From NCBI GenBank assembly GCA_964291655.2, contig OZ219801.1, positions 576,001-640,000 on the forward strand: a DNA stretch of 64,000 nucleotides. Direction: 5' to 3'. Of this stretch, positions 1 through 64,000 are shown piece after piece. The position numbers were made by a program, and so were the translations under genes. Within the stretch, counting starts at the first letter, position 1, and each line of letters begins with the position of its first letter. The notes beneath the pieces were generated by a model. It worked only from the letters and a program-made list of their open reading frames with translations. It searched no databases and had not been told where the DNA came from. The DNA is from Chloroflexota bacterium. Its GTDB lineage: Bacteria; Chloroflexota; UBA11872; VXOZ01.

Positions 1-104
1 CTCCCCTAGGAGACCTTTGCGAAACTCAAGCGGTAGTGAATTAGTTATCTCTCCCTCAACGGGAGAGGGCTAGGGTGAGGGTGAATCTCCTGAAATCTGT
101 CCAT

Positions 105-136
105 ATGCACACCGATTCTGATGCACACCGATTCTG
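105..136 (+). repeat. Perfect 16-bp tandem duplication (atgcacaccgattctg x2)
   Basis: Identical units at 105-120 and 121-136. Confidence 0.85.
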
Positions 137-212
137 CCCTGTTACGTCTTGACACTGCCCAAGATAAAGGGCCATCGTAGCAAGAAGACCCCCTCACCCC
201 AACCCTCTCCCC

Positions 213-500
213 TGTATAGACCGGGGACATGGGTAACAGTTGTTCGGGCTCATAGGTAACACCATAGAACGAGGGGGTTTTCGTAGTATGCGATGTCCTT
301 GCCTTGAAAGTTAGATCCACTCAATATCCTTATGCACACTGTTTGTTTCTCTGGCACAAGCTGACAGGCGGAAAGTGAGTGCACTGTGTCGCCAGTCTCT
401 TATCAAACCCGGACCAACCCAATGCTCTCGTAGGTGTCAATCAGTAAAATGTGTAACCCATGTCCCCGAACAACTGTTACCTATGTCCCCGGTCTGTACA
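213..500. mobile_element. 288-bp MITE with TGT...ACA ends (IS481-family-like), inserted in a REP-like palindrome
   Basis: Left end tgtatagaccggggacatgggtaacagttgttcggg; right end cccgaacaactgttacctatgtccccggtctgtaca. About 50-bp imperfect IRs with internal repeated ggacatrggtaaca motifs. 5-bp direct repeat tcccc at 208-212 and 501-505. Removing the insert restores ccctcaccccaaccctctcccccaggagaggg. Confidence 0.8.
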
Positions 501-790
501 TCCCCCAGGAGAGGGAGTGCCCCTGCTTGAAAGTGGGGTTATGCAAAGGTCTCCCCAGGGAGAGGGAGCAATACCCGCCTCTGGAGAAGAGGTGATACGC
601 GTTCCCGCGTAGGGAATGCCAAGCGTCCCCCTTCGCTCTTAGTGCGACAACACTGGGGCTTGTCCCGCGCTCTTTTGCCGACCCTGTGACGACGCTATCG
701 AATCGGCCGACTATGTTCGCTCTTGAAGTCTGCTCGTGAGGACTAATAGCACGACTCCCTCTGCAGCGAGTGAGCAGCCGCAAACCCGTG

Positions 791-1819
791 TCACTCAATC
801 ACTGCAACTGACTCTCGTCTTGGCCGCTCGCGCTTCCCATTGAGCATCGTGCCAATGGGCGTGTAGCGCACGCCAAGCTGATACGTGGCGAGCAAAACTG
901 CGGTCACAGTGACGCAGATCAGCACAAACTTAAGATGCGGGCTTATGGGCCAATCCAGTACGATGCGCTGGGCGAAGACGATGAGCGGCAGGTGCCACAA
1001 ATAGAGCCAGTAGGATGAGTCCGACACGTAGCGCACCCAGGGCCGTTCCCGCGAGGCAATCAAGCGAAAGAGGCCGATCAATCCAAAGCACAGCAGCCAC
1101 GCATACACAACCTGGAACACGGTCGAGACCGGCAATACCCACGCAACCTCCTCTTCAGGAAACAGCAGGACAAAGGCGACCGGGAATACCAATAAGAGCG
1201 CCGGCAGCAGTCCCAACGCCCACCAGCGGCGCATTATGAAGCGACGCCGGTAGAAGAACGCGCCAAAAAAGAAGAAGCAGGCGTAGTAGCCCACTACAAG
1301 CGGTTGTGGGACCAGTCCGCCTGGCGTATCGGGGCCGACAATCGGCTCATGCATGAAAAACTGCGGCGCCAGCGCAAGGGGCACCAACAACCACCAGAGC
1401 ACGGGGTGGGAAAACTGCACACCCAACCGCGCGAGCACAAGAAAGGCGGCGCCCAGCCAGAGGAGTATCCAGAGAAACCACAGGTGGTGAAAGCCGTACA
1501 GCCAGTAGAACGGCCAAAAGCCAAAACTAAACTCGCTCCCAATGAAGGCCCATGAGTTCACCGGAATCACAGTGATGCAGCACAAGGCAAGAGGGAGTGC
1601 GATGCGCTTCCCACGATGCAACGCGAGTTGGCGCAGCCCGCGCCGCTCCCAGAGCATGGCGGTAAAGAACCCGCTGAGCAGAAAGAAGACCGGCATGCGA
1701 AAGCCGTGAATCACGTTGAATCCAATCCAGTACACAAGTGCAGGTGGATCGGAATGCTGGATCGGCCAAGCATCGGGGATGAGAAAGAGAAACGCGTGCA
1801 AGACTATGCCCAAGAGCAT
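791..1819 (-). CDS. Acyltransferase family 3 membrane protein (OpgC/MdoC-like); 5' end probably frameshifted
   Basis: Multi-TM protein with HGFRMPVFFLLSGFF, HHLWFL and SDSSYWLYLWH motifs. The conserved RFHELDALRA motif lies in frame upstream of ATG 1819, with a stop at 1895-1897. Confidence 0.85.
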   Translation of the reverse strand: MLLGIVLHAFLFLIPDAWPIQHSDPPALVYWIGFNVIHGFRMPVFFLLSGFFTAMLWERRGLRQLALHRGKRIALPLALCCITVIPVNSWAFIGSEFSFGFWPFYWLYGFHHLWFLWILLWLGAAFLVLARLGVQFSHPVLWWLLVPLALAPQFFMHEPIVGPDTPGGLVPQPLVVGYYACFFFFGAFFYRRRFIMRRWWALGLLPALLLVFPVAFVLLFPEEEVAWVLPVSTVFQVVYAWLLCFGLIGLFRLIASRERPWVRYVSDSSYWLYLWHLPLIVFAQRIVLDWPISPHLKFVLICVTVTAVLLATYQLGVRYTPIGTMLNGKRERPRRESVAVIE

Positions 1820-2052
1820 GGCCCCGGCGCGCAGGGCGTCAAGTTCGTGGAAGCGCGGACTCGAGGGTTTGGAGCAGGAGGAGTACTCTTGCTTTCAGGC
1901 GCGCCCGCCACAACCCCCGCTTGCTGTGTGGCGTCGCTGCCTTCAGCAGACGTCAGTTGCGGCATGGCACAACAACTGTCGCGAGAACAAGCCATTCAAC
2001 GTGGAGGATACGATGACGTTGGACCAAGAACGAGGCTCTCGGCATGTGTCCT

Positions 2053-2919
2053 CTATTCTCGCTCACTCTCGTCTAACCCCAATAGCCGCGCTCCGTTATC
2101 CCAGAGTAATGCACGGCGTTCCTTTCCACTCAGTTGCGCCTCTTCCATGTGCTTGAGGGCTCGTCGCTGCGGCATGAGCGGGTAGTCACTCCCAAATAGC
2201 ACCCGTGAACCCACCAGTTGCGATCCAATCCGATATGTCTGCGGGGAATAGAGGTAGGGCGTGGCTGCGGTGTCATAGTACGTGTTGACCGCTAGCGATC
2301 CAACCTCCGGCATTAGTTCGTAGAATGCCAAGCCCCCTCCCCAGTGGGCGAGGACTATAGATATCTCTTGCGCCGCTGTCAAGAATTGGGCCAGCTTCTC
2401 CGGCGTGGCTTCACCTTTACCGGGATAGCTATGCCCCACCGGCTCACTGGCATGCAAGAGCAGAACCATGCCGTGGTCTTGGCACGCCTCGATGACGGGT
2501 TGCATCGTACGCTCATCGGTTATGTCAAATCCCTGTCCGTCGGCGTTGAGCTCGCCGACCCCGCGAAAGCCCAGCGCCGCGCAACGCGCAATTTCCTGGG
2601 CAGCGCTCGGATCGCCCGGCACGACCGCACAGAAAGGCACAATCTGGCGATACGGCCTGAGAGCTTCTAGAATAGAGTCGTTCGTTTCGCGGCAGAGTCC
2701 TGGGTCGCGCCAGCCGAAATTGAGTGCCACTGCCGCGGCAATGCTGTCCCGGTCCATTGCCTGCGCGAGGTCGTCGGCGGTTGCCAGCCGGCTCTGCGGG
2801 GCCGCATAGAGCGACTGAAACCAGGGCTCGTCGGCAAAATATTGCTCGCGCGCCTTTACAATTTCTGCGGGAAAGACATGAGTGTGAAAGTCAAGGACGC
2901 GCTCGCCGTCTATTTGCAC
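2053..2919 (-). CDS. Amidohydrolase family protein (Amidohydro_2)
   Basis: DFHTH metal motif, GFRGVGEL, LLHA, LAHWGG, YYDTA and VLFGSDYP. Confidence 0.9.
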   Translation of the reverse strand: MQIDGERVLDFHTHVFPAEIVKAREQYFADEPWFQSLYAAPQSRLATADDLAQAMDRDSIAAAVALNFGWRDPGLCRETNDSILEALRPYRQIVPFCAVVPGDPSAAQEIARCAALGFRGVGELNADGQGFDITDERTMQPVIEACQDHGMVLLLHASEPVGHSYPGKGEATPEKLAQFLTAAQEISIVLAHWGGGLAFYELMPEVGSLAVNTYYDTAATPYLYSPQTYRIGSQLVGSRVLFGSDYPLMPQRRALKHMEEAQLSGKERRALLWDNGARLLGLDESERE

Positions 2920-4083
2920 ATTCCCTTCTGCCGCGTACGGTGTCCGTACTGCGATTTTAACACGTACTCCGGCATGCAGTCGCTCATACCGGCATACGTG
3001 GAGGCACTATGCCGCGTCATTGCGCGCGAAGGTGCGGCCAGCGGATTCCAGGCTGCGCGCACCGTCTACTTCGGTGGCGGCACGCCCTCGCTGCTAGAAC
3101 CCCAACACGTTGCCCAGATTCTCAAAGCAGTAGATGCCGTCTTGCCACTAACCGCCGATTGCGAGATTACGCTTGAAGCCAATCCGGTAACGGCGGATGT
3201 CGAGCGCTTTGCCGGATTTCGCGCTGCCGGGGTCAATCGCCTTTCGTTCGGCGTCCAGAGTTTGAACGACCGTCTGCTGAAGGTGCTCGGTCGCGACCAT
3301 AGTGCCGAGCAAGCGAAACGCGGCCTACTCATTGCACGACAAGCCGGTTTTGAGAACGTCAGCCTCGATCTGATGTACGCCGTGCCGAATCAATCGCTCG
3401 CCGACTGGCAACACGACGTTGAACAAGCCCTTGCGCTTGCGCCGGAGCACCTGTCGCTCTACTGCCTCACCGTGGAACCCGCCACACCCTATGCACGCTG
3501 GGTAGCCAACGGCCGGATTAAACTCCCTGCCGATGACATTGCCGCTGACATGTACGCCTCTGCACGCGAGCGCTTGGCGGGCGCCGGCTACGAACACTAC
3601 GAAATCTCCAACTGGGCCTTGCCGGATAGGGAAGGCGAGCACAACTCAATCTATTGGCGCTATGAGCCGTATTTGGGCCTCGGGGCCGGTGCGCACGGCT
3701 ACCTGCACGACATGCGCACCGAAGAGATTCGTGCGCCCCGTACGTACATCGAACGTGCGTTCAGTGGAGAATCGACTGTGCTGCATCAAGAAGATATCTC
3801 GCAAGCCACCGCTATGGAAGAGACCGTCTTCCTCAACCTGCGTCTGTTGCAGCGGGGCATCTTGCGTCAAGAGTTCGCAGTTCGCTTTGAAGCAGATCCC
3901 ATCACTCTGCTCGGAGGAGTGGTGGAGGAACTGATCCACGCTGATCTGATGTCCGTCGACGAGAAAAGCATCCGCCTCACACCAAACGGATATTTTCTGG
4001 CGAACGAAGTCTGTGTGCGGCTCATTGCCGCATTAGAATCTGGTGCACAACGGCTGCGTCTGATGCAACTCGCGAGACGTTAG
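2878..4083 (+). CDS. hemW: Radical SAM heme chaperone HemW (HemN-like)
   Basis: YLHIPFCxxxCxYCDF, YFGGGTPS, EITLEANP, YEHYEISNW and HNxxYW (HemW signature). Start taken at ATG 2878 after gggaaag. Confidence 0.92.
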   Translation: MSVKVKDALAVYLHIPFCRVRCPYCDFNTYSGMQSLIPAYVEALCRVIAREGAASGFQAARTVYFGGGTPSLLEPQHVAQILKAVDAVLPLTADCEITLEANPVTADVERFAGFRAAGVNRLSFGVQSLNDRLLKVLGRDHSAEQAKRGLLIARQAGFENVSLDLMYAVPNQSLADWQHDVEQALALAPEHLSLYCLTVEPATPYARWVANGRIKLPADDIAADMYASARERLAGAGYEHYEISNWALPDREGEHNSIYWRYEPYLGLGAGAHGYLHDMRTEEIRAPRTYIERAFSGESTVLHQEDISQATAMEETVFLNLRLLQRGILRQEFAVRFEADPITLLGGVVEELIHADLMSVDEKSIRLTPNGYFLANEVCVRLIAALESGAQRLRLMQLARR

Positions 4084-4174
4084 AGCCAGTGCTGCACGCT
4101 CTGCCCACTGGGTTGATTCTAGATTTGCTTTTGAAGTGTGCACTGGGAGTCCCAACTCGCCAGGAGATCTTTGG

Positions 4175-5434
4175 TCAGGAGACAGTAGCCTGCCTGGGAT
4201 CGCGAGGGGAAGACGCGCTCCCTGCGGGCGGATTCCCGGCGACCTTCTTCTTTTCAAAGTGCTGGACCACCAGCAGTCCAATTGTCGCAACGATCACTAT
4301 GACGATCGCACCGTGAACGAATCGGATCGCGCCCGGAGGAAACGTGTCCCACAGTGCCCCGACGGCTATCGTGAAGCCCATGACACCAAGGATGACGTAC
4401 GCGACGAGCATACTGGTCTGCGATCCCTTAGATCGAGCTTGAGCTATGAAGAACGCTATGATGGCGTACACGATTGCGCAAGAGACTGCGGTCAAACCGG
4501 CCCGCAAGAAGTGCTCCCACATCTCTATACCAGGCACGTCCCTGGCCCCCCACCAGAGCGCATCCAGAATCTCAACCGCAACTATTGCTATGAGGACGTA
4601 AACGACGCGGCGCGCCGCGTGGCAGATCCGGGCCAATCCGATAACGACAAGGGACAAATAGCCGCCGTACGTCCCACAGATTCCAACGCCGACCAACGAA
4701 AACATTGCCCGCCGCAGCTCGTTGGGGCCGCCCGCGAAGTCGGTCCATACCTGCCAAATCATGATGGACAACCCCACACATAAGAAGGCCGCCCATAGCA
4801 CCGGCAGGAATGACAGAGCCTGCCACAGTGCGCCTGCCCGGTCACGGTAGCTGAGGGCGAGATAGGCATTGGCAACCACACTGAGCATGATGCCTATTAT
4901 GATCAACATGGTGAAAAACAGGTCTTCGAGGTTCAAGAACGAGAGATCGAACCGGAGCGAAATCAGTCCGAGGACGGCCCATGCGAGGATGCCCGCGGCG
5001 GCAATCCAAATGAAGAGCGGTGTCACAATCCCCATGAACCCACCGGACGAATCAACTCTCAAAAAGCGCGAATATCTGCTCCAGTCCTTGTCTGAAGACG
5101 CCGCAGCGCCCTGCGTGCTCGGTTGGGTATCGTCCTTCTTTGCCGCCTCCGAAAATGCTTCGCTTGGGGGCGGCTTGGCGGCCTCTCTTGGAATCTCTGG
5201 GGCACTGGCACTACGCTGCTGGCCAGCTGTCGCACTTTCAAGATCCTTGTGCGGCGGCCGACCAATCTCTTTGGCCGTCACCTGGGCATCTTCGCCACGC
5301 GGTTGCCGCGTAGGTTCGGCTTCCGCCGCCCGAGCCTCACGCTGTTGCGTTGGCGAGCCGCATTGCGCACAGAATTTGGCGCCTGCATTCAACTCGCTGC
5401 CACAGTTTGTGCAGTATTTGTCAATGCGTTTCAT
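4175..5434 (-). CDS. Zinc-ribbon domain multi-pass membrane protein
   Basis: N-terminal CTNCG...FCAQCG zinc ribbon, a low-complexity linker, then about 8 hydrophobic helices. Start MKRIDKY preferred. Confidence 0.75.
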   Translation of the reverse strand: MKRIDKYCTNCGSELNAGAKFCAQCGSPTQQREARAAEAEPTRQPRGEDAQVTAKEIGRPPHKDLESATAGQQRSASAPEIPREAAKPPPSEAFSEAAKKDDTQPSTQGAAASSDKDWSRYSRFLRVDSSGGFMGIVTPLFIWIAAAGILAWAVLGLISLRFDLSFLNLEDLFFTMLIIIGIMLSVVANAYLALSYRDRAGALWQALSFLPVLWAAFLCVGLSIMIWQVWTDFAGGPNELRRAMFSLVGVGICGTYGGYLSLVVIGLARICHAARRVVYVLIAIVAVEILDALWWGARDVPGIEMWEHFLRAGLTAVSCAIVYAIIAFFIAQARSKGSQTSMLVAYVILGVMGFTIAVGALWDTFPPGAIRFVHGAIVIVIVATIGLLVVQHFEKKKVAGNPPAGSASSPRDPRQATVS

Positions 5435-5685
5435 GCGGCTACCATCTTCCCTTCTATCTGGCTCAGAACCTTGTTGCCACTTGCAATTAATGGCTTGCAA
5501 TGCTGACATCCAGTAGTATAAGACACACCGTGTGTTTTAGTAAATTTTGGCTTTGTGCAAACCTCTCTGCGGAGCGTCGCCAACCTTAGAAGTAACCTTC
5601 GTGCCCGAGAAACTGTGCACATTGAAGTGACCTTCAGTATTGACATTGCTGGAACTAAATGCCGCTGACTTTGGAGGCAGTTGCC

Positions 5686-6531
5686 ATGCTTCGCTATGTG
5701 TTGGGGTTCATGCTTGCGGTCGTCATCGTCACCGCAGGTGTCGTCGCGGTCGTCGTCTTGTACGACCTGGAAACACCCGCATCACGGCCCGAGGACGTTC
5801 AGGAATCTGCGAGCCGCGGCGCCGACTCTGCACCATCGACTCCCCGACCGGCGCCCAAGTCCGCACCCGTGATACCAACCCCAGCGCCGACAGTCGTGCC
5901 GCTGCCAACGCTGCCGCCTGTGCCTAAAGCCACGCCCTATCCTGCCGGCGACCCGGAGCTCTACGGTGCAATCTGGCGGGGTTCCAGAGATGCGGCAACA
6001 TTGCAGGCTCTCGTCGACGAAGGCAGAGAGGTGAACGCTAGCAACGACCAAGGCGATCCATTCCTATATACGGCGATTTGGCGGGCCTCCCCGGAGAAAT
6101 TGAAGATTCTCGTGGACGCCGGTGCAGATGTCAATGCGCGCAATAGCAATAATGATCCGATGCTTTACACCGCGATTTGGCGAGACAAGATCGAAGCGCT
6201 GCGCATTCTGGTGGAAGCCGGCGCGGATGTGAACGCGCGAGACAATGACAACAATCCGCTTCTCTACACCGCGATTGGGTATGAAAAGAACGAGGCGTTG
6301 CAGATTCTCATAGGCGCAGGTGCAGACATAAACGCGCGCGACCACAACAACGATCCGATGCTGTACGCTGCGATTCGATGGGACAATATCGAAGCTCTAC
6401 GGATACTCGTCGTTGCCGGGGCGGACGTGAATGCCAGATTAGCCGATGGCCGTTCTCTCCTGGCGGCGGCGAGTCTTCAAGGCACGCCTGAATCCGTACA
6501 GATCCTGATTGGCGCGGGCGCAGATGAATAA
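5686..6531 (+). CDS. Membrane-anchored ankyrin repeat protein
   Basis: GGAGG RBS, N-terminal TM helix, Pro/Thr linker, and about six 33-aa repeats (LYTAI...L.ILV.AGADVNAR). Confidence 0.9.
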   Translation: MLRYVLGFMLAVVIVTAGVVAVVVLYDLETPASRPEDVQESASRGADSAPSTPRPAPKSAPVIPTPAPTVVPLPTLPPVPKATPYPAGDPELYGAIWRGSRDAATLQALVDEGREVNASNDQGDPFLYTAIWRASPEKLKILVDAGADVNARNSNNDPMLYTAIWRDKIEALRILVEAGADVNARDNDNNPLLYTAIGYEKNEALQILIGAGADINARDHNNDPMLYAAIRWDNIEALRILVVAGADVNARLADGRSLLAAASLQGTPESVQILIGAGADE

Positions 6532-7108
6532 CTGGAGGTTTCCCAATGAGCGAGCCCTGGAGACGATTTCGATCAAACTGAAGACGGGCTACGTCAAGAC
6601 CCTAGTTTGCTCGGTGGCGATCCTTGGCCACATGGCTAGCCGGTCCGACGGGTGTGCACCTCCCAGTAGAATCTTACCGACGGTTCCTTGCGACAGTCTC
6701 TCAAAACCCAAAGCTAGCGGAGGTCTCTCGCGGTAGAGCGCCTAATCCATCACATGGTTCACCCGTCGCCCTTGCCACCGACTTGCCCAGTTCGGCCGGA
6801 AAGAGGCTAATATGGGGCATCATGCCATTTGTGCGACCAAGTGACAACCTACTTAAGTCCGCTGGGATCTCGGTCGGCACTCTGTCCGCCTCAGTGAGTT
6901 TGTTACGGTACTGCCAGCTTGATACTATTGCCTGCAAGACTTCTACTCATACACTTTCCACTCTTCGATCTAGACAGCGAGGATTTCTTGAGAGTGCAGG
7001 ATAAGAGTACATAGAGACTAAGGAGGAGATTGGCGAAAGCAAAACTGTAAAGCATAAAGAAGAGCGTAGTCTATTTGCATTGCAACGACAAACTAAAGGA
7101 GGAAACCA

Positions 7109-7495
7109 ATGGCCGTATTCTTGCACACTCGCGTACGTGTGAGCGACTTGGACAACTCGATCAATTTCTATTGCGAACACCTCGGTTTCAAAGTCATAAG
7201 CCGGAGCGAGCGCTCTCCCGACGGCAACCAAATTGCCCATCTTGAGCTGCCCGGTAACCTGCATACTCTGGAGCTTACATACTCTGACGACTACGACCTC
7301 AACGTGCCCGAGGACCTCATGCACTTCGCCATCGGCGTGCCCGACCTGATTGCATTCTGCGCCGAGCTAGAAGGTAAAGGCATTGAGATTTGGCCCGACG
7401 GCTGGCGCGAAACGTTCGCCGAGGGGAGAAAGATGGGGTTCATCGACGATCCCGACGGGTACGAAATAGAGTTGCTCGAACGAAACGACGCGTGA
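7109..7495 (+). CDS. VOC/glyoxalase family protein (lactoylglutathione lyase-like)
   Basis: HTRVRVSDLDNSINFY, LELTY, HFAIGV and DPDGYEIEL; AGGAGG RBS. Confidence 0.9.
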   Translation: MAVFLHTRVRVSDLDNSINFYCEHLGFKVISRSERSPDGNQIAHLELPGNLHTLELTYSDDYDLNVPEDLMHFAIGVPDLIAFCAELEGKGIEIWPDGWRETFAEGRKMGFIDDPDGYEIELLERNDA

Positions 7496-7770
7496 ACCGG
7501 CTGATTCTCCCTCGCTTAGCCAGCAAGACTTGGTTGCCAAATGCTGCAATTATGTAGAGGTGCGGTGCTCCCAAGAATGCTCTTGGCGCACCTCGAGCGC
7601 GTGGTGAACTGCGTTGTATCGCGAGGTGCGCGTTCTCTTCGTATTGCAAAAACGCAGGTATGGCCGTCATGCCACCCGGTCACTGGGCTGAGGCCTTCCG
7701 CCCGTGCCGGTTGCGACTCGCGCACCTGACACACGCACGACACCAAACTGTCTTGAACTCGCACGAGGCT

Positions 7771-8292
7771 CTAGAGCAACATCTCCGGCGCGGCCTCGGC
7801 ATACCAATTCTGATCGGCAAAGTGGCGGGTCTCCTCCAAACCGGTTGCTGTCGCCAAAATGGCCTCCATCGTATGTCCCGTGACGGGATGTTCCAAGAGA
7901 GGTGCGATCTCCGTCAATGGACACAGGGTGAAGCCGCGCTCAGACAGCCGCGGGTGTGGAATCGTGAGGGCTGCGGAATCAATCTTCAGTTCGCCATAGA
8001 GCAGAATGTCTACATCCAACGTGCGCGGCGCATTAGGGAAGGACCGCACGCGCCCGAGTGCTACTTCTGTCTCCAATGCCAGCTTGAGCAGCGCTTCAGC
8101 GCTCAGTTCCGTATACCCTTCAAGCACAGCGTTGAGAAACCACGGTTGCTCGGCGTGGCCGACCGGTTCGGTTTCGTAGACTGAGGAAACCCGCGTAAGC
8201 ATGACTCTCGCGTGTAACCGCTGCGCGGCGCCGCGCAAGTTCGCGAGTCTGTCGCCGCGATTGCTCCCAAGACCTAAGTAAACAACCGGCAT
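7771..8292 (-). CDS. folK: 2-amino-4-hydroxy-6-hydroxymethyldihydropteridine diphosphokinase
   Basis: YLGLGSNRGD, SSVYETEP, FLNAV, PRTLDVDIL and IPHPRL. Confidence 0.96.
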   Translation of the reverse strand: MPVVYLGLGSNRGDRLANLRGAAQRLHARVMLTRVSSVYETEPVGHAEQPWFLNAVLEGYTELSAEALLKLALETEVALGRVRSFPNAPRTLDVDILLYGELKIDSAALTIPHPRLSERGFTLCPLTEIAPLLEHPVTGHTMEAILATATGLEETRHFADQNWYAEAAPEMLL

Positions 8293-8508
8293 AGCCTATT
8301 CCCCAGTTCCTTGCGGTCATCGACGCTAGCACTGCCGCCACCAATGGGCAATTGACCACATCACATGGGCGGCGATGGCGAAGGCAGATGTCTTGCGCCT
8401 TCAACAAGACTCTAAGTCAAATGCCGCAGGACGTGCCCGGAGCTTTCCGGTTCATCCGCCGGTTGCGATTACTCACCCATGCAGCTAACGCGTGAGACCA
8501 AATGGCGG

Positions 8509-9102
8509 TCACGTTCCCCGCAACCCAAATCGCCTGCAGACCGTGTATTCCGCTCCTTGCGGCTTCAACTCGCTTTTCATTAGCAAGACTTCTGCTACCT
8601 GAAAAGGAATTACTGGCATTTCGCGCTGCGTCGCCGCCCAATTCTCAAGCGATTCCTGCTCCCACTGAGCGACACTGTCACGCACACGCGCAAGCGTAAT
8701 GTGGGGAGAGAACGACCGTACTTCTCGTGCGAATCCTTCACATTCCAGCAGGCGCTCCGTTCTATCATGCAGCCGTTGCAACCGCCCGTCGGTATCTGCC
8801 ACCGTTGCCCAGACCATCTGCGGCCTTCTGCCTCTGCGCACGACTCTTACGCCCGTGATTGCTAGATCCAACGGCGGCATGTTCGCAACGACCCGTTCCA
8901 TTGTGGCCTCAATTGTGCTTCTTTGTGCCGCAGGTGTTTCACCAAAGAACTTGAGCGTGATGTGTATATTCTCTATCGGCACCCAGCGCACTCTTTCAGC
9001 ATGCTTGGCTACGAGTCGCGTTATTTCTGCCATGCAATTCCGGGCGCTATCAGACAGGGCAATGGCAAGGAACAGTCTCTCTGTATCCACTAGTCCACGC
9101 AA
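8509..9102 (-). CDS. thpR: RNA 2',3'-cyclic phosphodiesterase (2H family)
   Basis: RLFLAI, two HxT motifs (HITLKF, PHITLAR) and LMKSEL...Y. Start uncertain. Confidence 0.93.
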   Translation of the reverse strand: MRGLVDTERLFLAIALSDSARNCMAEITRLVAKHAERVRWVPIENIHITLKFFGETPAAQRSTIEATMERVVANMPPLDLAITGVRVVRRGRRPQMVWATVADTDGRLQRLHDRTERLLECEGFAREVRSFSPHITLARVRDSVAQWEQESLENWAATQREMPVIPFQVAEVLLMKSELKPQGAEYTVCRRFGLRGT

Positions 9103-9252
9103 CTCTTAATTCTGATTTCGGCAGGCTACCCACACGGCTGCCGTCATTAACTCGCGTCCTGATCGCAGTCTTCGAGGTATCTGCTTGTCCTCTGAAGAGC
9201 ACGAGAAATGAAGTTGATACCTAGCCGCACGTCCAATGCCCAAGGCATTCCC

Positions 9253-9282
9253 TTGTCACGTGCCGCACGACAAAAGTATAAT
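9253..9282 (+). promoter_or_regulatory. Sigma70-type promoter
   Basis: TTGTCA (9253-9258) - 18 bp - TATAAT (9277-9282). Confidence 0.65.
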
Positions 9283-9286
9283 CGCT

Positions 9287-9427
9287 GTGAAAAAGGGTTG
9301 CCCAATGCGGGCAAGACTTGTCCGTGGTGCTGTCTCGTTTCTTGGGCAGTCTAGTTGGTTTGCGTCCCTCATGTTAAACGATGGACGCGGATCTTACCCT
9401 ACCACTGTTGGGCAACGACCCTTTCAC
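9287..9427 (+). ncRNA. Candidate structured RNA or 5' leader upstream of galU
   Basis: gtgaaaaagggttgcccaa pairs with ttgggcaacgaccctttcac. Inner pairings gggcaaga/tcttaccc, tgtccgt/atggacg and cgttt/aaacg. Begins at the expected TSS of the promoter above. Family not identified. Confidence 0.4.
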
Positions 9428-9476
9428 TGCTTCTGTGAGAACTGCATAGAGTTGCTCTGTACGCTAGGTCAACCGC

Positions 9477-10361
9477 ATGAAGGTACGTAAAGGGGTCTTT
9501 CTGGTTGCCGGACTGGGCACCCGCACACTCCCCGCGGCAAAGTCAGTCCCGAAAGTAATGCTGCCGCTTGCCGACAGACCGGCAATCCAGTACGTGGTTG
9601 AAGAGGCCGTGGCAGCAGGCATTGAGCAGGTCATCCTCGTCACGGCTACCGGCAATCAATCTGTCGAGGACTACTTCGATACCGCTTACCGCCTTGAAGA
9701 GAGTCTTGCCGCGAGAGGCAAGTGCAGGGAACTGGCGGAGCTGCAAGCGCTCAAGGAAATGGCAACGGTCATTGGCGTGCGCCAGCATGCGCCGCTCGGC
9801 ACCGGCGACGCCGTACGCACGGCCCGCAGCGTCGTCGGAGATGAGCCGTTCGCGGTTTTTCTCCCGGATGACGTCATTGACGGCACACCACCTGCCATCA
9901 AGCAGCTCATCGACGCGCATGAAATCTACGGAGGTGAGGTCGTTGCCGTTATGCCTGTGCCACATGCCCACGTCGATCGGTACGGCATCGTGGAAGGCAC
10001 ACACGTTGCGGCAGGCATTCAGCGGCTGCACCGACTCATCGAGAAACCGCCGGCAGACAAAGCGCCATCCAATCTGGCCATTGTCGGTCGCTACGTCTTT
10101 ACGCCGGCAATATTCGATTACATCGACCGAATCCCCGTTGGCTCCGGTGGGGAAGTTCAGATCACGGACGCTATAAACTCCCTTGCCCAAGCAGGTTCTG
10201 TCTACTCATGCGAGTTTACGGGCAAGCGCTACGATATGGGCGATAAAGTAGGCTACTTGAGCGCCTCTATTGACCTTGCCCTCAAGCGGCCTGACCTTAG
10301 ACCCGGGCTGCTCGCCTATCTGCGCAGTCTCGATCTCGACCATCTGGACACCGCAACGTGA
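9477..10361 (+). CDS. galU: UTP--glucose-1-phosphate uridylyltransferase
   Basis: AGLGTRxLPAxKxxPKxMLP, VEEAVAAGIE, RQHAPLGTGDAV, IEKP and GEVQITDA. Confidence 0.95.
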   Translation: MKVRKGVFLVAGLGTRTLPAAKSVPKVMLPLADRPAIQYVVEEAVAAGIEQVILVTATGNQSVEDYFDTAYRLEESLAARGKCRELAELQALKEMATVIGVRQHAPLGTGDAVRTARSVVGDEPFAVFLPDDVIDGTPPAIKQLIDAHEIYGGEVVAVMPVPHAHVDRYGIVEGTHVAAGIQRLHRLIEKPPADKAPSNLAIVGRYVFTPAIFDYIDRIPVGSGGEVQITDAINSLAQAGSVYSCEFTGKRYDMGDKVGYLSASIDLALKRPDLRPGLLAYLRSLDLDHLDTAT

Positions 10362-11455
10362 GCCCTGGGATTGCGCGCGCTCAGTTGTTTGCGGAGCTTA
10401 ACTCTCGCCGCGAACGCGTCTATGGCTACCTTCAAGCGGGAATTGATCCCAATGCTCTGCGTTCGCTCCACCTCGGTGAGGCAGTTGCCAGCTACCTGCA
10501 ACAGCCGGGCAAAGGGCTGCGGTCGAGCATCCTCCTCTTGTGCTGTGGCGCCACCGGCGGCGAAGAAGATCGCGCAGTTCCCGCCGCCGCCGCAGTGGAA
10601 CTCTTCCACATCTGGACGCTGGTACATGACGACATTATCGACCAGGACGACCTGCGCCGGGGCAGACCGACCGTTCATGCACACTTTGCGGAACGAGCCA
10701 CGCAAGAGCTGCGCTTGACCGGTGCTGACGCCGCCCACTATGGACGTACGCAAGCCTTGCTGGCCGGCGACCTGCAGCAAGGTTGGTCCGCTATGCTGCT
10801 CACGAAATCCACAACAGAGCGAGGCGTAGATGCAACTCTCGTTCTTCATCTTATCGCTGAGCTCTTTGGCTCAGTAGAGGCCCATCTCGTAGACGGTGAG
10901 GCGCTCGACGTGCAATTCAGTTTACAAGATATAACTGATATCACTGAGGACGAAGTGCTTGACATGATGCAAAAGAAGACCGGCGTTCTCTACGCATTTG
11001 CCGCCACCGCCGGGGCTTGTATCGGTCTGAACGCCTGGCGGCCGGAAGACTCTACGGTCTCAGCGCTGACAGACTTTGCCACCAACTGTGGTATCGCCTT
11101 TCAACTGCAGGACGACGTGCTTGGCGTAGTCGGGGATTCCGCTGCCACCGGCAAGCCGGTCGGCGCGGACATCAGAGAAGGTAAACGGACACTCATCGTG
11201 AAAGAGGCACTGCGCAATGCTTCTGCCGCACAGCATGAGCAAATACTCGACACCCTCGGCAACCGCACGGCCGGCGACGAGCAGGTCCAAGTCGTGACGC
11301 GATTGCTGCAGGATTTGGGTGGCGTTGCCCACGCGCATGCGCTCGCCCAAGCCTACATTGACCGGGCACACAGCAACCTCGCACAGGTACCGCAGCAGCC
11401 CCATCGTCAACTCCTGCACGCGATTGCCGACTTCGTCCTGGAGCGCGATTCCTAG
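10358..11455 (+). CDS. Polyprenyl diphosphate synthase (GGPP synthase/IdsA-like)
   Basis: GKGLR, LVHDDIIDQDDLRRG (first Asp-rich motif), KKTG, FQLQDD and DIREGKRT. GTGA overlap with galU. Confidence 0.93.
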   Translation: MSPGIARAQLFAELNSRRERVYGYLQAGIDPNALRSLHLGEAVASYLQQPGKGLRSSILLLCCGATGGEEDRAVPAAAAVELFHIWTLVHDDIIDQDDLRRGRPTVHAHFAERATQELRLTGADAAHYGRTQALLAGDLQQGWSAMLLTKSTTERGVDATLVLHLIAELFGSVEAHLVDGEALDVQFSLQDITDITEDEVLDMMQKKTGVLYAFAATAGACIGLNAWRPEDSTVSALTDFATNCGIAFQLQDDVLGVVGDSAATGKPVGADIREGKRTLIVKEALRNASAAQHEQILDTLGNRTAGDEQVQVVTRLLQDLGGVAHAHALAQAYIDRAHSNLAQVPQQPHRQLLHAIADFVLERDS

Positions 11456-11702
11456 CTCGTTTCTCGTTTGCATTCACTAGTGTAGTAGCGTACTCTAGCG
11501 CCAAGTAGACCACAGGGACTTAGCCCCCAGAGTGTGACAGTTTACACTACCGGTACGTCTCAAGAGAGCGGGCCTTCATCGCTCCAAGGGAGCCGAAAAC
11601 AGGCCCATTCTCACTCAACAGTGGCAAGGCCACCACCGCACGGTATTGCTTAGCAGACGATGCGCCGGGCTGGGCACACAATTTACCAAAGGAGAAGGCA
11701 AC

Positions 11703-12731
11703 ATGGCAGACGTTATGGGAGTTGGCTTGATTGGCCCCGGGTGGGTAGCCAGCGAGCACATTCGCGCTTTCAATAAGAATCCGCATACGCGTATGGTGGC
11801 AGTTTGCAGCCGGGACATGGCCCGCGCGCAGGCGGCGATTGACGAGTTTGGGCTTGACGCCAAGCCTTATACCGATTACGAACAAATGCTCGCTGATCCC
11901 AACGTTGACATAGTCTCCATCTGCACGCCCAACTTCGCCCACGCTGAGCAAGGCGCCCTGGCAGCGGAAGCGAACAAGCATCTCGTAATCGAGAAACCCA
12001 TCGCAATCTCAGCGGAGCAACTAGAGCGTTTGGTAACGGCGGTAAGTAAAGCCGGCGTCAAGAGTGTCGTGAGCTTTGTGTTGCGCTGGAACCCGTTAGT
12101 CCAAACGCTGCACCACCGGCGGGAAGCAGGCGACTTTGGGCGCCTCATCTATGCTGAAGCAGACTATATGCACGAAGTGGGCTACTTGCGTCCACCCGGT
12201 CACTGGGGCCGCTATCAGAAGAACGTGGGCAGCGCAATGCTCTCCGGCGGCAGCCACGCGATGGACTGCATCCGCTGGTTGACCGGCAAGAACGTGGAGT
12301 CGGTGTCTGCGTATGCCACTCCGGTGCGCTTGGAGGAAAAGGGCTTCGACTTTCCGCTCACCACAGCGGCAGTGCTGCAGATGGAGGATGGCGTCGTCGG
12401 CCGTGTAACCGCCACCATGGAAGCCCACATGCCCTACGTCTTCCACATGTCTTTGCAAGGCGATCAGGGCACGGCACGGAACAATCTCTTTTATTCCACT
12501 GCCTTTCCCGGCACCACCGGTTTTATGGAGATTCCAACTGTACCGCCGGATTCAGGCGACGTGGCCCATCATCCGTTCCAGGGGGAAATCGATCACATAG
12601 TTGATTGCATTCTGAATGATGAGGACTCTTTCGCCGACATCTTCGACTCGATAAATACCCATGAAGCGTGTTTTGCCGCCGATATTTCGGCCGCGGAAGG
12701 ACGCCCCGTCGCGTTGCCCCTCGTCGGTTGA
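11703..12731 (+). CDS. Gfo/Idh/MocA family oxidoreductase
   Basis: GLIGPG, ICTPNFAH, IEKP and GGSHAMD; AAGGAG RBS. Confidence 0.92.
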   Translation: MADVMGVGLIGPGWVASEHIRAFNKNPHTRMVAVCSRDMARAQAAIDEFGLDAKPYTDYEQMLADPNVDIVSICTPNFAHAEQGALAAEANKHLVIEKPIAISAEQLERLVTAVSKAGVKSVVSFVLRWNPLVQTLHHRREAGDFGRLIYAEADYMHEVGYLRPPGHWGRYQKNVGSAMLSGGSHAMDCIRWLTGKNVESVSAYATPVRLEEKGFDFPLTTAAVLQMEDGVVGRVTATMEAHMPYVFHMSLQGDQGTARNNLFYSTAFPGTTGFMEIPTVPPDSGDVAHHPFQGEIDHIVDCILNDEDSFADIFDSINTHEACFAADISAAEGRPVALPLVG

Positions 12732-12792
12732 GTCGAAGAGCGTGTTTGCAGTGCCTCAGGACTTTGCAGGCTGAAGTTTCCAAACTTGCAAA

Positions 12793-12951
12793 AGCCGTTC
12801 GTGCTGATGGCTTCGTGCCGCCGGCTCCGCGCAACCGGCTTCGCGCAGCCGGCTGCGCGGAGCGCCGGTTGAACCATGAACGGCCCTTCCACAAGCTCAG
12901 AGCTTGCCCCGTACGTGATACAGCGTATCGTACGATACGGGGGCGAACGGA
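12793..12951. repeat. Composite REP-like palindrome cluster
   Basis: ccgttcgtgctga...catgaacgg / ccttccacaagctcag...ggcgaacgg core, interrupted by palindromes ccggctccgcgc...gcgcggagcgccgg and gccccgtac...gatacgggggc. The core resembles copies at 52641, 52979 and 63088. Confidence 0.6.
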
Positions 12952-13005
12952 AAACGTAGCCCTACACCCCTTTGCAACACCCACCAAACGAGGTGAAGCG
13001 CAATC

Positions 13006-13842
13006 ATGCCAATCGTCGAATCTCACGTTCACATCTGGACCCAGGACAAGAAGTATCCCTTCTCGCCCACGCTGCCCGACGTGCCGGTGCCAACCACCGC
13101 TGCAACGGCTGAAATGCTGCTGGAAGAAACGGGCCGAGCAGGTGTCGATCACGTTGTTCTCGTCCAGCCTAGCACGTACGGCTGGGATAACCGGTACCTT
13201 GCTGACAGCATTGCCCTCTATCCTCAGCAGCTTGCCGGGGTCTGCCTAGTAGACCCCTTGGACGACACAGCGCCGGAGCAGCTTGAGTACTGGGTCACCG
13301 AACGCAACTTTCACGGCGTGCGGCTCCACGCGGTTCGACCCGACAGCGCCAGTTGGTTCACGACCGCACAAACCGACCGCATCTGGCGGAGGGCCGCAGA
13401 CCTTGGCATCCCAATCTGCTTACTCTTGGACTTAAAGCATGCCCCAATGGTTGAAGAGATGCTGCAGCGCTTTCCTCAGGTAGATGTTGTTCTCGACCAC
13501 ATGGGTCGCATTGATGTTTCGGAACAACCACCCTATCCCGTTTTCACCCGCTTTCTTGCGCTCGCGGACTTCCCCCGCACGTACGCCAAAGTCTCCGGCA
13601 TGCTGCACTATAGCGCCGAGGCGTATCCTTTCGCGGATACCCATCCCTTTTTCCGCAAGGCAAGAGACGCGTGGGGGCCGCAACGCCTCATGTGGGGAAC
13701 TGACTGGCCGATGTTGCTCGACAAAGCCGGATACCTACCCCGCTTGACCGCAGTCCGCGATGAGATGCCGTTCTTTAGCGAAGCCGATCTCGAGTGGATT
13801 CTCGGTGGGACTGCTCTGAGACTCTGGGACTTCGCCACGTAA
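13006..13842 (+). CDS. Amidohydrolase family protein (Amidohydro_2, lactonase-like)
   Basis: ESHVHIW, VLVQPS.YG.DNRY, VVLDHMG, AKVSG and LMWGTDWP. Confidence 0.9.
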   Translation: MPIVESHVHIWTQDKKYPFSPTLPDVPVPTTAATAEMLLEETGRAGVDHVVLVQPSTYGWDNRYLADSIALYPQQLAGVCLVDPLDDTAPEQLEYWVTERNFHGVRLHAVRPDSASWFTTAQTDRIWRRAADLGIPICLLLDLKHAPMVEEMLQRFPQVDVVLDHMGRIDVSEQPPYPVFTRFLALADFPRTYAKVSGMLHYSAEAYPFADTHPFFRKARDAWGPQRLMWGTDWPMLLDKAGYLPRLTAVRDEMPFFSEADLEWILGGTALRLWDFAT

Positions 13843-14224
13843 GGGTTCGGAGAAGCCGAACAACGCCTGTTGCAGGCTCAAACGTGAGTCATTGGGGCTG
13901 CAAGGCGTATGTCAAATAGATCTCACATGTGTTCGGTCGTTCGACCGTTTCGGCACTTCTTACTCACAGGGGTCCGCTATTTCCCAGCGCTTTCAATGGT
14001 TGAAGCTTAGATTGCTAGGGCTTTCAGTTTGTCTCCCCCACAACGACAAGCTTCTCAGTTTCTCCTGCAATGCCGTTCTCGTGAGCGTAGACCCACCAAG
14101 GCTTCCAACCCCTTCTCCAGCGCAGATCTCTCAGTCTTAGACTGTCGTTTTGCAGTGATCGACGGGGTAGTGTATTATTGACACAGACAGTTTGCTCAAT
14201 CCAGCCGAGCGGGATCAACGACGA

Positions 14225-15736
14225 ATGCCCGTGCATCTTAAACTCGGCAGACTGGCTACCTCTCTTGTTTTAGGTATCACCCTCAGTCTGCTTTCCTCTA
14301 CTCTGCCTCTCTACGCTGCTGATTCTATGGATCATGCGATCAGCGGCGGTCACTTCTATCGGCAAGCCAACGGATTCGGTGGCCAAGGCGACCGGGGATT
14401 CCTGATCTGGGATGAGCCTGGTGGCCCTGCATTCTACAGTGTGTTCCGCCAGCTTGGCGGCGTGAGAACGCTTGGCTATCCGGCCTCGCGGCAGTTTGAA
14501 GAAGACGGCTTCATCTATCTCGTTACCCAGGGCGCGCTGCTTCAGTACGACCCTAAGCTGGGTCAGGTGCTCCTTGCCAACACCTTCGAAATCCTCGAGA
14601 GAGCCGGCTTGAATGACCTACTCTATGCGCGCGGTATCCCCATGTCTATTGTCGATGATGGCTCAAACGGGGACTATGCAAAAGCGAAGCAGACGCGTCT
14701 CAGTTGGCTGACAAACGACGCCATCAAACGACATTATTTGAGCGTGGGCGGCGAGGAAAGGGCAATCAATCTCTTCGGTCTTCCCATGTCAAAGCCACAA
14801 GCGTTTGGTCCGTTCGTTACTCAGCGCTTCCAACGCATCACGCTCCAGTACTGGATAGAGGACATTCCCGGTATTGCGACAAGAGGTGACGTAAAGACAA
14901 TTCTCGGTGGAGACCTCTTGAAGGAGTTCGACCTGCTGCCGCTTGAAGCAAAGCTGCCGCACATGAGCTACGAACGTCCCTCTCCAATCAATGTCAGCAC
15001 ATTGCAGGAAGAGCAGCGTTTCGCAAACATCATTGCCGAAGGCAACTCAGAATTCACTGGTTCCTCCCGATCGCGCGTACACAACATTGTTTTGGCTGCG
15101 TCGAGGATTCATGGCAACGTCATCCAGCCCGGTGAGACCTTTTCCTTCCTGAAGGCACTTGGTCCTATTACCCTTAACGCCGGGTATCACACCGGTCTTT
15201 TGATCTGGGGAGACCAAACCATTTGGGGTGTTGGTGGCGGCGTCTGTCAGGTGTCAACTACGGTGTTCCGCGCTGCCTTCTGGGCCGGCTTGCCAATTAC
15301 GGAACGTAACCAGCACTCGTATCGAGTGAGCTATTACGAGCAAGACGGCAGTCCTCCCGGCTTCGATGCCTCAGTCTACAATCCGGGCCTGGACCTCAAA
15401 TTCGTCAACGACTCTGAACATCCCATTCTGATCCAAGCGCACGTTGACCCACACAGCATGGAACTTACAATCACGTTGCGCGGTAGGGAGCTCGACCGCA
15501 CCGTAGAGATGCTGCCGGCCATCGAGACGAACGTCGAGGCTCCGGGGCCGCCGCTGCCGGACACGCCGGATCCCAGTCTGCCATGGGGCGTACGCCTGCA
15601 AGTCGAGTGGGCCGTAGAGGGCGTAGAAACTGTGATTCAAAGGCAGGTGGTGCAAGGAGAGGATTCTCGTATCGATGAGTTCCGCAGCGAGTTCACTCCC
15701 TGGCGGGAACGCTGGGTAGTGGGTAGGGCGAGATAA
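14225..15736 (+). CDS. Secreted VanW family protein with N-terminal accessory domain
   Basis: Signal peptide. VanW core NIVLAA...IQPGETFSF, GGGVCQVSTT.FRAA..AGLPITER, DLKFVND. N-terminal LGYP.S / FGLPMS...QRFQR repeats. Start uncertain (14192-14231). Confidence 0.85.
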   Translation: MPVHLKLGRLATSLVLGITLSLLSSTLPLYAADSMDHAISGGHFYRQANGFGGQGDRGFLIWDEPGGPAFYSVFRQLGGVRTLGYPASRQFEEDGFIYLVTQGALLQYDPKLGQVLLANTFEILERAGLNDLLYARGIPMSIVDDGSNGDYAKAKQTRLSWLTNDAIKRHYLSVGGEERAINLFGLPMSKPQAFGPFVTQRFQRITLQYWIEDIPGIATRGDVKTILGGDLLKEFDLLPLEAKLPHMSYERPSPINVSTLQEEQRFANIIAEGNSEFTGSSRSRVHNIVLAASRIHGNVIQPGETFSFLKALGPITLNAGYHTGLLIWGDQTIWGVGGGVCQVSTTVFRAAFWAGLPITERNQHSYRVSYYEQDGSPPGFDASVYNPGLDLKFVNDSEHPILIQAHVDPHSMELTITLRGRELDRTVEMLPAIETNVEAPGPPLPDTPDPSLPWGVRLQVEWAVEGVETVIQRQVVQGEDSRIDEFRSEFTPWRERWVVGRAR

Positions 15737-15858
15737 CGAGATTGGAATGAACAGCGACATTCGGCGGCGTAATCCCTATCGAAACAGCTTGAGCCCCATC
15801 CTCCAGCCAGCCTAGACGCGGGACAGGCGATCCGCTCACTGGCGACCGTGAAATCAAG

Positions 15859-15901
15859 AGACCTGCCTTAGAGCGCTAAACAATCTGAGGCAGGTCTGTT
15901 T
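15859..15901. terminator. Hairpin between convergent genes
   Basis: agacctgccttaga / tctgaggcaggtct stem followed by gtttc. Confidence 0.55.
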
Positions 15902-15954
15902 CATTCAAGACAGAGGATGATGTAACGCAGAATCGAGAGCGTCCGCCGCCGCCA

Positions 15955-16728
15955 CTAGCTATTCATTACACGCTGCTCAAACTCGGAGACGACTGCCAGC
16001 AAGTGGCCATCAAGCCGTTGCAAGACTTCCTCGCGTATGTCCGGGGGCACGCCGCCAAAATAGGGTTCCGCAATCGACCCGGTAATGCAGGCCAGAGTGT
16101 CGGCGTCGCCGCCAAGTGAAATGGCGTTGCGGATAGCATCTTCGAAGTCCTTTGCTTCCAAGAAAGCCGTTATTGCCTGCGGCACCGTTCCCTGGCACGA
16201 TTCGTCAAAGCTGTACGTGGGTCGAATGTCATCCAGGGTTCGCCGCAAGTCGTAACCGCACGAGGATTCCACAAATTCTTTGATCTCGGTCTTGTCGTGG
16301 CCGGTCTTTGCAAGGAAAACTGCGGCGGCAGTGGCCTGCGCGCCTCGAATGCCCTCCGGATGGTTATGGGTAACTGCGGCACTGCGCTCCGCTAACTCCA
16401 TCGCCTCGTTGAGGCTGTTCGCAAAGTAGGCTACCGGGCTGACCCGCATTGCCGAGCCGTTGCCCCAACTATTGTACGGCGCGAACGAGTCTGACGTTGC
16501 CCAGACGTGAAAGCTCGTACCATATCCGGCACCGGGATAGCGCCCATAGTACTCCTTGAGCGTGACGGCATAGTCGAGATCGTGCAGCAACGCGTCGGCC
16601 AACGCGATAGTCAACACTGAGTCATCGGTAAAGAAGCACTTGGGGTCAATTAACGGAAAGTCCTTCGTCTTGGTAGCAATATACTCGTGTACCGAGCCGA
16701 TCACGTCACCAGCTATTGCGCCAAGCAC
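15955..16728 (-). CDS. ADP-ribosylglycohydrolase family protein
   Basis: GAIAGDVIG, FTDD, GNGSAMRVSP, THNHPEG and GGDADT. Confidence 0.93.
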   Translation of the reverse strand: MLGAIAGDVIGSVHEYIATKTKDFPLIDPKCFFTDDSVLTIALADALLHDLDYAVTLKEYYGRYPGAGYGTSFHVWATSDSFAPYNSWGNGSAMRVSPVAYFANSLNEAMELAERSAAVTHNHPEGIRGAQATAAAVFLAKTGHDKTEIKEFVESSCGYDLRRTLDDIRPTYSFDESCQGTVPQAITAFLEAKDFEDAIRNAISLGGDADTLACITGSIAEPYFGGVPPDIREEVLQRLDGHLLAVVSEFEQRVMNS

Positions 16729-16746
16729 TGCGCTGACTCCTTCTGG

Positions 16747-17622
16747 CTATCGCGCGTTAATGAAAACAATGGCAAACATGCCGAGAACGATGCCGGTGGC
16801 CGTGAGTCGTCCAAACCGCTCGCCAAAGAGCACCATGCCACCAATTAAAGTCGTTGCCAAGCCCACGGTTGCCGCCAGCGGAAACACGATCGTGCCGGGG
16901 AGGACCTCCAGCGCGCGGAGCAGCATGGCAATCTGAAAGAGGTTGGCTGCACCCATCAATACACCTAAGCCGATGTTGTGCCGCAGCGAAGCGGTCCTCC
17001 ATTCCGGCAAGCGGAAACGCTTGCGCAAGGGCCACACAAACGCGGCGCCCAAGGTTGCGGTCACGAACACGGAAGCGGTGTAGAGCGGTTGATACTCCGG
17101 TGTGCTCCACACGGCAAATGCTTTTGCCGCGGTAAATCCCACCCCGGAAAGAACTAGCACCACCAGCAACACACTCCACGTCCGCAGCGAGTGCCCGCGT
17201 CCGTTGCGCGCCGCCTGGTGCGCATCCGCACCCAACAGCGGCAAAGCTACGAACGCGAGCGCGAGACCGACCACTTGGAGCGCGGCCGGCTGCTCCCCCC
17301 ACAAAAAGACCGACGCCAGCGTTGGCAACGCGATTGAAAGACGAATGATGCCAAACGTAACACCAATACCGACGAGCTCTACTACCGTAAACAGCACCGC
17401 CAGGCTGATCTGGTATTGGAGTCCGTTGATAGCTCCCAAGACAATTACGCGCACGTCCAGGTCGGGAATACCGTTCAGCACCGCCCAGGTGACAGCCAAC
17501 AGGGCCGCTACCGCATAGTTGATAGTTCCTACGGTCAAATAGTGGTACTGCTTGCCCCGCGCCAGGCGCAGTGACATGGCAAACACAAAGTTGCCGAAGA
17601 CTTGACCGGCAATGAATATCAT
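16747..17622 (-). CDS. EamA/DMT family transporter
   Basis: About 10 TM helices in two repeats (FLWGE...LFGERF). ATGA overlap with the upstream oxidoreductase. Confidence 0.85.
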   Translation of the reverse strand: MIFIAGQVFGNFVFAMSLRLARGKQYHYLTVGTINYAVAALLAVTWAVLNGIPDLDVRVIVLGAINGLQYQISLAVLFTVVELVGIGVTFGIIRLSIALPTLASVFLWGEQPAALQVVGLALAFVALPLLGADAHQAARNGRGHSLRTWSVLLVVLVLSGVGFTAAKAFAVWSTPEYQPLYTASVFVTATLGAAFVWPLRKRFRLPEWRTASLRHNIGLGVLMGAANLFQIAMLLRALEVLPGTIVFPLAATVGLATTLIGGMVLFGERFGRLTATGIVLGMFAIVFINAR

Positions 17623-18662
17623 GCCGGCCTGAAGTGCGCAGGTTGAACCGGCATACCGGTCTGCCAAGATTCAATCGCGGCAAGCGCCACCGCGACCGTG
17701 TTGGCTCCCTCCCACACGTTGGTGAGGGGAGTTTCGTTCTTGACCACACACTGGTACACGTGATCGACCACGGCGGCAATGGGTTTTCCGCCTGGGGGTT
17801 GAAACGGCACAACCCATGCTTCTTCATCAAACGCGTGATTTGCTGATGAGACAAACTGTTTGTCGCGGTCCTGCTGCCCTCGCGCGCGCTCGATCGTGCC
17901 GTCGGTACCGAAGAGCACCAGGTTGTGCATTGTCTCCCGCACCAGGCCGTATGAGGTAGTGCACTTCCCTACGGCGCCGTTTACAAAGTGCAGATTGGCA
18001 ATCATACAGTCCGGGAAGGGAAAGTCCGGCAGAGCACGTCCCGCTGCCTCGCAATGGACTCGGTCTACGTCACCGACGAGCCAGCGCAGCATATCGAGAG
18101 AATGCGAGCCACCGCCAAGTATGGGGTAGTGCGAGTGTTCGGCGGAACCGCGCCAAACTGTCCGCTCGCGAATGAGCCGGGCAGTGTTGTGAAGGTAATC
18201 GGCCTCGGCATAGTAGATGTCCCCCAACCCCCCACCGACAAGGTGTTCCTTGATTGACTGGTAGTAGGGATAGAACCGCAAGACCTGATCAACTGCCAGC
18301 AGCTTCCCAGATTCCTCCACCGCCCGAATCATTGCCTCGCACTCCTGGAGCGAAATGCACATCGGCTTCTCCACAATGACGTGCTTGCCGGCGTGCAGAG
18401 CCTGCACCGCCATGGAGGCATGAAGCGCGTGGGGTGTCGCAATTACCAAGAGCTCAATGTCCGGGTCGGCCACAATCTCGGCGAAGTCCGTGTAGCAGCG
18501 CACATTTGCATGCTCTTGACTGACCGCCGCAAGCACGTCTCGCTCCTTACCGCAAATGGCGGTGACCGTCGCGTGGGGATGCGCGGCGAACGCTTCAACG
18601 AATCTCCGGCCTACTCCGAGTCCAACAACACCCACGCGCAAGCTGGGGAAATGCGATTTCAT
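17619..18662 (-). CDS. Gfo/Idh/MocA family oxidoreductase
   Basis: VGVVGLGVG, ATPHALH, VEKP and GGSHSLD. Start MKSHF after a GAGG RBS. Confidence 0.92.
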   Translation of the reverse strand: MKSHFPSLRVGVVGLGVGRRFVEAFAAHPHATVTAICGKERDVLAAVSQEHANVRCYTDFAEIVADPDIELLVIATPHALHASMAVQALHAGKHVIVEKPMCISLQECEAMIRAVEESGKLLAVDQVLRFYPYYQSIKEHLVGGGLGDIYYAEADYLHNTARLIRERTVWRGSAEHSHYPILGGGSHSLDMLRWLVGDVDRVHCEAAGRALPDFPFPDCMIANLHFVNGAVGKCTTSYGLVRETMHNLVLFGTDGTIERARGQQDRDKQFVSSANHAFDEEAWVVPFQPPGGKPIAAVVDHVYQCVVKNETPLTNVWEGANTVAVALAAIESWQTGMPVQPAHFRPA

Positions 18663-18892
18663 ACCGGCTACCTCTCTCACACTGGACTGTTGCACTTGCG
18701 CCCAGGCAACCGAGCGCAGCGTTCTCCATTCTAGCGTATTCCAGACTAAGTCACGCATGCTTTCCGTGAGAAAGAGCGTGGGTGGGAGACCTGACTTTGC
18801 ATCCAGCACTTCATTTGATAGTATGCTAGTCAAGATTTCGCATTATTGCATAGTTAGAGTTAGACCGAGTACCAACTAAAGGAAGTCTTATT

Positions 18893-20515
18893 ATGGCTTT
18901 CGATGTCATACTCTCAATTGGGCTGCTAATCGTCGTCGCGAAGCTCTTGGAGGGTGTGTTCCGTCAGTTTCGACTTAACTCAATCGTGGCCTATACTGCG
19001 GCGGGCGTGGCGTTAGGCCCAATTGCCGGCGTCATCGAGCCTACGGAAGAATTGCAGGTACTGCTCGGTATCGGCATCTTTCTCTTCTTCTTTCTCATTG
19101 GCCTCGATGAGATTGATATTTCCGGCTTTATAGCCACAATTCGCGGCCGTTTCTTTGTGGCCGCGACCCTATCGGTCATGATTTCTCTCCTGCTGGCGCT
19201 TGGCGTTACCTCCGATATTTTCTTTGACTTCGGTCTGGGCCTGGACTTCACGGAAGCGCTGGCATTGTCAGGGATCCTGTCGCTTTCCAGCCTTGGTTTG
19301 GTAAGCAAAGTTCTCGCCGATGAAGGTCATCTGCGCAAGCCAATCGGCATCCAGATTTTCGTCACCGTTCTGATTGCGGAATTGATCGCGTTGCTCATTG
19401 TGGGGTTTACTATTGGCGAGCACGTGGCGGAAATCAACGTGCAGAGCATCCTCATTCTCCTGGCGAAGATCGTCGGCTTCACGCTCGTTACGTGGATTCT
19501 CTCCAGTCGCGTGATCCCGCCTTTGATCGTACTCTTGAAACGTACGTTGCACGTGCCCCAGCTCTCATTCGGCTTACTGATCGGCGGGCTCTTTGTGGTG
19601 GTTGGTATCTCCGAAGCTGTGGGCACCCACGGCTCACTGGGGGCATTGCTCTTTGGCGCCGCCCTCTCCGGTCTGCCCTACCAACTGCGCCAGGACATCG
19701 TACCGGGCATGCGGAGCGCTGCCGAAGGGTTGTTTGTACCCCTCTTCTTCGCCTCGGCTGGGCTACATCTCAGTCTCTCCTTTACGGAGTTGCCGATTGA
19801 GACTATTCTCGCGCTGGTGAGTGTTCCGCTCGTGGGCAAATTCGCCGGTTCTCTCGTCGGCGCCTTTGTATCGCGGCTGGAAATGCCGTTCGCCCTCGCG
19901 ACGGGGCTGATGGCAAAGGGCGTTGCGGAAATTGCTTTGCTCTTGGTGCTCCTGGAAACCGGCATTGTCGGGGATGACATCTTTTCACTCCTCGTGCTCA
20001 TCATGTTCGCGTACATCTTGCTGGCGCCGTCGGTAATCAACTATGCCGTAAACCGCGCCAAGCCTTCGGAAAAGACAACGCTGCCCGATTCAATTCCAGC
20101 GTCTCTGGCGCGCTTTGCCCTCGACGACATTACCGTCAACGACATACTTGACCGCACGCGCACCTATCCTGAACCGCAGATTTCGGTGCGAAAGTTCGTG
20201 GATCAGTGGCTCATCCCCCAGCAACACGACTATGTGATCGCGGATAATGGGAACATCTCCGGAATTGTTTCATTGGGCATGCTGCGCTACTTGCCGAAGG
20301 AAGCATGGTCCACGACTCAGCTGGAGAAAGTCGTGCGCCGGAAAACACCAATGGCCCGACCCGACGAGCCGATAGAAGACGTGCTCCAACGCATGATGGA
20401 AAACTCACTAACGGTCATTCCGGTGGTGGAAGAGGACAGTGAGAAGTTTCTCGGAGTGGTTTCCCGGCAGGACGTTGTGGACCTCATAACGCTGGAAGCC
20501 CGCGGGGCGCACTAG
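18893..20515 (+). CDS. Cation:proton antiporter (CPA2-like) with C-terminal CBS pair
   Basis: About 12 TM helices; FLIGLDE, LGALLFG, FVPLFFAS.G, GLMAKG. Two CBS-like segments (GIVS, LGVVSRQD). Confidence 0.88.
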   Translation: MAFDVILSIGLLIVVAKLLEGVFRQFRLNSIVAYTAAGVALGPIAGVIEPTEELQVLLGIGIFLFFFLIGLDEIDISGFIATIRGRFFVAATLSVMISLLLALGVTSDIFFDFGLGLDFTEALALSGILSLSSLGLVSKVLADEGHLRKPIGIQIFVTVLIAELIALLIVGFTIGEHVAEINVQSILILLAKIVGFTLVTWILSSRVIPPLIVLLKRTLHVPQLSFGLLIGGLFVVVGISEAVGTHGSLGALLFGAALSGLPYQLRQDIVPGMRSAAEGLFVPLFFASAGLHLSLSFTELPIETILALVSVPLVGKFAGSLVGAFVSRLEMPFALATGLMAKGVAEIALLLVLLETGIVGDDIFSLLVLIMFAYILLAPSVINYAVNRAKPSEKTTLPDSIPASLARFALDDITVNDILDRTRTYPEPQISVRKFVDQWLIPQQHDYVIADNGNISGIVSLGMLRYLPKEAWSTTQLEKVVRRKTPMARPDEPIEDVLQRMMENSLTVIPVVEEDSEKFLGVVSRQDVVDLITLEARGAH

Positions 20516-20607
20516 CCACCCGTCTAAGAGACACTCGGTCGAAATTGCCGATTACTTTGCCCTCCACAGGCGAGTGAAGAGCCCAGTGCGGATGCCGGTT
20601 CCTCTAT

Positions 20608-20752
20608 GGGGAAACCTGCAAATCACCCCGTCATTCCGGCGCAAGCCGGAATCCAGCGGCGAGTGGGTGGCTTGCCATTGCTCGCCTTCAAGTCGTTCTT
20701 CACCCCAATCCCGAACTCTCTCCCTCAAAGGAAAGCAATTCGTAAAGGTCTC
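20608..20752. repeat. REP-like composite (gtcattccggcg..agccggaatcc plus a degenerate cccc...ctctccc hairpin, ending in a aaaggtctc IR-like motif)
   Basis: Palindrome at 20630-20655, with related copies at 22195-22220, 26162-26189 and 58103-58125. Confidence 0.65.
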
Positions 20753-20876
20753 AATTGGGAGCGTAGCTATCCCGTTTGCATGAAAACAGGCACCCCTCCC
20801 GCTGTCATCGAATCTGCTACCATGAAGCGAAAGCCTGTATTGAGCACACCCCAAAACGATAGGATTTAGGACTTCT

Positions 20877-22055
20877 ATGAGCGCCGTCGATGCCAGCCGC
20901 ATACAAGCAACCGCAGACCTCCTTTCCGCCCTCGTCAGCATTCCGAGCATGAATCCGGCCTTTATGGCCGATGGCTCCGGCGGCGAGAGTGGGCTTGCCG
21001 ACTTCGTGGAGTCCCAGCTACAGGACCTCGGCATGGAGACTCAGCAACACGAAGTGCTGCCGGGGCGGTCTAACGTCTTCGGCCGGCTGCGCGTGCCCAA
21101 CTCCAAGGGTCTGTTGCTCTTCGAGTGCCACATGGACACGGTCGGCGTAGATACATGGGGGCCGGAAGCCTTGGAGCCACGGGTGGACGGGACTACGCTG
21201 CACGGGCGGGGCTCCTGCGATGCCAAGGGCTGCCTGGCCGGCATGATACTGGCCATCCGCGAACTGGCAAAGCACCCGGAAGACCTTGACTATGACATTG
21301 GGTTGCTCGGCGTCGTTGATGAAGAATACCGCTTTCGCGGCATCGTCGGCTTCATAGAGCAAGGGATTGAAGTAACGGCAGCGGTGATTGGCGAACCAAC
21401 AAGGCTTGAGCTGGTGACCGCCACGAAAGGCGCGGTGCGCTTCACGCTGCAAACCAAGGGCAGGCCCGCCCATAGCAGCCAGCCTGAACGGGGCAATAAC
21501 GCGATCTACCAGATGGTCGACGTTATTCACCACTTGCGCGAAACGCTGGACCCGCGCTTCGCGGCGCGCTCACATGCGCTGGTAGGGTATCCCACCTGGG
21601 CCATCGGCATCATCCACGGCGGCCACGCGGCAAATGTCATTCCGGAGACCTGCGAGGTGGTGGTGGACCGCCGCATCATTCCAGGTGAGACTTCGGAGGG
21701 GTCAATCCGGGAATTCGAAGAGGCCATGGAGCAACTCGCGGCAACCAAGCCGGACCTGCATCCCAGTGTCGCTTCGCGCGACCTCGCCGATTGGCCGCTG
21801 GATACCGCGGAAGATGAGGCAATCGTGCAAGCCGCCATGCGCGCACTGCGGGCGCACAACCTCCCACCGGAGCCGCAGGGCGTGACCTACGGCACGGACG
21901 CCAGCAAGCTGCAAGTCAAGAGCGGCGTGCCCTGCATCGTCTATGGCCCCGGCGACATTGGCTACGCCCACACCGACCACGAGCGCGTCGACCTCACCGA
22001 AGTCGTCCAAAGCGCCGACGTCTACGCCCAAATCGCCCGCGAGTTCAAGCCCTAG
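20877..22055 (+). CDS. M20 family metallopeptidase/deacylase (ArgE/DapE-like)
   Basis: CHMDTV, GRGSCDAKG, DEE, GEPT, GRPAHSS, TDAS and AHTDHE. Confidence 0.92.
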   Translation: MSAVDASRIQATADLLSALVSIPSMNPAFMADGSGGESGLADFVESQLQDLGMETQQHEVLPGRSNVFGRLRVPNSKGLLLFECHMDTVGVDTWGPEALEPRVDGTTLHGRGSCDAKGCLAGMILAIRELAKHPEDLDYDIGLLGVVDEEYRFRGIVGFIEQGIEVTAAVIGEPTRLELVTATKGAVRFTLQTKGRPAHSSQPERGNNAIYQMVDVIHHLRETLDPRFAARSHALVGYPTWAIGIIHGGHAANVIPETCEVVVDRRIIPGETSEGSIREFEEAMEQLAATKPDLHPSVASRDLADWPLDTAEDEAIVQAAMRALRAHNLPPEPQGVTYGTDASKLQVKSGVPCIVYGPGDIGYAHTDHERVDLTEVVQSADVYAQIAREFKP

Positions 22056-22194
22056 TGTTCCTTCGCGCAAGAGGAATGTGTCAGTCGTACCTGGAACGCT
22101 TCCAGCTAGCAATGGTGCAGTTTTCCGTCATTTGTATGTTGAATAAGGTCAGGAAATGAGCGCATAAAAACGGTTACGCAAGGTCGCGTCGTCC

Positions 22195-22220
22195 GTCATC
22201 CCCGCGAAATCGGGAATCCA
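22195..22220. repeat. REP-like palindrome between convergent genes
   Basis: gtcatccccgcgaaatcgggaatcca, same family as 20630-20655. Confidence 0.6.
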
Positions 22221-22283
22221 TCTTCTGAACCACCGCGCTGCAAGCTAGCAGCAAGACAATCTATTAGAATCGCACACTAAGCC

Positions 22284-23597
22284 TCACGTCTCCAAACTCT
22301 CGGAGAGCACGGAGCAGGCTTGGTTGACCGCGGAAGTCACCTCATCGCCGCGCACGAGCGCCTCCACTATGTTCCTCATCGCGCGAGATTGCCCCACATC
22401 TGACGGCAGTGCTCGCCCATGCTCCATCGAATGCTGTATAGCCACGACTTCATCGGGTTGGATAGTCGATCGGTTATCTAGGAGCCGCGCCACGGCTTCT
22501 CTCTCTGTTGGTACGTTGACGTACGGTTCCATTGTATGCAACAGTCCTCTCAACGCAGTGTATGCTGCCTCGGGATTGGAAGTTTTTGCGACAATCGCAA
22601 TACCTGCATACGATTCGACCGGAACACTTAGCACTTTGCCCCGGGCCAGTTCTGCCCGGCGATAATTGTCGCTGGGCGACCCGAAAGGGATAGTGTCGTA
22701 TACCATCGCCGGAGGCGACCCCGCCGAAGGGTGAATGAGATTCAATAGATCAGCACCGCTAGCCGGTGGAGATACGTGGTGTAAATGTATCAGATCGCGA
22801 AAAAACTCAAGCGCTTCGATAGCAACCGGTTCCTGCAATCGACACTGCGACGAAATCGCGTCAATCATCTCCGCTTGATTCTGCCAAAGGGCCCACCAGA
22901 TGGTCCAATTGTGCGTTGCCAATCCCCAACGCGATATTGTGCCTCCCTCTCCTCGCTCTGTTAGCTTGAGCGCTTTGTCGACCAAGTCATTCCAGTCCCA
23001 AGTACCATCTGGTGGCGGGATTCCCAACTTCGCAAAGTAATCAACATCGTAGAAGAGCATCAGAGGGAACGAGTCCGTCGGTAGGGCGTAAAGCGCACCA
23101 CTCTCTCGAAACACATCCAGGACGGGCGAATAGAATTCCCGTTCAAAGTCTGAGCTATCTGCACCGCCGAACTGGTCCAGGGGCAGTAGTACACCCATTT
23201 CCCCTAACACGCGCGCCTCATCATGCCATACTGTCACGAGGTCGGCGCCAATTTCTCCCAGCCACGCCGCCAAATGCTCCGATTTGCGGTACAGTTCTGC
23301 ATCAGGATCTGAATAGGACCCAGCATAGTGCTCGTAGTATTCCAGTGCGAGACTGTACCGGCCTCCCGCCGGGCCATACTGGCTTCCATCATAGTCTGCC
23401 AATTCTTGCTCTATCCGACGGAGCTTTTCCTCAAAAGACTCATTACCGGACCCAGTGTTGAGACCTGTAATTGGGCGGGAGAGCCAGGTCAATGGAACCG
23501 GACGTGGCGCGCCTAGGAGTGGCAGAGAAAAATCCAGACCGCCACAGCCAGCCGCGAGAACAGCAGCGCTACCAATAATCGCTCGGCGAGTTAGCAT
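22284..23597 (-). CDS. Extracellular solute-binding lipoprotein (family 1), Tat-type signal
   Basis: MLTRRAIIG...LAAGC lipobox; LLPLD, LYALP...LFYD.DYF, PDGTWDWNDL..A.KLT. AGGAGG RBS. Confidence 0.88.
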   Translation of the reverse strand: MLTRRAIIGSAAVLAAGCGGLDFSLPLLGAPRPVPLTWLSRPITGLNTGSGNESFEEKLRRIEQELADYDGSQYGPAGGRYSLALEYYEHYAGSYSDPDAELYRKSEHLAAWLGEIGADLVTVWHDEARVLGEMGVLLPLDQFGGADSSDFEREFYSPVLDVFRESGALYALPTDSFPLMLFYDVDYFAKLGIPPPDGTWDWNDLVDKALKLTERGEGGTISRWGLATHNWTIWWALWQNQAEMIDAISSQCRLQEPVAIEALEFFRDLIHLHHVSPPASGADLLNLIHPSAGSPPAMVYDTIPFGSPSDNYRRAELARGKVLSVPVESYAGIAIVAKTSNPEAAYTALRGLLHTMEPYVNVPTEREAVARLLDNRSTIQPDEVVAIQHSMEHGRALPSDVGQSRAMRNIVEALVRGDEVTSAVNQACSVLSESLET

Positions 23598-23619
23598 GGC
23601 GGTCCTCCTTCGCCGGCCT

Positions 23620-24906
23620 TCAGGCTTGCTGGTACTCACGGGCGACGGCACAGGCCTCGTTGACCACACTAGCCACTTCATCGCCATGTACGATGCCCTG
23701 GAGCGCTGAGTCCATCGCGAACAGCGCCGGCACGCTCCGTGGCCAAGCGCGTCCATGTTCCATGGACCGCTGTATTGCTAGGACATCTTCGGGGTGAAGG
23801 TCCGACCGAGTTTCTTCCAGCCGGGCTATGGGATCTCTCTTGGCAGGGACCACCACATGCTCCTGCAAGGCGTCGACAAGTCCCTTAAGGGCAGTATACG
23901 CCGCTTGAGGGTTCTCAGTTCGCGCGACAATGCCAATCCCCATGTCACCATACACGGGAACGCTGTGCACTTTGCCCCGCGGCAACTCGGCTAGGTGATA
24001 GTGTCCCGGCGGGCGTATAGGAGGACTGCTATACACTATGGCCGGCGCGAATCTTGCCGGCTCGAATACAAGCTTCGCTAGGTCCATGTACAGGGCCGCA
24101 GGTGAGACACGATGCGTGTGCAGCAAGCTGTGCGCGAACTGCAGGGATGTGATAGCGGCCGGTTCCTGCAGCCGACACTGCAACGTCACGGGATCTACGG
24201 CCTCCGCCTCGTTCTGCCATAGTGCCCACCAGAGTTGGCTACCGTGCGCCGCCAATCCCCAGCGCGTTACTGAACCGTCTTCCCTGCGCTTGGTCAGCCT
24301 TAGCGCGCTCTCCACCAGATCACTCCAGTCCCAATTACCGTCTACCGGCGGTGAGACCTCCTCCAACGCGAAGTAATCGGCGTCGTAGTAGAGCATCAGC
24401 GGACGGGCGTCCACCGGCAGCGCGTAGAGCTCTCCCTGCCGAAATTGCTCCACCACGCTGGGGTAGAAGGCCTGTTCTAGGGCGGCGCCATCGGTTGCAA
24501 TGAACTGGTCTAATGGCAGCAACACGCCCTCTTCCCCGAGCGCCCGCGCACCTTCCGGTGACACATTCACAAGATCTGCCTCTAGGTCGTGCAGCCAGTC
24601 AACGAACGTCTCCTCGCCTAACTCCGATGTCTTTTCCACGTGCCGCAGCGTAAGATGATACTTGCCGCGCTTCTGGCCATTAGAGTTCCCATTGTCTTCC
24701 TCCAGCGTTGTCACCGCCTTTTGAAGTTTTTCCACAGGTCGCAGTCCATTCCCCGTGAGATCGCTAAGGCCAAGATGGTTCCCAAGAGAGATCCAGGTTA
24801 GCTCGGCCCCTTGCGGTGCGCTTGGCGCGGAAAAGAAAGACCCAAGAGGGCCACAACCGGCTGCGAGCACCGCCGCGCTGGCGATCACTGTTCGTCGTGA
24901 AAGCAT
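23620..24906 (-). CDS. Extracellular solute-binding lipoprotein (family 1), paralogue of the downstream gene
   Basis: MLSRRTVIA...LAAGC. Shares motifs with the neighbour (WWALWQN.AE, QCRLQEP, ELxRGKVxSVPV, SMEHGRA). Confidence 0.88.
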   Translation of the reverse strand: MLSRRTVIASAAVLAAGCGPLGSFFSAPSAPQGAELTWISLGNHLGLSDLTGNGLRPVEKLQKAVTTLEEDNGNSNGQKRGKYHLTLRHVEKTSELGEETFVDWLHDLEADLVNVSPEGARALGEEGVLLPLDQFIATDGAALEQAFYPSVVEQFRQGELYALPVDARPLMLYYDADYFALEEVSPPVDGNWDWSDLVESALRLTKRREDGSVTRWGLAAHGSQLWWALWQNEAEAVDPVTLQCRLQEPAAITSLQFAHSLLHTHRVSPAALYMDLAKLVFEPARFAPAIVYSSPPIRPPGHYHLAELPRGKVHSVPVYGDMGIGIVARTENPQAAYTALKGLVDALQEHVVVPAKRDPIARLEETRSDLHPEDVLAIQRSMEHGRAWPRSVPALFAMDSALQGIVHGDEVASVVNEACAVAREYQQA

Positions 24907-25075
24907 TGTCTCGCTCCTTTTATGCCTATGACAAACGAGTCTTGCCACTTTGGCCTAGAAGTGCCCATTATGCCTGAATAATCAGAGCGCCCGCACAAAG
25001 CCTTCGCAACTTCCGCGCAGGCGCTCCAATCCTACCTAAACCTGAGGTCATGCGGATATGCCCGGCGTACTTAAA

Positions 25076-25417
25076 CTACGCACTTGGGCACGGTCTGTTT
25101 GGGATTATGCAACCGCAACCTCCGTAGTAAGTCTTCGTCGGGCAAGTCTTCCCGGTATAGCAGTTCTCGCCCTCTACCCTCTTAACATACGGCCTCTTGC
25201 TAGAGTGGCAACGCTCGCCGCAGGAGCCGCAGAATGTGGTGGTGTTAGTTACACAGAAATGGCTCCCGTCGCAATGATCAGCATAGGCCGCTCTAGTGAA
25301 CAACACAGAGAGTACGGCAGCACCACCAACGGCACCAGCAACTCTCCCCAGAAAGCCGCGGCGATTCATGCTAGCTTTCGCCAGGCTCTCGCTCGCTTGC
25401 GCAATCAACTTATCCAT
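25076..25417 (-). CDS. Tat-exported small Cys-rich protein (MauA-position precursor; 46-aa leader plus 67-aa mature part with 10 Cys and no Trp)
   Basis: GGAGG RBS before MDKLIAQ; NRRGFLG twin-arginine motif, hydrophobic core and AYA cleavage site. Lies directly downstream of mauD/mauE homologues. Confidence 0.85.
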   Translation of the reverse strand: MDKLIAQASESLAKASMNRRGFLGRVAGAVGGAAVLSVLFTRAAYADHCDGSHFCVTNTTTFCGSCGERCHSSKRPYVKRVEGENCYTGKTCPTKTYYGGCGCIIPNRPCPSA

Positions 25418-25517
25418 GGGTTTACCTCCCATGTGTTGCCTGCATTGCGTCTTGAGATGCGACTCATGCGCGGGGCGTCGTCACGCTGCGGTGTGAGCAC
25501 GCACAGGTAGACGGACG

Positions 25518-26090
25518 TTACCCGCTCACACTCTTTGGCGAACTGCCGGTCGTCGCATCTTTAGCGAGCAGCTCGCCTAGCACATGCACATCATTCACCA
25601 CCCCCTTTTCGGCTACATTTCCTTCCACATCCACGACAAAGCCGAACGGCGTCCAGCTACTGCCGTAGAGGTCGGCAATCTCATGCTCCTGCTGGATGAC
25701 CAGCGGCCACGAGAGCTTGAATTCATCCACCATCTCTTGGTTCTGCTCCCGGCTGCCGCCGCTCACGAGCATCAAAATCACATCTTGCGCTTCAATACGA
25801 TCCGCTTCTCCGTTTAGGCTTGCGAAAAGCTCTTTGCAGGGCGGGCAGGTGGGATGGACGAAGAGCACCAGCAGGCGCTCGCCGATCATGGTCTCCAGGT
25901 CTACAGTCCCATTGAGACCCTCGCCCTGGAAGAGCGGCGCTTGGCTGCCGACGGCAAGTCCCATGTCAGGCTCTTCCCCGACCCGCAATCTCAGTTCGCC
26001 GATTTGCCGCATGAGGCCGATGACGATGAAGGCAAGCAGGCCGATAAAGACCCACTGCAGGAGGTACGATGCGAGCCAGATGCCTTCCAT
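25518..26090 (-). CDS. mauD: MauD-like membrane-anchored thioredoxin/TlpA-family protein
   Basis: N-terminal TM ending LMRQIGEL, G..VG..AP.F, FVHPTCPPCKEL (CxxC) and TPFGFVVD.EG.V..KG.VN. This pattern is typical of MauD. Confidence 0.82.
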   Translation of the reverse strand: MEGIWLASYLLQWVFIGLLAFIVIGLMRQIGELRLRVGEEPDMGLAVGSQAPLFQGEGLNGTVDLETMIGERLLVLFVHPTCPPCKELFASLNGEADRIEAQDVILMLVSGGSREQNQEMVDEFKLSWPLVIQQEHEIADLYGSSWTPFGFVVDVEGNVAEKGVVNDVHVLGELLAKDATTGSSPKSVSG

Positions 26091-26161
26091 GTCTGTCGCC
26101 TCCGGTCTAGGTCCACTTTGGTTGAGACTCTAATGCGCCCTACTTGCCAATCCAGTGAAGA

Positions 26162-26189
26162 TGGATTCCCGCTATCGCGGGAGTGACGG
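26162..26189. repeat. REP-like palindrome between mauE and mauD
   Basis: tggattcccgctatcgcgggagtgacgg, the reverse-orientation member of the 20630 family. Confidence 0.6.
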
Positions 26190-26201
26190 ACCCCACTACC
26201 C

Positions 26202-26738
26202 CTAACGTGACTGAGAAATCGTGCGCAGTCGCAGGAACTCGGCGACTACGAGAGCTACAGCCCAAGCGCCTACCGTGAATACGACAACCCCAGCGAGGCC
26301 ACGCAAATTGCCGTCCAATTCTTCTGAAAGCAACGGTATTGGTCTGGCCGTAAGTACCAACAGCCCGAGCAATACAAGAACTGCAACTTGCTTGAAAATT
26401 GTGGCCTTGCCCAGGGGTTGGCCCCCCGCTCCGAAGCAGTAGCAATCAATACCGCCCCGCCCTTGCGTGAGAGCGAGCGATGAAACCGCGAGAAAGAGCG
26501 AGACGAGGCCGATTCCCAGCCAGACCCCCCACATCACCGCCATGCCAGTGATGAGCAGGGAGCCACAGAGGAGTTCTAACAAAGGAATTGCGCCGCTCAG
26601 GTATGGAAGCGCGCGAGGAGGCACGACGCCAAATCCGTGCACCGCAGCCTCAAATTCAGCAAGGTGCAGTAGCTTGGCGGCGGGCAGAAATACACCGCCC
26701 ACGAACAGTTGGAGCCTGAGTATGCCACCCTGTACCAT
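26202..26738 (-). CDS. mauE: MauE/DoxX family membrane protein
   Basis: AAGGAG RBS; VFL..AKL, F...V.GF.VVP, IPLLEL..G.LL and GIDCYCFG (MauE CxCFG motif); 4-5 TM helices. Confidence 0.82.
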   Translation of the reverse strand: MVQGGILRLQLFVGGVFLPAAKLLHLAEFEAAVHGFGVVPPRALPYLSGAIPLLELLCGSLLITGMAVMWGVWLGIGLVSLFLAVSSLALTQGRGGIDCYCFGAGGQPLGKATIFKQVAVLVLLGLLVLTARPIPLLSEELDGNLRGLAGVVVFTVGAWAVALVVAEFLRLRTISQSR

Positions 26739-27001
26739 TGGGCCGCTCCTTCCGCTCCGCGAAGGGCCGACGACATACCTGCCTTGTACTATCGTATTGA
26801 GGGACATCCATATCAATACTAGCATATCATTGTTAGGCTGTATGTCAACCTTACAAATGATAGAACTAAACCGGTCTTATTGAGTATTACAAAACTACAC
26901 TTGCGGTACAGGGCATGTATCGAGAATAGACTTGCGGGGCCGGAGCCGTGCAAGGGGAGGGGACAGATACCGAGCTCAAGTCTTGAGTCTCGCCCGGTGG
27001 C

Positions 27002-27763
27002 CTACGAGTCAAGCTGGGGTGGGGGGAGAAGTTGCTGGATGTGCGCCATGGCGGCGTCGACGTGGCGCTTGCCGTCTTGCAAGCTGAAGCTCACGTGGCC
27101 GGGGAAGAACTGCGTGAATTCCAGTTTGGCAAAGCGCTTTACGGTGGCGATGGATTCCTCTAGCGAGCAATCCCAGATGTTCTGGAGTAGGATGCGCCCG
27201 CCGAAGAAGAGGGCGTCGCCGCAAAAGAGAGCGCGGTTCAGGCCGTCTCCGGGGCTCGCGCCGTCATCTACTAAGAACGCCAGATGGCCCTGGCTATGCC
27301 CATCGGCCTTCACGACCGTCACAGCGAGGGAACCCAAACGAATAACGTCTCCATCGGAGGCATCGGTCGCGGACGCCACCGGCCGCAAGCGGTTTTCTAC
27401 CGGATACATACCGGTCTGACGCGCGGCCACCAGGCTCGCGGCCTCTTCATCACCCGTCTCAAGCCATCCTGCCACGTCGTGGGAAGCGACAATCTCGGCG
27501 CCACACAGTTGCTGCAATTCCGCCGCGCCGCCGGCATGATCGAGGTGCAGATGCGTGATGAAAATCTTTGAAATGTCGCTGGGACCAAAACCTGCCGCCT
27601 CTATCTGGTCCACAATCGCCGGCACGTCTCTGCCCACGCCGGTGTCAATGAGTGCCAGCTCCGTACCGCCGTCCAACAGATACACATGGCAATCCAACGG
27701 GTGGGTAAGGCTGAATCCGTTCTGGCCGCTACCAACGAGATGAACGGTATCCGTGAGCTGCAT
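27002..27763 (-). CDS. MBL-fold metallo-hydrolase
   Basis: LIDTG, THLHLDHAGG (HxHxDH), GHSQGH, CGDA and PGH. Confidence 0.92.
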   Translation of the reverse strand: MQLTDTVHLVGSGQNGFSLTHPLDCHVYLLDGGTELALIDTGVGRDVPAIVDQIEAAGFGPSDISKIFITHLHLDHAGGAAELQQLCGAEIVASHDVAGWLETGDEEAASLVAARQTGMYPVENRLRPVASATDASDGDVIRLGSLAVTVVKADGHSQGHLAFLVDDGASPGDGLNRALFCGDALFFGGRILLQNIWDCSLEESIATVKRFAKLEFTQFFPGHVSFSLQDGKRHVDAAMAHIQQLLPPPQLDS

Positions 27764-27840
27764 GAGACAATCTCTTTCTAGCGGGTGCCTAGGCGTTTAC
27801 TTGCGAACCAATCGGCTTCAGGCCGGACCGGCGCTACTTC

Positions 27841-28050
27841 CCCCTCACCCCAACCCTCTCCCCAGGGAGAGAGAGTTTTTTCGACTTCAGGCTTGCGTCT
27901 TGCAATGGTATTCCAGGGAGATTGTTTCCACTCGACTTCAGGGCTGGATTCTGAAGTAGCCTCCCCAGGAGAGGAAGTTTCATTGGCTTCAGGCCTGAGC
28001 GATTCAGATCAGTTTCAAGGTGAGGGGGTCAGTTCAATCTCAGGCCCAAG
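27841..28050 (+). repeat. REP-like hairpin followed by a degenerate ~51-bp tandem array (about 4 units)
   Basis: cccctcaccccaaccctctccccagggagag at 27841, then units ccagggaga...cttcagg recurring near 27862, 27913, 27965 and 28016. Confidence 0.6.
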
Positions 28051-28154
28051 TCGTGCATGAGCCCCTGAATGGGATAGCACAATGCCACTTGCTAACCCAG
28101 GTACTGCAGAGCTTGTCCCGCACCTGGAACACGAGGCTCCCGCCAAAGAGTCAC

Positions 28155-28664
28155 TCAGCGGCGAATGAGACGAAAGAGCACGTAGCAGAGACCGATGACG
28201 AGACCGCAGATCGCCGCGCCGCGGGTATCGAGAAGCGTGTTGACGTTGCCATTCACGCGACCGCCGACCACCACCACGCTGGCCACCTGCTCAGCTTCGA
28301 TCTGCCCGCCGACGATCCACTGCGACACGGAGTAGTTCGTATCCACGCTGCCGCCAACCACCAACCACGTCGCCCCTTCGGTCACGCTCACTTCATGGCC
28401 GGCTGCGATCCCAGTCAGCCCTTGCTGCAGCGACGCAGCCTCCGCCTGCACGACGCCGGTAGCCGTGTTCTGCATGTCGATATCATCGGCGACCACGTGC
28501 CGCACGAGGCTGTTCGTGATTTGAAACCGTTCATCAACTTCCGGTGCGTTTCCGGCAGCCTGTTGATCGCCGTCACTCATTGCTTCTTGAGAAGCGTCTT
28601 CCGAAACGTCATTGCCTGCCGGCGCCTGTTCCGGCCGCACCTCAGAAGACCCCATATTCGGCAC
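28155..28664 (-). CDS. Hypothetical protein with 15-aa repeats and a C-terminal TM anchor
   Basis: AAGGGG RBS; acidic N-terminus; about six 15-residue Val/Gly-rich repeats; hydrophobic tail ending FRLIRR. Confidence 0.7.
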   Translation of the reverse strand: MPNMGSSEVRPEQAPAGNDVSEDASQEAMSDGDQQAAGNAPEVDERFQITNSLVRHVVADDIDMQNTATGVVQAEAASLQQGLTGIAAGHEVSVTEGATWLVVGGSVDTNYSVSQWIVGGQIEAEQVASVVVVGGRVNGNVNTLLDTRGAAICGLVIGLCYVLFRLIRR

Positions 28665-28769
28665 CCCTTCTGCTCAACGGTTGCAATCGCCCCGGCACGT
28701 GCCGCTCGTAGCAGCGCGCCCCTCACATTCTATGATAACAGCCCCGCATAGTGGCAAAGTGATCCGGCG

Positions 28770-29936
28770 CTACTGTCCCGCTGTCCGCACAAAGTCCATT
28801 ACCTCTTTTACCGGCACCTGTGCCGCCGTAGCGACCCGCAGGCAGTCCTCGTACTCGGGACTACGATTCACAACCTTGCCGCGCCAATGCGCCACTTTGC
28901 GGCGCACCGTGCCCCACGGCGTATCCACGTGCTCTACCTGCCGTTCAAGCTTGATCCGCTCGACCCGATGCAGCCGCACGCCAATCGTCGTAGTCTCTCG
29001 AAAGACTATGTCCAGGAGAGGCGCATGGTCTGCGGCCTCCGTTAGCACGCTGAGCACGTGCCCGGGCCGTCCTTTCTTCATTTGGACCGGGGTCAGCGTC
29101 ACATCCAGCGCGCCGGCTGCAAACAAGAGCGCGGCAACATGTCCATACAACTGCGGATTCATATCGTCGATGGTGGTCTCGATCACAGTCGCCATGCCAG
29201 TAGCGTTACCAGCAGACTCCTCCCCGATGATGAGGCGCAAGACGTTGGGAATATCAGTGTCGCGCATACCCGCGCCGTAGCCAATGCGGTCCACCTGCAT
29301 TGTTGGTATGGGGCCGAATGCGTCCGCTAACTCGCTGAGCACGAGCGCCCCGGTGGGAGTGAGCGTCTCGCCCATGTCCGGTATGGCATAGATTGGCTTC
29401 TCCTTCATGAGATCCAGCGTCGCCGGACCCGGAATCGGCCACCAGCCGTGACGGGTCTGAATAGGGGGGCTGCCGCCGACGTTCACCGGCGAGCAAACAA
29501 CGCGCTCAACGCCGAGCGCCTTCAGTCCCGCGACCACACCAACTACGTCGAGTATAGAGTCCACCGCGCCGACTTCATGAAAATGCACGGCCTCCGGCGC
29601 AACCCCGTGCATACGGCCCTCTACTTCTGCTAACCGGACAAAGAGCCTCTCGCTCGTAGCAACAACGTCGTCTTCCAGATTACTCGTTTTGAGCAGTTGC
29701 ACGATATCGCCGAGATTACGTTCTACCTTGTGCTCGTGTGCATCGATGTCGATGTGAACTTGCAGGGCACGGAGCAAACCCTTGCGCACCTCTTCCGCCC
29801 GAACTTCGTAGCCGCCGAGCGGGATCTTGGCAAAGGTCGCCTTGAGGTCCTCCAGCGCCCACCCGCCATCTACCAGAGCGCCAAGCATCATATCGCCCGA
29901 GGCGCCGGCAAAGCAGTCGAAATAGGCTATTCGCAT
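28770..29936 (-). CDS. larC: Nickel pincer cofactor biosynthesis protein LarC
   Basis: YFDCFAGASGDMMLGAL, HFHEVGAVDSI, PATL, TPTG, ETTIDD, MKKGRPG, ETTTIGVR and PEYED. Confidence 0.96.
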   Translation of the reverse strand: MRIAYFDCFAGASGDMMLGALVDGGWALEDLKATFAKIPLGGYEVRAEEVRKGLLRALQVHIDIDAHEHKVERNLGDIVQLLKTSNLEDDVVATSERLFVRLAEVEGRMHGVAPEAVHFHEVGAVDSILDVVGVVAGLKALGVERVVCSPVNVGGSPPIQTRHGWWPIPGPATLDLMKEKPIYAIPDMGETLTPTGALVLSELADAFGPIPTMQVDRIGYGAGMRDTDIPNVLRLIIGEESAGNATGMATVIETTIDDMNPQLYGHVAALLFAAGALDVTLTPVQMKKGRPGHVLSVLTEAADHAPLLDIVFRETTTIGVRLHRVERIKLERQVEHVDTPWGTVRRKVAHWRGKVVNRSPEYEDCLRVATAAQVPVKEVMDFVRTAGQ

Positions 29937-30709
29937 GACGAATCCTGGACGCTGTCTGCTTCCGTCATGCGGCAGATCATACCGGCCATATATCCTGCGC
30001 CAAAGCCATTATCGATATTCACGACAGCGAGCCCGGCCGCACAGCTATTGAGCATGGTGAGGAGCGGCGTCAGTCCACCGAGCGAGGCCCCGTACCCCAC
30101 ACTCGTCGGCACGGCAATGACGGGTCGATCGATCAGACCGGCAAGCACGCTTGGCAGCGCGCCCTCCATGCCTGCCACGGCGACCACGGCACGGGCCTGC
30201 TGCACAGTTTCGAGGTTGAGCAAGAGCCGGTGCAGCCCGGCCACACCCACATCTGTCAATCGATCAACTCGGCACCCCATCAGCTCCGCCGTTAAGCTGG
30301 CTTCAGCAGCTACCGGCAGGTCGGCCGTGCCTGCAGCGACTACTGCTACCCGTCCCTCTGCCAGGCGCTGCATTTCGCGGCGGACGACGATGGCGCGGGC
30401 GTCTTCATGGTACACGGCAGCCGGAATCCGCGCGTTCACGTCCGCAAAGAGTTGCGGTGTTGCGCGTGTGGCCAGGACGGTTTGATCATGGGCGAGCAAC
30501 TCCTCGGCAATGCCGATGACTTGTGCCGATGTCTTACCCGGACAGTAGATAACCTCCGGGAAGCCAACCCGCAGTTGGCGTTGCGCGTCTACCTTGGCGA
30601 ATCCCAAGTCCTCGTAGGGAGCCAACCGTATCCGGCGTACCACCTGCTCTATGTCTACGGTCCCACGTTGCAAGTCCGTGAGCAGCGTGCGTAATGTGTT
30701 TGTGTCCAT
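29927..30709 (-). CDS. larB: Nickel pincer cofactor biosynthesis protein LarB
   Basis: AKVD..R.LRVGFPEVIYCPGKT, AGTADLPVA.EA, DVGVAGLHR, AGMEGAL, PTSVGYG and VVNIDNGFGA. Confidence 0.96.
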   Translation of the reverse strand: MDTNTLRTLLTDLQRGTVDIEQVVRRIRLAPYEDLGFAKVDAQRQLRVGFPEVIYCPGKTSAQVIGIAEELLAHDQTVLATRATPQLFADVNARIPAAVYHEDARAIVVRREMQRLAEGRVAVVAAGTADLPVAAEASLTAELMGCRVDRLTDVGVAGLHRLLLNLETVQQARAVVAVAGMEGALPSVLAGLIDRPVIAVPTSVGYGASLGGLTPLLTMLNSCAAGLAVVNIDNGFGAGYMAGMICRMTEADSVQDSSCE

Positions 30710-30974
30710 CAGGGGAACACCAGACTCCAATGCGTTCAATCACTTTTCCAAGCAACAATGTGGCGATACTTGCGTCACTCGCCGCAACGACTATTGTAGC
30801 GCAGGCCGTCTTGTGCCAGAGGCGCAACACATCTACAGAGCAATTGCCCAAGCGGGCAAGCAAAGTTCGGGAACAGCAGATGCGAGTTAGTATCCAGCTC
30901 CCTGGCTGGACACCCCAAGGTCACATACCGGCTTGAGCACAGCCGCGATCACAGCACTCTTCGGTCGTGCAGGT

Positions 30975-32276
<1,302 letters not shown>

Positions 32277-32284
32277 TTAGCGGC

Positions 32285-33151
32285 TTAGGCCAAAGTGGAC
32301 TGCAAGCGGGCGGCCCGTATCGTATTCGCGATTAGCATCGCGTTCGTCACGGAGCCAACGCCGCCGGGCACCGGTGTAATCGCGCTTGCCACTTCACTCA
32401 CAGCGTCGTATTGAACATCTCCGGCGAGGCCGTCGGGAGTTACGTTGATGCCAACATCCACCACGACCGCCCCCGGCTTCACCATGTCGGGCGAGACAAA
32501 ATTGGGTCTTCCCATCGCCACAAGGAGGATGTCGGCCTGCCTGGTGTGACCGGCAAGATCGGCCGTGCGGCTGTGCGTCACGGTTACGGTGGCGTCATGG
32601 GCAATGAGTAGTGCCGCCAAAGGCCGTCCCACCACGTTGCTGCGGCCAATCAGCACGGCATGTTTGCCGCGCAAGGGAATCTCGTAGTGTCGCAGCAAAT
32701 AAATCACACTCGCAGGCGTATTCGGCACGAACGCCTCCATGCCCAGAAATTGACCGCCCAAGAACACGCGTCCGGCATTCAAGGGATGCAAACCGTCGAT
32801 ATCTTTGCGGGGGTCCAAGGTCATGGCGACCAACTCTTGGTCCCAGTCCTCCGGCAAAGGCCAGCTAAGCATGATGCCGGTTACACGTGGATCGACGTTC
32901 AGACTGCATATACGACCAATGAATTGCTCCCGGTCGGTCGAAGGAAGCACGTGCTCCTGAAACTCCATGCCCACGCGCTGACAAAGTTTCTCAATTTGGC
33001 GAATGTAGCTCGCCGAAGCTTTGTCATCACCTGCGCGTACGACCGCCAGCGTCAGGGGATGTCCCAGGCGTCTCTGAATGTCTACAAGCTCGTCTCGGTG
33101 TCTCCAACTCAAAGTACGGGCGATGCGACGACCGTCAAGCACTAGTGCCAT
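32285..33151 (-). CDS. folD: Methylenetetrahydrofolate dehydrogenase/cyclohydrolase
   Basis: KDIDGLHP, P.TP, GRSNVVGRP, VDVGIN and ITPVPGGVG. Confidence 0.95.
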   Translation of the reverse strand: MALVLDGRRIARTLSWRHRDELVDIQRRLGHPLTLAVVRAGDDKASASYIRQIEKLCQRVGMEFQEHVLPSTDREQFIGRICSLNVDPRVTGIMLSWPLPEDWDQELVAMTLDPRKDIDGLHPLNAGRVFLGGQFLGMEAFVPNTPASVIYLLRHYEIPLRGKHAVLIGRSNVVGRPLAALLIAHDATVTVTHSRTADLAGHTRQADILLVAMGRPNFVSPDMVKPGAVVVDVGINVTPDGLAGDVQYDAVSEVASAITPVPGGVGSVTNAMLIANTIRAARLQSTLA

Positions 33152-33281
33152 TTCGCTCCGTCCCCTCTTCTCTCACTCCGTAACTCTCGCTCTTGACCTC
33201 GTTGGACCCACTGCTGCGGTCCAGTCGCAGTTTCTATGGTCCAATCGTCTCAATCCTCGACGAATGCCTGCCAACGCTACG

Positions 33282-33923
33282 CTACTGGGCGCACGACAGT
33301 GCCTCTTCCCGGGCCGCCGTCATCTTGTCGTAGGAGACCAACCGCTCTCCCATCGTAGCTACCACCTTATCGTCCTTGACAAAGCCGAGGCTTGAGCGAA
33401 TTGTGACTACCGTCCCTTGCAGTGCCGCCTCCGATAGGAGGACCGCCATTACGGCGTCCGCAAGCAGATTGCTATTCCCATGCTTCGCCAGCCACAAGGC
33501 ATGATCGCTCACCTGTACGCACCCGTCAGCGATGGCAAAGAGTACTTCCGTAGCCTGAATCGATGCCTGCTGGATGTGCGCGGACCGCGCTGCTTGCTCT
33601 TCATCGGAGCCGCGCGGCATCGCGAATCCCGCTCCAACCGCCCCATATGCCTCGATATCTTCCTGTACCAATTCCTCGAGCGCTTGCAGGGACTGGCTCA
33701 ATTGTGCGAGCCGCTCTTCCACCTCGGGAGCGACCGCCGCATACTTCTTTCTGCCCCGAGTGAAATTGGCCACCATGGCAGCCAGACCCGCGCCAAGCGC
33801 GCCTACCAATGCCGCCACACTGCCTCCACCGGGCGTCGGCTCCCGAGCAGAGAGCGCCTCCAGATATGCATGGATGCTTTGATTGGTAACCACCGCGCCC
33901 GGACTCTCATTAGTGCCGCTCAT
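33282..33923 (-). CDS. Cyclodeaminase/cyclohydrolase family protein (FTCD_C, FchA-like)
   Basis: PTPGGGSVAAL.GALGAGL..MVANFT, D..AY and GN.NL..D. TAATG overlap with purN. Confidence 0.9.
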   Translation of the reverse strand: MSGTNESPGAVVTNQSIHAYLEALSAREPTPGGGSVAALVGALGAGLAAMVANFTRGRKKYAAVAPEVEERLAQLSQSLQALEELVQEDIEAYGAVGAGFAMPRGSDEEQAARSAHIQQASIQATEVLFAIADGCVQVSDHALWLAKHGNSNLLADAVMAVLLSEAALQGTVVTIRSSLGFVKDDKVVATMGERLVSYDKMTAAREEALSCAQ

Positions 33924-34582
33924 TAGGCGTCGCTCCACCAGCGGGACGGTATCACCCCGGCAATTCTCACGCAATTTCCTTCAACGTGCACTCTATCCTC
34001 GGCAAACCAGCTCACGACTTGAGGCAGCAGCCGATGTTCCTGTGCCAAGATGCGGATTGCGAGGGTTTCTACGGTATCGTCCGCAAGCACGGGCACCGCA
34101 GCTTGAGCAATGATTGGGCCGGCGTCCACCTCATCTGTGGCAATGTGCACCGTACACCCGGCAATCTTAACCCCAGCCTCCAGGGCATCCTGTTGCGGCT
34201 GCGGATTCATGCCTCCCGCAAAGGCTGGCAAGAGCGATGGATGTATGTTGATGATCCGATTGTGATAGGCCCTCATCCACGCGGATGAAAGAACTCGGTC
34301 AAAGCCGCCGAGCACGATTAGCTCCGCTCCATGCTGCTGCGCGCAAGCCAACATTGCCTCGTGCTGTGCTTCGCGGGTAGCATAGTCACGCCGCAGGAAG
34401 ACATGCACGGCGACGCCGGCAGCGTGAGCCTTTTGCAGGCCCGGCGCGTTTCGGTGATTGCAGATGACTGTGACAATTTCGGCGTCAAGGCGACCTTCAT
34501 CGATCTCATCAATGAGCGCTTGTAGGTTACTGCCTCGTCCCGAAATGAGCACTGCCACACGCAGAGCGGACTCCGCATCCAA
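33923..34582 (-). CDS. purN: Phosphoribosylglycinamide formyltransferase
   Basis: ISGRGSNLQA, INIHPSLLP, GCTVH, DAGPII and EH.LLP. Confidence 0.97.
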   Translation of the reverse strand: MDAESALRVAVLISGRGSNLQALIDEIDEGRLDAEIVTVICNHRNAPGLQKAHAAGVAVHVFLRRDYATREAQHEAMLACAQQHGAELIVLGGFDRVLSSAWMRAYHNRIINIHPSLLPAFAGGMNPQPQQDALEAGVKIAGCTVHIATDEVDAGPIIAQAAVPVLADDTVETLAIRILAQEHRLLPQVVSWFAEDRVHVEGNCVRIAGVIPSRWWSDA

Positions 34583-34614
34583 TTTCGACCAGTTGCCCTT
34601 CTTCTGCTACAAAA

Positions 34615-35646
34615 TCATCGCGATATCACCACACGCGGATCGCCCGTGTGGCTTTCAACCACTCCAATGCGGTGAAGCGTGGGGGCAAGTCGCAGGGCTT
34701 CTGCCGCCTCACCCTCATCACAGATCACTACATATCCGACGCCCATATTGAAGACTCGGCACATCTCATCGAACTCTACTCCCCCACGCTGTTGTATAAG
34801 CGGGAAGATTGGCGGCACCGGCCACGATCCCCAGTGCAGGCGGACCTGTGTTCCCTGGGGCAGGACTCGTGGGATGTTGTCCCACAGTCCGCCGCCAGTT
34901 ATGTGTGCCATTCCCTTTATGTCGAGTTTTGAGCACAGACGCTGCACGGCGTGCAGATAGCACGTGTGCACAGCGAGCAAGGCATCCGCCAGTGTTGCTT
35001 CCAGCGTTGGCGCCGTCACCTCCAATGCGTCAGCAGCGAAGACACGGCGCGCCAACGAATACCCATTCGTATGCAAGCCGTTGCTGGGAAAAGCCAGCAC
35101 CGCGTCTCCCTTCTCAATGCGCTCACCGCTGACGATCTTGGCGCGTTCTACAACGCCTACGACAGTTCCGGCGAAGTCTAAGTCGCCTGCGGCGTACAGG
35201 TCGGGTATCTCCGCCAATTCACCGCCCAGCAGCGCGCACCCGGCATCTTTGCACGCCACTGCCGCTCCGGAGACGACATCCCTCATTACTTCAGGCACAA
35301 GCCTGCCCACCCCGACGTAATCGAGAAAGAAGAGCGGTCGCGCTCCCAGAGTGAGAATGTCATTGATGCAGTGATTTACGATGTCCTGACCGACCGTGTC
35401 GTAGCGCTCTAACTGTGTCGCCAGCTTAATCTTGCTGCCGACACTATCGGTGCTGGCTACAAGCACCGGTTCAACGTAGCCTGTGGGAAACTGAAACAGT
35501 CCGCCAAAGCTGCCGATACCGGTAAGCACCTCCGGCCCGTGAGTGGCTTCCACCTGAGACTTGAAGAGTCGCACCGCCTCAGCCCCGGCGTCGATGTCTA
35601 CGCCGGCTTGCTGATAGGTCAAAGGGGGACGCGGAGACTCACGCAT
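34615..35646 (-). CDS. purM: Phosphoribosylformylglycinamidine cyclo-ligase (AIR synthetase)
   Basis: Y..AGVDI, PLFFLDY, SNGLHTNGYSLAR, AHITGGG and FNMGVG. Confidence 0.97.
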   Translation of the reverse strand: MRESPRPPLTYQQAGVDIDAGAEAVRLFKSQVEATHGPEVLTGIGSFGGLFQFPTGYVEPVLVASTDSVGSKIKLATQLERYDTVGQDIVNHCINDILTLGARPLFFLDYVGVGRLVPEVMRDVVSGAAVACKDAGCALLGGELAEIPDLYAAGDLDFAGTVVGVVERAKIVSGERIEKGDAVLAFPSNGLHTNGYSLARRVFAADALEVTAPTLEATLADALLAVHTCYLHAVQRLCSKLDIKGMAHITGGGLWDNIPRVLPQGTQVRLHWGSWPVPPIFPLIQQRGGVEFDEMCRVFNMGVGYVVICDEGEAAEALRLAPTLHRIGVVESHTGDPRVVISR

Positions 35647-35886
35647 GAACCTTAAGATTCCGATCAACGAGAGGTGCGGCCGGAATGGGCTTGAACGCTA
35701 CGCGGGCAATTACCCGATCGCGCACATCCCACATGGCAGGAATTCTCTGGGCCGGCAGTCTCTTGCCAAGAGGGCGTTGCAATGCATCCGAACGGTCCTC
35801 TGTAGACTTTGGTAGCAAAATCGCCGTTCCACTAGAACACGACTTGCTACGGCGCCCGGTCCCGGTCTCGATGCACCCTATCGCGC

Positions 35887-37341
35887 TCATGGAACTGTTG
35901 CTCGCACTTGCTCTAACGAAAGCTTGTCGAATTCCATCTGCACGGGCACCGGATAATCGCCATTGAAGCAAGCGAGGCAAAAGTGGTTATAGGGCAAGTC
36001 AACGGCTTCTACGATGCCATCAATACTCAAGTAGCCCAGGCTGTCCGCCTGAATTGCCGCACCAACGGCCATTTCGGCTTCTTCTCGCGACTGGAATGCG
36101 GAAGCAATTATCTCGTCCCGGGTCGGCATGTCAACGCCCAGAAAGCACGGGTGACGGATCGGCGGGGCAGCAATGCGGACGTGCACTTCCTCGGCGCCGG
36201 CCTGACGCAGCATCTTCACAATAGGGAGCGTATTAGTACCGCGCACTATTGAGTCATCAACTACGACCACGCGCTGGCCCTCCAGCACCTCCGGCATCGT
36301 GTTGTACTTCATGTGCACGCCCTCGCGCCGTAATTGATCGGTCGGCTGGATAAAGGTACGGTGAATGTAGCGGTTGCGCACCAAGCCGTCGCGGAGCGGC
36401 AGGCCGCTTTCTTCGGAGTATCCCTGAGCCGCGGCTATGGCGCATTCCGGCACACCCATCACCAGGTCGGCGCCCGGCGTTGGGCGTTCGCGTGCAAGCT
36501 GGCGGCCCATCTCGCGCCGGGCATGATAGAGGAGCGTGTCCTCGATGTACGAGTCCGGCCGCGCAAGGTACATAAACTCGAACATGCAGACGGCCCGCTT
36601 CTGGACCGGCTGCATGCGGTATGAACGAAGCCCGTCTTCACCCACCGTAACCAGCTCACCCGGCTCCACTTCGCGGACAAACTCCGCGCCCACCGTATTG
36701 AGCGCGCAACTCTCGGAAGCCACCACCCAGGTGTCATCGACCGACCCCAAGCAAAGGGGTCGATTCCCCAGCGGGTCGCGCGCCGCCAATACCTGGTCTG
36801 TCGTCGCCATCACAAAGGTATACGAACCCACCAGGCGGGGCAGCGTGTGCTGCAGTTTTTCAGGCCAGGTGCTTCCTGGCGCGAGGGCAATGAGCCAGGC
36901 GGCAATCTCACTGTCCGTGGAGGACTTCGGGCGAACGCCTAATTCTTCCAAATCGGCTAACAATTGATCGGCGTTAACGAGATTTCCATTGTGGGCTAGC
37001 GCCAGCGGCCCGAGCGGACCTTCGACGTAAATGGGCTGGGAATTGTCTTCTCTACTCGATCCCTTCGTGGAATATCGCGTGTGCCCTATTGCCAGTATTC
37101 CCTGCAGGTCCTCCAAAATCTCTTCCGAGAATACGTGAGAAACCAGCCCCATTTTGCGGTAGACCTGCATTTGCTTGCCGTCGGCGCTGGCGATGCCGGC
37201 GCTCTCTTGGCCGCGGTGCTGGAGCGCGTGCAAGCCGAAATAGGTCAGTTTGGCTACATCGAGGTCGCGTCCGTATATGCCAAACACGCCGCACGCTTCA
37301 CGCGGGGAATCTGTGTCGGTGGTAGGTGGAGTCCCATCCAT
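35887..37341 (-). CDS. purF: Amidophosphoribosyltransferase
   Basis: Propeptide then CGVFG; LQHRGQE, GHTRYST, HNGNL and VDDSIVRG; Fe-S Cys motif CLAC. Confidence 0.98.
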   Translation of the reverse strand: MDGTPPTTDTDSPREACGVFGIYGRDLDVAKLTYFGLHALQHRGQESAGIASADGKQMQVYRKMGLVSHVFSEEILEDLQGILAIGHTRYSTKGSSREDNSQPIYVEGPLGPLALAHNGNLVNADQLLADLEELGVRPKSSTDSEIAAWLIALAPGSTWPEKLQHTLPRLVGSYTFVMATTDQVLAARDPLGNRPLCLGSVDDTWVVASESCALNTVGAEFVREVEPGELVTVGEDGLRSYRMQPVQKRAVCMFEFMYLARPDSYIEDTLLYHARREMGRQLARERPTPGADLVMGVPECAIAAAQGYSEESGLPLRDGLVRNRYIHRTFIQPTDQLRREGVHMKYNTMPEVLEGQRVVVVDDSIVRGTNTLPIVKMLRQAGAEEVHVRIAAPPIRHPCFLGVDMPTRDEIIASAFQSREEAEMAVGAAIQADSLGYLSIDGIVEAVDLPYNHFCLACFNGDYPVPVQMEFDKLSLEQVRATVP

Positions 37342-37375
37342 AGCGTACGCGCCCCTCTTTGAATCAGCGTGCTCA

Positions 37376-39598
37376 TTACCCTTCCCCAGCCAGTGCCTCC
37401 GCAACTCCATTCTGCCACGCCCGCCTTGCAGATGCCAGTGAAACCGACAGCCTGTCACCCAGCACGAGCGCGTCGCCCCGGACACGCCCGATCGCTGTGC
37501 ACGGCACACCGTTCTCTTCCGCTGCCGCGCTCACCGCCGCCATCTCCTTTGCCGGCAGACTAACGACAATTCGTGATTGTCCCTCGCCAAACAAGAGAGC
37601 GTCCGCTCGACCCTCGCCCGGCAGGTCCACCTGAAACCCAATGTCTCCTGCAATGGCGCTCTCCGCTAGGGCTACGGCGAGGCCCCCTTGAGAGCAGTCG
37701 TGCGCGCTGTTTATCACGCCGGCGCGAATAATCTGACGGCAGACGGACTGCACACGCAATTCCATGCCGAGGTCGATGGGAGGCGCCTTACCTGACACAC
37801 GACTGTGAATTGAAGCCAGATACTCACTACCACCGCAGTGATCGCTTTGCGGGCCGAGAAGCACAATCACGTCCTCTTCATTTTGGAATGCCATTGTGAC
37901 ACTCTGCTCTACAACATCCAACTTGCCCACCATGCCTACCATCGGCGTGGGGTAAATGGGCTGACCGCGCGTCTCGTTATAAAGACTGACATTCCCGCTC
38001 ACCACCGGCACGTCAAGCGCCTCGCAGGCTGCGGCCATGCCGCGTATCACCTTCTCCAACTGGTAGTAGACGTCGCTCTTCTCCGGGTTGCCGAAGTTGA
38101 GGCAGTTTGTGAGCGCGAGCGGCTCGGCGCCCACACACGCCAAATTGCGTGCGGCTTCCGCTACCGCGATGGCGCCGCCTGCAAATGGATCAAGCTGGCA
38201 GTACTGCCCATTGCCGTCTATCGTGACGGCAAGCCCTATCGGCGTTCCCTTGACCCGCAGCACTGCCGCGTCCCCGCCGGGGCCTTGCACGGTGTTGACC
38301 TGGACGCTGTAGTCATATTGCTGAAAGACGCACTCTTTGCTCGCGATGTTGGGGCTTGCGAGCAATTTGAGAAAGACATCATTGTAGTCCTGTGGCTCGG
38401 GTAAGGTCTCTTGCCGGAAGGCGTGCGTTTCCTGTAGATAGGCCGGTGGGGTGCCTTCCCTCTCGTACGTCGGCGCGTCCGCCAGCAGGTGCGCTGGGAT
38501 GTCAGCTACCACCTCTCCACCGCTCCGTACGCGTACCATGCCGTCGGCGGTAACCTGACCGATTACGTTGGAGTGAAGCCCCCAGCGTGAGAAGATCTCG
38601 GCTACGTTTTCCTCCGCGCCCCGGCGCACAATTGCAAGCATGCGCTCCTGGCTCTCACTGAGCATGATTTCGTAGGGGGTCATCCCCTCTTCCCGGCACG
38701 GCACACGGCTCACGTCGATTTCAACACCACTCTCTCCTTTGTGGGCCGCCTCCACGGAAGAACTCGTCAGCCCAGCCGCACCGAGGTCCTGCAATCCCAC
38801 CAGGTAATCGGTTTCACCCAGCTCTAGACACGCCTCGATGAGCAATTTCTCCATGAAGGGATCGCCGACCTGCACCACGCCGCGATGAGACAGCTCAGGA
38901 TCATCCAGGGAAGCAAATGAAGCGCCGTGAATGCCGTCGCGGCCGGTCGCCGCTCCTACCAGCATTAGCGTATTACCTGCGCCGTGGGCGCGAGCGCGTA
39001 TGAGCTTATCCTGCCGAATGAGACCGACGCACATGGCGTTGACGAGAGGGTTGCCGGCATAGGAAGACGCAAAATTTACTTCACCACCCACGTCAGGGAT
39101 TCCCACACAGTTGCCGTAATGGCTAATGCCGCCGACAACGCCATTGAACAGATAGCGGTTGCGCGCATCACTCAGGGGGCCAAAGCGCAGTGAATTGAGT
39201 AACGCGATGGGGCGGGCACCCATGGTAAAGATGTCCCGCACGATGCCGCCCACACCGGTCGCCGCACCTTGGAACGGTTCCACGGCGCTGGGATGGTTGT
39301 GGCTCTCCACTTTGAAGACCACTGCCAGCCCATGACCGATATCCACAGCACCGGCGTTTTCCTCTCCCGCGCCGATGAGGACGTGCCTCCCGGCGGTTGG
39401 CAGCAGTTTCAGCAGCGGTCGCGAGTTCTTATAGCCGCAGTGCTCACTCCACATCGCGCCGAACATGCCTACCTCAACACGATTTGGCGCACGGCCAAGT
39501 TGGGAGCAAATGCGGTCGTACTCGCTACGAGTGAGCGAGACTTCTCTCAATTCAGCATCAGTTACGGCAGACTCAATTTGAGACACGCTGTTACTCAC
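37376..39598 (-). CDS. purL: Phosphoribosylformylglycinamidine synthase subunit PurL
   Basis: MWSEHCGYK, ESHNHPS, QDLGAAG, SESQERM, NCLNFGNP and SGNVSLYN. Confidence 0.98.
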   Translation of the reverse strand: MSNSVSQIESAVTDAELREVSLTRSEYDRICSQLGRAPNRVEVGMFGAMWSEHCGYKNSRPLLKLLPTAGRHVLIGAGEENAGAVDIGHGLAVVFKVESHNHPSAVEPFQGAATGVGGIVRDIFTMGARPIALLNSLRFGPLSDARNRYLFNGVVGGISHYGNCVGIPDVGGEVNFASSYAGNPLVNAMCVGLIRQDKLIRARAHGAGNTLMLVGAATGRDGIHGASFASLDDPELSHRGVVQVGDPFMEKLLIEACLELGETDYLVGLQDLGAAGLTSSSVEAAHKGESGVEIDVSRVPCREEGMTPYEIMLSESQERMLAIVRRGAEENVAEIFSRWGLHSNVIGQVTADGMVRVRSGGEVVADIPAHLLADAPTYEREGTPPAYLQETHAFRQETLPEPQDYNDVFLKLLASPNIASKECVFQQYDYSVQVNTVQGPGGDAAVLRVKGTPIGLAVTIDGNGQYCQLDPFAGGAIAVAEAARNLACVGAEPLALTNCLNFGNPEKSDVYYQLEKVIRGMAAACEALDVPVVSGNVSLYNETRGQPIYPTPMVGMVGKLDVVEQSVTMAFQNEEDVIVLLGPQSDHCGGSEYLASIHSRVSGKAPPIDLGMELRVQSVCRQIIRAGVINSAHDCSQGGLAVALAESAIAGDIGFQVDLPGEGRADALLFGEGQSRIVVSLPAKEMAAVSAAAEENGVPCTAIGRVRGDALVLGDRLSVSLASARRAWQNGVAEALAGEG

Positions 39599-39711
39599 TC
39601 CTGAGAAAACTCGCAGGCGCTACACCTCGTAGGCGTCCAACTCGGCAGCAAGCTACAAGAGAATGCCAGAAACCCAACAGTCTCGGGACCTGAAATCATG
39701 CTCAAGAGCGC

Positions 39712-40419
39712 TCATACTCGCAAAGGAGCGGCGGCAAGCGCCAGAACCATTGCCTGCCAAATGCCCAAGCCGTCGGAGCCTCCCAGTGCAGCCTCCGCGC
39801 AACGTTCCGGATGCGGCATGAGGGCAAGAACGTTCCCGGCTTCATTGCATATGCCAGCAATATTGTCCACGGACCCGTTCGGGTTTGCGTCCTGCGCAAC
39901 GTCGCCCTTCGCATCGCAATAGCGCAGCAATATCTGTCCGTTCTCACGCATGCGATTAAGCGTCTCCGGATCAACCACGTAGTTGCCGTCGCCGTGGGCA
40001 ATCGGCATGCGCAGCACCTGGCCGGGTTGATAGGTTGCCATGAACGGTGACTCCATACCTTGTACCTGCACGTTCACCCAGCCACAGTGGAATTCCATCG
40101 AGTTGTTCCTGAGCAGCGCGCCCGGTAGCAATCCCGCCTCGGTAAGAATCTGAAAGCCGTTGCAGATGCCCAGCACGAGCCCTCCGGCATTTGCAAAGGC
40201 GGTAACCGCGCGCATTACGGGAGAAAACCGCGCTATGGACCCCGAACGCAGGTAGTCCCCATAGGAGAAACCGCCCGGCAACACGAGCGCATCAAATCCG
40301 GCAAGGCTTGTCTCCTCATGCCATACAAGGTCTGCCTGCTGTTGGAGCACAGATCTTGCGACGTGTAGACAGTCGTTATCGCAATTGGAACCAGGGAACT
40401 GGACAATGCCAAACTTCAT
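39712..40419 (-). CDS. purQ: Phosphoribosylformylglycinamidine synthase subunit PurQ
   Basis: [24 protein letters not shown] and MPHPER. Confidence 0.98.
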
Positions 40420-40667
40420 CGATCGGTCTCTAAGTCGAAGCGGTAACTTTCGATAACGGGATTCGCCAACAGTTGCTGGCACATTGCTTCTACCTCTGCG
40501 TGAGCCTTGGATGTGTCGTCCGTGCCCAGTTCAACTTCCAGGTACTTGCCCATCCGCACGGAATTCACATCCTCAAAGCCAAGGTGATGCAACGCTTCAC
40601 GGATGGTGTTTCCTTGCGGATCAAGAACCGTCGGTTTATAGGTAATGTAAATTCGCGCTTTGGTCAT
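40416..40667 (-). CDS. purS: Phosphoribosylformylglycinamidine synthase subunit PurS
   Basis: VLDPQG, VRMGK and LLANPVIE; overlaps the purQ start. Confidence 0.97.
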
Positions 40668-40799
40668 TGCAAAGGAGACCTCGGCAAGATTCCGATCGAA
40701 CAAGACTTCTGAAACTCAAAGCCCTAACCAACCGCACAGCTATTTGCCCGGCGGCACGAGCCTTGCTTGCTTTCAGTCTACCGTACAGACCAGGACCAT

Positions 40800-41159
40800 C
40801 GCCACAACTGTAGCTACTCCGCCGCACCGGCCGCGACCGCTCCGATAACTGCATCTTCCTCTGTCGAGGCCGTCAGCATGAGAATCCGCGAGTCTGCCAG
40901 CAGTTTCACAGGGTCCCTGCAAGACTCAACGCTGCCTTACCGCGGCATCACAACGCCCATGACAACGATGTCCGGCCCCCAATCTTATGCGCGAGTTACT
41001 GCCGCTAAGCCATCTCCCGCTCGACCCACGACCGTAAATTTACCCAATCCCCCCCCAAATTTCTCTTAGGCTGTCCCTGACGATGGAGTGGTTGTCTACC
41101 AGCATCGTCTTGAACTTTCTGGCCGAATACACGTCGACTTCTGCTTCCAGATTATCCAT
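40800..41159 (-). pseudogene. Decayed NarL-type response regulator (receiver domain only)
   Basis: Manual translation: MLVDNHSIVRDSL...VVGRAGDG.AAV..A*DWGPDIVVMGVVMPR*G...SRILMLTAS.EEDAV..AV.AGAAE*. It has three in-frame stops, the phospho-acceptor Asp replaced by Gly, and no HTH. Its ATG overlaps the kinase 3' end. Confidence 0.8.
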
Positions 41160-42453
41160 ACGGAATCACGCAGGCTACCGTCGTGCCTTTTCCGTTACTG
41201 CCTGTATCCACGACGAGCGTGCCGCCCATTCGTTCTACATCCGCCTTCATGCTGTCAAAACCATGACCACGATCAAGGTAGTCGTCAGGGAGACCAATGC
41301 CGTCGTCCACGATAGAAAGTCGAATGCAATCGTCATCGAATTCCAGGCGGACCTCGACCTTCCCCGCATGGGCGTGCCGAAAAGCATTCGTGAGTGCGTT
41401 GTGTGCGATAGCAAAGAGCCCCGTCCGAATCTCTGCCGAGAGATTCGGCTCGATGCCGTGCTGAACCATCTCGGCTGGAACTGACGTTATGTCCCGAAAT
41501 GTCGAAGTGTGTGACCGTAGCACCCGCCCCAATTCCTTGCCCTCGAATATTCGACCTGCATCAATGGGGCGCCTCAACTCCCACATTGCGGACTTTGCGA
41601 GCGCGGATGTCGCCTGGAGCGAAGCGGTCAGCTCCTTGTTGGATTCACCAGCCAACTCCATGGCTGTGTCTATGCCCAATCCAATCATGTATGCCGCCTG
41701 CGCGGTCGTGTCGTGAATTGCTTGCGAATGCACAATGCGCTCCTGCTGTAGCACGTGTTCCCGCTCCATTACTTCCCATCTCCGCATTCGCTGGAATCTC
41801 GAGACTAAGTTGACAACCAGGACAACCGCAAACATGAATGCAATCCTGGCAAACAGGGTCTTGTCTTCTCTTGCTTCGAAATCAAGCCCTCCGCCGAAGG
41901 CTACGCTCACGGCCGTGTAGATGGTCGTCACCATAGTTACCCATACCACGTTCAGCGTGAACGAAGTAAATATGGCCGCAAAGTAGGCCAGCGCGGGGAA
42001 ATACATCAAATAGGGGTAGAAAGTGGTGAATCCACCGTCGACGGCGACAACTAACGTAACGAAGAGGATGTCAATCGTGCAGAAAGCGAAGATCCAATGC
42101 CACGTCAAAGTTCGCTGCGACCAAAGGTGATAGTGGATGTAGCCGTTGTAAGCCGTAAACAAAATCAATATCAGCAGGAACGTCAGGTACAACGCCTGCT
42201 CCATTGGTATTGGTCGCACTAGCAAGTATAAGCAGCAGACGGCACTTACGAACCACCGACCCCAGACGGCAACGGTCGCGGCATACCGCAGTTCCCCAGG
42301 ATCGGCCCAAATCGCTTGCCAAAACCGATCCTGCACGCCACATGTTTTGGACTTTAAGAACTCAGGGTCCCAATTTAACAATCTTGACAATTGGCGCCAC
42401 CTAGCAAAACGGGTATAGGAAATGACACGCACTCCGCCCTTTGGCGAGAACAC
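41152..42453 (-). CDS. Membrane sensor histidine kinase (HisKA_3/NarX-type)
   Basis: About 6 TM helices; ER...SQAIHDTTAQ H-box, ALTNAFRHA, DDGIG, GHGF.SM and G.GTTV. Start uncertain. Confidence 0.9.
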   Translation of the reverse strand: MFSPKGGVRVISYTRFARWRQLSRLLNWDPEFLKSKTCGVQDRFWQAIWADPGELRYAATVAVWGRWFVSAVCCLYLLVRPIPMEQALYLTFLLILILFTAYNGYIHYHLWSQRTLTWHWIFAFCTIDILFVTLVVAVDGGFTTFYPYLMYFPALAYFAAIFTSFTLNVVWVTMVTTIYTAVSVAFGGGLDFEAREDKTLFARIAFMFAVVLVVNLVSRFQRMRRWEVMEREHVLQQERIVHSQAIHDTTAQAAYMIGLGIDTAMELAGESNKELTASLQATSALAKSAMWELRRPIDAGRIFEGKELGRVLRSHTSTFRDITSVPAEMVQHGIEPNLSAEIRTGLFAIAHNALTNAFRHAHAGKVEVRLEFDDDCIRLSIVDDGIGLPDDYLDRGHGFDSMKADVERMGGTLVVDTGSNGKGTTVACVIPYG

Positions 42454-43046
42454 ACACGTGTCACGCTCGTCTGAAGCACGGCAAGCCTACGACCCTTTGG
42501 TAATTGATCGCAGTTCGTGCTGGTCGACACTGCAAGTAAACTACGTCCAATGCTCGCGGATTTCAAGATCAAGTCCCACCAAACTGAGGAGTCTATAAGT
42601 TTCTTCGGCACCAATGACTTTGGCCGAGAATCGAACAAGGAATCCTATCGCAGCTCTCCAAGGCTTTGTATCCTAAATTAAGGTAGAGGACCACCTAGGG
42701 CAAGAGTTGGATAGCGTGAGCTAAGAGTGTTGCCGCAGGTCTAAAATCGGCAACCGGCCTCCGTGCCAATCGGACTAATTCGACGGGCCTTCAACTCTGC
42801 TAATTCGAGCCTGGGCTAAAGGCTGCAAGCTCGAAATTGACCTTCACTGTATTCAGCATGACTCTCTCTCAATGTTAAAAAGTGTACAACAACCCAATCA
42901 CCGTGGGTACCAATACTACGCAAGGATTGGTCACCGATATGCCGGATCTCCAGGGACGTGCAATTCGCCAATCTATGCTGTCTGTGAAATTGAGGATTAG
43001 AGCGGTGGCAAAGATGGAGCTTGCCGCCTCCCAATAGTGAAGGACA

Positions 43047-43340
43047 ATGGGGCCTCACCCGATCACCCAAGAGTCGGTTTCCCTGAGTTGGGACGATCCG
43101 GCAGACAGCAGCGTCGCCGGCTACCAGATACCCCGCCGGGACAGGTCGTTACACGCGACCGGAGAATTCATTGAGCTGCGGGAGGACCCGGAGACCGCGG
43201 AAACATGCGACGTGGAATCCGAGGTGGAGGCGGGGAGGTGCTATGTGCACCGGGTAAAGTCACGGAATGCCAGCGGTCTCAACCCGCAAGGCAGTACTTT
43301 GGATGCCAATCTGCCGGCGGCGCCCAATGAGGTGCCTACT
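43047..43340 (+). pseudogene. Fibronectin type III domain remnant
   Basis: SVSLSWDDP.DSSV.GYQI.RR...Y.HRVKSRN.SG follows the FN3 pattern. Isolated, with no signal peptide and substitutions at conserved positions. Confidence 0.65.
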
Positions 43341-43391
43341 CCATGGTGGAGGTACAGGCGCCAAGATACAGCGAGGCAGCTCTATCAATGC

Positions 43392-43435
43392 GATAATGCC
43401 CTGACTTGGCGCATGCGCCAAGTCAGGGCATTATC
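43392..43435. terminator. Perfect 44-bp palindrome downstream of the UPF0182 gene
   Basis: gataatgccctgacttggcgca|tgcgccaagtcagggcattatc, with no spacer and no mismatch. Confidence 0.6.
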
Positions 43436-43470
43436 CTATCGTCATACTCTCTATTTAACCAGCCGGAGCA

Positions 43471-46353
43471 CTACTCTTCGATCTGATTCTCCAACTCATC
43501 GAGGAGTTGCTGATTCAGCTCAAGTTGCTGCTGGATTAGCTCATTTTGTCGCTTAAGCGCATCGAGCAGATCCTGAATTGAGGTGTCAGTCCCAGGTGTC
43601 GTGGTTGCCGGTGGCGTAAGCTGACTCGGCGATGGCGTTGCCCCTACCTGGGGTGTCACCTGTGGCTGTGCCGTCGGCTGTGCTGACGCAGTGGGCGTTG
43701 GCAGGATTACAGGCGCAGGCGTGGGCGAAGGCGCGGTAGTCGTGCTTGAACCGCTTTGAGCCCCACTGCTTCCCGACGCCGCGGCAGTTTCAGTGAAGAT
43801 TCCCTCTACCCCCTCACCGAACAACTGCTGCAGTCCCTGCAATACGGTTTCTGTCATCACGATGTTTGAACCGTTGGCAATAATCACCCGCTTGAGCTCA
43901 GGTAGCTGGCCCTGCTCGGATTGCAGGTAGATCGGCTCTACGTACAGATTCGATTGGCCAATGGGCACGACCAAGAGATTCCCACGAATTACGCGTGAAC
44001 CGCCCTGCCCCCAGAGAGTGAATTGCTGAGAGATCGTGGTGTCTTGATCGGCGCGGGCTTCAATCTGCATCGGGCCGAAAATGAGCTTGTCCTTGGGATA
44101 CTTGAACGCAAAGAGCGATCCATAGCCCTCCGGATCCGACCGTGCCGCCAGCCAGGCCACCATATTGTCCTTCTGGATTGGCGTATAGGGCATGATGAGG
44201 ATGAATTCTTCACGTGGGAATTCGGGAAGCCGCATGATCACATAGTAGGGCCGCACGGGCACCTGACCGCCGCCATAGAGTTCTCGCGGCCGCGAAAACG
44301 CATCTTCGCGATTGTAGAAGATGTCCGCTTTTCGCATGTGGTAGAGGGAGTACAGTTCTACCTGCACCTGGAAGAGAAACGCAGGGTAGCGAATATGCTG
44401 GAGAAGTGACGGAGGCATCTCGCTCAAAGGGTGGAAGAGGTCTGGAAATGCCTGCGAGTACGCCTGCAAAATCGGTTCATCTTCCTCCACGGCATACAGG
44501 CGCACGGTGCCGTCATATGCATTCACGGTGGCCTTCACGCTGTTACGGATATAGTTGAATGCGCCGGCCAATGGTTGTGAGTAAGGGTAACGGTCAGTGA
44601 ACGTATATGCGTCAACGATCCAAAAGAGCTGGCCGTCGGCGACAACGATATAGGGGTCCTGGTCGACGACGAGAAACGGCGCCACCGTTGCCACTCGCTC
44701 GCGCACGTGGCGGCGATAGAGAATTTGGCTCTCGGGTTCCAACTCGTCGGAGAGCAGGATGTTCACGTCTTTGAGGTACCAAGCATACAGTAACTTGCGA
44801 AGGTACGTACCGATGCCCACTCCCTTGCGCGACTGGTAGAACGATCGTGCGTTGTCCTCACCACTCGGATAATCAATCTCCGCAACTCGAGCATTGACGA
44901 TCACGTAGTCGAACGTCTTCTCACCGTAGTAGATTTCCGGTCGTTCAATGTCCATGATCCCGGTGGGCGGCACGTCCTTGAGGAAGAATGACGGCAACCC
45001 CTCGGGCGAGACCTCGTTGACGGGACTCATCACAACGCCGTAGCCGTGGGTAAACTGCAGCCTGCGGTTGACCCAAGTTTGCGCCGAGCCCGGTAGCTTC
45101 TCCGGTGAGAGCTCCCGCGCGCCGACCATCACCTGGCGATACTCGCCATCGACGTAATAGCGATCCACGTCTGCGTCGAGAATATCGTAGTACAGGCGAA
45201 TGCTCTGCACCTGGTTATACGTTATCAGCAGAGGTTCGGGGTCCCATAGCCGGAAGTTGCGTACCGTCAGAGGATTACCCACCAACTCTTCTTGCGTTAC
45301 CGCGGGCTCGCCCGGGTGCTCCATCTCGACGATACGGTTGAGGCCGTAGGCCTCGCGCGTGAATTCAATGTTGTTCTCAATGTAGGGACGCTCACGTTCC
45401 AACTCATTCGGCTGCACCTCCAGGCGATGCGCCAAGCCTGGGTATGCCCACCCGCCCACAAACAGCACGAGCAACCACAATCCAATGCCACCAACCGGCA
45501 GCCACTGCTTATTGAATATGCCGCCAAGGACTAGTCCAATTGCGGCCACTACAGCCAGAACAATGAGCACTTGCTGCACGGGCTGCATGATGTTGGCGTC
45601 AATGTAGCTTGCGCCATAGGCGGCGCCCCGTGTAGAAAATTCCAGCGTGTGCAGACTGAGCCAATGGGCCCAACCCACCAGCAGCATCAGTACGAAACCC
45701 AGCACGGAAAGATGAACGCGAATGGGCGCTCCGGCAATGATGTTGCGGGGGATTTCACGCCTCTCACCCTCGTCGTCTTCCGGCGAGATCATGTATGGCA
45801 ACACAAGGCGGAATCCGTACGCAAAGACCGCGACTACCAGCACCATCAAAATCGCTCGGAAGAGCCAGCCTTGCACAAACTCCAAAAGCGGAAGCGTGAA
45901 GACAAAGAACGAGAGGTCTCTTTCGAAGAGCGGATCCGTGATGCCGAATTCAATGACGTTCTGAGCGCGGAGAACTGTATTCCATTGTCCGGAGGCCAGC
46001 AGGCCGAAGATTACGGAAGCAATCACACCGACTATTCCGGATATAATCCGTGACGCTTGCTCGGTCCGCTGCGCTGAATTCGAGAGGAAGTCTTCGCCCG
46101 TTCTGTACGCCTGCCGCGCAACAATCTTGCGGACCAGCGTCATGTTGCCAAAGTACAAGGAGCCAAAGACGACCAGCCCGGCGGCGAAAAGGCCTATTTG
46201 CAGTGTAATGATTCTGGAAAAGACATCGGTGCGCCCAAGGCTTTGATACCAGAGCCAATCAGCGATGATGTTCGGCACTACGAGCACAAGCGCGATGAGC
46301 ACGACGATGCTGACGAATACTGCACCAATCACGGTGTTGCGCTGCATGGACAT
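43471..46353 (-). CDS. UPF0182 family membrane protein
   Basis: DWLWY.SLG...F, DPLF..D.SFFVF.LP, YI..NI..TR.AYGL, RLWD, FTHGYG, NYIRNSVK and GNLL...YVEP.Y; Pro/Thr tail. Confidence 0.95.
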   Translation of the reverse strand: MSMQRNTVIGAVFVSIVVLIALVLVVPNIIADWLWYQSLGRTDVFSRIITLQIGLFAAGLVVFGSLYFGNMTLVRKIVARQAYRTGEDFLSNSAQRTEQASRIISGIVGVIASVIFGLLASGQWNTVLRAQNVIEFGITDPLFERDLSFFVFTLPLLEFVQGWLFRAILMVLVVAVFAYGFRLVLPYMISPEDDEGERREIPRNIIAGAPIRVHLSVLGFVLMLLVGWAHWLSLHTLEFSTRGAAYGASYIDANIMQPVQQVLIVLAVVAAIGLVLGGIFNKQWLPVGGIGLWLLVLFVGGWAYPGLAHRLEVQPNELERERPYIENNIEFTREAYGLNRIVEMEHPGEPAVTQEELVGNPLTVRNFRLWDPEPLLITYNQVQSIRLYYDILDADVDRYYVDGEYRQVMVGARELSPEKLPGSAQTWVNRRLQFTHGYGVVMSPVNEVSPEGLPSFFLKDVPPTGIMDIERPEIYYGEKTFDYVIVNARVAEIDYPSGEDNARSFYQSRKGVGIGTYLRKLLYAWYLKDVNILLSDELEPESQILYRRHVRERVATVAPFLVVDQDPYIVVADGQLFWIVDAYTFTDRYPYSQPLAGAFNYIRNSVKATVNAYDGTVRLYAVEEDEPILQAYSQAFPDLFHPLSEMPPSLLQHIRYPAFLFQVQVELYSLYHMRKADIFYNREDAFSRPRELYGGGQVPVRPYYVIMRLPEFPREEFILIMPYTPIQKDNMVAWLAARSDPEGYGSLFAFKYPKDKLIFGPMQIEARADQDTTISQQFTLWGQGGSRVIRGNLLVVPIGQSNLYVEPIYLQSEQGQLPELKRVIIANGSNIVMTETVLQGLQQLFGEGVEGIFTETAAASGSSGAQSGSSTTTAPSPTPAPVILPTPTASAQPTAQPQVTPQVGATPSPSQLTPPATTTPGTDTSIQDLLDALKRQNELIQQQLELNQQLLDELENQIEE

Positions 46354-46571
46354 CCTCTCAATTTACATCGTGCGTCGTTGATACGATGTTCCACTAAACG
46401 TGCGTAACGAGCGGAGAAAAAGAGCGCACTACCTCCATGCTACTCTCAGCACGCTGATAGTGCGCCGCTTTCGACAGAGTCGCGGTCTGCGACGAAGCCG
46501 TCGTCTTTGACGAAGCCGTCGTCAACAACGAAATCGCCACGAACCAAGCGTAATCAGCCTTTCCCGGTCTG

Positions 46572-48401
46572 TTATTGGGAATCAGGTTCCTTGTCCGTTT
46601 CCTCGCTTGATTCCGCTTGGCTATCGTTCGATACAACCGGGTTACCATTTGGTCCAGGCGAATCCGAGGGGCCATTACTCTCTTGGCCCAATGCCAGGCC
46701 GCCTGCATAACCGGTCAGAGCGGCGACACCGGCACCCACGGGCTCACGCTGGGATCGCTGCGCCTCAAGGATGTCCTTGACATCCTCACCGTGCAGTTCC
46801 AATTCCTCCAGGAGCCGCTCAGCAATGATATGCACCTCATCGGCATGCTCGGCCAGCAGTTGCTTTACTTCGCGGTACTGCTCATCGAGCAACGCCTCAA
46901 TGCGGCGCTTGGTATCCGGGTCAATGCCGCCCAAACCACTGGGCATGGCAAGGTACGAGTAAAAGCTGTTACCCATACCATAGAAGCCGAAGTACCCCAT
47001 CGCCAGGCGCGTGGCCTGTTGCAAGTCAGAGGTCACGCCGGTGAGGCCGGTTCCCAGGAACAACTCCTCCGCGGCGCGACTAGCGAGGGCAACCTTGATT
47101 TCCGATAGAATTTCTTCGCGGGTCTGCGTATAGCGCTCTTCGAGGGGCGTACTGGCAGCGAGACCCAGCGCACGGCCATAGCGAATGATCGTCACCTTAT
47201 AGAGCTTATTTTCAGGCTGCAATAAGGCCATCGATATGGCATGTCCGGTCTCATGGTACGCCAGTCGCCGCCGTTCTTTATTGCTCATGCTGCGGATAGG
47301 CTGGCGCAGGCCCCATTCATTCGTCTCTCGCGCTTGGCTGAAGTCCTGGTAGGAAATGTAGTCGCGACCTTCGAAGTGCGCCACGACCGCCGCTTCATTG
47401 ATCAGGTACTTGATGCTGACCGGCGTATAGCCCACCGTATCGGCAGCAATCTTGTCCAGGTCGATATTCGGGTCGTGACGTACCTTATCCACATAGTATT
47501 GGATAACGTCTTTCCGTCCATCGAAGTCAGGCGGGTCAATCGTAATCTTGCGGTCGAAACGTCCCGGTCGCAACAGTGCCTGGTCGAGCACTTCGGCAAT
47601 ATTCGTCGCGCCAATAGTGAGCACCACGGGTTGCACCATTCGCCCTCGACGCAGACCGAGGCGACGCAAAATCCGTGCCTTCCAACTCGTATCCACATTG
47701 GGAGGATCCATCTCAAGAAGCAGCGTATTGAGCATTCCCATCCCACCGCCGCCAAACATGCCGCCCATCATGCCCGCGCCTCCGCCCATTTGCGAGGTAC
47801 GCGCTGTGCCGACGGCATCGATCTCATCGATGAAGATAATGGCGGAACCATAGCGCCGCGCCAGCCGCCGCGCCTTTGCGTAAAGCATCGTAATACGCAG
47901 GTTGCCGACACCCATGAACATGTTCTGAAAACCGGGCGCAGACGCATAGGCAAAGGGCACGCCTGCTTCGGTGGCAATTGCTTGCGCTAAATACGTCTTA
48001 CCAGTACCTGGCGGTCCAATAAGCAGCAAGCCGCGTGAAACCTCGCCGCCCATACGCTTGAAGTCGCGTACACCACGCAGCAAGGTCACGATCCGCGCTG
48101 AAACTTCCAGCACTTGCTCGTTTCCGCGATAATCTTTGAAGGAGATCCCCGTCTCGCCCCCGGGCATGATCCAGTACACACGTCCGCGGCCGAGGAACCA
48201 GAATAGCGCCACGAATTGAATTAGTACAAAGAGAATTGCAAAGGCAAGCTGGAAGAGCGTGGCGAAGATGAGAAACATAATCTGCAGAACATTGCCTGCA
48301 CCGAAGGTGGCAACAGACCACCAAAAACCGATCGCAACCAGCACCCATAGCAGGATACCGCGCCAGTGTCGACCGATGAACCCCAGGACTCCCCCAATCA
48401 T
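46572..48401 (-). CDS. FtsH-like AAA+ ATPase / M41 zinc metalloprotease
   Basis: Two N-terminal TM helices; Walker A GPPGTGKT, Walker B IFIDEID, ATN..LD.ALLRPGRFD, HETGH and RAAEE. Confidence 0.92.
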   Translation of the reverse strand: MIGGVLGFIGRHWRGILLWVLVAIGFWWSVATFGAGNVLQIMFLIFATLFQLAFAILFVLIQFVALFWFLGRGRVYWIMPGGETGISFKDYRGNEQVLEVSARIVTLLRGVRDFKRMGGEVSRGLLLIGPPGTGKTYLAQAIATEAGVPFAYASAPGFQNMFMGVGNLRITMLYAKARRLARRYGSAIIFIDEIDAVGTARTSQMGGGAGMMGGMFGGGGMGMLNTLLLEMDPPNVDTSWKARILRRLGLRRGRMVQPVVLTIGATNIAEVLDQALLRPGRFDRKITIDPPDFDGRKDVIQYYVDKVRHDPNIDLDKIAADTVGYTPVSIKYLINEAAVVAHFEGRDYISYQDFSQARETNEWGLRQPIRSMSNKERRRLAYHETGHAISMALLQPENKLYKVTIIRYGRALGLAASTPLEERYTQTREEILSEIKVALASRAAEELFLGTGLTGVTSDLQQATRLAMGYFGFYGMGNSFYSYLAMPSGLGGIDPDTKRRIEALLDEQYREVKQLLAEHADEVHIIAERLLEELELHGEDVKDILEAQRSQREPVGAGVAALTGYAGGLALGQESNGPSDSPGPNGNPVVSNDSQAESSEETDKEPDSQ

Positions 48402-48868
48402 AGCTTCACCGTGCCTTCCAAACTAAAGGACGATAATTCACTGATACCGTACCACTCTGCTCTATTCGCAAGACTCCTGCGCTCCTACACCGTGCGAGCG
48501 ATCCCAGTAGCAACTGCTACCCATTATAGCATGCAGTATTATGGCGATTGTCACTAGGTTCTAGACAACCTTAAGAATTATATAAGAGTCTTCCGCTTAC
48601 GGTAAGGAATATTACATTGCCGGCTTGCGGGCGCCTCTGCTCCTGCGAGACCGTCTATTGGGGAGCAGCTCTCGCCATTCTGACGCCAAAGCTTGCACGG
48701 ACGGGATGCATTACGAGAACACAGTCGGGAATCCGGTAACCGATCTGCATTGCAATCAGGTCTTCGGGAGCCGATTCCTGCCATGCGCCGGCAGAGTAAC
48801 CACGTCTGGCTCGGAGCCGGGCCAATCGCCCAGGGCCTGAAGCAGTCCACCCAGAGAGAGAATAAACT

Positions 48869-49627
48869 ATGACAGTTGATAAAAGTGACATTCGCGCGGG
48901 ACTTCAAGAGCTTGGGATCATGTCCGGCGACCTGCTTCTCGTCCATAGCTCGCTGCGTAGCTTTGGTTACGTGCAAGGCGGCGCCAATACAGTTATCGAT
49001 GCGCTCCTGGAGACGGTTGGCGACAGCGGCACGATTCTTGCGCCTACGCTGACCTTCTCAGTCCTCAAGTCCTTGCCGCATCGCTTCTCAGTGAGAGAGT
49101 CGCCGTCATCGTCCGGTCTGATCACCGAGACGTTTCGCCAGCGCAATAACGCGCTGCGCAGCCGACATCCTGTCTCTTCAGCCGCCGCCATTGGACCCGA
49201 TGCGGCCTACCTGACTGCCGATCATCGCGATACTCCCTGTGGCCCGGATTCACCATACTTCCGCCTTTACGAGCTTGGCGGCAAGGTCGTTTTCTTTGGC
49301 GCGTCGCTCGGCTCGAATACGGTCTTTCACTGCGCTGAGGAGATCGCGCGTCCCGCTTACCTGGGCTTCGCAACGATTGAAGACGCAGTTGTAGTAGACG
49401 CAGACGGTCGCAGCCGCACCGTGACTGCCCGCCGCTACGACTGCTTCGATCGCGGGATTACTCGCCATCTTGGCAACATGGAGCCGGTGTTTCGCGAGCG
49501 CGGTCTTCTGAAGCGGACCGTAATCGGAGAGAGTCGTACATACCTCATCAATGCCCGCGAAAACGTCGAAGTGTCTTGTGAGACATTGAGGACGAACCCA
49601 GACTATATCCTCTCACCACGCTCCTAA
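48869..49627 (+). CDS. AAC(3) family N-acetyltransferase
   Basis: LG...GD.LLVHSSL..FG.V.GGA, APT, RS.HP..S.AA.G, SPY..L....GKV and T.FH.AE. Confidence 0.9.
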   Translation: MTVDKSDIRAGLQELGIMSGDLLLVHSSLRSFGYVQGGANTVIDALLETVGDSGTILAPTLTFSVLKSLPHRFSVRESPSSSGLITETFRQRNNALRSRHPVSSAAAIGPDAAYLTADHRDTPCGPDSPYFRLYELGGKVVFFGASLGSNTVFHCAEEIARPAYLGFATIEDAVVVDADGRSRTVTARRYDCFDRGITRHLGNMEPVFRERGLLKRTVIGESRTYLINARENVEVSCETLRTNPDYILSPRS

Positions 49628-49672
49628 CAACATCTTGCATGTTCAAGACTTTATGGAAACTACATAGTGTGC
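49625..49672 (+). promoter_or_regulatory. Tandem NrdR-box-like sites upstream of nrdR
   Basis: taaCaAcATcTtGcat (49625-49640) and aaaCtAcATagtGtgc (49657-49672) match the consensus acaCwAtATaTwGtgt; starts are 32 bp apart. Confidence 0.6.
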
Positions 49673-49781
49673 TATAGTGTTGACTGTCTTAGTGCTAGAG
49701 TGCTTTGGTGCTCGGCACGGTTGAGTTTGTTTGCTCGGACGTCCCGTTTGCACGGACGAGTCGTAAAAAGACGGCGGAGGT

Positions 49782-50426
49782 ATGCCCATGCGATGCCCGC
49801 AGTGCGCCAAGCATGATACCCGAGTGGTTGACAGTCGACCGGAAGAAATGAGCATTCGCCGCCGTCGTGAGTGCGGGAATTGCGGTCACAGGTACACCAC
49901 GTATGAGCGTTTGGAAGTGCTGGCTTGCCCGCACTGTGAATCTATCGAATCCCGCGTCGCCACATATCAACTGCTCAGGGCCGGTGCGCGGCGCTTCCGC
50001 GAGTGCCTGCGCTGCGGGAGAGAGTTCACAACCACCGAGCGGGTGGATCCCGTGCCGTTGACGGTGGTGAAACGTGACGGGCGGCGGGAAGAGTTTAACC
50101 GTGGGAAGCTGCGCGACAAATTAAGCACGGCGTGTTGGAAGCGCCCGGTGAGTTCGGAGCACATCGGACAGATTGTGGACCGCATCGAGCGCGACTTGCT
50201 TGAACTAGGTGAGCCTGAGGTTGAGTCTACGGTCATTGGCGATAAAGTGATGCAGCGCCTGCGCGTCCTCGATGAGGTTGCCTACGTGCGGTTCGCCTCA
50301 GTCTACCGCCACTTTGAAGACATCGACAGCATTGCTGAAGAGATAGCCGAATACCAAGAGTGGAAGCGCAGCCGCGCCCAGCCCGACCAGATTGCTCTCC
50401 TGCCGGAAGAGTCTCCGGTCTCCTAA
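49782..50426 (+). CDS. nrdR: Transcriptional repressor NrdR with duplicated zinc-ribbon domain
   Basis: CPQC..TRVVDSR..IRRRRECGNC..RYTTYER, a second CPHC..SRV..RRFRECLRC..FTTTER, then the ATP-cone VVKRDGRREEF...DEVAYVRFASVYR. Confidence 0.95.
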   Translation: MPMRCPQCAKHDTRVVDSRPEEMSIRRRRECGNCGHRYTTYERLEVLACPHCESIESRVATYQLLRAGARRFRECLRCGREFTTTERVDPVPLTVVKRDGRREEFNRGKLRDKLSTACWKRPVSSEHIGQIVDRIERDLLELGEPEVESTVIGDKVMQRLRVLDEVAYVRFASVYRHFEDIDSIAEEIAEYQEWKRSRAQPDQIALLPEESPVS

Positions 50427-50547
50427 AGAATACTGGCTCGCACTTAGAGATTTGAGGCTAGTGGCGCTGCCCGGCGTTCAGCGGAGGCTGGTCTCTGCAA
50501 ACCCTCCCAACCACATAGCGTAGCTCTCGAGCGAGTTTCCTTCCCGC

Positions 50548-50955
50548 ATGCGCAATTTCCTGTTCTTCTGGGCGCCTCCACTACTCTGGATGGCCCTCAT
50601 CTACTACGGCTCCGCCCAACCTACACTGCCGTCGCTCTCGCATAGTCTGTTGGACCAACTCATAAAATACGGCGCTCACTTTGTTGAATATGCCGTGCTG
50701 GCCCTGCTCTGGTATCGGGCGATTTACTCCCGTTTCTCCCACCCCATCATCCAGCCTTTGGCATTCGTCATTGTCGCCATCTACGCCCTGAGCGATGAGT
50801 TTCACCAGTCCTTTGTGCCGGGGAGAAGCGCCACGTGGCAGGACGTGGCGGTCGACCTACTCGGCGGCGCGTGCGCGCTTCTACTTTGGAATGCCGTGCA
50901 TCATTGGTGGAACCGCATCAGGATTTCGCAGAAAGAAGATCGACAAGAACTCTAG
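50548..50955 (+). CDS. VanZ family membrane protein
   Basis: WMALIYYGSAQ, AHFVEYAVL and YA.SDEFHQSFVPGR....D...D. Confidence 0.92.
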   Translation: MRNFLFFWAPPLLWMALIYYGSAQPTLPSLSHSLLDQLIKYGAHFVEYAVLALLWYRAIYSRFSHPIIQPLAFVIVAIYALSDEFHQSFVPGRSATWQDVAVDLLGGACALLLWNAVHHWWNRIRISQKEDRQEL

Positions 50956-50968
50956 GCCGGCCTCCCGC

Positions 50969-52363
50969 TCACTTGCCAATGCAGAACTCGCCAAAGATAC
51001 GGTCGAGCAGGTCCTCTGACGCGCTCTCGCCCGTTAGCTCGCCCAGCGCATTGAGTGCCGCGCGTAATCCGATGCAGACAAAGTCTTCCGGGAGGCCGTC
51101 TGCTGCCGCGCAACGCGCCTCCTCAAGCGTAGCTTGCGCTTCCAGCAGTACCGCCTGGTGGCGGGCCGAGGTGATAATGGCGCTTTCCGTCTGCAGCCCT
51201 TCTTGCAGCAAATTCCGGCCAATTTCAGCCCGCAGTGCGTCGAGGCCGTCGCTGGAAACTGCGGAAGTCAGCACAATCGAGCAGCCTGGCAGCAGGTCCA
51301 TCACGTCCCTGGGAAACAGTACCTGCGGTTTGTCGGCCTTGTTCAATGCAATAATCGCCTGCCGCTCGGGGTCTCCCTCCTGAGCATCCTTGACATCCGC
51401 GATTACCCTAAGGTCGGTAGGTTGGAGCGGCATGCTGCTATCCAAGACCACGATGATCAGGCGGGCCGCCGCCAACGACGCGCGGCTCCGTGCCACACCA
51501 ATCTGCTCTACCACGTCCTGCGTCTCCGCAATGCCCGCGGTGTCGGCCAGCAGCAGCGGTATGCCGTCTACGTCAACGGTTTCCTCGAGCACGTCGCGTG
51601 TTGTGCCGGGAATATCCGTCACAATGGCGCGGTCTGCCGACAAGAACGCATTCAGCAAGCTCGACTTACCGACATTGGGGCGACCTACCAGTACGGCGGG
51701 CACGCCATCACGTACCACGGCGCCGCTGGGAGCGGTGGCAAGCAGTTGGCTCAAGCCGGAAAGCATGTGTGCTACGGACGCTACCACCTCGTGGGAGGGG
51801 ACCGCCGGCACGTCGTCCTCACTGAAGTCGATGTTCGCTTCCAGGCGTGCGAGCAAGCCGAGCACCTGCTGGCGCAACTCCTGCACCTGACGCGACAAAC
51901 GGCCTTCCAGTTGGTCGAGCGCAAATGAGAGTCCCTTGCCCGTGCGTGCTCGCACCACGTCCATGACCGCCTCGGCCTGCGCCAGATCGAGTTTGCCGTT
52001 GAGAAACGCGCGGAGCGTATATTCGCCCGGTTGAGCCAAACGCGCGCCGTGATCCAAGAGCAATCCAAGCGTCCGCCGCAGTACCGCCGGGCTGCCGTGG
52101 CAAGAAAATTCGAATACATCCTCGCCCGTGTACGAGTGCGGCCCACGCATGTAGGTGCAGAGGGCCTGGTCCACGCGCTCGTCACGTGACGAATCAAACA
52201 CCAGCCCGACATACGACCGGTGGCTCTGCCAATTGCCGGGTTTCTGCCGCCGAAAGCAGCGCCTGCCAATCGCCAAGGCTTCGCTGCCGCTCAAGCGGAC
52301 GATCCCGATGGCGCCCTCTCCCGGCGGCGTACCTACAGCGGCGATGGTGTCCTCAAGGTTCAC
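50969..52363 (-). CDS. mnmE: tRNA modification GTPase MnmE
   Basis: DTIAA..TP.G.GAIGIVRLSG, SYTGED, GRPNVGKSSL, IPGTTRD, DTAG, NKAD and FCIGK terminus. Confidence 0.98.
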   Translation of the reverse strand: MNLEDTIAAVGTPPGEGAIGIVRLSGSEALAIGRRCFRRQKPGNWQSHRSYVGLVFDSSRDERVDQALCTYMRGPHSYTGEDVFEFSCHGSPAVLRRTLGLLLDHGARLAQPGEYTLRAFLNGKLDLAQAEAVMDVVRARTGKGLSFALDQLEGRLSRQVQELRQQVLGLLARLEANIDFSEDDVPAVPSHEVVASVAHMLSGLSQLLATAPSGAVVRDGVPAVLVGRPNVGKSSLLNAFLSADRAIVTDIPGTTRDVLEETVDVDGIPLLLADTAGIAETQDVVEQIGVARSRASLAAARLIIVVLDSSMPLQPTDLRVIADVKDAQEGDPERQAIIALNKADKPQVLFPRDVMDLLPGCSIVLTSAVSSDGLDALRAEIGRNLLQEGLQTESAIITSARHQAVLLEAQATLEEARCAAADGLPEDFVCIGLRAALNALGELTGESASEDLLDRIFGEFCIGK

Positions 52364-52534
52364 AAGTGCGACTTTCTATCTTGATACTCCCACACACACA
52401 CAACGAACGCCTGCACTACCGATAAACACAGTCCATGTGATATCGTCGCAATGCGTCCGCTCCCGGAATTCTCCCTGCAATACGCGACGAACTCTCCAAC
52501 TCTACCTTGAAGAAATTTCATGGATCGGTTCGCT

Positions 52535-52610
52535 AGCCAATTCGTGCTGAGCCAGCCAATTCGTGCTGAGCCAGCCAATTCGTGCTGAGCCAGCCGAAGC
52601 GTGCTGAGCC
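52535..52610 (+). repeat. 19-bp tandem repeat (agccaattcgtgctgagcc x3 plus one variant)
   Basis: Units start at 52535, 52554, 52573 and 52592, with no spacers. The unit is a fragment of the local REP family. Confidence 0.85.
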
Positions 52611-52824
52611 TGCCGAAGCGCGAGCGGAATCTTGCCTTTTCCGTTCGCCCTGAGCCTGTCGAAGGGCAGGTCTACTTAGGCAATGCACTCACAAGGTAAG
52701 CTCTGATCAGTATGGGCTCGCCCCAATGATTCGTACTCGGCTCGCTTGACTCGTACTCAGCTAATTCGTACGCAGCTCACTAGAATCGTACTCTGTTCGA
52801 TTGATTCGCACTCAGCTCGATTCT

Positions 52825-53011
52825 CCCTTTCCCGCCAAACTCACTCATCCCATTTTCAAGCTGAACCCACTCCTCCCACTTTCACCCCAAACTCACTCCT
52901 CCCATTTTCAAGCTGAACCCACTCCTCCTGTTTTCCGCTGAACTCGCTCTTCCCGCTTTCACGCTGAACCCACTCCTCCCGTTCGTGCTGAGCTTGTCGA
53001 AGTATGAACGG
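52825..53011 (+). repeat. About 51-52-bp tandem repeat x3 (26-bp subunits) ending in a REP-like palindrome
   Basis: aactcact..tcccattttcaagctgaacccactcctcc recurs near 52837, 52889 and 52940. The 33-bp ccgttcgtgctgagcttgtcgaagtatgaacgg at 52979-53011 is identical to 63088-63120. Confidence 0.8.
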
Positions 53012-53164
53012 GAGCATGCAAGATCGGCACCGGTCTCTCGAGCTTAAACCCACACAGGGGATTCCCTACACTGCTTGGCCGAATTTTCAACTCTTCTTCC
53101 CAACTGCGGTGACCAATGCCTTATGCGCACCGACCAAGGCGAAGTGGCTGGAAATGTGAGGATT

Positions 53165-53197
53165 CCCCTCACCCCGGTCCTCTCCCCAAGGAGAGGG
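53165..53197. repeat. REP-like element (ccctcacccc...ctctcccc..ggagaggg)
   Basis: Same family as copies at about 49-82, 190-517 (split), 27841 and 61875-61904. Confidence 0.75.
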
Positions 53198-53461
53198 AGG
53201 CTTTTCGCTTTCAGCCAGGGACAAAAGAAGGGGGGCTCTTCGCCTGCCGCCCGAGACATATTTAAGAGAGACTCCTCGCCTGCGGCTCGTGACATATAGG
53301 GGAGGCTTCTTGCCTGCGGCCCGGGACGTAGAGTGGTCACATTGAAAGAGAAGATAAGGATGGTCGAACGCAACTCTCTAGACCTCCCCATACCACGTTC
53401 CATAGGGACGCAGGGCTCTGAACTTCCGGTTCAAGACTGTACACACCATTGCGCGATGCTG

Positions 53462-54025
53462 TTAGTCTCCGCGGAGTGTGGGGTTGACGCCCAGTTCTTC
53501 GATCGTAAAGACATGCTGGTATGCGTACCCAGCCGCCGCTATTTCCACCGCGCCGCCCTGAAGTCGATCGACCAGAGTCCAGATGCCAGTAACACACGCA
53601 CCCGCGTCCTTCACCGCCTCCGCAGCACGCAACACCGAACCGCCCGTTGTCACCGTATCCTCTAGAATCGCCACGCGCATTCCGGGCTGCAGAGGCCCTT
53701 CCACTTGTTTGCCGGTGCCGTGCTCCTTGGCGCGACTGCGCACAATGAGCGCCGGGATTGACGTGCCAGCGGTAAAGCTGGCAACTGCAACGGCCGTCAC
53801 CACGGGGTCCGCAGCCACCGACATACCAGCCACAGCATCCGGCAAAGGTTCGCCCAGCGCCTTGAGCATCACGCGACCTGTCAGGAAAGCTCCCTCAGCC
53901 GACAACGTAACGAGGCGGCAATCAATGTAGTAGCTCGCCCGCTGACCGGAGCTCAAGATGAAGTCACCTTCTTTGATCGCTTCCTTCTGCAATAACTCAC
54001 GCAACCGCTCTCGTTCAACATCCAC
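53462..54025 (-). CDS. pyrE: Orotate phosphoribosyltransferase
   Basis: GDFILSSG..A.YYIDCR, K.HGT...VEG and ILEDTVTTGGS (PRPP motif). GTG start after AGGAAGG. Confidence 0.95.
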   Translation of the reverse strand: MDVERERLRELLQKEAIKEGDFILSSGQRASYYIDCRLVTLSAEGAFLTGRVMLKALGEPLPDAVAGMSVAADPVVTAVAVASFTAGTSIPALIVRSRAKEHGTGKQVEGPLQPGMRVAILEDTVTTGGSVLRAAEAVKDAGACVTGIWTLVDRLQGGAVEIAAAGYAYQHVFTIEELGVNPTLRGD

Positions 54026-54226
54026 GGAGATTCCCTTCCTTAGCAAGATCCTGTAACACACTTGATTTTAGCCAGCCGAAGTTGCTCTGACCAGAGCTAT
54101 GGCACTACGGTCGCAGTTACGTTCTGCAACGAGACTGCAGGCTGAAAATCAGTTACTAACCTACGTCGATCTACCCAGCAAACTGTAGCAGACTACAGTT
54201 GGATCACTTGAACGCCGGAGGCACGG

Positions 54227-54256
54227 TTGACACATCCAGACTCACCCACGGACAAT
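54227..54256 (+). promoter_or_regulatory. Candidate sigma70 promoter for the HAD-recQ-nudix run
   Basis: TTGACA - 18 bp - GACAAT; palindrome aactgtag-caga-ctacagtt at 54181-54200 just upstream. Confidence 0.4.
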
Positions 54257-54317
54257 AATAGCTATCCACGAAACTGAACCACATAGCCTATACTTGGCTC
54301 TCGCTCCGCAAGAAACT

Positions 54318-55028
54318 ATGGGACAGAACACGCTCAAGGGCATTTTCTTCGATCTAGGCGGCACCCTGGCGACGGCATATCCTTCGGTAACGGAACACAT
54401 TTCTCAGACCCTCGCCGATCTTGGACATCCCATTCCGCATCGCGAGATTGCGAGCGCGGCCGCAATAGTCTCACCGGATTTCGATGACCCCGGCAATCGA
54501 GGGTGGTCGCTATCGCATGAGCGCTCGTACGCCTTTTGGATTGGCTACTACACTGAACTCTTACAAGAACTCAAGATCTCACCTACTGAACGCGCTACTT
54601 ATGCCTTGCACATCTATAACAGACTGAGCAGACCGCAGGGTTACGCGCTCTATCCTGACGCAATTCCGGTGCTAGAGCAATTGGCGGGAGCGGGATACAC
54701 GTTAGGGCTGATTTCCAATTGGGAAGCCTGGGGCATGGAGCTAATTCCGTACCTGGGCATAAGTCGGTATTTCCCCACGCAAGTGCTTTCGGGCTGCGTC
54801 GGCCTTGAAAAGCCGGATACGGCCATCTTTACGCTCGCGCTTGCAGAGGCCAATATCGCGCCCGAACACGTACTCTACGTCGGCGACAGTGTGCGGTTCG
54901 ACATCGAGCCGGCCCTGGCGATCGGTATGCGCGCTGTCCTGATCGACCGCCATGCCGAACGCAGCGACCACGGCGCCTCGACCATCCGGTCCCTCCGCGA
55001 GCTCTCTAGTCATGAATACATGCGATGA
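54318..55028 (+). CDS. HAD family hydrolase
   Basis: FFDLGGTL, ISNW, KPD..IF and YVGDS..FD. Confidence 0.9.
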   Translation: MGQNTLKGIFFDLGGTLATAYPSVTEHISQTLADLGHPIPHREIASAAAIVSPDFDDPGNRGWSLSHERSYAFWIGYYTELLQELKISPTERATYALHIYNRLSRPQGYALYPDAIPVLEQLAGAGYTLGLISNWEAWGMELIPYLGISRYFPTQVLSGCVGLEKPDTAIFTLALAEANIAPEHVLYVGDSVRFDIEPALAIGMRAVLIDRHAERSDHGASTIRSLRELSSHEYMR

Positions 55029-55076
55029 ATGTAGGCAGACGCTCGCACCGCTGGCTGAAGGGAAGGGGGTACATCA

Positions 55077-57473
55077 ATGGCACGTGAAAGCATCGATCCT
55101 GAGCTCGCAAACGATCTTGGAACTCTGCTGGCAGCAAAATTCGGGCACAAGAGTTTTCTGCCTCTCCAGGAAGACGTCATCAAGCATGTCTTGCATGGTC
55201 ACGATTCTCTAGCATTGATGCCCACAGGCAGCGGTAAGTCATTGTGCTACCAATTGCCCGCGCTCTGTCTCGAAGGCTTAACGTTAGTCGTATCCCCGCT
55301 CATTGCGCTGATGAAAGACCAAGTTGATGCCCTGAAGAGCCGCGGCATTGCCGCCGACTTTATCAACAGCACCATGAGCGCCGCGCAAGCGCGGCGCGTG
55401 CAAGTGGACGCCTACAGGGGCCGCCTCGACATCCTGTACGTTGCTCCCGAGCGCTTGGCCATGCCGCAGTTTCGGGACTTTCTTCACGCTGTGAAACTCG
55501 CACTGATCGCCATAGATGAGGCGCACTGCATCTCCGAGTGGGGTCACGATTTCCGGCCCGATTACCGCACGCTGCAAGTGCTGCGGGATAACTTCCCTAG
55601 GGTGCCGGTGATCGCGCTCACAGCCACCGCGACGGAACGCGTGCGGCAGGACATCCTCGACCAACTACGTATGCCCGACGCCGCCCGATTCGTCGCCAGC
55701 TTCAACCGGCCCAACCTGACGTATGACGTCAGACCCAAGCGGCGGAGCTTTCCAGCGCTTGTAAAATTGCTGGACGAGCATCGCAGCGGCGCCGCCATCG
55801 TCTATCGCTTCTCCCGGCAGAATACGGAGAGCCTTGCCGCCGAGCTATGCAGTCACGGCTTTAATGCGCTGCCTTATCATGCCGGCTTGGATGACACGGT
55901 GCGCCGGGAGACCCAAGAGCGGTTCCTGGGAGATGACGTCCCGATCATTGTGGCGACAATCGCGTTCGGCATGGGCGTGGACAAGCCGAACGTGCGGTTG
56001 GTTGCACACTATGACCTGCCAAAGACCATCGAGGGGTACTACCAGGAAACCGGACGCGCCGGGCGCGACGGACAGCCAAGCGCATGCGTGCTCTTCTACT
56101 CGTACGGCGACAAGATCAACCAAGATTACTTCATTAACCAGATAGAGGATGACGCAGAACGGGAGCATGCCGCAGAAAAACTTGCCAGGATGGTAGCCTA
56201 CGGCGAAGCGAAGACCTGCCGGAGGGCATTCCTGCTGGACTACTTTGGGGAAGAGTGGCGGGAAGAGAATTGCGGTGGCTGCGACGTCTGCCTTGCCAAG
56301 ACGCGGCAAGTGGAAGCCGCACACACATTTGACGGCACTCAAATCGCGCAAAAGGTGCTGTCGGCAGTCATTCGAACAGGTGAGAGATTCGGAATGAATC
56401 ACGTCGTTGACGTCCTGCGCGGCAGCCGCTCGCGTCGGGTTCTGCAATTCCACCACGACACGCTGCCGGTCCACGGCATCGCACGGGACATGACCAAGGA
56501 AGAGTTGCAGGACATCGTCGACCAGCTCACCGAAAAAGGCCTCATCGCGCGCAGCTCGACCAGCAGCTACCCAACGCTTTACGTAACCTCAGAAGGAAGG
56601 GCCCTCCTCAAGAACCGAGAGTCTGTGACGCTCATTGGACTTCCTCCACCGAACCAATCTGCGGAGCAGCAACCCGACAAGGCCTTATTCGAAAAGCTAC
56701 GCGCCCTGCGCGCGGAATTGGCCGCTGAGTTAGCCGTGCCAGCCTACGTAGTCTTCCCCGATGTAACGCTGCGGCAGATGGCAACATATATCCCAACCGA
56801 CCGTGCGGCGCTGCTCCAGATCAAGGGTGTTGGTGAAGACAAACTGCGCCAGTTCGGTGATCGGTTCATCGTCGAAATCCGTCAACACGTAGAGGAGTGT
56901 GGCGGCGCCAATCCGCCTCCTGCCTCAGCGGGGATCACGCCCGCGAGGGCCAATTCAGACTCAGAGGAAGTCCGACATTCTCATCCCCGTGCATACGAGA
57001 AGTGGACATACGAAGAAGACGAACGGCTCACCGCTCTCTACAAAGCGGGACGCTCAACTGATGAAATTGCCTCAGAATTGGGCCGTCGACCCTCCGCCGT
57101 AGTTTCGCGGCTACGACAATCCGGCACTGCATCTGAACGCCGCGTGCACCTAAACGAAACCGAGAAGCACACTTTGCAGCTGGCACGCGCAGGACTCAAC
57201 GTCCAGGAAATCGCCGCACGGCGCGAATTGTCGCCCGGCACAGTGATTGCGCATCTAGAGCGCATCGCCGAGACGAATGAATCCCTCGACATCACACACA
57301 TGCTCCCCCCGCCCGACCGTTGCCAGCACATTGCAGACTCCTTCCGCCAGGCAGACAGCGATTATCGCCTAGCGCCGGTAAAAGAAAGACTCGGTGACGA
57401 CTATTCGTATGAGGAGTTAAGGTTGGTGCGAATGCACCTGCGCCAGCTTAAAACGACGAGAGAGCGTCCATAG
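55077..57473 (+). CDS. recQ: ATP-dependent DNA helicase RecQ (RQC, HRDC, extra HTH domains)
   Basis: PTGSGKS, DEAHCISEWGHDFRP, YYQETGRAGRDG, CRR..CGGCDVC and HRDC (LF.KLR.LR...PAYVVF). Confidence 0.97.
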   Translation: MARESIDPELANDLGTLLAAKFGHKSFLPLQEDVIKHVLHGHDSLALMPTGSGKSLCYQLPALCLEGLTLVVSPLIALMKDQVDALKSRGIAADFINSTMSAAQARRVQVDAYRGRLDILYVAPERLAMPQFRDFLHAVKLALIAIDEAHCISEWGHDFRPDYRTLQVLRDNFPRVPVIALTATATERVRQDILDQLRMPDAARFVASFNRPNLTYDVRPKRRSFPALVKLLDEHRSGAAIVYRFSRQNTESLAAELCSHGFNALPYHAGLDDTVRRETQERFLGDDVPIIVATIAFGMGVDKPNVRLVAHYDLPKTIEGYYQETGRAGRDGQPSACVLFYSYGDKINQDYFINQIEDDAEREHAAEKLARMVAYGEAKTCRRAFLLDYFGEEWREENCGGCDVCLAKTRQVEAAHTFDGTQIAQKVLSAVIRTGERFGMNHVVDVLRGSRSRRVLQFHHDTLPVHGIARDMTKEELQDIVDQLTEKGLIARSSTSSYPTLYVTSEGRALLKNRESVTLIGLPPPNQSAEQQPDKALFEKLRALRAELAAELAVPAYVVFPDVTLRQMATYIPTDRAALLQIKGVGEDKLRQFGDRFIVEIRQHVEECGGANPPPASAGITPARANSDSEEVRHSHPRAYEKWTYEEDERLTALYKAGRSTDEIASELGRRPSAVVSRLRQSGTASERRVHLNETEKHTLQLARAGLNVQEIAARRELSPGTVIAHLERIAETNESLDITHMLPPPDRCQHIADSFRQADSDYRLAPVKERLGDDYSYEELRLVRMHLRQLKTTRERP

Positions 57474-57485
57474 TGTGTAGCCCCT

Positions 57486-58079
57486 TTGGAAGTAGGAAAA
57501 ATCGTGGGTAACAGTCCAGGCGAAGACTCCGACCCGCCGCTGGGTTGGAAGGTAATTGAATCGAGAGTGGCCTACAGTGGACGCTTCCCGGTGCGGGAAG
57601 ACGTGCTAGAAGCGGAACTTGACGGCAGGCGCATGCTCTACACGTACCTGGACATTCGCCGCGATGCGGTTGCCGTCTTGGCGCTTACCGACGCTGGCGA
57701 AGCCGTGCTGGTGCGGCAATACCGCCACCCGTTGCGCAGCACCACGCTCGAGGTGCCTGCAGGCGCGCTAGATCCCGGTGAAGACCCCCCATCCGGCGCA
57801 CTGCGAGAATTGGAGGAGGAGACGGGATACCGGGCAAGAGACATTAGACCGTTAGGTCTGTATCATCCCAGCGCACCCTTGCTGCCGCTCACGATGCGTC
57901 TTTACTTCGCAACCGAACTTGACTATCATGCACCAAAGCGTGATGAGTTCGAGATCATGCAGGTTGAGCTCGTGCCCGCAAGGGAACTCTTGCAGCAAGT
58001 TCTCGACGGCAAACGCCCGGAGGCAGCACTGACGGTGAGCGTCTTATGCGCCGCCCAACGCGGCTGGCTGCCAACGTGA
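57486..58079 (+). CDS. NUDIX hydrolase (ADP-ribose pyrophosphatase-like)
   Basis: LVRQYRHP, LEVPAG and the Nudix box G.LD.GE....GALRELEEETG. Start uncertain. Confidence 0.9.
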   Translation: MEVGKIVGNSPGEDSDPPLGWKVIESRVAYSGRFPVREDVLEAELDGRRMLYTYLDIRRDAVAVLALTDAGEAVLVRQYRHPLRSTTLEVPAGALDPGEDPPSGALRELEEETGYRARDIRPLGLYHPSAPLLPLTMRLYFATELDYHAPKRDEFEIMQVELVPARELLQQVLDGKRPEAALTVSVLCAAQRGWLPT

Positions 58080-58143
58080 CGTTTGCTGGCACGTACCAGT
58101 TTTTCCGGCGAAGTCCGGAATCCAGGCCAAGAAGAAACTAACT

Positions 58144-59040
58144 ATGCGCAATGACACTGTAATCCTCGTGGGCGCGGACAATCTCGCTGAACGTGTGGAA
58201 GCGTACAAACGACTGCTGCCGCCGGATGCTATAGCGATTCTCAAGCCCGATAGCACCAGCGACAGTCGGAATACGTTTCTCGGCGTTCCCGTTGCACATG
58301 AGTGGCCGAGCCATAGCGAGGGGCTCGCGGACATTGCCGGTGACGTCACCTCAAGAGCCATAAACTTGCGCCGCGCCTTGGAAAGCGGCAGGCAGGCAAT
58401 CATCCATCCGCCTTTTGGCGACTCATATACGAATGCAGAGGCTATTCTCGCAGCAGCCGGCGGCTCCGTACGCGTCGCACTGCCGGTTCACTTTACTCAC
58501 AAGTACGAGACCGCCGCTCAGTCTGCGAAATCGGGAATCGGCGACATCATCACCGTGCGCGCCATCCGTGTATTTCCCCCTACCCAGGTGTGGCAGCAGA
58601 GCCTTTTTCACCTCATGGAATCACTCGTATTGTTGGGAGGCCCCTTGCAGAGAATCTATGCAAGAGCAGCTGCGCTGAAGTCAGCAAACACCGACACCGT
58701 ATTCTGCAACGGCCGTTATGCAAACCGTGCCATTCTTTACGGCGAGATGAGCGCCGCCTACCCCAGCAGCTACAGCAAAGAAGTAATCGAAGTCACCGGA
58801 CGCGATGGCATGGTGGAATACGACTCCAATGCCCGTAGCTTCTGGATGGCGTCCGAGGGCGGAGTGTCGCTCACGGAGGCGTACCACCGCACGCCATATG
58901 AGAAAATGGCCGCCGCCTACGTGCAGTCATGGGAAGCAGAAGAAGCGGAGCTCTCAAACCTTCCTGATGCCTTGCCTGTGCTGCGCACTTTCTGGGCAGC
59001 CATGGAGAGCATTGATAGAAATGAAGCGGTGACGATATGA
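58144..59040 (+). CDS. Divergent Gfo/Idh/MocA-like protein lacking canonical motifs
   Basis: ALESGRQAIIHPP sits where AGKHVLCEKP is expected; G.IGDI, IEVTGRDGMVEYD and AA.ES....V.I resemble the family C-terminal domain. ATGA overlap with the next gene. Confidence 0.7.
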   Translation: MRNDTVILVGADNLAERVEAYKRLLPPDAIAILKPDSTSDSRNTFLGVPVAHEWPSHSEGLADIAGDVTSRAINLRRALESGRQAIIHPPFGDSYTNAEAILAAAGGSVRVALPVHFTHKYETAAQSAKSGIGDIITVRAIRVFPPTQVWQQSLFHLMESLVLLGGPLQRIYARAAALKSANTDTVFCNGRYANRAILYGEMSAAYPSSYSKEVIEVTGRDGMVEYDSNARSFWMASEGGVSLTEAYHRTPYEKMAAAYVQSWEAEEAELSNLPDALPVLRTFWAAMESIDRNEAVTI

Positions 59041-60077
59041 GTGCAACGCGCGCGTTGAATATTGGCGTCATTTCGTTCGACCACGGCCATCAGAACGGGT
59101 ACGTCTCTGCCATGCTCGAACTACCTTCGGCAAATCTCGTTGCCGCAGCCGATGCCGTGCCGGAACAACTCAATAGCATGCATGCTATGCTTGCCGCCCA
59201 TCCGGCAGCGCCGGATGTAAGAGTCTTTTCCGATTATCACGAACTCTTGGAGCTTGACGAGGTGGAAGCAGTCTCGATCTGCTCTGCCAACGCCGACCAC
59301 GCGCAGATGACTATCGACGCAGCGCAAGCCGGCAAGCACGTCCTCTGCGAGAAGCCGCTCTGCATCACGCTGGAAGAAGCAGACGCGATGATTGCCGCCT
59401 GCCGCGATGCCGGTGTGCACTTGGCCACCGCCTATCCCTGTCGCTTTGCGCCCGTCGCGTGGCAGGCCAAGCAGCGCGTGGATAACGGGGAGATTGGCGA
59501 CATCCTCGCCATGCACGGCACGAACCATCTCAGGCCGTTTACAGAAGGGTGGTTCATCGATCCGCAACGCTCCGGCGGCGGCACGATTCGCGACCATATC
59601 GTACACGTCACCGACCTGATGCGGTGGTTTACGGGTAGAGAAATTGTGGAGGTGTACGCCGAGGGAGACACGCTGAAGCGGCCGCACATTGCCGTGGATG
59701 ACGTCGCAATCCTCGTCGAGACGTTTGAAGGCGGTATTCTGGCCTCCACCGACCCCTCATGGAATCGACCGGAAAACTGGTCCAAGTGGGGCAACGTCTA
59801 TCTTCGCCTGCTCGGAACCAGGGGTATGATCGAAATTGAAATCACGGGACAAGCCCTGGTGCGCACTGAAGCGAAGAGTGGATCTGTCTCGTCGATTGAT
59901 ACATCAGAGTCAATGAATTACTATTTGCTTAAGGATTTTTGCGAAGCAATTATCGCTGGACGCTCTCCATTGGTCACAGGGGAAGACGGTCGCGCCGGGG
60001 TGGAAGCCATCCTCGCTGCATATCAGTCCATTGAAGAAGGACGGCCGATTCGTATTGGCTCACGCCAATGCGGCTGA
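59037..60077 (+). CDS. Gfo/Idh/MocA family oxidoreductase
   Basis: AGKHVLCEKP, WF.DP.RSGGG...DH.VH..DL and GEDG. Confidence 0.92.
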   Translation: MSATRALNIGVISFDHGHQNGYVSAMLELPSANLVAAADAVPEQLNSMHAMLAAHPAAPDVRVFSDYHELLELDEVEAVSICSANADHAQMTIDAAQAGKHVLCEKPLCITLEEADAMIAACRDAGVHLATAYPCRFAPVAWQAKQRVDNGEIGDILAMHGTNHLRPFTEGWFIDPQRSGGGTIRDHIVHVTDLMRWFTGREIVEVYAEGDTLKRPHIAVDDVAILVETFEGGILASTDPSWNRPENWSKWGNVYLRLLGTRGMIEIEITGQALVRTEAKSGSVSSIDTSESMNYYLLKDFCEAIIAGRSPLVTGEDGRAGVEAILAAYQSIEEGRPIRIGSRQCG

Positions 60078-60182
60078 TGCTGGTGCGGCTAAGGACGGTG
60101 AGGTCTGCTGCGCGAAGGTTAGGAGACGTAGTCCTTGTGATAGAGAACCTATGAATATCGCTCCGTTGAGTGGAGGAAAGTA

Positions 60183-60563
60183 ATGCGAAGACGTCTTTTC
60201 TTGGTAGTCGCTGGCGGCACGCTTCTAAGCGCCTGTAGGCTTGGCATTGGGGAAGCGCCGCCTGAAGAAGCGCAGTTCATCCCCTTACGCATCCTCACGT
60301 ACTCCGAGATCGTTCACCGTGGGAAAGAAGCAATTCTTCACGCGGCTTCTAAAGAAGGTAGCGAGCTCACCCCTGCGCTGATGCGCGGTGAGGAGACCAT
60401 AGCCATCGAGGAGTTCACATCCAAGATGGCGGGAGATGACGGTTATGTGCGGTGGACCTGGACCGTGCCCGAAACGCTTGAGCCCGGCACGTACACCATA
60501 ATGGTGACGGCAGTGGCTGCTGAAGGCGAGATTTCGTGGACTGAAGAATTCGAGGTTAGGTAG
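60183..60563 (+). CDS. Hypothetical lipoprotein (Ig-like beta-sandwich suggested)
   Basis: GGAGG RBS; MRRRLFL...LSAC lipobox; G...W.W.VP....PGTY.I.V pattern. Confidence 0.7.
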   Translation: MRRRLFLVVAGGTLLSACRLGIGEAPPEEAQFIPLRILTYSEIVHRGKEAILHAASKEGSELTPALMRGEETIAIEEFTSKMAGDDGYVRWTWTVPETLEPGTYTIMVTAVAAEGEISWTEEFEVR

Positions 60564-60583
60564 CGTCGCCTAAGGGGAAGGCC

Positions 60584-61615
60584 ATGGTAGGTGACCGCCT
60601 GAATACCGCTGTTGTCGGTGTTGGACTCATTGGGGAGCAGCACGCCGATGTCTATGCCGCGTATGAACGGTCGAATCTCTCGCTTGTTTACGACGCCAAT
60701 CCCGAGCGCGCACAGGCTGTGGCAGATCGTCTGGATTGCGAGGTTGCCCCCAACTTAGAGGCGATTGCAGCCTCAGACGCGGCGCTCGTGAGCGTGGCTA
60801 CGCCAGATTTCGCCCACCGCGACGCGGTCGTGACTATGCTGGAAGCCGGCAAGCACGTGCTCGTGGAGAAACCTCTGGCCACCACCGTCGCCGACGCCGT
60901 TGCAATGGTACAAGCCGCCGAACGCAACAATCGCCTGTTCAGCGTGAGCCTTGGCAATCGCTGGGTCAACGATATTCAAGAACTCCGCGACTGCGTGCAA
61001 AGCGGCGAAATTGGCGAGCCGGTTTTTGGCTTCTCGCGCCTCTCCGACACGATATGGGTGCCCACGCAGATGCTTTCGTGGGGCAGTCAGTCCGGTCCCC
61101 ACTGGTTCCTCTTCCCTCACACCATGGACTACATGCGTTGGATCATCGGCCAAGATGCGGTAAGCGTCTATGCCCGCGGCGAAAAACGCCTGCTGCCTGA
61201 GAAAGGCGTGGATGCCTATGACTTCGTGCAGGCCATGGTGGAATTTGAAAACTGCACGATTACTTTCGAGACCTCCTGGATTGTGCCGGAAGGCTATCCC
61301 GCCATCGTCGAACAATACCTCTCCCTGTACGGGACGAAGGGCAAGGTTACACTTGATCGCTCGAATCGGGGCTTCACGCTGGATACCGAATCCCGCCAAC
61401 TCACGATACGGCCCAAGATGTGGTCGTACTTCAAGACGGACCACTCCTGGGGCAATTCCATGCGCAATATGGTGGACTGCGTGCTGGAAGGCGGCGAACC
61501 GGCAATACCGGCGCGCGACGGCCTGGCCGTAGTCGCCATGATAGAAGCTGCCGAACGCTCGATCCTCACCGGCCAGCCGGTGCGACCGGCCGACCTGATC
61601 GCGGAGCATAAATAG
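60584..61615 (+). CDS. Gfo/Idh/MocA family oxidoreductase
   Basis: VGVGLIG, ATPDFAH, GKHVLVEKP and H..D..RW. Confidence 0.92.
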   Translation: MVGDRLNTAVVGVGLIGEQHADVYAAYERSNLSLVYDANPERAQAVADRLDCEVAPNLEAIAASDAALVSVATPDFAHRDAVVTMLEAGKHVLVEKPLATTVADAVAMVQAAERNNRLFSVSLGNRWVNDIQELRDCVQSGEIGEPVFGFSRLSDTIWVPTQMLSWGSQSGPHWFLFPHTMDYMRWIIGQDAVSVYARGEKRLLPEKGVDAYDFVQAMVEFENCTITFETSWIVPEGYPAIVEQYLSLYGTKGKVTLDRSNRGFTLDTESRQLTIRPKMWSYFKTDHSWGNSMRNMVDCVLEGGEPAIPARDGLAVVAMIEAAERSILTGQPVRPADLIAEHK

Positions 61616-61744
61616 GAAAGTAACCAGCCGGCTCCCGAGAGATTGCCCCGAGATTGCGCACACTCCTTGAGGAACCCACTGCACAGTCTTGGTCAGCGTT
61701 GCACGGTCACTACCTCTCACTGGGGCTGACAAGGGGTATGTAAA

Positions 61745-61838
61745 TGTCATTCCGAGCGCAGCGAGGAATCTAAAGATGCTGATTATGCGGGGATGTGCTT
61801 TAGATTCCTCACTCCGCTGCGCTCCGTTCGGAATGACA
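61745..61838. repeat. REP-like inverted repeat pair (tgtcattccgagc..gaggaatct / agattcctc..ttcggaatgaca)
   Basis: Arms are directly complementary; followed by a gggagaggg..gggtgagggg copy at 61875-61904. Confidence 0.75.
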
Positions 61839-61986
61839 TGTGAAGTCGACTATAGAATACATACCCCTGTCAGATCTCCCAGGGGAGAGGGCCGGGGTGA
61901 GGGGAAAATGCCGCAATCAAGCCGATTTTCACCGGTTTAGCATGGCTTTACAATGCCTGCCACACACCGATACCGAGGACTACTGA

Positions 61987-63012
61987 ATGGAGAACGGGGG
62001 AATGAACCAAATCGGCATCGGCGTTATTGCCGCCGGACAGATGGGGCAGCGGCACGCCAACGTCTGCCGGCAACTTCCCGAGGTGGAGCTGCGTGCGGTA
62101 GCAGACCTGAATGCGCAAGCCGCACACGCGGCCGCCGACCCGGCGGGCGCAGCCGTCCACACCGACTGGCACGACTTGCTTGCGCGTGACGACATTCAGG
62201 CGGTGAGCATCTGCCTGCCGGACTGGGACCACCGTGACGCCGTGATTGCGGCAGCAGAGGCCGGCAAGCACATTTTGCTTGAAAAGCCTTTGGCCATTGA
62301 CGTTGCCGATGCAGACGACATGGTCGCCGCAGTGGAGCGCACCGGCATCACGCTGCTCGTGGGGCACACGCTCCACTTCGACCCCCGCTACGCCATGCCT
62401 TTGGAAGACTACCGGCGCGGCGCAATCGGCGACATCATCCACGTCTTCGCCCGCCGCAACAATCCCATCACCAGCGCCGAGAAGTTCGAAGGCAACACCA
62501 CGGTGTTGCAGTTCCTGGGCATCCATGACATCGAATACGTGCTCTCGATGGTGGACGAGCCGGTGGTGCGCGTAACCGCGGAGTCGCACCGGGTGCTGGC
62601 GACAAAACTCGGCATCGATGACGCGGTCTTTACGCTCGAAAGATTCGCCTCCGGCGCCGTTGCCAGCTTCGAGCATGCCTGGACCCTGCCCAGTCAGACG
62701 TATCGGGCGCTGGACGCGCGCCTCGACGCCGTCGGTGCCGAGGGGATGATCCGTATAGATTGCGCCCCCGCCACGAGCATGACGATAGGCCAAGATCAGG
62801 TCGAAACCCACGACACGTGGTACGGCCCGACGCTGGACGAGAACTACGTGGGCGCTATCTTCCACGAGGTCAAGCACTTCGTCGATTGCGTGCGCACCGG
62901 CAGAGAACCGGCGGTTAAGCTAGCGCACGCCTATGAAGCGGTGCGCGTGGTGGACGCGGCCCAGCGTTCAGCCGCCAGCGGACAGCCGGTCAGCCTAGCA
63001 GGAAACAGGTAA
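61987..63012 (+). CDS. Gfo/Idh/MocA family oxidoreductase
   Basis: GVIAAGQMG, CLPDWDH, AGKHILLEKP and GIHDIE. Start could be 62002. Confidence 0.92.
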   Translation: MENGGMNQIGIGVIAAGQMGQRHANVCRQLPEVELRAVADLNAQAAHAAADPAGAAVHTDWHDLLARDDIQAVSICLPDWDHRDAVIAAAEAGKHILLEKPLAIDVADADDMVAAVERTGITLLVGHTLHFDPRYAMPLEDYRRGAIGDIIHVFARRNNPITSAEKFEGNTTVLQFLGIHDIEYVLSMVDEPVVRVTAESHRVLATKLGIDDAVFTLERFASGAVASFEHAWTLPSQTYRALDARLDAVGAEGMIRIDCAPATSMTIGQDQVETHDTWYGPTLDENYVGAIFHEVKHFVDCVRTGREPAVKLAHAYEAVRVVDAAQRSAASGQPVSLAGNR

Positions 63013-63078
63013 TGCCTGTAATATCCTCACATTTAAGATTCAGCTAGGTTGAGACTTGGCCCTGCTGCTGTTACATCA

Positions 63079-63129
63079 CGCAATTGACCGTTCGTGCTGA
63101 GCTTGTCGAAGTATGAACGGTCAATTGCG
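63079..63129. repeat. REP-like palindrome between convergent genes (possible terminator)
   Basis: cgcaattgaccgttc...gaacggtcaattgcg 15-bp perfect arms around the shared 33-bp core. Confidence 0.75.
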
Positions 63130-63170
63130 AAAGTCAAGGAATGCCTCCCGTCGTATAAGCAGGTCACGCC

Positions 63171-64000
63171 TTATTCCTCAGCCACCACCCGCTCTAGCTG
63201 ACCGAACACCTTTTGAAACGCCTGCACGTACCTCGCCATCAGGGATTCGTCATTAGGCGGGGTCAGCCCCATAAGCGGGATGACTCTATCCACCGCGTTG
63301 GATGCATGCGGATAGTCCTCCGGACGATATTCTATCGTGCCGTCGTAGCGACACGTCCAGGGGCAGCCGCGGCCATAGCCCTCCTGCTCCTGAAAGAGCG
63401 TCATACGGGGCAGCAGAAACTCCGCGCGGCCCAGGCCGACGCCTTCCGCCCGCAGCGCCTCCCGCACTTTCTCGCTCGCAGTTCCCGGATCGACATCCAG
63501 TCCCGCCTCTTCCGGCGCGAACTCCGCCACATAGCGGAAGTAAACATGGGTGCGATTAGGAGGCACATGCGGCAGTCGTAGACCCGGTATCCCCGCCAAG
63601 TGCTTGTTGAGATAGGCGGCGTTTGCCTGGATGTGCGCTGTAGTCTCGTCGATGCGCGTCAGTTGCGAGCGGATGAAGGCGTTGGTCATTTCAGTCCCGC
63701 GGTACATCCAGCCCATGCCGTAGACGTTGTACTCGCGTTCGCCGTCGGAGCGCCGCCGTTCGCCGAACTGTTGCACCCGCGCCGCCATGTCCCACGCATC
63801 CTCATCGTCGGTGACCAGTGCGCCGCCTTCGCCACCGGGCAGGTTCTTATTGCCGTTAAAGCTGAATGCGCCGACGTGACCGAGCGTGCCGACGGAGCGC
63901 CCGCTGTACGTCGCCGCCTGCGCCTGGCAACAGTCCTCGATCACCTTCAGCCCGTGCTTTTCCGCCACCGCCATGATGCCGTCCATGTCGGCCGGCAGGC
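63171..64000 (-). CDS. DegT/DnrJ/EryC1/StrS family PLP aminotransferase (5' part outside window)
   Basis: IEDCCQA, FSFNGNKNL..GEGG and G.MYR. The ORF runs to the window edge. Confidence 0.93.
   Translation of the reverse strand, partial: LPADMDGIMAVAEKHGLKVIEDCCQAQAATYSGRSVGTLGHVGAFSFNGNKNLPGGEGGALVTDDEDAWDMAARVQQFGERRRSDGEREYNVYGMGWMYRGTEMTNAFIRSQLTRIDETTAHIQANAAYLNKHLAGIPGLRLPHVPPNRTHVYFRYVAEFAPEEAGLDVDPGTASEKVREALRAEGVGLGRAEFLLPRMTLFQEQEGYGRGCPWTCRYDGTIEYRPEDYPHASNAVDRVIPLMGLTPPNDESLMARYVQAFQKVFGQLERVVAEE

Follow-up and report, generated by a model that had tools for sequence, protein, structure and literature searches.

Which protein is served by a MauE/MauD pair in a bacterium that has no methylamine dehydrogenase? 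This question is raised by a locus in a 64,000-nt stretch of a Chloroflexota genome (in the following, the window), for which an earlier note had listed three co-oriented genes, coding for a MauE-like membrane protein with the motif CYCFG, a MauD-like thioredoxin with the motif CPPC and a 113-aa precursor with a Tat leader. All three were confirmed and are located on the minus strand. The note had also remarked that mauB and mauG are missing from the window. This holds for the entire genome: at a completeness of 97.55%, no MauA, MauB or MauG was found. Furthermore, a separate DsbB is encoded elsewhere in the genome (50.5 bits). With these two findings the suggestion that the pair serves something other than methylamine dehydrogenase (MADH) stands.

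The island and its MauE and MauD proteins

The locus is best explained as a five-gene accessory island (MauE, MauD, precursor and two SBPs) of one uncultured Chloroflexota genus. The island as a whole (22056..27001, without a strand of its own) is bordered by an M20 peptidase gene (20877-22055, plus strand) and an MBL-fold hydrolase gene (27002-27763, minus strand). In four of the five peptide-less congeners examined (G001, G008, G013 and G016) the site is empty: the MBL and M20 genes abut, with approximately 150–215 bp between them, an interval that is free of MauE, MauD, peptide and SBP genes. Comparison with these empty sites revealed no other enzyme genes gained or lost together with the island, and in a three-way alignment no direct repeats or scars at its borders were evident by eye. 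Since the island holds no modifying enzyme besides MauE and MauD, the system proposed earlier to be RiPP-like does not qualify as a strict RiPP.

The MauE-family membrane protein (26202..26738, minus strand) matches Pfam PF07291 with 65.4 bits against a cut-off of 27, and with 66.8 bits in a genome-wide search with this profile. Its ORF (26202-26825) is longer, extending to 26825, but translation probably starts at M30 (26738), which is the end coordinate given in the earlier note. The protein is 26% identical to MauE of Paracoccus denitrificans, with the CXC, a Lys and a Glu aligned and CYCFG placed against DCGCF. Among ten related MauE loci inspected, the motif reads CYCFG in nine and CYCLG in one; premature stops occur in two of ten copies (L013 and L017), next to intact peptide genes. 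The CXC-FG motif has been described as the active site of the DsbB-like oxidase MauE (bioRxiv 10.64898/2026.03.05.709764), and the protein found here shows the arrangement given in the available text of that preprint, namely CXC followed by Phe-Gly, together with a conserved Lys and Glu in the first helices. With its active-site motif, CYC then FG, this MauE is probably a quinone-linked disulfide generator.

The MauD-like thioredoxin-fold protein (25518..26090, minus strand) has an N-terminal membrane anchor and the motif CPPC. It matches the Pfam families AhpC-TSA (54.8 bits) and Redoxin, and its best NCBIfam match is TIGR02661 MauD (62.3 bits, residues 6-180 of 190), whose equivalog cut-off of 188.6 is not reached. 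Over the full length it is colinear with MauD of P. denitrificans (28% identity, E 2e-17), where a CPVC lies opposite the CPPC. Hence, the N-terminal anchor, the thioredoxin fold with CxxC and the position directly after mauE, all expected of a MauD, are present.

The two remaining genes code for paralogous Tat-lipoproteins with an SBP_bac_1 fold. SBP1 (23620..24906, minus strand; Pfam E 1.5e-14; lipobox MLSRR...AAGC) follows directly downstream of the peptide gene, and a consensus scan detected no terminator-like site between these two genes. SBP2 (22284..23597, minus strand; Pfam SBP_bac_1 E 3.2e-18) is the last gene of the island and is absent with the rest of it at the empty sites. The RR...GC lipobox is invariant among these SBPs, and two invariant Cys are found in each.

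The precursor, its leader and the mature mini-protein

Counted from its first ATG, the precursor ORF (25076-25432, minus strand) encodes 118 aa. All 32 of 32 aligned homologues begin at MDKL, and a GGGAGG is located 7 nt upstream of the ATG at 25417. Therefore, the real product has 113 aa, as the earlier note had it. The first 46 aa constitute an extended Tat leader (25280..25417, minus strand; TIGR01409 17.5 bits, cut-off 16.7), and TatC is present in the genome (211.6 bits), in agreement with the Tat export assumed before. A conserved stretch of 17 residues precedes NRRGFLG, and cleavage is predicted after AYA. In 33 aligned precursors RRGF.G is invariant, as are many other columns of the leader.

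Aligned by hhalign to six MauA precursors, the leader yields a probability of 92.3% (E 5.4e-7, columns 4-44 against 5-44), whereas controls against another Tat family gave 0.4% and 0.9%. When the whole genome was searched with an HMM of the MauA leader, the precursor ORF ranked first of 38,722 ORFs (E 0.0047). A MauA profile restricted to the stretch before the twin arginine failed to distinguish the peptide from other ORFs of the genome, its top matches having E 1.6 or worse; the similarity to MauA thus rests on the leader as a whole. Because the leader is MauA-like, the idea that the precursor occupies the MauA slot is strengthened.

For the mature part (25076..25279 including the stop codon, minus strand) the composition counted earlier, 67 aa with 10 Cys, 3 His and no Trp, is correct. 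Homologues of the precursor number 36 at E<=0.01, and dN/dS of the mature part is 0.09–0.34 in six of the seven pairs with a computable value. These genes are therefore more than chance ORFs, and non-conservation, which would have spoken against the earlier proposal, is not what we see: selection on the core is purifying. No positive selection was detected there; one recent pair has an omega of 0.99, based on only 7 changes. Six Cys are invariant in an alignment of 33 sequences (A1), with a seventh nearly so, and eight in an alignment of 20 loci (A4); one further, subtype-specific Cys pair varies among the mature parts. A His-Cys...Gly motif at the mature N-terminus is invariant in 20 sequences, but its His varies in the wider set of 33. 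Trp occurs in 22 of 33 relatives without forming a conserved column. Mature parts contain 1–9 His and carry a net charge between -9 and +5 (median -2). They are mostly acidic, which weakens the defensin reading of the earlier note.

An AlphaFold2 model of the mini-protein (pLDDT 90.6) has three strands of roughly 10 residues. Neither a Pfam match to the mature domain nor a PDB sequence match to the mature part was found, and a search of a protein atlas with the mature part gave no usable match. Foldseek searches of the PDB with the mature part or the entire precursor returned nothing at E<=0.001. The best match of the mature part, laterosporulin10 (PDB 6lwz), has E 0.45, probability 0.41 and TM 0.34/0.39 and is not significant. 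Like laterosporulin10, the mini-protein is, according to its model, small, disulfide-rich, of beta-sheet type and secreted, which is a lead at most. As modelled, the mature domain is without recognisable relative by sequence or fold and may be considered a candidate new fold.

One might ask whether the ORF is instead a decayed or highly diverged light chain of MADH. It occupies the position after mauD, as in mauBEDA, and its leader is MauA-like. Also in P. denitrificans PD1222 (plasmid 1, mauB-E-D-A), MauE and MauD are followed by a small disulfide-rich client with a long Tat-type leader. However, the client found here has half the size of MauA, is unrelated in sequence and lacks a conserved Trp, and the genes downstream code for SBP-fold lipoproteins instead of amicyanin, MauJ and MauG. 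A comparison of the mature part with the light chain, as proposed in the earlier note, revealed no relation: hhalign against six MauA sequences gave a probability of 0.19%, BLASTP against P. denitrificans MauA an E of 7.7, PF02975 had no match at E<=1, and no MADH chain appeared in a PDB profile search at E<=10. TTQ formation needs two Trp, whereas this protein has none and its 33 relatives share no Trp column; moreover, MauB and MauG are missing, and the fold maintained by purifying selection is a different one, modelled with confidence. Mature domain and MADH light chain are unrelated, and a decayed MauA is extremely improbable.

Distribution of the island and exchange of its cassettes

The precursor family was found in 12 of 17 genomes of one Chloroflexota genus and in none of 64 other genomes of the same class, with 0 to 8 peptide copies per genome. 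Among the 12 peptide-positive genomes, 11 have MauD or a remnant of it and 10 have MauE, and both are absent from all five peptide-negative ones. Every full-length MauD copy (14 of 14) has a peptide gene downstream, at a distance of about 90–115 bp, and where one genome holds several peptide loci it has several MauE-MauD copies, too. The earlier view that the pair is tied to the peptide is substantiated by this pattern, from which we infer that the pair is dedicated to the peptide as its client. Two genomes, G009 and G010, have a peptide gene and no intact MauD or MauE, and neither gene was found within 6 kb of the peptide gene of locus L018. Therefore, the dependence on MauDE is not absolute, or these copies are decaying.

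A matched peptide gene is followed by an SBP gene in 16 out of 16 related loci, an association which the earlier note had overlooked, and the gap is 100–203 bp in 20 of the 21 pairs measured. The loci contain 24 SBP genes adjacent to a peptide gene and 14 additional ones. SBPs of peptide loci form a clade of their own, one member of which was found in a peptide-less congener. The subfamily exists also without the peptide, with five further full-length copies in this genome and 2–12 in each peptide-less congener, and its nearest solved relatives are oligosaccharide-binding proteins. For these reasons, the SBPs may be ordinary sugar binders whose place beside the peptide is due to linkage only. 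No ABC permease or ATPase was found in the island or beside three other loci with five SBP copies, ORFs being judged partly by reading, and no sensor kinase in the island or beside the free SBP copies. A complex prediction for SBP1 (residues 19-428) with the mature peptide scored 0.00 and 0.00, which counts neither for nor against binding. SBP1 is proposed as the cognate partner of the mini-protein.

All peptide copies have one DNA segment in common (25343..25617, minus strand), which comprises the final ~40 codons of mauD, the intergenic RBS region and codons 1–25 of the leader. Among 22 copies, the mean pairwise DNA identity from -200 to +75 around the ATG is mostly 0.8–0.9 (0.61–0.92 in 15-nt bins), and it drops to 0.55–0.62 after +107. 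The segment precedes also the extra ('orphan') cassettes, there as a mauD stub: by tblastn, mauD fragments (residues ~150–189) were found before the orphan peptide genes in L005, L014 and L015. Such extra cassettes are arranged in arrays; a stub of the mauD 3' end comes with every one of them, and the duplications always contain both the peptide and the SBP gene. Compared with L003, the segment with peptide and SBP1 is 95–99% identical, whereas the flanks reach 65–82% and SBP2 approximately 70% at the DNA level. In the pair L006/L008, dS is 0.02 in the core versus 0.58 in the leader. Over all loci, the peptide core and the adjacent SBP co-vary (Mantel r 0.80, reached by none of 5000 permutations). 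The variable unit consists of the peptide core and the directly downstream gene for an SBP-fold lipoprotein; it is exchanged through recombination in the conserved mauD-3'/leader segment and has been duplicated into arrays. In a recent exchange, core and adjacent SBP moved as one cassette of 1.8 kb.

The search was extended to 26 MauE loci of other Chloroflexota genera. In four of them the order MauE, MauD and Cys-rich ORF is found again, with a Tat-type leader and an unrelated core, and a fifth is a fused variant; the Cys-rich ORFs at L041 and L050 were judged by eye to be spurious frames and dropped. The family of systems which the earlier note had predicted does exist. In two of these genomes, G023 and G124, the gene next to the Cys-rich ORF on its downstream side is not of SBP size, two of the downstream genes having been compared with Pfam; in G124 the ORF is followed by a gene for a MacB/FtsX-type ABC exporter.

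Known systems and possible functions

Since a disulfide pair of its own lies beside a mini-protein which is exchanged between strains together with an SBP, the locus looks like a variable secreted factor and not like methylamine metabolism. Judged from the comparative data, we consider it likely that the accessory island encodes a private oxidative-folding pair and its client. By homology, MauE with its CYC-FG active site would make disulfides and hand them to the membrane-anchored MauD-like thioredoxin (CPPC), which in turn may oxidise or shuffle the 8–10 Cys of the small protein. The latter would be exported via Tat by means of its MauA-type extended leader and released by signal peptidase, presumably as a three-stranded mini-protein of 59–69 residues with 4–5 disulfides. 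With less certainty, mini-protein and adjacent SBP lipoprotein might bind each other as cognate partners on the cell surface, in the roles of effector and immunity protein or of ligand and receptor. Of the earlier reading, the client other than MADH and the family of systems remain, whereas redeployment from MADH is not supported, the label of a strict RiPP does not apply, the defensin has become less plausible and the SBP had been missed.

MauE has been described as a generalist DsbB-like disulfide-forming protein which can replace DsbB, with MauA present in only ~10% of MauE-bearing species (bioRxiv 10.64898/2026.03.05.709764). The MauE found here is like the one of the preprint in its CYCFG, the aligned Lys and Glu, the expected thioredoxin-fold partner and its occurrence without MauA. 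It differs in that the available text of the preprint deals with a housekeeping generalist, whereas here an accessory pair is co-inherited with one client family and has a DsbB alongside. With MauE as a generalist DsbB analogue, a redeployment of the pair from MADH is not shown. Using decRiPPter in Streptomyces, candidate RiPP families were found with mauE (in one case also mauD) beside precursors with at least 8 Cys, and the authors suggested that MauE/MauD modify the Cys-rich precursor (PMC7794033). Those candidates share with our locus the presence of MauE/MauD without the rest of the mau cluster beside a small Cys-rich precursor, but they belong to another phylum and are computational predictions only, and the available text of that paper reports no Tat or MauA-type leader, SBP partner, cassette arrays or presence/absence evidence. 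A literature search on MauE with Chloroflexota, bacteriocins and Cys-rich precursors gave nothing relevant beyond these two sources. Thus, as far as their available text goes, MauE as a general DsbB analogue and MauE/MauD beside Cys-rich precursors are already in print, and the cassette architecture with units of peptide and SBP is not.

The loci of this family show a constant segment, a variable cassette, breakpoints and orphan cassettes with a constant stub. Polymorphic toxin/bacteriocin loci such as CDI and Rhs are known to have variable ends that can be swapped, immunity genes downstream of them and orphan cassettes. The likeness extends to the constant 5' segment, the linked gene downstream of the variable cassette, the stub-bearing orphans and the variable copy number. 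However, the constant part consists here of a leader and the end of a folding-enzyme gene and does not belong to a large toxin, each orphan is a complete gene, and the downstream gene encodes a 430-aa SBP-fold lipoprotein; an effector role of the peptide is putative.

Several explanations have to be weighed against each other. MauE/MauD could be the general disulfide system of the organism and the peptide just one nearby substrate. This would fit the replacement of DsbB by MauE and its wide occurrence without MauA, as described in the same preprint, and the SBPs with their two invariant Cys could be clients as well. However, a DsbB homologue is encoded elsewhere, five congeners live without this MauE/MauD, every full-length MauD adjoins a peptide gene and multi-locus genomes have several MauE-MauD copies, making such a general role very unlikely. 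Alternatively, the SBP genes could be passengers of an island that arose inside an expanding SBP array, with the mini-protein acting alone as an inhibitor or adhesin on host or other organisms. The subfamily is indeed multi-copy and found also without the peptide, its closest solved relatives bind oligosaccharides, and G023 and G124 lack an SBP-size gene directly after the Cys-rich ORF. Moreover, recombination between the sole conserved segments moves core and SBP together whatever their function, so that exchange as a unit could follow mechanically from the position of the homologous segments, without implying that the two act jointly. This is opposed by the adjacency in 16 of 16 loci with its narrow range of gaps, the orphan duplications which always carry both genes, the loss of the SBPs with the island at empty sites and the separate clade of the peptide-locus SBPs; we regard passenger SBPs as rather doubtful.

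If the two proteins do act together, the mini-protein could be a bacteriocin-like secreted effector, with the adjacent SBP lipoprotein as immunity protein sequestering it at the cell surface and the extra SBPs as orphan immunity. A constant region followed by a variable cassette, breakpoints in the leader, orphans retaining the stub, the excess of SBP over peptide genes, the peptide-clade SBP in a peptide-less congener, copy numbers from 0 to 8, the exporter gene in G124 and the bacteriocin as top, though insignificant, Foldseek match all point this way; the mostly acidic mature parts, an unusual immunity protein (a 430-aa SBP of sugar-binding type), the lack of positive selection by dN/dS and of any significant Foldseek match do not. 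We put the effector reading forward tentatively; it is a more specific version of the private folding pair with its client. A secreted ligand or scavenger captured by the cognate SBP, be it a signal or a carrier of a metal or glycan, with extra SBPs taking up the variants of neighbours, appears unlikely. It would agree with the constant adjacency and co-variation of the pair, with SBPs being ligand receptors by family, with the N-terminal His-Cys...Gly of 20 sequences and with the acidic, His-containing mature parts. On the other hand, that His varies in the wider set, neither ABC permease, ATPase nor sensor kinase accompanies the island or the free SBP copies, and a folded 7-kDa disulfide-locked protein is no usual substrate of ABC import.

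Returning to the private folding pair and its client, the locus is a clean case of a client-dedicated MauE/MauD module, with strict co-occurrence, empty sites and a separate DsbB, and as such complements the recent claim of a generalist MauE (bioRxiv 10.64898/2026.03.05.709764). For annotation this matters, as the genes of the island would be labelled 'methylamine utilisation', although the genome is incapable of that pathway. In its mature protein the locus offers a disulfide-rich scaffold that is modelled with confidence and has no structural match. Finding a MauA-like leader on a cargo without relation to MauA suggests that clients of MauDE are marked by their leader rather than by what it carries; if true, this would also explain the odd leader of MauA itself. 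Possibly, we are dealing with an undescribed polymorphic secreted-factor system, in which MauDE would read MauA-type leaders and mature a hypervariable, disulfide-locked mini-protein with a new fold. This mini-protein would pair specifically with its own SBP, be it as effector and immunity protein or for the recognition of self and non-self, and strains would gain diversity as the cassettes are swapped and stacked at the conserved recombination segment. If so, MauDE clients in different phyla would generally share the MauA-type leader as their address label. With their SBP-fold lipoproteins, the cassette arrays are a hint that strains of uncultured Chloroflexota may interact through a new system.

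Gene content and relation to mau clusters

ORF and profile searches bear out the three co-oriented genes described in the earlier note, all on the minus strand. The ORF at 26202–26825, with a CYCFG motif, matches the Pfam family MauE with 65.4 bits (cut-off 27). For the thioredoxin-fold protein encoded at 25518–26090, which carries CPPC, the top NCBIfam match is MauD (TIGR02661; 62.3 bits, far below the equivalog cut-off of 188.6). The peptide ORF at 25076–25432 scores 17.5 bits with the Tat-signal model (cut-off 16.7) and matches none of the Pfam families at E<=1. Since the start reads MDKL in all homologues and the ATG at 25417 has GGGAGG 5' of it, the peptide product is 113 aa long; its mature part, following AYA, has 67 residues, of which 10 are Cys, 3 are His and none is Trp. 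Base composition around the three genes is unremarkable. In alignments with the Paracoccus denitrificans proteins, MauE shows 26% identity and the CXC motifs coincide; for MauD, identity across the entire protein is 28%, and CPPC faces CPVC. The gene content is established and, judged by sequence, both proteins are true though distant homologues of their P. denitrificans counterparts. A weak second MauE/DoxX-like match (18.7 bits, under the Pfam cut-off) lies at 16753–16953 on the minus strand, within the ORF 16747–17667.

Profile searches of the whole source genome (3.47 Mb, 2 contigs, 97.55% complete) gave no match for the light chain (PF02975), the heavy chain (PF06433) or MauG (PF03150). 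The claim that this MauE/MauD pair stands without methylamine dehydrogenase (MADH) subunits or MauG thus holds genome-wide, and by its predicted gene content the locus is not a methylamine dehydrogenase locus. No VKOR was found in the genome; TatC is encoded, and so is a DsbB homologue elsewhere (50.5 bits). In view of the latter, the pair is an extra disulfide system and not the sole one.

A narrow peptide family with a MauA-like leader

As reference we used the P. denitrificans mauR-F-B-E-D-A-amicyanin-J-G cluster and five other mau clusters, yielding six MauA precursors. When the peptide family was compared to these by hhalign, the leaders alone matched (probability 92.3%, E 5.4e-7, score 45), start aligned to start and with the twin arginines in register. 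Control comparisons of the peptide family or MauA with the Tat-lipoprotein signals of the SBPs described below gave 0.4% and 0.9%. Among 38,722 genome ORFs, a MauA-leader HMM placed the peptide ORF at rank 1 (E 0.0047; rank 2 at E 0.15); cut before the hydrophobic part, this profile had no significance by itself. The mature part did not match MauA (BLASTP E 7.7; hhalign 0.19%), and a PDB profile search with it found no MADH chain at E<=10. By these comparisons, the leader is Tat-type and MauA-like, and the conserved cargo is unrelated to MauA.

A word-indexed search returned 36 peptide relatives at E<=0.01 among 48 candidates; when 1.84 billion representatives were searched exhaustively with a profile, no more than 15 reached E<=0.001. 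The 16 loci that could be traced to species genomes all come from MAGs titled Chloroflexota or Chloroflexi. Within 81 related genomes searched, the family occurs in 12 out of 17 of the window's genus (0–8 copies per genome) and in none of the 64 from other genera of the same class. The small protein is real and conserved, but its family is very narrow. Across it the leader is nearly invariant and the mature part hypervariable around conserved Cys, six of which are invariant in a 33-sequence alignment and eight in a 20-locus alignment, with one additional subtype-specific pair; all but one of the 33 members contain either 8 or 10 Cys. Core dN/dS is 0.09–0.34 in six of seven pairs with a computable value, pointing to purifying selection within subtypes. 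For the very recent pair of the window and the related locus L003 it is 0.99, resting on 7 changes. In locus L005 one peptide gene copy inside an array (2472–2774) is broken after codon 18; it occupies the same place as a copy with an in-frame TGA in genome G004, and so is a pseudogene within the array.

An AlphaFold2 model from the mature alignment (pLDDT 90.6, pTM 0.70) has three strands of about ten residues each. Foldseek against the PDB, with this model and with the full precursor, gave no match below E 0.45; the top one, the bacteriocin laterosporulin10, is insignificant (E 0.45, probability 0.41, TM 0.34/0.39). The earlier note had also thought of a defensin-like effector. The net charge of the mature parts, from -9 to +5 with a median of -2 and acidic in most, is ill-suited to a cationic peptide of this type.

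Co-occurrence, empty sites and the peptide-SBP cassette

None of the five peptide-less genomes of the genus has this type of MauD and MauE; matches to the MauD query there are other thioredoxin-fold genes only (23–28% identity). Conversely, MauD or a remnant is present in 11 and MauE in 10 of the 12 peptide-positive genomes, where a genome has multiple peptide loci it also has multiple copies of MauE-MauD, and by coordinates all 14 full-length MauD copies have a peptide gene about 90–115 bp downstream. In four peptide-less congeners (G001, G008, G013, G016) the genes for an MBL-fold hydrolase and an M20 peptidase, which flank the block 22056–27001 in the window, directly abut, and in G008 the other flanking genes are 98–99% identical to the window's at the protein level. 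Therefore, the block is a recent gain or loss. Its borders fall into intergenic DNA just beyond the two flanking stop codons, where no evident repeats were seen. Co-occurrence of MauE, MauD and peptide and the existence of an empty site are thus shown by the genome comparison. The conserved flank further comprises LarC (Ni_insertion, 449.6 bits) and LarB-like (AIRC) genes at 28770–30739, 83–91% identical at the protein level in congeners. Always between LarC and the hydrolase lies a 169-aa ORF (28155–28664; 83–99% identical in congeners) without Pfam or NCBIfam match.

Two observations speak against a strict dependence of the peptide on MauDE: G009, G010 and locus L018 have peptide genes but no intact MauDE, and two of ten MauE copies inspected have a premature stop. 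These two (L017, 4585–5154; L013, 4596–5159) contain one in-frame stop each, due either to decay or to assembly error; the MauD and peptide genes beside them are intact. In one congener the syntenic site (L010, 5511–5906) has no MauE and a MauD without its membrane anchor (the first 58 residues), together with intact peptide and SBP genes. In L014 (2082–3237) the MauE-MauD gap is about 1.1 kb, compared with about 110–200 bp in other loci.

The gene set proposed earlier stands, but it overlooked a second element. Following the peptide gene are two paralogous SBP_bac_1 Tat-lipoprotein genes on the minus strand, SBP1 (23620–24906) and SBP2 (22284–23597), the proteins having a lipobox Cys and two more invariant Cys each. 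An SBP gene comes next after the peptide gene in 16 of 16 related loci, with a gap of 100–203 bp in 20 of 21 pairs measured. Between species, at the same syntenic site, flanks and MauD share about 80–90% protein identity, peptide and SBP about 50%. From peptide start to SBP1 end (about 25400–23600), window and L003 are 95–99% identical in DNA, compared with about 80% for MauD and MBL hydrolase, 65% for MauE and 70% for SBP2. This is a recent exchange that took in just the peptide and SBP1. Distances of peptide cores and adjacent SBPs correlate (Mantel r 0.80, 21 pairs; none of 5000 permutations as high). Loci L005, L014 and L015/L007 hold tandem extra peptide-SBP units, each preceded by a mauD 3'-end fragment. 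Cassette exchange and arrays are thus shown.

Still, co-transfer could merely reflect the position of conserved recombination segments. Around the start codon (-200 to +75, 22 copies) identity is mostly 0.8–0.9 (15-nt bins 0.61–0.92), and the pair L006/L008 has a core dS of 0.02 versus a leader dS of 0.58, so leader and core may differ in history. The SBP subfamily also exists without the peptide, with 2–12 copies per peptide-less congener and 7 full-length ones in the source genome. Five of the latter lie elsewhere, three of them in tandem (C2:2528914–2533163, C2:1140767–1142137, C2:1718498–1719865), and no ABC permease genes were seen beside them. In a tree of 43 SBPs, chosen by motif so that several free copies were missed, the peptide-locus SBPs form a clade separate from the free copies of the source genome, with one SBP from peptide-less G011 nested inside. 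Among solved structures, the SBPs are closest to oligosaccharide-binding proteins, e.g. 6rjy (E 8.7e-20).

Similar loci in other genera and possible function

Of 201 Chloroflexota genomes sampled, 61 encode MauE, among them the unpublished G198, which enters no other count. Four of 26 MauE loci surveyed in other genera with 1.5 kb flanks (G081, G023, G124, G208) have MauE followed by a MauD-like gene and a Cys-rich ORF of 118–145 aa with 8–18 Cys; its long leader has a twin-arginine-type motif (RR; RK in G081) and its core is unrelated. The expectation of a whole family of such systems is thereby confirmed, and the pattern extends beyond the window's genus. In G124 (L071, C42, 1740–6542) the genes after the 118-aa, 8-Cys ORF encode an ABC exporter of the MacB/FtsX type (permease and ATPase), an arrangement typical of peptide export or immunity. 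In G023 and G124 the Cys-rich ORF has no SBP-sized gene after it; two of the genes downstream were checked with Pfam. In locus L074 (G246, C8, 3212–7192), TatC is accompanied by a MauE-thioredoxin-thioredoxin fusion of 527 aa and by a tandem of three Cys-rich ORFs, all with a long Tat leader. Two of these ORFs are complete copies of 100 aa with 12 Cys each; one has a weak, sub-threshold match to I2 conotoxin (E 5.7e-4).

In a 2026 preprint, MauE from two phyla is reported to substitute for DsbB, its active site is described as CXC, usually followed by F-G, and MauA is stated to occur in only 10.2% of MauE-bearing species (10.64898/2026.03.05.709764). The decRiPPter study lists three candidate families from Streptomyces with mauE, in one case also mauD, adjoining precursors with at least 8 Cys (PMC7794033). 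The general idea of MauE/MauD beside Cys-rich precursors is therefore already in print as a prediction. Our searches for literature on Chloroflexota, bacteriocins or such leaders together with MauE found nothing; as far as they reach, neither the link to MauA through the leader nor the strict co-occurrence nor the arrays of peptide-SBP cassettes have been published. Summarizing, the interpretation in the earlier note is supported in part and extended. MauE would oxidise MauD, which in turn would oxidise or shuffle the exported peptide, the leader would steer this client into the MauE/MauD pathway, and the mature peptide may act together with the adjacent SBP lipoprotein.
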